From the IMG/VR virus record IMGVR_UViG_3300035654_000005: a stretch of DNA of 20,000 nucleotides. One strand, given 5' to 3'. This DNA comes from an uncultured virus (IMG/VR IMGVR_UViG_3300035654_000005) (taxonomy: Duplodnaviria; Heunggongvirae; Uroviricota; Caudoviricetes). The first letter of the stretch is position 1. Every line of letters begins with the position of its first letter. A model generated the notes under the pieces. That model saw only the letters and a program-made list of their open reading frames with translations. It was not told the origin of the DNA and did not search any database. Made by a program: the position numbers and the translations under genes. Positions 1 to 20,000 of the stretch are shown here, piece by piece.

Positions 1-664
1 TGCGGTGTTCCCCACCTTTGTCGGGAATCCAGTAATTAAGCCATTTGTCATTCTTTGATTTGCCTCCTCTGTGCAGATAGTACACAAAAAAGATGTTATT
101 ATTTATATTGCAAAATAGCATAGGCAACATGAAGAAGTAGAACGTATATTGCACAGAAAAATACAATCCTATGCTCAATATTGTTAATAATATCCTGTAG
201 TAATAAGTATCTACGAACTGTGCTAATTTATCATCAACGTAAACCTTCGATTGATCAATATTAAACTGATCATATTGGTACATAGTTAGTGGATATAATC
301 CAAATATCAAATAGAACTTATTGAAGAATTTTGGACTATGAGGATCTTTTTCCGAATCTACGAATCTGTGGTGGATCGTGTGATACTTAGCGAAGAAGCT
401 TGGACGACCAATATTGGATATTAGCATCGAAATGCATACTAGGACCTTATACATTCCACTAGGTTTGATGATATGATGACTGATCCACATATGCAAACCC
501 ACGTATAGTCCCAACCGTTCGACGATTTTAAATATCAACACTGATACAACAATCAGCAGTGGGTCATGATACCATACCAATAGGAACAAACACAAAGTTA
601 AACTACACATAATAGCTACGTGTAGTGTTGCATACCACTTGTCTTTGAATTGGATATCAGACAT
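1..664 (-). CDS. Membrane fatty acid desaturase-like protein (delta-9/OLE1-like family), paralogue 2; 3' end truncated by window edge
   Basis: Not in the ORF track. Manual translation from ATG 664 stays open to position 1: MSDIQFKDKW...GLHMWISH...KYHTIHHRFVDSEKDPHSPK...YLHRGG...GGEHR. It has His boxes HxxxxH and HxxHH, the D-PHSP motif and hydrophobic segments. It starts 2 nt after the stop of the upstream desaturase. Confidence 0.85.
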   Translation of the reverse strand, partial: MSDIQFKDKWYATLHVAIMCSLTLCLFLLVWYHDPLLIVVSVLIFKIVERLGLYVGLHMWISHHIIKPSGMYKVLVCISMLISNIGRPSFFAKYHTIHHRFVDSEKDPHSPKFFNKFYLIFGLYPLTMYQYDQFNIDQSKVYVDDKLAQFVDTYYYRILLTILSIGLYFSVQYTFYFFMLPMLFCNINNNIFFVYYLHRGGKSKNDKWLNYWIPDKGGEHR

Positions 665-666
665 TA

Positions 667-1428
667 TTAACGTTTTCTGATCAGATTGATGAACCACTTA
701 TTAGCATCCCATTCAAACCACTTCTCAGCGTTTGAGATTGCTCCTGGATTGTTGTGGTGATTATTGTGGTAAGCTTCACCGTGAAACAATAAGCCTGACC
801 ACAAGTTATTGTGGCTGTCGTCGCCAGTTACGTGATTTGTATAATTGAAAGGGCTTTTCTTGTGATACGGATACACGCTGAAGAACACCCCGATTAATGT
901 ATATAACACACCTACAAAATACACTGCCAACACTTGCCACGAGATACACAACATAACTAACATGGATAATACAGCAACCTCCAGATAATACTTGTGTAGT
1001 ATTCTCAGGGTTTTATCTCGAATTAAATCTTTGCTGTTTAGCATAGCTGAATCACAGGATGATAGATCTACGGTTAAGAAGAATAATTTAAAAGCTGAAT
1101 ACTTGGCTGGACTATGTGGATCATCAGCATCATCGGAATGTTGATGATGGGTACGATGCATGCTTGCCCATGAAATTGTACTACCTACTAAAATCAAGTT
1201 GCCTATGAAACACCAGAATATGTGAGCCAGTTTGCTAAGATTGAATGTTCGGTGAGTTATGTACCGATGAACGATAATGCTGCCAGCAGTCCAGTGCAAC
1301 ATCCACCCAAATATACAACCGTACGCGATTAGATCATAACGTTGTTGAGTTATTAAAAATACTAGAGTGGCTATTATTATAGCGTATATAAGTTTAAGTG
1401 CAGTTAGTGTAAAGCTAGTAGGGAACAT
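667..1428 (-). CDS. Membrane fatty acid desaturase (delta-9 acyl-CoA/acyl-lipid type), paralogue 1
   Basis: Three His boxes HRYITH, HRTHH and HNNHH, plus SDDADDPHSP, GEAYHNNHH and the C-terminal WFEWD motif. Likely start is ATG 1428 (MFPTSF), 2 nt after the upstream stop; the ORF track extends it to 1485. Confidence 0.92.
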   Translation of the reverse strand: MFPTSFTLTALKLIYAIIIATLVFLITQQRYDLIAYGCIFGWMLHWTAGSIIVHRYITHRTFNLSKLAHIFWCFIGNLILVGSTISWASMHRTHHQHSDDADDPHSPAKYSAFKLFFLTVDLSSCDSAMLNSKDLIRDKTLRILHKYYLEVAVLSMLVMLCISWQVLAVYFVGVLYTLIGVFFSVYPYHKKSPFNYTNHVTGDDSHNNLWSGLLFHGEAYHNNHHNNPGAISNAEKWFEWDANKWFINLIRKR

Positions 1429-1430
1429 AG

Positions 1431-1958
1431 TTATGCCTTTGGATTCAATCTTAGTCTGGTTGACGTTACTAATGCGGCTATACAATTTTCCGGCACAATG
1501 ACGTCTACCGCTGTTCTAATTTTAGTGAATTGTAGTGTAGATAGCATCTTTTCGCCGATGTGCACTTTACCTGATACGCATATCAACGTGGTATCGAATT
1601 CAGTCTCACCCACGTGGTGGGAACCAGTATTCAGGATAGACACACAAATGCTGGATTCAGAAGGAAGAGGGTTGAAATTGAGCACAGCTGCATGCTCTGC
1701 CTGTGTAGTGATAGTGACGTATGTGTGGAGTAGGTCAGATGAATCTACCAAATCACCTTGCTTAGCTGTCATCTCCAACACAACATCAGTGCCTTGTGGA
1801 TCCTTGGTATACACTCGATGCGCTTCACCGCTTACAACGTAGCTCCACTGAGCAAAATGCCCTTCGTCTCTAAGATGTAGCTGCAATGTTTCGTATGGGC
1901 TAGAAAAAGCCGCACAATACACAAACGATCCCGCATTTATACTATTGTTTAATATCAT
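1431..1958 (-). CDS. Hypothetical protein, probable (bi)cupin / HutD-pirin-like beta-barrel
   Basis: Two cupin-like strand motifs, QWSYVVSGEAH and LICVSGKVHIG. ATG 1958 is preferred over GTG 1976, which abuts the CATAAATA box. Confidence 0.5.
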   Translation of the reverse strand: MILNNSINAGSFVYCAAFSSPYETLQLHLRDEGHFAQWSYVVSGEAHRVYTKDPQGTDVVLEMTAKQGDLVDSSDLLHTYVTITTQAEHAAVLNFNPLPSESSICVSILNTGSHHVGETEFDTTLICVSGKVHIGEKMLSTLQFTKIRTAVDVIVPENCIAALVTSTRLRLNPKA

Positions 1959-1977
1959 TGAGGTGCCCCAAAACACA

Positions 1978-1985
1978 TATTTATG
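1978..1985 (-). promoter_or_regulatory. T4-late-like promoter (CATAAATA) for the cupin/desaturase operon
   Basis: 7/8 match to TATAAATA, 19 nt upstream of ATG 1958. The same core recurs before six other genes. Confidence 0.55.
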
Positions 1986-2037
1986 TACTGATATCGACGA
2001 GTAATCTAAGATTTGAAATATATGAATATGTTAGATG

Positions 2038-2045
2038 CATAAATA
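2038..2045 (+). promoter_or_regulatory. T4-late-like promoter (CATAAATA)
   Basis: 34 nt upstream of ATG 2080. It lies in the loop of a short inverted repeat (TTAGAT 2031-2036 / ATCTAA 2050-2055). Confidence 0.6.
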
Positions 2046-2079
2046 CTATATCTAATACCACCGTGGATGACATAATAAA

Positions 2080-2784
2080 ATGCCAAGAACCATCATCAAA
2101 GACGCCGGAACATGGCGCACAGCTGTAAAAATCTATTATAAGAACGCGGGCGTTCAACGCGACGTCCGTCGCATATACAAAAAATACTTAGGTACATGGC
2201 AACTTGTGTTTGGAACTACTGCTGGATCGATTTCCTATTTAACACCAGGTACGTATACCTTTACTGCACCTCCTGGAGTAACACAAGTGACTGCTGTTAT
2301 ATGTGGTGGGTCGGGAGCGGGTGGTGGTACAACAGTCACTTCAGTATCCACCGTCTGTGGTGGTCAAGTTTCTACTGGCGGCGGAACTACCGCACGGAGT
2401 GGTGGAGGTGGAGGCGCAAATACACGAACAGTTACAAACTTTCCTGTAGTTCCTGGTACAAACTATACGATTGTAGTAGGTGCTCGAGGCGCATACGCAC
2501 CTGGTGCAAATGGAACCGCAGGTGGCAACTCATCAGCGTTTGGTACGACAGCGAGTGGTAGCGGTGGTGGCACCAGAGCTACGTCACAAAGCAATGGTGT
2601 TGCAGGTGGCAAAGGCGGTGACAACGTGACCACCACTGTATCTAACGGAGCAGGTGGAGCAGGTACACATGGTGGTAATAATGGTACTGTACCAAATGGT
2701 GGTACTTCCACTAACGGTGGGAATAACGGTGGGAATGCACTTGCGAATGGATTGCCTGGATTCGTTGTTATTAATTGGAGCTAA
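2080..2784 (+). CDS. Glycine-rich tail-fibre tip / adhesin-like protein
   Basis: Has the motifs TPGTYTFTAPPGVT...ICGGSGAGGG, VVPGTNYTIVVGARG, GGNSSAFG and C-terminal G.PGFVVINW, typical of phage Gly-rich domains. N-terminal K..G.W repeats. Confidence 0.75.
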   Translation: MPRTIIKDAGTWRTAVKIYYKNAGVQRDVRRIYKKYLGTWQLVFGTTAGSISYLTPGTYTFTAPPGVTQVTAVICGGSGAGGGTTVTSVSTVCGGQVSTGGGTTARSGGGGGANTRTVTNFPVVPGTNYTIVVGARGAYAPGANGTAGGNSSAFGTTASGSGGGTRATSQSNGVAGGKGGDNVTTTVSNGAGGAGTHGGNNGTVPNGGTSTNGGNNGGNALANGLPGFVVINWS

Positions 2785-2785
2785 T

Positions 2786-3091
2786 ATGATATACACATAC
2801 GATTGGGTAATAGAGAGTGTAGATATGGCTCAGAAGCACATAGTTGTAACATATACCATGGCAGAATGTCCAATTACTCTCAATATACCAACACCAGTTT
2901 CTGGTGCAGATATTCCCAACTACGTAAAGCAATTTGCTCCATTGGGTGAATGGTTGAGAATGTTTTCTCCTGTTCCACCCGAGCTTCACCAGATGGTCGG
3001 TATAATGGGAACAGAAACGGTAGAATATCCACCTAAACCTGAGATCCCTCACGGAATTAACTATCTGACACAAGCAGAAGTAAGCATATAA
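2786..3091 (+). CDS. Small hypothetical protein, possible tail-fibre assembly chaperone
   Basis: ATG 2786 lies 1 nt after the previous stop (MIYTYDWVIESVD..., 101 aa). The ORF-track start at 2654 overlaps the upstream gene. Function is inferred only from position. Confidence 0.55.
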   Translation: MIYTYDWVIESVDMAQKHIVVTYTMAECPITLNIPTPVSGADIPNYVKQFAPLGEWLRMFSPVPPELHQMVGIMGTETVEYPPKPEIPHGINYLTQAEVSI

Positions 3092-3094
3092 ATA
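3087..3094 (+). promoter_or_regulatory. T4-type late promoter TATAAATA
   Basis: Perfect consensus overlapping the stop of the previous gene, 24 nt upstream of ATG 3119. SD-like AAGGA follows. Confidence 0.7.
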
Positions 3095-3118
3095 ATAGTC
3101 TTAACCCAAGGATAACAA

Positions 3119-5164
3119 ATGGCAATTTTTCGCTTCACAGACCCAGATAAAGCCCCTATAATTGTAGGTGATTTAACTACAAACGGACCAGCTCTACCTA
3201 GTGCAAATCTTCCACTGCATGCTTTAGCTGTATCTGCAAATACTTCGTTGATTTTAGTGGGTAAGGGAGTTAAAGAGTACGGTGAATTGATCCAAGACGG
3301 TATATTAAGTCTGCTTGAAAACTTTGCCAACGGCACAGAACCTGCATACCCAGTAGAAGGTCAACTTTGGTATAATAACAACGATGGTGTTCTGAATCTA
3401 CGTGTGTCATCTGCATGGCAGCAAGTTGCACTCAACGGTAACTTTACAATCCCGTTCGACCTAGACGGTCAACGCATCACTAACCTAGCACTCCCTACGC
3501 AAGTATCAGATGCGGCAACCAAAGGATTTGTTGATGATAATTTCTTAAATCTTGCTGGTGGTGTGATGTCTGGTGCTATTACATTAACTCTGTCTCCAAT
3601 AGCAAATACTGACGCTACCAACAAACAGTATGTTGATTCTAGTATTATCACAGCAATCGGTTCAAGTGGAGCAGGTTCAAACGCATATACAGACGCTCAG
3701 GTAGCACTTAAAGTGTCAAAAGCTGGAGACACTATTACTGGTCCAATCGTAATCGACACGACTAGTTTGAATTTACAAACAAGTGCACTTAACATAATCA
3801 ATAGCTCTCTAGTAGCTTCCGGATCATCTGTTATTGATTTTGGATTAGTGCGTGTAACCAATGTCGGAACTCCTACCAATCCAAGCGATGCTGCAACAAA
3901 AGCATTTGTTGATGCCCGCGCTGACGCAGGTACAGTTCAAGATTCGACATTCGATTCATCGACAGGAATATTGACACTTCAACACATAGATGGTTCAGTG
4001 GTAGAGTTGGATAATACTCCACTAGCTCCATACTTCCATCAACACATTCTGTCTGATGTACTGCTTCCACTAGTTGCAAAAAATAAATCATATATTGACG
4101 ATGGATACGTATTATCAAACTTTCAGATTCCGTCTTTTATATCGTTAGATACGGGATGGTACGTCTTAGATGCAGCTATTCAAAAGTTAACACAAAAGAA
4201 CGATCGTTACTTGGTAGCAGGCAATGGCACTACAACAATTACTCTACCATTTGTATATCCAGTATCACTCGATAAATTGTCTGTGTATGAGGATGGTATA
4301 AAACTATATCGAAATAGCAGAGGTCGCGCTGTGATTAATACTGCTACGTCTATCAGCGGCGTAGACAACACTCCGTTATCCAACAGTACATATTATTACA
4401 ACGCTACTATTGATGGTGTATTGTACGCCGATCAAGCAGTTAACCTAACAAATGCCAATACTTCTGTCCCTAAATATTATGAATTAATTCGTGCGTTGGC
4501 ATCATCATTTACAGATAGTGGATATGCATTAGTTACGCTATCATCACCCATCACTGGCTCATCACCTACTGGGCTGATACCAGGTAATACATACGGTGCC
4601 AGCCTCGTGATTGATGGCACCTCTTATACTGTATCCATATTAGGTAGCACTGCCCAAACGTATGATGATCTAAATTACCAACTATCATCACAAACGGGTT
4701 TAGCATTAGCGCCTAGTACATCAGGGTCTACGTTAAGGTTAACTGCCCGTTCCCGTGGGGTAGAATCATCCGTCACATCTGTCGTAGACGCAGTTGGTAT
4801 TTCGCCGTATCCATTATTCGCTAGTCTTACCAACTACGTTTCTGTTGGTTCGTACACACCGGGCGTAACGAGAGCAGTTGTAACCTTCGACAATGGATAT
4901 ATTAATGTACTATCACCAGGAGTCGGTGCAACTTCCGATGTTGTATTTACTGACCCTTCAACAGGAACAAGTTTACTAACAGCGTTATCAGCCACCTCAT
5001 CACATACAGTGGGAACGAGCATATATGCATATAACGAAACCGGCATTCCGCTTAGATATAGCAATACTGTGACCTTCAGTACTAATACGAATGTTGGTAA
5101 AATGTATGAGTTTACTGTTCAATCATTCGGTTTGAGAACAGATACGTTGGGCAACATAGTTTAA
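3119..5164 (+). CDS. Virion structural protein, tail fibre / baseplate-attached fibre (681 aa)
   Basis: N-terminal attachment motif SLILVGKG..YG...LLENFANGTEPAYPVEGQLWY. Three P....DA.(T/N)K.(F/Y)VD trimer-neck repeats, KVSKAGDTITG fibre motif and a Ser/Thr-rich beta C-terminus. Confidence 0.8.
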   Translation: MAIFRFTDPDKAPIIVGDLTTNGPALPSANLPLHALAVSANTSLILVGKGVKEYGELIQDGILSLLENFANGTEPAYPVEGQLWYNNNDGVLNLRVSSAWQQVALNGNFTIPFDLDGQRITNLALPTQVSDAATKGFVDDNFLNLAGGVMSGAITLTLSPIANTDATNKQYVDSSIITAIGSSGAGSNAYTDAQVALKVSKAGDTITGPIVIDTTSLNLQTSALNIINSSLVASGSSVIDFGLVRVTNVGTPTNPSDAATKAFVDARADAGTVQDSTFDSSTGILTLQHIDGSVVELDNTPLAPYFHQHILSDVLLPLVAKNKSYIDDGYVLSNFQIPSFISLDTGWYVLDAAIQKLTQKNDRYLVAGNGTTTITLPFVYPVSLDKLSVYEDGIKLYRNSRGRAVINTATSISGVDNTPLSNSTYYYNATIDGVLYADQAVNLTNANTSVPKYYELIRALASSFTDSGYALVTLSSPITGSSPTGLIPGNTYGASLVIDGTSYTVSILGSTAQTYDDLNYQLSSQTGLALAPSTSGSTLRLTARSRGVESSVTSVVDAVGISPYPLFASLTNYVSVGSYTPGVTRAVVTFDNGYINVLSPGVGATSDVVFTDPSTGTSLLTALSATSSHTVGTSIYAYNETGIPLRYSNTVTFSTNTNVGKMYEFTVQSFGLRTDTLGNIV

Positions 5165-5201
5165 CTTAGAAATAGTGACTTGATTGGTCGAGTACCAGTT
5201 A

Positions 5202-5209
5202 GATAAATA
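5202..5209 (+). promoter_or_regulatory. T4-late-like promoter (GATAAATA)
   Basis: 7/8 match in the intergenic region upstream of the 1102-aa fibre gene; SD AAAGGA downstream. Confidence 0.55.
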
Positions 5210-5263
5210 TGAAATACACGTTGAGTCACACAGACAATACGATACAAAGGACACCTTTAGAAT

Positions 5264-8200
5264 ATGAGCGGCAATTACACTTTCCAGTTGAGCAACGGAT
5301 CAACTCTTATCGATTTGCAACCGTTGGAGCAAAATGGTACGGATAACCTTTCAACACCACGTGCATTGTTGGACGTTAACATTGATGTCAGCACAGGACA
5401 AGTATCGTTTGCGTTTAAAGACGACCTAACCGCCCGTTTTGTAGCTGGATTGTCGTTTGACATCGTCGGAAATGCAGCGTACGCTGGAACATATACTGTA
5501 GCAGCGAGTGGATCAGTAACTACAACAATTGGTTCAGAACTGTACACGATTGTTCCTGTAGATGAGTCGTTACCACTAGACACGTTTCAAGTTACGCGTG
5601 CAAACAGCACACTAAACGCATTCTACGTTCAAACTCCAACAGAGTGTTCATTTGTTCCGACCACTATTATTTCACTATCCAACAATACGTTTGCTGGAGC
5701 AAATGGTGATTACACGATTACTGCCGTGGAGTCAAGTACACCTCGAGCAATCACAGCAATTAATGTTGTAGGTAATACGTTCTCGATTGCTGGTAATTAC
5801 ACAAAGTTCTTTCCAACAGGCGTTCAAGCTACCGTTACTTCAAACACAACAACGGGTAATGGCGTATACACCATCGTATCAGCGACGTTTGTATCAGGTT
5901 CTACTGTTATTGCAGTTTCAGAAGACGTTGACAGCTTAGCAACCGCAAGTGGACTAATTATAGCTAATCCGGCATTAACTATAATCACAGTTAGTGAACC
6001 TATTCCAGTTGGCGTTGCAGACAATGGCACATTAACAACTGCTCCACAACAAGCCTTCTCATTAACTGCACAAACACCTGTAGTAACTCCAGTGTTGGGT
6101 GGGTTCTTTGACGTTACGTTCTTTACACCTGGTAATCTAGTTGATATATTTTTACCATACACTATAACAGGATGTAACATCCTAGTTAAAAACAACAACG
6201 TACTTAAATTTAACAACGTCCCTGTTCGGAATGTGGTATACAACATTGGTACATCTAGAACCGCAATCACCGTACGTTATGCATCACAAACAACTCCAAT
6301 AGTAACTAGTTCGGGCGTTGTTATAGTACGTCCATTAACGCCTGTATACGGATATGTTCAGTATTCAGTACCAGAAATTGATTCATCTCTACGCTTAGTT
6401 GGTAAAGGTTCTGTGAACTATAATGCTACCACGACGTGGGGTCATGCATTGCAGAACAACATGATCAACATGCTTGAGAATTTCTCAAATACAACGGCTC
6501 CAGTATCTCCACTAATCGGTCAATTTTGGCACGATACAGACACTCCTCAATTACGATTTAGAGATAGTGACTTAATATGGCAAGGTGTGGTAACTACACA
6601 AATTCCAGTATCTGACTATGTTCAGATGAATAACCAATATTTGTATGAACCAAATATCGTATATCGTTCAGGCGCATCTGGCATTGAGTTCCAAAACGGA
6701 AGTGGTGGTAATATCGTTTTTGGAGTATCAGCAAATGGTGGTATTTTAATAAATGGTGGATCTGAACTGTATTTCAACCCAAATTCGTCTGGTGGTGTAA
6801 CATTCGCCCCATCTAGTACTGGTGGCATTACAATCAACGGCTCAGGTGACATCTTACTTTCAAACTCAGCTAGTACAGTTACACTATCTGGTGGTGATCT
6901 ATTCTTAGGATCTACGTCGGATATTCGCTTTACTGGTTCTGGTGTTATTGATATGAACACCAATCGTATCAACAACCTTGGATTACCTGCTGCTGGTACA
7001 GATGCTGCAAACAAGGCGTATGTTGATGGATTAGCAAGTGGTATTATTTGGTTAACTCCAGTATTGGATCCAACGTTATACGACGACTCACTAACAACCC
7101 CACCTATTGTGAACGGTACAGTACCAACGACAGCTCCACAACTATCAGTGGCTTACCACAAAACATACATCGTACCTACTGGAGCAACGGGCGATTGGGC
7201 AACATTGATTGGTCGTGCTGTTCAATACGTGTTCGACGATGTTACGTCTAGCTGGAAGTGGGTAGATATTTTAAACAGAGATGTTCAAGTCAACGACCGC
7301 TTTATTGTATTTGGAGCACCAGATCAAGGTGATGATTTATCTATTGCAGGCAACTTAGCTCAAGGTGGTTTAACAGGACAGACTGGTAAAATTGCAGTTG
7401 TAACAGGAGTTGCACCGGTAAGCTACGCATTCAGTACACCAGCTGAACCATATGCTATTTCTGTAACAGGCGTAAGTCCAGGCTCACCATCCCCATCACC
7501 AACGCTAAATCATTCATCGTACTTGGGATATTCGTTTACATTCCGTGGCGTTCATGGAACTGGTACATACGGTGCTAACTATCAATGGATTCAATTTAAC
7601 GGTCCTCAATCACTAATCGATGGTGCTGGTTTGCGCTACGTTGGTAACATATTGAACATCGGACAAAATACTGGTATAATTGTAAACACCAATGATATTG
7701 CATTAGATGAAGGTTATACTAACTCAGTATACTTGAGACTGGATGGTACTAACACTGCCATTAACGTACACACTACGGGTCAATTTAGATCAACTCTAGC
7801 TACAGGTTCTCCACCATTGGTAGTTGCTTCATCGACTAATGTACCTAACTTAAATGCATCTAGCTTGAATGGTGCAACTTTTGCATCACCAGGCCCGATT
7901 GGATCAACTACGCCAAGCACTGGCGCGTTCACTTCACTAGATGCTGGTACGATTAACACTGGTACTTGGAATGGTTCAGTTATCTCAGGTCAATATGGTG
8001 GTACTGGTGTTAACAATACTGGTAAAACAATCACTCTAGGCGGTAACTTAACCACGTCGGGAGCATTTGATACAACTATAACAGTCACAGGTACTACAGC
8101 AGTTACGTTGCCATTAAGCGGCACTTTAGTGAGCGATGTCGATACAATTACGTTGACGAATAAAACATTAGTTTTACCAGTCGTCAATACGTTGGTTGAA

Positions 8201-8572
8201 GTTAATACTATATCAGCTATTGGATTAACAGGTACAGTGAATGTTGATTTGTCAACTTCCGGAGAATTGTATTATAATACGGATTCTGTTGCTAACTGGA
8301 CATTTAACTTCCGTGGAAACGCTGGAACGTCATTGGATAGTATGTTGGCTGTCGGTCAAAGCATTACCACTGAAATCATGGTACAGAATGGCGTCACACC
8401 ATTCTACGCATCTGCACACCAAATCGACGGCACACCAATAACGCCTAAGTTTGCTGGTGGTACTGCATTCGTAGCTGGTAATGCTAATGCCATCGACCAG
8501 TATACATACAAGATCACTAAAACTGCGGCTGCAACATTCGTTGTGTTAGCAAGTTTAACATTCTTTCAATAA
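5264..8572 (+). CDS. Long tail-fibre-like structural protein (1102 aa)
   Basis: Contains SLRLVGKG...MLENFSNTTAPVSPLIGQFW (paralogous to the previous gene's N-terminus), RINNLGLPAAGTDAANKAYVD, TGSPPLVVASSTNVPNLNA, GTWNGSVISGQYGGTG and a C-terminal beta domain (ANWTFNFRG...GNANAIDQYTYKITKTA). Confidence 0.85.
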   Translation: MSGNYTFQLSNGSTLIDLQPLEQNGTDNLSTPRALLDVNIDVSTGQVSFAFKDDLTARFVAGLSFDIVGNAAYAGTYTVAASGSVTTTIGSELYTIVPVDESLPLDTFQVTRANSTLNAFYVQTPTECSFVPTTIISLSNNTFAGANGDYTITAVESSTPRAITAINVVGNTFSIAGNYTKFFPTGVQATVTSNTTTGNGVYTIVSATFVSGSTVIAVSEDVDSLATASGLIIANPALTIITVSEPIPVGVADNGTLTTAPQQAFSLTAQTPVVTPVLGGFFDVTFFTPGNLVDIFLPYTITGCNILVKNNNVLKFNNVPVRNVVYNIGTSRTAITVRYASQTTPIVTSSGVVIVRPLTPVYGYVQYSVPEIDSSLRLVGKGSVNYNATTTWGHALQNNMINMLENFSNTTAPVSPLIGQFWHDTDTPQLRFRDSDLIWQGVVTTQIPVSDYVQMNNQYLYEPNIVYRSGASGIEFQNGSGGNIVFGVSANGGILINGGSELYFNPNSSGGVTFAPSSTGGITINGSGDILLSNSASTVTLSGGDLFLGSTSDIRFTGSGVIDMNTNRINNLGLPAAGTDAANKAYVDGLASGIIWLTPVLDPTLYDDSLTTPPIVNGTVPTTAPQLSVAYHKTYIVPTGATGDWATLIGRAVQYVFDDVTSSWKWVDILNRDVQVNDRFIVFGAPDQGDDLSIAGNLAQGGLTGQTGKIAVVTGVAPVSYAFSTPAEPYAISVTGVSPGSPSPSPTLNHSSYLGYSFTFRGVHGTGTYGANYQWIQFNGPQSLIDGAGLRYVGNILNIGQNTGIIVNTNDIALDEGYTNSVYLRLDGTNTAINVHTTGQFRSTLATGSPPLVVASSTNVPNLNASSLNGATFASPGPIGSTTPSTGAFTSLDAGTINTGTWNGSVISGQYGGTGVNNTGKTITLGGNLTTSGAFDTTITVTGTTAVTLPLSGTLVSDVDTITLTNKTLVLPVVNTLVEVNTISAIGLTGTVNVDLSTSGELYYNTDSVANWTFNFRGNAGTSLDSMLAVGQSITTEIMVQNGVTPFYASAHQIDGTPITPKFAGGTAFVAGNANAIDQYTYKITKTAAATFVVLASLTFFQ

Positions 8573-8575
8573 TAT

Positions 8576-8605
8576 TTGACATTTATATCAGGCATCGTGT
8601 ATAGT
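8576..8605 (+). promoter_or_regulatory. Sigma70-like promoter TTGACA-N18-TATAGT, probably giving a leaderless transcript
   Basis: Perfect -35 at 8576-8581 and -10 at 8600-8605. ATG 8612 is only 6 nt downstream and there is no SD. Confidence 0.65.
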
Positions 8606-8611
8606 TAACAC

Positions 8612-9190
8612 ATGCCTGATATTGACCTAGACTTTCCTACTGATTTTCAACCAAACACCTTGTTTCCAAAGGCTGTTACTGCGTCTATGGTTAAGAACAA
8701 TAGATTATCTAAACATCCGTGTGGTGTTTACTTTCAAAACATGCCTGTAGATTACGAATCTAACCTTGCAGCAATTCCATACGATAAAGCTCCAGAATAT
8801 GGCTTCTTTAAGCTTGATTTTCTGCACCTATCCATACTCGATGATATCCAGAGTAAAAGTGAACTCCGTAAGTTGATAGCGACGGATCCACAGTGGGATA
8901 TATTGTGGAATCCAACCCATACTCACAAACTGTTTCAACTACACAGACAATTTGCTGTACTCGATACGGTGAGACCAACGTCGGTTATCGAGCTTGCTGA
9001 TTGCATTGCGTTGATTAGACCGAATAAGAAACATCTTATAACGGAATACTGCAACGATAAATATAAGACTAGACCAAAACTGTACCGTTCAGGCACAGAA
9101 GATAAGTCATCGTTTAAGCGCTCCCATGCTATTGCATACGCGCTGACAGTTGTCATACAACTGCATCTTATATCACAGGGAAAATTGTAA
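8612..9190 (+). CDS. Miniature DnaE-like (DNA polymerase III alpha, family C) catalytic-core protein, 192 aa
   Basis: DnaE motifs in collinear order: PDIDLDF, SKHPCGVY, GFFKLDFLHL, LFQL, PTSVIELADCIALIRP, SFKRSHAIAYA. Confidence 0.85.
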   Translation: MPDIDLDFPTDFQPNTLFPKAVTASMVKNNRLSKHPCGVYFQNMPVDYESNLAAIPYDKAPEYGFFKLDFLHLSILDDIQSKSELRKLIATDPQWDILWNPTHTHKLFQLHRQFAVLDTVRPTSVIELADCIALIRPNKKHLITEYCNDKYKTRPKLYRSGTEDKSSFKRSHAIAYALTVVIQLHLISQGKL

Positions 9191-9555
9191 TGAGAGTAGA
9201 TAGCGTTAAACTAAATTCACATCAGAAAACCGTGTTGGCTATTATTGCTGACGCTCCAACTTCTAAGGTTGCAGCAGGTGATATTTCTAACAATCCGAAC
9301 CTGAACCAAGGTGCTTTATTGTTGCAGAAGTTGGGCATAATCAACTATAGCACAACCGATGCAAGTATTACGGATGCAGGCGCTCAGATATCTCAGGAAG
9401 AAAATATTACGGATGAAACAGGCACACTTACCACGAATGGTACAATGTTCTTGAAAATGAATGCAGCTGGTGGTAAACCTCAACCTACGGAAGAAGCACC
9501 ACCAGTAGTTGGTGAATCTTTATTACATCAGCTTGTTAAAATACTAGGTAACTGA
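9190..9555 (+). CDS. Hypothetical protein, possible winged-helix fold; translationally coupled to mini-DnaE
   Basis: TAATG stop/start overlap at 9188-9192. LNSHQKTVL...LLQKLGII...SITDAG resembles a wHTH helix-wing pattern. Confidence 0.5.
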   Translation: MRVDSVKLNSHQKTVLAIIADAPTSKVAAGDISNNPNLNQGALLLQKLGIINYSTTDASITDAGAQISQEENITDETGTLTTNGTMFLKMNAAGGKPQPTEEAPPVVGESLLHQLVKILGN

Positions 9556-9962
9556 TTTGCAGGAATTGGTTTACGTCGTCTGCGTTTAACGCTTTTAACC
9601 TCACTCATCTCATACAACGGTACGGGTCCAATAACACGTGATATAAACTCAACGTTTAGTGATCTGTACAGCTTGGATGTATCTTTAGTCATACCTAGTT
9701 TCGAAAACTCAATCGAAATTGGATAATTGGCTGCATTCTCTTTATACCAATCAATCGCAGTAGCGATTACCTCTTCTTCATCAACGCCCTCAGGACCACA
9801 CACGTCGAGAACAAATGCGTGAATGTAGTCAGAAGTCGCATTATCTACGATTGCTAACAAGGGTTGTTTTCTATATTGAATTAAGGTAATGAACGGATAG
9901 CCAACATAATTTTCAGGATGTGGTTCAATTACTAGAGGAATAGTGGGTTTTCTGGCTGCCAT
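9528..9962 (-). CDS. Hypothetical phage protein with basic C-terminus
   Basis: 144-aa ORF (YPFITLIQY...IVDN...VKRRRRK) preceded by a TATAAATA box. Its 3' end overlaps the convergent gene by 28 nt. Confidence 0.7.
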   Translation of the reverse strand: MAARKPTIPLVIEPHPENYVGYPFITLIQYRKQPLLAIVDNATSDYIHAFVLDVCGPEGVDEEEVIATAIDWYKENAANYPISIEFSKLGMTKDTSKLYRSLNVEFISRVIGPVPLYEMSEVKSVKRRRRKPIPANQLPSILTS

Positions 9963-9999
9963 AGTATACTTTATAAGAGGTGTGCTTGAATCGTGTAGG

Positions 10000-10007
10000 T
10001 ATTTATA
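10000..10007 (-). promoter_or_regulatory. T4-type late promoter TATAAATA
   Basis: Perfect consensus on the minus strand, 37 nt upstream of ATG 9962. Confidence 0.65.
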
Positions 10008-10033
10008 GGTAAAGGTTCCTCGCTAGATTTACG

Positions 10034-10041
10034 ACTAAATA
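10034..10041 (+). promoter_or_regulatory. Late-like promoter variant (ACTAAATA)
   Basis: TAAATA core 25 nt upstream of ATG 10067, flanked by a 4-bp inverted repeat TACG/CGTA. Divergent partner of the 10000-10007 box. Confidence 0.4.
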
Positions 10042-10066
10042 CGTAGGCACCCTTAGATATGTTACG

Positions 10067-10912
10067 ATGACAGACATTACACCTAAACCAACCCGAACAC
10101 CTAGAGCATCCAAACCTAAAAAAGCTGCAAAGCGAGGTCGGAGCAATCCAGACCTGTTACCTTTTGAAGAAGCGAGAGAATACATTCGATCAGAAATGAT
10201 TGAAAGTCGTAGTAACTTCGAAACGTGGTGGCAGCGTAATCAACCAAAAACTATTCCTAGATTCCCGTACAGAGCGTATGAGAAAAAAGGATGGGTTAGT
10301 TGGAATGACTTTCTAGGAGTCAACAACGAATTCGTAGGTAAGAAAGTAGCAAAGTGGAGACACTTTGAAGACGCTGTGAAGTGGGTACACGCCCTTCGCC
10401 TAGAAACACAAGCAGATTGGACTAGGTTTGCGAAGACAGTTGACAAACCTGAAGACATCCCACATCGACCAGATTTAGTATATGCTAAATGGACATCATG
10501 GAATCACTGGCTGGGTAATAAGCCTAGCGAGCGCATTAAAATAGCTGAAGAAAACCAAGGTGTGTTCTATATCATCCACGAAGAGGGCTTCCCTTCTAAC
10601 GTGTTGACGTATGGAGTAGAACCTGGAGGACTAACAGCACTGAAGAGTCGTTGGGAACGCTCACCATATGAGATCGTTAAATTCTTCAAGAACAAACGAG
10701 AAAAAACTGAAGAAGTTAGTAAGGTAATCAACGCTCTCACTACTGAATATCAAGGATATGCTAAACAACGAATCACACCTAATATTTGGGAAGTGATATG
10801 GTACATTCAGATGCAACTTGAAATTATCAGTAATCTAAGCGTCGATCAACCTACAAAAAATACGCTAAATGGCTTAATGCCAATTCAGCAATTGAGAAAT
10901 TTCACCGAATGA
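10067..10912 (+). CDS. Integrase-repeat-containing protein with possible degenerate GIY-YIG/T5orf172-like C-terminal domain
   Basis: Two ~65-aa repeats: PFEEAREYI...IPRFPYRAY..KGWVSWNDFLG and HFEDAVKWV...IPHRPDLVY.KWTSWNHWLG. Basic N-terminal tail; C-terminal VFYIIH...LTYGV. Confidence 0.7.
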   Translation: MTDITPKPTRTPRASKPKKAAKRGRSNPDLLPFEEAREYIRSEMIESRSNFETWWQRNQPKTIPRFPYRAYEKKGWVSWNDFLGVNNEFVGKKVAKWRHFEDAVKWVHALRLETQADWTRFAKTVDKPEDIPHRPDLVYAKWTSWNHWLGNKPSERIKIAEENQGVFYIIHEEGFPSNVLTYGVEPGGLTALKSRWERSPYEIVKFFKNKREKTEEVSKVINALTTEYQGYAKQRITPNIWEVIWYIQMQLEIISNLSVDQPTKNTLNGLMPIQQLRNFTE

Positions 10913-11272
10913 GTAAGCTAGGGGAGTTGGATTAATCCACTTCCCTGCTGCACTACCATTAACTTCAATAGCCTGACTAATCAATGAGAATGCACGATAT
11001 ACTGCAAACTCGTCTGATGTATCAGCCATATCAACACATACGGTAGGTGGAGTAGTACCAAAATCTACATATTCATGCACAGTGATGTTTGTGTTATCTA
11101 ATGCGTTTTGAATAGCTTCAGGATTACAAGCTACGTTTGATTGTGTTGTTAACTGATTGATAAACGTCCATCTAGTAGTGATAAGATGGATATCTTGAAA
11201 CGGTTCACTCATACTGTCAGCCAACAACACACAATCTTCAATTGAAATTACTTTGGATGAATCAACAAACAT
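10874..11272 (-). CDS. Hypothetical protein
   Basis: 132-aa ORF coupled to the upstream gene by a TAATG overlap at 11270-11274. No recognisable motif. Confidence 0.6.
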   Translation of the reverse strand: MFVDSSKVISIEDCVLLADSMSEPFQDIHLITTRWTFINQLTTQSNVACNPEAIQNALDNTNITVHEYVDFGTTPPTVCVDMADTSDEFAVYRAFSLISQAIEVNGSAAGKWINPTPLAYSFGEISQLLNWH

Positions 11273-11544
11273 TACATACCAACCTGTAATCTTGTCAAAA
11301 TACGAATGATGTTAGTAGTCGACTTCTGTAGTTTTTTCTGGTAGTAATTCTTTTTAGCAGACGTCTTTGCGTTTTTAATTTCTTGACGGAAAAAGGTTGC
11401 TTCTTTTGACAAACCCTGGAGATGCTCTTGGATCGCGGCGTGAGATTCTCTGAGCTTAGGATCGTTCTTTGGTGCTGGTGAATATGTAATTCCTGAGTCG
11501 CTTGTAGTTGCTACTGTTGACTCGTCTGGCAGGCTATTAACCAT
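11272..11544 (-). CDS. Hypothetical helical/basic protein
   Basis: 90-aa ORF with strong SD AAGGAG and an upstream sigma70-like promoter. Confidence 0.7.
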   Translation of the reverse strand: MVNSLPDESTVATTSDSGITYSPAPKNDPKLRESHAAIQEHLQGLSKEATFFRQEIKNAKTSAKKNYYQKKLQKSTTNIIRILTRLQVGM

Positions 11545-11576
11545 AATTTAGTGCTCCTTGTTATAAATTATACCTT

Positions 11577-11606
11577 AGTATACCAGGGAACACACAAATT
11601 ATGCAA
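11577..11606 (-). promoter_or_regulatory. Sigma70-like promoter TTGCAT-N18-TATACT (extended -10 TGG)
   Basis: Minus strand -35 at 11606-11601 and -10 at 11582-11577, upstream of ATG 11544. Confidence 0.5.
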
Positions 11607-11613
11607 CAATTAC

Positions 11614-12126
11614 TTAGTTAGGAAGTCCAGAAATATATAACAATTCGATATTACCGACAGACCAAACATCGTATGTTTGAGCATTGTCCTCAGAGCGTAG
11701 CTTTGATTTCTCGATATCTGTACCAGATAGAATGCTATTACGTGTATTCATCGTAGTCTTAACATCTTCTGCTTTGTAAGTCCACAATTCAGTAAACGTA
11801 CCATCCGGCATTGCACGCTTGTATACTAAGTGAGATCCTGGAACAACCCTAATTAATCCCATTTTATTAGGGTCAGTTGATTCTGGTTCAGCCTCATCAG
11901 CAAATTGGTCTTCTCCGTCCAACTGGTCGTCCAATTCTGGATCAACGTCATCGAGACCCAACTCATCATCGATCGGTAAGTCATCTTCTTGGTCGATAGC
12001 ATGGTTGGACAGTTCGATGTCTTCTGGTGAAGGCAGGCGATCAGCATAGTCTGATTGATTTGTAGATGCCCTAACGTCTGCAGTATTCTTAGGAAGGCGG
12101 GAGATTGTGATTTCAGTTAGTAACAT
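11614..12126 (-). CDS. Acidic late protein, possible head-internal protein
   Basis: 170 aa with an Asp/Glu-rich central tract, an N-terminal MLLTEI sequence and a perfect TATAAATA 27 nt upstream. Confidence 0.7.
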   Translation of the reverse strand: MLLTEITISRLPKNTADVRASTNQSDYADRLPSPEDIELSNHAIDQEDDLPIDDELGLDDVDPELDDQLDGEDQFADEAEPESTDPNKMGLIRVVPGSHLVYKRAMPDGTFTELWTYKAEDVKTTMNTRNSILSGTDIEKSKLRSEDNAQTYDVWSVGNIELLYISGLPN

Positions 12127-12135
12127 GTATTAAGC

Positions 12136-12180
12136 TCGATAAGGTTCATTCTATATTTATACCAGAATGAACCTTATCGA
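12136..12180. repeat. Perfect 17-bp inverted repeat with an 11-nt loop containing a late promoter
   Basis: TCGATAAGGTTCATTCT (12136-12152) / AGAATGAACCTTATCGA (12164-12180). The loop reads GGTATAAATAT on the minus strand. Confidence 0.9.
12154..12161 (-). promoter_or_regulatory. T4-type late promoter TATAAATA
   Basis: Perfect consensus in the hairpin loop, upstream of ATG 12126. Confidence 0.7.
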
Positions 12181-12184
12181 CTGT

Positions 12185-12652
12185 TTAGTAGCGTACTATT
12201 CTAGGAGGAGGTGGAGCTGGTGGTTCAGGAGGAGGTTTATCATCTGCAACTGGTTGGTAACCGTACGGTCGATTTTGAGTTTTTGATGAACCTGTTTGTA
12301 ACGTCCCTTTGAACGTCTGCAGTGGGATATATGGCGCATACCAAAATCCAACATCGCTAAATTCAGTGTAGTAAAATAATCCATCTTCGCTAAAATACAG
12401 ATTTTCTTCTTGATAGAACAACATGGTGCCATCATCGGTTTTAACGTCACTTCTAGTTGGCATTGGCTCTTCTAAGGCATACGTACGGGATACTGATGGA
12501 CCATCTGCATCTACGTTAAAATACGTAATTTGCATGGTACCGTTATTGTAGTCAGTGTAGATACTATTCCGCTCAATGTTGCCCTTATAACCTACTTTGC
12601 AGCATAGATCTTTAGTATTTCCGTACCTTGTTGTTATATTAAGGAGTTTCAT
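12185..12652 (-). CDS. Hypothetical protein with Pro-rich C-terminal tail
   Basis: 155-aa ORF with SD AAAGGA, ending KPPPEPPAPPPPRIVRY. Confidence 0.65.
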   Translation of the reverse strand: MKLLNITTRYGNTKDLCCKVGYKGNIERNSIYTDYNNGTMQITYFNVDADGPSVSRTYALEEPMPTRSDVKTDDGTMLFYQEENLYFSEDGLFYYTEFSDVGFWYAPYIPLQTFKGTLQTGSSKTQNRPYGYQPVADDKPPPEPPAPPPPRIVRY

Positions 12653-12708
12653 TGCGTAGTCCTTTATTATTTTTAGTTGTATAATGCAGTAACCGTTAAG
12701 GAACTAGC

Positions 12709-13470
12709 ATGACACAGTATTACGTATATCATCTGATAAACTCAATAGATGGACAACCGTTTTATATAGGTAAAGGTACAGGATCTCGAATGTATCAACA
12801 TTTACGAGAAGCTGAACGAACCACGTATACACACCGGCCTGTCCACAATAAAATAAGATCCATCGTATCTAAGGGTGGAGAAGTAGAATATAAAAAGTTT
12901 GAATGCCAAACCGAAGATGAGGCGTTTGCAGAAGAGAAACGGTACATAGCTTTATTCGGAAGGCGTGATTTAGGCTTAGGACCACTGATGAATTTATCTG
13001 ATGGTGGAGAAGGTGCTCAACGGAATAGAGATAGTGTTGAACGAACAGCCACATTTCACAGAGGGCGCAAACGAACAGATGAATCTAAGGTAGTTATGAA
13101 GGCAGCACAAATTAAAAGTGCAGCCGAAAAGAGATTAAAATATGGTGGTAAAGCAGCTTCCGAAGAAACTATCGCTTTGATGAGACAACAGAGNNNNNNN
13201 NNNCAACAGAGAACTGGAAAACAATGGAGCGACAATGCGCGATCCACTATTAGAAACAAACCTACAGCAACACCCGTGATGGTTTACTACAAGGACACAG
13301 GAACCTTTGTAGGTGAGTGGGAATCAATGGCTTTGTGTGCTAAAGAATTGACGTTGGATGTATCAGCAATTTGGAAGATTTTAAGTGGGAGGCTATCTAA
13401 AGCACCGGATGGAACAATGAGACCTTACAAATCGACAAAAGGATACACTTTCAAATACAAGAATCAATAA
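12709..13470 (+). CDS. Free-standing GIY-YIG (LEM-3-like) homing endonuclease with NUMOD3- and NUMOD1-like DNA-binding modules
   Basis: YYVYHL...PFYIGKGTGSR, EDEAFAEEKRYI, LMNLSDGGEG, HRGRKRTDESK, and C-terminal GEWESMALCAKEL...KSTKGYTFKY. It contains a 10-N scaffold gap. Confidence 0.88.
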   Translation: MTQYYVYHLINSIDGQPFYIGKGTGSRMYQHLREAERTTYTHRPVHNKIRSIVSKGGEVEYKKFECQTEDEAFAEEKRYIALFGRRDLGLGPLMNLSDGGEGAQRNRDSVERTATFHRGRKRTDESKVVMKAAQIKSAAEKRLKYGGKAASEETIALMRQQXXXXQQRTGKQWSDNARSTIRNKPTATPVMVYYKDTGTFVGEWESMALCAKELTLDVSAIWKILSGRLSKAPDGTMRPYKSTKGYTFKYKNQ

Positions 13471-13499
13471 AAAAGCCGCTATATAGCGGCTTTTTTATT
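13466..13499. terminator. Bidirectional intrinsic terminator
   Basis: Perfect 34-bp palindrome AATAAAAAAGCCGCTAT|ATAGCGGCTTTTTTATT between the convergent endonuclease and folE2 stops, with a T-tract on both strands. Confidence 0.9.
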
Positions 13500-14545
13500 T
13501 AGCGCAATCCGTTTGGAATGCCTTTAGCTGTCACAGCTGTCGCGCTCCAGGGATGTAAGCTCTCGAGATGCTCAGTAACAATGCTAAAGTCCAATACTTT
13601 ACCTTGATCAAATAACTCATCAACACCTTCGTACAACAAACGAATTGCATCTTCAGTGAATAGTAAGTTAGAACCATTTAGTTCAGCAAACGCTTGTTCA
13701 TCACGACGCTTACAAATCACAACAACTTCTGTTGGTACTTGACGACGAGCAATTTCAACAATGTCTTCAATGTACACTGGATCTTTAGGATTGAACTCAA
13801 CGGTGATCTTACCAATACTGCGTTGTGAGTGACCGTTAGCCGCCTTGTTACGTTTTAGACGAGCATCTAGTGCTAATTCAAACGAACATGGACATGTAGA
13901 AGAGTACACATAATCAACTGTTAAGTAGAACTTGTATGCATCACCATGCTTTTGGCCTTCTAGTACACAATCATAGAATATGTGGCCTAATGCTTTTTCG
14001 TGACTAAGAGCAACGCCATCGACGATCTTGAATACTTCTGGATCGGACTCTTTCCACTCATCACCAGCCTTACGCTCAGGTAATTCTTGACGTGTACGCA
14101 ACGCAGCTTGTACCCATGGATATTTAAACTTCATCTTGCAGTAAATGCTGTGTGAATCTTGTTTAGCTTGTAACGCATCTAAGATGTTAGTCAAGCCTTC
14201 AATTGAAAGGTGGTTAGCTAACTGTTCGTGCATTACAATCGGGAAACGACTTAGGTTAAGACCTTTTGAGTTGATATTGTCGAGTGAGCCGTACAGCGAC
14301 ACACTAGCGTGTAACTTTTCTACAGAACCATCACGACGGATGAAATTAACAGGTAAATCAACACCATTAACACCAACCTTGTTAATCTTAATGCGTTTAC
14401 CTGGAATGAATGGCTCAACTTGTGGATCTGGTAAGTCTTCATCGTTTGGATAGAAGTCTGCATCGTATTTGAAGTCTAGCTGAGGCATGTGCTCAGAATA
14501 GTCATTATGTCTGAACTCAGTTGGTTGAGTATACTTAATAGTCAT
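13499..14545 (-). CDS. folE2: GTP cyclohydrolase I, type IB (FolE2)
   Basis: LPDPQ, KGLNLSRF, YSSTCPCSFEL, HSQRS, KRRDEQAFAELNGSNLLFTEDAIR and HLESLH motifs; SD AAGGA. Confidence 0.92.
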   Translation of the reverse strand: MTIKYTQPTEFRHNDYSEHMPQLDFKYDADFYPNDEDLPDPQVEPFIPGKRIKINKVGVNGVDLPVNFIRRDGSVEKLHASVSLYGSLDNINSKGLNLSRFPIVMHEQLANHLSIEGLTNILDALQAKQDSHSIYCKMKFKYPWVQAALRTRQELPERKAGDEWKESDPEVFKIVDGVALSHEKALGHIFYDCVLEGQKHGDAYKFYLTVDYVYSSTCPCSFELALDARLKRNKAANGHSQRSIGKITVEFNPKDPVYIEDIVEIARRQVPTEVVVICKRRDEQAFAELNGSNLLFTEDAIRLLYEGVDELFDQGKVLDFSIVTEHLESLHPWSATAVTAKGIPNGLR

Positions 14546-14565
14546 TGTAGTCCTTATTATTGTTA

Positions 14566-15135
14566 TTATTTTAGTGTATTTGTATATTGTAACACAAGTT
14601 GTACGCGTTCGTCAATATGTGGTGTTGATATTTTGTTGAAATATTTAGCAGTACTGGTAAATTCACGTGTATATTCGTACATCACGTTATCTACCATACG
14701 GCTATAATGTTGGTTAACACCACGCACACCATCTTCAACAGGTTTAAAATGTCCTGCTTCTAAGTAGAATACTCCAGCATACTGATCTTGAGCATGGCTA
14801 CATTTGAAGTAGTATTCGTCTAACCAGTCGCTATACTCATTGTCCTTACCTAATGCAACTAGTGCGTAAGTGAATAAGTCAGCAAATGTGCGTTCAGTGA
14901 AGAATATATCATTTGATTCAACTGCCTCTTTCTCGTCTGCCATCTTACGAGCTAGAATTTCGTCTTGAAATTTAATCGTGAGATCGCGATTGTTGTTCAC
15001 TTCGGATAGTGTTACGTTCCAGTCAGTTAAGATAGAACGTGAAGTTTTGCGGGATACAACTGGAAAGTGATGGCCTAAGACGTCAAGCAGTGTGGATTTA
15101 CCTGTACCTTGACTACCAGCAATAGAGATTAGCAT
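14566..15135 (-). CDS. P-loop nucleotide/nucleoside kinase-like protein (AAA_28 / NadR-Ttd14 type)
   Basis: ISIAGSQGTGKSTLL Walker A, FFTERTFADLFTY, and EDGVR lid motif. Confidence 0.8.
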   Translation of the reverse strand: MLISIAGSQGTGKSTLLDVLGHHFPVVSRKTSRSILTDWNVTLSEVNNNRDLTIKFQDEILARKMADEKEAVESNDIFFTERTFADLFTYALVALGKDNEYSDWLDEYYFKCSHAQDQYAGVFYLEAGHFKPVEDGVRGVNQHYSRMVDNVMYEYTREFTSTAKYFNKISTPHIDERVQLVLQYTNTLK

Positions 15136-15160
15136 AATGGTCCTTATTTTAATAAGATGT

Positions 15161-15190
15161 ATTATACATTCATCTGGACGGATTAGTCAA
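15161..15190 (-). promoter_or_regulatory. Sigma70-like promoter TTGACT-N18-TATAAT for kinase-folE2
   Basis: Minus strand -35 at 15190-15185 (inside the 3' end of the GT gene) and a perfect -10 at 15166-15161. SD AAGGA precedes ATG 15135. Confidence 0.65.
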
Positions 15191-16396
15191 CTTCTCAATG
15201 AGCTGAGTGTACTGATTAACTGATTGCTGAACAGTGCATCGTTCAGATATGTAGCGCCTAGCTTCATCCCGTATAGTAGTTAGAGTAGGTAGATTGCTCA
15301 AAGCTAAATCTACAGCATCTGCAATATCGTTAGGTGAGAAGAAATCAACCAACAACCCATTTTGATCGTGTGTAATTACCTCCCGCACAGGTGGTGTATC
15401 AGATCCAATCACCAAACAACCTGCAGCCATTGCTTCTAACATAGACCAAGATAGCACAAATGGTATAGTTAAGTAAACGTGAGCTGATGATATTTGAAGA
15501 ACCTGCAAATATTCTTGATATGGCAATTTACCTAANNNNNNNNNNTTACCTAAGAAATGTACACGATTAGTATCCATATCCACTTCTTTAAGGATCTGTT
15601 CTTTATAATTGGTACCTGGTGATTGCTGACTATAGCTAACATCATTACCACCCACTATCAAAATATGACAATCAGGTTGACGTTTACATATCAGCTCAAC
15701 AGCTCTCATAAATTGGTGAAATCCACGGTATGGTTCGAGGTTTCTAGCCACATACGTGATTACTTTATGTTTATTCGATAGCACTAAACCATTTGGTAAA
15801 GTCACCGTTGCATTGGGATTGGGTTTAACAGAGCTACTAACCCCTTCATGGATAACTGATATTTTTGATTGATATTCAGAAGGATATAGAGATTTTTGCC
15901 AATTGGTAGGACTTACAGCAGCATCACACCCATCGATACTCAAGAAGTTAATAATGTTTTTAGTTCGGATGCGTAATAAGTCATCAACCTTATTGGGATA
16001 CTCAGGATCAAATCCAGTATCTGCACCCATAGCGTGATAAAAGAACTCCATGTAACTAATAAGTTTAGTATCAGGAAATACGTCTTTAACGTACAGAGTT
16101 TCACCCCAACCGGAATGTCCAATCACTACATCAGGTACAAATCCCCGTTGTTTGAGACCTTGCATAGCACGGGCGACCGCTTGACCATTTAGAATGGATT
16201 GCTCAGTATCTATCAGATAGTGGTGAATACCCTTAGTTGCGCATCGAGCTGGCTGATATATACCATTTCGTATATTGGCTAATCCGTTGGCTTGGGGCTG
16301 TGATAGTGATACAACTTGGTGGCTTGCTTCTACTAGATGTGAGGCTATATGAGTAAATTGACCAGGAAAGTTTTGATGCAGAAACAGAACACGCAT
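15170..16396 (-). CDS. GT-B glycosyltransferase, family 4 (Glyco_trans_4_3-type N-terminus)
   Basis: MRVLFLHQNFPGQF, PDVVIGHSGWGETLY, ITYVARNLEPYRGFHQFM, HVYLTIPFVLSWSMLEAMAAGC and EVITHDQNGLLVDFF. It contains a 10-N gap. Confidence 0.92.
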   Translation of the reverse strand: MRVLFLHQNFPGQFTHIASHLVEASHQVVSLSQPQANGLANIRNGIYQPARCATKGIHHYLIDTEQSILNGQAVARAMQGLKQRGFVPDVVIGHSGWGETLYVKDVFPDTKLISYMEFFYHAMGADTGFDPEYPNKVDDLLRIRTKNIINFLSIDGCDAAVSPTNWQKSLYPSEYQSKISVIHEGVSSSVKPNPNATVTLPNGLVLSNKHKVITYVARNLEPYRGFHQFMRAVELICKRQPDCHILIVGGNDVSYSQQSPGTNYKEQILKEVDMDTNRVHFLGXXXXLGKLPYQEYLQVLQISSAHVYLTIPFVLSWSMLEAMAAGCLVIGSDTPPVREVITHDQNGLLVDFFSPNDIADAVDLALSNLPTLTTIRDEARRYISERCTVQQSVNQYTQLIEKLTNPSR

Positions 16397-16401
16397 GTAA
16401 C

Positions 16402-16893
16402 TTACAAATCGTTTTTACATGGATATGCTTCGATTAACGCCTTAGTAGCAATAATTAATGCACCGTTTGACGGATCATACTGGTCAGCAATTGCTTCAAC
16501 TTCAGGAATATGCTCAAGAGTCCATAAATCGATAGACTCTAACAGTTGTTTATCAGTAATTGTCGGCCCAACACACCACAAAGATTTGATGGGTGTATGT
16601 TTGTTAGCAGGTTGGTCTGAAGCATAGAGGTTGTTTAGCTCGATTGTCATTAAGTGACCGGCTGAATAGCCTGCAATGCGCCCGAGACAGTTCGATTTGG
16701 CGATGTAATACGCATCTGGTGATGTTATATCAACGCCAGAACACATCGTGAGGTATCGAGTAGTGATGTCGTGAGGAACAGGAACTGGATTCTTCGGTCT
16801 CTGCACATATATTGTGGTTAGTAACACAGATAATGCACACACTACCACTATACTAATCAATACATATAATGGTTTTGCATATGGGTCAGTCAT
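16402..16893 (-). CDS. Rap1a/Tai-like immunity protein, N-terminal membrane anchor
   Basis: Four-Cys pattern LTMC...CLGRIAG...WCVG...KQL...KALIEAYPC, with hydrophobic residues ~8-30. Confidence 0.65.
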   Translation of the reverse strand: MTDPYAKPLYVLISIVVVCALSVLLTTIYVQRPKNPVPVPHDITTRYLTMCSGVDITSPDAYYIAKSNCLGRIAGYSAGHLMTIELNNLYASDQPANKHTPIKSLWCVGPTITDKQLLESIDLWTLEHIPEVEAIADQYDPSNGALIIATKALIEAYPCKNDL

Positions 16894-17367
16894 TTAAACC
16901 TCACAAACTATAAAGTCATACATAGGATAAGCAGCAGCATAACTCTCAACGATAGGTTTAATGTCGAGATCCCAGCTCAATCCACCCAATCCACATCCAA
17001 TTTTAGGTAGATATATAGATACAGGAGGATTGGGTTCACTATCTGCCACTAGACAAGCAGTTAACATGGCAGTATCGATAGCATTTTTATCGGCATATAC
17101 TTTACCGTCACGCCCGTACCACTCTTGAGTGATTGAGTTAAGTATCACAACAGGCAAGTCTGGCACATCGTATATAGAGCAATTACCCATCAACTCAGAT
17201 TTAATCGCTTTCTTATCACACATTTGCTTATATCCAGCAAATACACCAGGCCATTTGTCACGAATTGCCTTCGCAACACCAGAACCCATCACACCTTGAG
17301 CATTGCATCCTTGCAGGATGATGCCCTTAGTGACAGTGGTTATGTCTTTTTGCTGGTATAATAACAT
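16894..17367 (-). CDS. Macrodomain protein (ADP-ribose binding/hydrolase)
   Basis: KDIT...ILQGCNAQGVMGSGVAKAIRDKWP and LPKIGCGLGGLSW motifs. Confidence 0.9.
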   Translation of the reverse strand: MLLYQQKDITTVTKGIILQGCNAQGVMGSGVAKAIRDKWPGVFAGYKQMCDKKAIKSELMGNCSIYDVPDLPVVILNSITQEWYGRDGKVYADKNAIDTAMLTACLVADSEPNPPVSIYLPKIGCGLGGLSWDLDIKPIVESYAAAYPMYDFIVCEV

Positions 17368-17723
17368 TAGTCGATTACCGTTAAGATTGCACCGTTTTCA
17401 TTATCCTCTGAAACCTCACAGCGAGACAACTTAAATTGGGTAATTAATTCTTCCGCAATCATTTCACATGACTTCGCACCGAACACACAGAGTTGTTTGC
17501 TAACATCAAAGTATTTGTCTTTGATGTAATTTTGAATCATGTGTTTGAGAATGATAAATTCTTGATCACGATCACTGTGATTAACTACCACATATGCTTT
17601 GATGTGAAATACATGGCGGTGAGGTGCACGCAGATAATCAACTTCTTCGAATGGGCAACCTGGCCAATTGTGGGTTGCTTCAACTTGTAATGTACAAAAT
17701 ACTTCTGATTTAATATTACTCAT
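17367..17723 (-). CDS. QueD-like T-fold protein with LxxxHRHxF signature (DpdL-like putative CDG decarboxylase)
   Basis: EATHNWPGCP...YLRAPHRHVFH...DRDQEFI...SCEMIAE...VSEDNENGA. LxxxHRHxF replaces the canonical QueD CxxxHGH. Confidence 0.75.
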   Translation of the reverse strand: MSNIKSEVFCTLQVEATHNWPGCPFEEVDYLRAPHRHVFHIKAYVVVNHSDRDQEFIILKHMIQNYIKDKYFDVSKQLCVFGAKSCEMIAEELITQFKLSRCEVSEDNENGAILTVID

Positions 17724-18195
17724 GGGTTGGTTCGTTTCCTTCTTTAATGCCTAGATCAAGGACCACTTGAATAAGAGCATAGTTAATTTGTTCGTTTAAA
17801 ATTGCATTGTACAAAGCTTGTTCTAATCCTTTGTCAGCTACAGACTCATGAAATACCTGCTTTGATACATCTGATAAGTTTAACAATACCCACGATGTGA
17901 TGCAAAGGTCTTGTTCTTCCACTGATAAGTTAATTTCAACAACACCAGAATCATCTGGTGTACTGGTTGGTTCATCAAGCTCATGAACAGGTCCAGGTAC
18001 ACGATCAGCATAGTATACGTCATCTTCAACCGCTTTCACAACAATTGCTTTATGTGATTGAGGATGAGTTGGATGCTCGGTATCGTGTTTGATTATTGTA
18101 GCAGCAGACGAGCCAGGATCCGCTGCGTTCCGGTCTAGTTTAGACAACAGTGTCAATAAATTGCGACGGCTTAGAAATACGGTAGGTGTAGTCAT
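17716..18195 (-). CDS. Hypothetical phage protein
   Basis: Likely start ATG 18195 (MTTPTVFLSRRNLLTLLSKLD) with GGA upstream; the ORF track begins at GTG 18225. It overlaps the next gene by 8 nt. Confidence 0.65.
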   Translation of the reverse strand: MTTPTVFLSRRNLLTLLSKLDRNAADPGSSAATIIKHDTEHPTHPQSHKAIVVKAVEDDVYYADRVPGPVHELDEPTSTPDDSGVVEINLSVEEQDLCITSWVLLNLSDVSKQVFHESVADKGLEQALYNAILNEQINYALIQVVLDLGIKEGNEPTHE

Positions 18196-18283
18196 GCTAA
18201 TGGTCCAAGTAAACTTTTGCCACACGATTTACATAATATACCAAACATCTGTGAGTGACCACAGTGATAGCAAGTCATATAAG

Positions 18284-18733
18284 TCATTTGGCTAAGTGGT
18301 ATTGTGAAATAAGTTGTTTGAATCTGCCGTTGAATGATAAAGGCATCTCACCTACGTCAGCAGCAATACCATACTGAATAGTTTGCAATTCACCTTTTAG
18401 GTCATGATCGTAGATGGACTCGGGTAATACTACACCAACGCAAGTTAGTGCGTTATTTAACGAGCGCTCATCTTCTGAGAATTTTGCAAATGGTAAGAAC
18501 CCTTCTTTCGCAAGCGGAGCTAATACTTCATACAACTCAGCTATAGACTGCGAATCACCACCGTTCAGCACGATCATAGTCTTGTGGTTGTTAGCCCAAT
18601 CATGCAATACAGATGTTTGTGGTTCGGACGTTTCATCCCGATATTTAATAAACATCTCGTGCATGCAATGCGCAGATTGAATACCTTGCTGAATGGATGA
18701 TAGGTAGAAGTTGCAGAAAAAGTAAGCTCTCAT
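18284..18733 (-). CDS. Peptidyl-tRNA hydrolase 2 (PTH2)-like protein
   Basis: YLSSIQQGIQSAHC, WANNHKTMIVLNGG and FSEDE..LN.ALTCVGVVLP follow the PTH2-fold pattern. ATG 18733 (MRAYFF) is preferred over TTG 18772. Confidence 0.6.
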   Translation of the reverse strand: MRAYFFCNFYLSSIQQGIQSAHCMHEMFIKYRDETSEPQTSVLHDWANNHKTMIVLNGGDSQSIAELYEVLAPLAKEGFLPFAKFSEDERSLNNALTCVGVVLPESIYDHDLKGELQTIQYGIAADVGEMPLSFNGRFKQLISQYHLAK

Positions 18734-18779
18734 TGTGTGGTTTTGCCTATGTTGTGTTTGATGAAAATTCAATAAACTA

Positions 18780-18808
18780 ACTATACCTGTGTAAGGGTAT
18801 CAAGTCAA
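18780..18808 (-). promoter_or_regulatory. Sigma70-like promoter TTGACT-N17-TATAGT
   Basis: Minus strand -35 at 18808-18803 and -10 at 18785-18780, in the intergenic gap. Confidence 0.65.
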
Positions 18809-18812
18809 CAAA

Positions 18813-19289
18813 TTACATCGGATTTTTAGGAGGGCATGGATAGGCAGCCGCTAAATACGAATAAGTGGTAATGGAAGCTGGTAGAGCTTGTCTCTGTGGC
18901 AACGTCATATTAGCTGTTAGGAAGTGAACAAAATCGACTATGACGTTCTGTTGGCTGAGTTCAGGAATACATACCGCACCAAATGTGGTGTCAGCAATTT
19001 CGCGATGAAATATACCATTCATTTTAATGGTGTGCATATCTGTGCCAGCTATAATACCACTAACATATGAGAGACATTGAAATCTAGCCGATACTATGGT
19101 CCAAGCACGATCAACTGATTTGGCATCTTTAACATTGACATCATCAGGTGTGATCACTTCATTTACAGCAGAGCAGAAATGTCGAACGTCCTCACCAGTT
19201 GCAGCACTATCGAAGAGGTTTGTGTGATCTTCTGCGTGAGCTGTATTCAAAATTAGTAAAAGTGAGAATACAGCAGCTATAAGACGCAT
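18813..19289 (-). CDS. Rap1a/Tai-like immunity protein with Sec signal peptide
   Basis: Signal peptide MRLIAAVFSLLLILNTAHA, then TGEDVRHFC...QCLSYVSGI...VCIP...Q..V..FL...PA...YLAAAYPC. Confidence 0.75.
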   Translation of the reverse strand: MRLIAAVFSLLLILNTAHAEDHTNLFDSAATGEDVRHFCSAVNEVITPDDVNVKDAKSVDRAWTIVSARFQCLSYVSGIIAGTDMHTIKMNGIFHREIADTTFGAVCIPELSQQNVIVDFVHFLTANMTLPQRQALPASITTYSYLAAAYPCPPKNPM

Positions 19290-19327
19290 GGCACCAGGTT
19301 CCGATTAGTTAGATTTATTATTGTTTG

Positions 19328-19361
19328 AAAATATTGAGTGGATTCAACCACTCAATATTTT
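19328..19361. terminator. 14-bp perfect hairpin, probable terminator
   Basis: AAAATATTGAGTGG-ATTCAA-CCACTCAATATTTT, 26 nt past the stop of the minus-strand gene ending at 19388. Confidence 0.7.
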
Positions 19362-19387
19362 GATATCACGCTAGATTACGTATGTAA

Positions 19388-19984
19388 TTATACGGTGATG
19401 TTATTTGATGCTAGGATACGGCCAATTTTTGCTAGGCTGTCTTTCAATACGGCAGCTTCAACAGCAGCAGCTTGTTTGCTTTGTGTCAATACAGCAACTT
19501 GCGTCGCCATTGTAGCTTTTACGCGTTCTTCACGGATAGTAGCAAAACGCTCTAACATTACATCATTAATCGCTTGACCATTACGGAAACCTGCAGCTTG
19601 TAAGTCAGCCAACAGTGTTTTGCTAACAGCAGTCGTAGCAGGTGAAGTAGCAGTTGTAGCTGGGGTTTTAGTCACAGCAACTGGTTTAGCAATTGGTGAT
19701 GGGTTTACTGCAATCGGAGTAACATTGACAATTTTTTCCCAACGGATTGTTTTCAATGTTTGAGCTTGAATGTCGTATGCTTTCAAGAAGATACTACGAG
19801 GTTTGTTGATTTCAACAGAGCGTAGGCTATCTGGCAACACCTTTGCATTCAGTGTGCAGTTAATTGTACGCAATGTACCATCGTCTTTTTCAAATGTAAT
19901 AGTAACAGATTTGTTGGTTGCTAAGTCGTCTTGAATAGCTTTACGTGACTTAGGTGATGATAGGTTTAAAAATTTTTGTGACAT
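19388..19984 (-). CDS. WYL_2 / Sm-like SH3 beta-barrel protein with Thr/Ala/Pro linker and helical C-terminus
   Basis: VTITFEKDDGTLRTINCTLN...AYDIQAQTLKTIRWEKI; SD AAAGGA. Confidence 0.65.
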   Translation of the reverse strand: MSQKFLNLSSPKSRKAIQDDLATNKSVTITFEKDDGTLRTINCTLNAKVLPDSLRSVEINKPRSIFLKAYDIQAQTLKTIRWEKIVNVTPIAVNPSPIAKPVAVTKTPATTATSPATTAVSKTLLADLQAAGFRNGQAINDVMLERFATIREERVKATMATQVAVLTQSKQAAAVEAAVLKDSLAKIGRILASNNITV

Positions 19985-20000
19985 ACTTAGTCCTTTAGAG

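Follow-up and report, generated by a model that had tools for sequence, protein, structure and literature searches.

Iyer et al. 2021 (Viruses 13:63; PMC7824862) reported a 'minimal, split DNA polymerase III alpha' in the group 2.2 jumbo phages from sequence analysis. In the portion of that paper available, the mini-polymerase was suggested to cooperate with the family B enzyme or to act in repair, and the possibility was raised that the C-family polymerase survives here in its ancestral minimal state. The same portion does not mention fused single-chain forms. Furthermore, the available text of the Sharanji genome paper (PMC11895373) merely lists a 'DnaE' gene, and that of PMC7412058 deals with other polymerase subunits. 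No experimental work on the split mini-DnaE was found in searches of the literature on jumbo-phage DnaE/Pol III alpha, and among the papers returned the split was described by Iyer et al. 2021 alone. A first reading of the present DNA, made from the letters only (the sequence-only reading), had mentioned short DnaE-like ORFs in jumbo phages without a demonstrated function. This was correct, and the split had already been published in 2021, as seen in the accessible text of PMC7824862.

The window analyzed in this study is a stretch of 20,000 nucleotides of a 130.7-kb contig from an uncultured virus (IMG/VR IMGVR_UViG_3300035654_000005). The features at the polymerase locus are listed below, where C-half stands for the C-terminal unit of the split polymerase and N-half, in the following text, for its N-terminal partner.

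8576–8605, plus strand: candidate sigma-70-like promoter, TTGACA, 18 nt, TATAGT, 11/12 matches.
8585–8622, no strand assigned: perfect 11-nt inverted repeat ATATCAGGCAT / ATGCCTGATAT, arms at 8585–8595 and 8612–8622, 16 nt between them.
8612–9190, plus strand: gene for the C-half, 192 aa, of a split minimal DnaE-like polymerase; its key residues are D3, D5, D69, K67, R136-P137, H172, and Y176.
9190–9555, plus strand: 121-aa gene, possibly winged-helix-like, with its start overlapping the C-half stop (TAATG).
9528–9962, minus strand: phrog_11637 gene, 144 aa, convergent, E 7.7e-18.

The ORF of 192 aa was intact. It started with MPDIDLDF, carried KLDFL at residues 67–71 with a spacing of 64 residues from D5 to D69, and contained FKRSHAIAYA at residues 168–177, 15 residues before the end of the protein. 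Its stop codon TAA (9188–9190) and the ATG of the ORF at 9190–9555 had one base in common. All of these features had been pointed out in the sequence-only reading, and all were present. The protein matched phrog_11778 of PHROGs ('DNA polymerase') with an E value of 1.4e-57, residues 3–190 being aligned with positions 8–194 of the 197 in the profile, and each of the 95 phage records matched (95/95) covered at least 80% of the query. A total of 419 homologues were found, and the representative search at E ≤ 0.001 gave 261 clusters at 50% identity. The Pfam finger domain was matched below threshold (E 0.0011, 18.8 bits, cut-off 22). A single-sequence phmmer search of the PDB returned chance dynein chains alone (E ≥ 0.36), and a profile was needed to reach the polymerases. 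With the family profile built from 101 homologues (alignment A1), all nine PDB matches were Pol III alpha chains, with E values from 3e-05 to 5.6e-04.

The family profile paired K67/D69 of the C-half with K553/D555 of E. coli DnaE, RP with R639-P640, and FKKSHAxAYA with residues 755–766. For the first two aspartates, the natural fusion P0234 was informative. Its DFDID segment aligned with D401-F-D403-V-D405 of E. coli, and therefore D3 corresponds to D401 and D5 to D403. The proposed equivalence of the three aspartates to D401/D403/D555 was thus borne out, by the profile for D69 and by the fusion for D3 and D5. The description of the protein as a minimal DnaE core was right as to the three catalytic aspartates and went too far as to the core, as the chain holds only the C-terminal half of the palm and a trimmed finger. 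Rather than a stand-alone core, the 192-aa ORF is the C-terminal unit of a split minimal Pol III alpha, the one that binds Mg2+ and the template. With the C-terminal unit of Iyer et al. 2021, represented by phrog_11778, it shares the length of about 190 aa, the motifs, the restriction to the metal- and template-binding half, the phage context, and a distant N-partner in relatives. The identity to the copies of isolate phages was at most 49%. In the window, an extra small gene stands between the C-half gene and that of phrog_11637, an arrangement shared with XacN1 and RAS14. The C-half gene is an ordinary, divergent member of the split family published in 2021 and adds no new architecture.

The structure of the C-half was predicted by AF2 with a pLDDT of 95.9 and a pTM of 0.87. 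When this model was searched with Foldseek, the best 18 matches were all C-family polymerases. In the VIA-align comparison, C-half residues 1–192 were superposed on E. coli DnaE 400–782 with a Z of 10.6 (185 aligned, 3.4 Å), on the enzyme from Thermus aquaticus (Taq) 461–840 with a Z of 10.8 (190 aligned, 3.1 Å), and on PolC 971–1297 with a Z of 10.4. The 16 C-family polymerase chains gave Z values of 6.9–10.8, and the best unrelated chain gave 2.7. Because of this difference, together with the phrog_11778 match (E 1.4e-57) and the 419 homologues, the resemblance to the C family is far beyond chance, and both the homology and the fold can be taken as shown.

The kinship and the losses can be seen when the C-half is set beside the bacterial enzymes. 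Bacterial DnaE/Pol III alpha (E. coli 2HNH, T. aquaticus 3E0D, and M. tuberculosis 5LEW) aligned across the full 192 aa with Z values of 10.2–10.8. The C-half shares with DnaE the Pol-beta-like palm strands, with equivalents of D401/D403/D555 and K553, and the finger motifs RPG and FNKSHSAAYA. However, the spacing between the second and third aspartates is 152 in E. coli and 64 in the C-half, which is without a thumb, and whose finger is shorter by about 83 residues between RPG and FNKSH. Moreover, the C-half has no PHP domain (no Pfam match to this domain in the ORF) and nothing past about residue 782, where DnaE has the regions for clamp and tau binding and the OB domain. The N-terminal half of the palm resides in another polypeptide, and there is no GRGS in the C-half chain, whose ORF begins at the DxD strand. 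PolC from Geobacillus kaustophilus (3F2B/3F2C) likewise shares the palm and finger core, with 189 residues aligned at Z values of 10.3–10.4. By contrast, it is a single chain of about 1400 aa that also has PHP and OB domains, clamp-binding parts, and an exonuclease inserted in the chain.

About 190 of the 383 residues spanning E. coli DnaE 400–782 were missing from the C-half, the thumb and finger segments among them, and therefore the assembled enzyme may not hold primer-template DNA as DnaE does. The earlier statement that the thumb, PHP, clamp-binding, and OB parts and the upstream GS segment are all absent was in agreement with the fold alignment, which was confined to 400–782, with the lack of a Pfam PHP match, and with the aspartate spacing of 64 against 152.

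The other palm half was found in related phages. A PF07733 search of the whole Atu_ph07, PBECO4, and XacN1 records gave exactly one ORF in each, matching profile positions of about 14–98 only. These N-half ORFs had 172–182 aa, were annotated as 'DNA polymerase' or 'DNA polymerase III alpha subunit', and were located three to four genes from a clamp-loader gene. The N-half of the isolate phages ended in ...EF(F/L)x, about 6 residues short of the point where the C-half starts with its DxD strand. All three isolate phages carrying the C-half (3/3) possessed the N-half. In addition, five genomes were rated 100% complete among the 80 IMG/VR loci kept from the N-half profile search, and all five contained exactly one C-half ORF (190–203 aa) and one N-half, at a distance of 5.7–19 kb from each other (5.7–9.5 kb in three). 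Both halves matched the same jumbo-phage groups in the phage collection, and GRGS was invariant in 40/40 aligned N-halves. The split and the co-occurrence of its two halves are thereby shown in these relatives. Residues of about 1–100 of the N-half (alignment A2) lie outside the Pfam match, and they showed the conserved motifs LWYDGD and WNIPxxYK and the invariant residues D15, G16, and K63.

In the 20-kb window, no N-half was detected by hmmsearch, and the best tblastn match had an E of 0.43 and no GRGS. This match (3858–4085, minus strand) was rejected as a chance one; it lay antisense inside a larger ORF. If the window phage has an N-half, its gene would lie over 8.6 kb upstream or over 10.8 kb downstream of that for the C-half, given that the 20-kb window of the 130.7-kb contig was searched; otherwise it is absent. 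In the searches for the contig itself, the best identity was 39% in IMG/VR and 36% in the JGI metagenomes, and the phage collection gave no megablast match. The PHP domain (PF02811) was found in none of the five complete related genomes, whereas the control search found it in 14/14 cellular genomes. The family B polymerase (PF00136) was found in all five, and neither of the two was located in the 20-kb window. The sequence-only reading had suggested looking for separate PHP- or GS-motif fragments in the genome. A gene with GRGS exists in the relatives, but none lies in the 20-kb window, and PHP was found in 0/5 complete relatives.

The two halves also occur as one protein. In P0234 (375 aa) and P0242 (336 aa), an N-terminal extension corresponding to PF07733 positions 12–121, including GRGS, was followed by the full equivalent of the C-half. 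These are single polypeptides, with the GRGS half ahead of the C-half equivalent, as against the two genes of the split form. The GRGS of P0234 aligned with R362-G363-S364 of E. coli. Such fused forms were rare, with one sequence for P0234 and two for P0242, on contigs of at most 8 kb. The extra N-terminal domain of about 100 aa, which P0234 and the split N-halves have, was lacking in P0242. Another DnaE relative was observed on some metagenomic phage contigs. It was a PHP-less DnaE core with full PF07733 and finger domains, and it was encoded about 5 kb downstream of the C-half gene, as follows.

L057, 13256–14938: PHP-less DnaE core, 560 aa.
L062, 11168–12850: PHP-less DnaE core, 560 aa.
L050, 9100–10782: PHP-less DnaE core, 560 aa.
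L063, 11413–12759: PHP-less DnaE core, 448 aa, cut by the contig end.

Different from the C-half, the 560-aa core is a single polypeptide, and it co-exists with the C-half gene on the same contigs. The records with both the C-half and the 560-aa core were 3–14% complete.

In cyanobacteria, DnaE is split by an intein, and the catalytic subunit comes from two distant genes. The mini-DnaE is likewise encoded by two distant genes, but it has no intein. A trans-splicing intein was considered and rejected, as intein halves would not fit at the junction and the C-half starts with M-(P)-D-I-D. The assembly of the two halves must therefore be non-covalent.

The complex of an XacN1-like N-half (A2) with the window C-half (A1) was predicted with an ipSAE of 0.89, compared with 0.11 for the best of three controls, a pass that may reflect the memory of the model for single-chain DnaE structures and that was obtained with an N-half from another phage lineage. 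Of 157 solved complexes, 116 attain the mark for a pass, and 2 of 215 mismatched pairs do so. The runs shared at least 97% of the contacts, and the partner pLDDT was at least 88. In the model, the GRGS segment (N-half residues 143–156) touches C-half residues 1–9, which form the DxD strand. Furthermore, the phage-specific N-terminal domain of the N-half packs on C-half residues 41–56, the conserved YFQxIPxD...AAIPY stretch. Among the three options of the sequence-only reading was a split polymerase, with the protein as one of its pieces and the rest supplied in trans. This is the option supported by the N-half gene of the relatives, the natural fusions, and the predicted complex.

The conservation of the C-half was then compared across its homologues. 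Among the matches listed, 117 of 120 homologues had lengths of 189–203 aa, and most began with M(P)DIDIDF. In 218 aligned homologues, the catalytic residues were retained as follows: D3 in 216, D5 in 217, D7 in 215, and K67 and D69 in all 218. The other residues were H35 in 216, G38 in 215, R136 in 215, P137 in 217, H172 in 214, and Y176 in 206. The pairwise dN/dS (Nei–Gojobori, 362 pairs from 79 unique genes, pairs taken with a dS between 0.05 and 1.5) had a median of 0.13 and a maximum of 0.55. On this comparison of sequences, the C-half gene is evidently maintained by strong purifying selection, and the conservation of its catalytic residues speaks for an active enzyme. A decaying fragment or pseudogene was rejected on the conserved lengths, the conserved catalytic residues, and the dN/dS of 0.13. 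The earlier argument for selection rather than decay therefore holds, with length conservation, D3/D5/D69 in 216/217/218 of the 218 homologues, and the low median dN/dS on its side.

The gene had also been credited with its own promoter. A sigma-70-like site with 11/12 matches does lie directly upstream, with 6 nt between the end of its −10 element and the ATG of the C-half gene. But the number of promoter-like sites in the region was not above that of shuffled sequences (4 found, shuffle mean 4.6), and the C-half promoter at 8576–8605 is thus rated as plausible. The −10 element lies between the arms of the inverted repeat at 8585–8622, and the start codon and the first codons fall within the 3′ arm. 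In the window, the 11-nt repeat occurred in these two exact copies only. The inverted repeat was not conserved in XacN1, RAS14, Atu_ph07, and PBECO4. It could be an operator, or a hairpin masking the start. With the −10 element ending 6 nt before the ATG, the C-half mRNA could be leaderless or nearly so.

The gene directly downstream was searched for homologues of its 121-aa product. They were found at the same position in XacN1 (E 1e-13) and RAS14 (E 2e-07), together with five metagenomic proteins. By phmmer, one of the 83 other loci (XacN1) had a homologue, and RAS14, which was examined separately, also has one. The 121-aa gene thus seems to occur only in the lineage of the window, XacN1, and RAS14. 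The protein had no Pfam family at E ≤ 1 and nothing at 0.9 or above in the Atlas. The AF2 model had a pLDDT of 54.8, with helices at 10–20, 29–34, and 36–47 and strands at 51–54 and 59–62. With this low-confidence model, the top rows of Foldseek were IscR/Rrf2, CymR, RPA32C, and LexA, at non-significant E values (≥ 0.9). The model weakly suggests a wHTH-like protein. A general coupling of the polymerase gene to a wHTH gene, as first proposed, was not found, as the homologue occurred in 1/83 other loci (plus RAS14) and the wHTH fold was only weakly indicated.

In contrast to the 121-aa gene, the phrog_11637 gene is the near-universal conserved neighbour of the C-half gene. Of 84 loci, 82 had it downstream on the opposite strand, at positions from a 29-nt overlap with the C-half gene to a distance of 901 nt. 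The other two loci lie close to a contig end, which is within 264 nt of the C-half gene in one and within 723 nt in the other. The pairing persisted down to about 30% C-half identity. Against the Atlas, phrog_11637 had scores of at most 0.88, with unnamed clusters and weak integrase-core rows. The protein has about 124–145 aa across the loci, and the 3′ ends often overlap the C-half gene by 3–29 nt.

Several other genes were observed in the window. The run at 13499–17367 (minus strand) encodes a GTP cyclohydrolase I of the FolE2 type (E 4.2e-50), a protein resembling dNMP/thymidylate kinases, a glycosyltransferase of the GT4 family (E 3.5e-64), and a macro-domain protein, and these matches together may point to nucleotide or DNA modification. 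A GIY-YIG homing-endonuclease-like ORF at 12709–13470 (phrog_314 E 2e-17; PF22945 E 1e-08) stands alone on the plus strand among minus-strand genes. Two adjoining ORFs at 2–1485 (minus strand) matched a fatty-acid desaturase (E 2.5e-06 and 1.8e-14). In addition, a match to the Rap1a immunity-protein family (PF18602, E 9.7e-08) at 18813–19289 (minus strand) adjoins a WYL_2-domain ORF at 19388–19984 (minus strand).

We therefore regard the ORF, with good confidence, as the C-terminal subunit of a two-gene, miniaturized C-family (DnaE-type) polymerase of the T4-like 'group 2.2' jumbo phages. The C-half would supply four palm beta-strands with the metal-binding D3, D5, and D69 and with K67 (K553 in E. 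coli), and also a shortened finger that retains the RP(G) and FK(K/R)SHAxAYA motifs. The other palm half, with the GRGS triphosphate-binding motif, would come from a separate protein of about 180 aa whose gene is located kilobases away. The split point would be the loop equivalent to E. coli residues of about 393–400. From these data, we infer that the two chains assemble into a heterodimer, joined non-covalently, and that they form one catalytically active Pol-beta-like nucleotidyltransferase site. Such an assembled enzyme would be without the PHP domain, the thumb, the clamp-binding region, and the OB domain, and the genomes that encode it have a family B replicase as well. The reaction is the least certain step. 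Short-patch, low-processivity DNA-templated synthesis, accessory to the family B enzyme, is somewhat favored.

A different reaction has to be considered for the same heterodimer. The halves may form an active Pol-beta-fold nucleotidyltransferase whose reaction is not ordinary templated DNA replication, such as primer hand-off or extension beside a primase, untemplated 3′ tailing, or lesion, modified-base, or nucleotide-signal synthesis, and the phrog_11637 protein could be a third component. The absence of the thumb, the clamp-binding region, the OB domain, and the PHP domain is consistent with this, and so are the family B replicase in 5/5 complete genomes and the closeness of the C-half gene to primase genes in PBECO4 and Atu_ph07. 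The phage-specific N-terminal domain of about 100 aa in the N-half, with its invariant D15/G16/K63 and its packing on the C-half in the model, also fits, as does the convergent phrog_11637 gene in 82/84 loci. However, this synteny may merely mark the boundary of a transcription unit. Moreover, the finger motifs RP and FKKSHAxAYA are retained, and they belong to the DNA-template-binding subdomain in the available text of Iyer et al. 2021 (PMC7824862), which argues for templated synthesis. Non-replicative chemistry of this kind is quite unlikely.

The possibility that the 192-aa protein acts alone as a minimal distributive nucleotidyltransferase was raised at the outset. The three catalytic aspartates and K67 are indeed present and conserved, and the single chain was modelled confidently. 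However, the C-half has neither the GRGS nor the N-terminal palm half that are found in every Pol III alpha and in both fusions. Its catalytic DxD strand is at the extreme N-terminus and is buried against the N-half in the model, and the N-half co-occurs in 8/8 complete genomes examined. Activity of the single chain is thus very improbable.

In DnaE, the surfaces for the clamp, tau, and epsilon lie within the PHP, thumb, and post-782 regions. A non-catalytic decoy or scaffold, mimicking part of DnaE to bind the host or phage replisome, had also been put forward and might agree with the loss of most DnaE domains and with some automatic annotations as membrane or hypothetical protein, but it can practically be dismissed, as a decoy does not need near-invariant metal-binding aspartates and K67 and as the PHP domain, the thumb, and everything after about residue 782, with those binding surfaces, are absent from the C-half.

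With about 370 residues in two chains, the polymerase favored here would be much smaller than any other known C-family polymerase-like catalytic module. This widespread module is under strong purifying selection, and the phages encoding it already have a family B replicase. It is possible, though we hold it unlikely, that the mini-DnaE is a specialized nucleotidyltransferase module rather than a second replicase, having lost every DNA-clamping part of DnaE, gained the N-half domain, and become linked with phrog_11637. If this is true, the module might carry out primer hand-off, untemplated or modified-base synthesis, or signalling. The function of the mini-DnaE, once shown, would define the minimal needs of C-family catalysis and an unrecognized step of jumbo-phage DNA metabolism.
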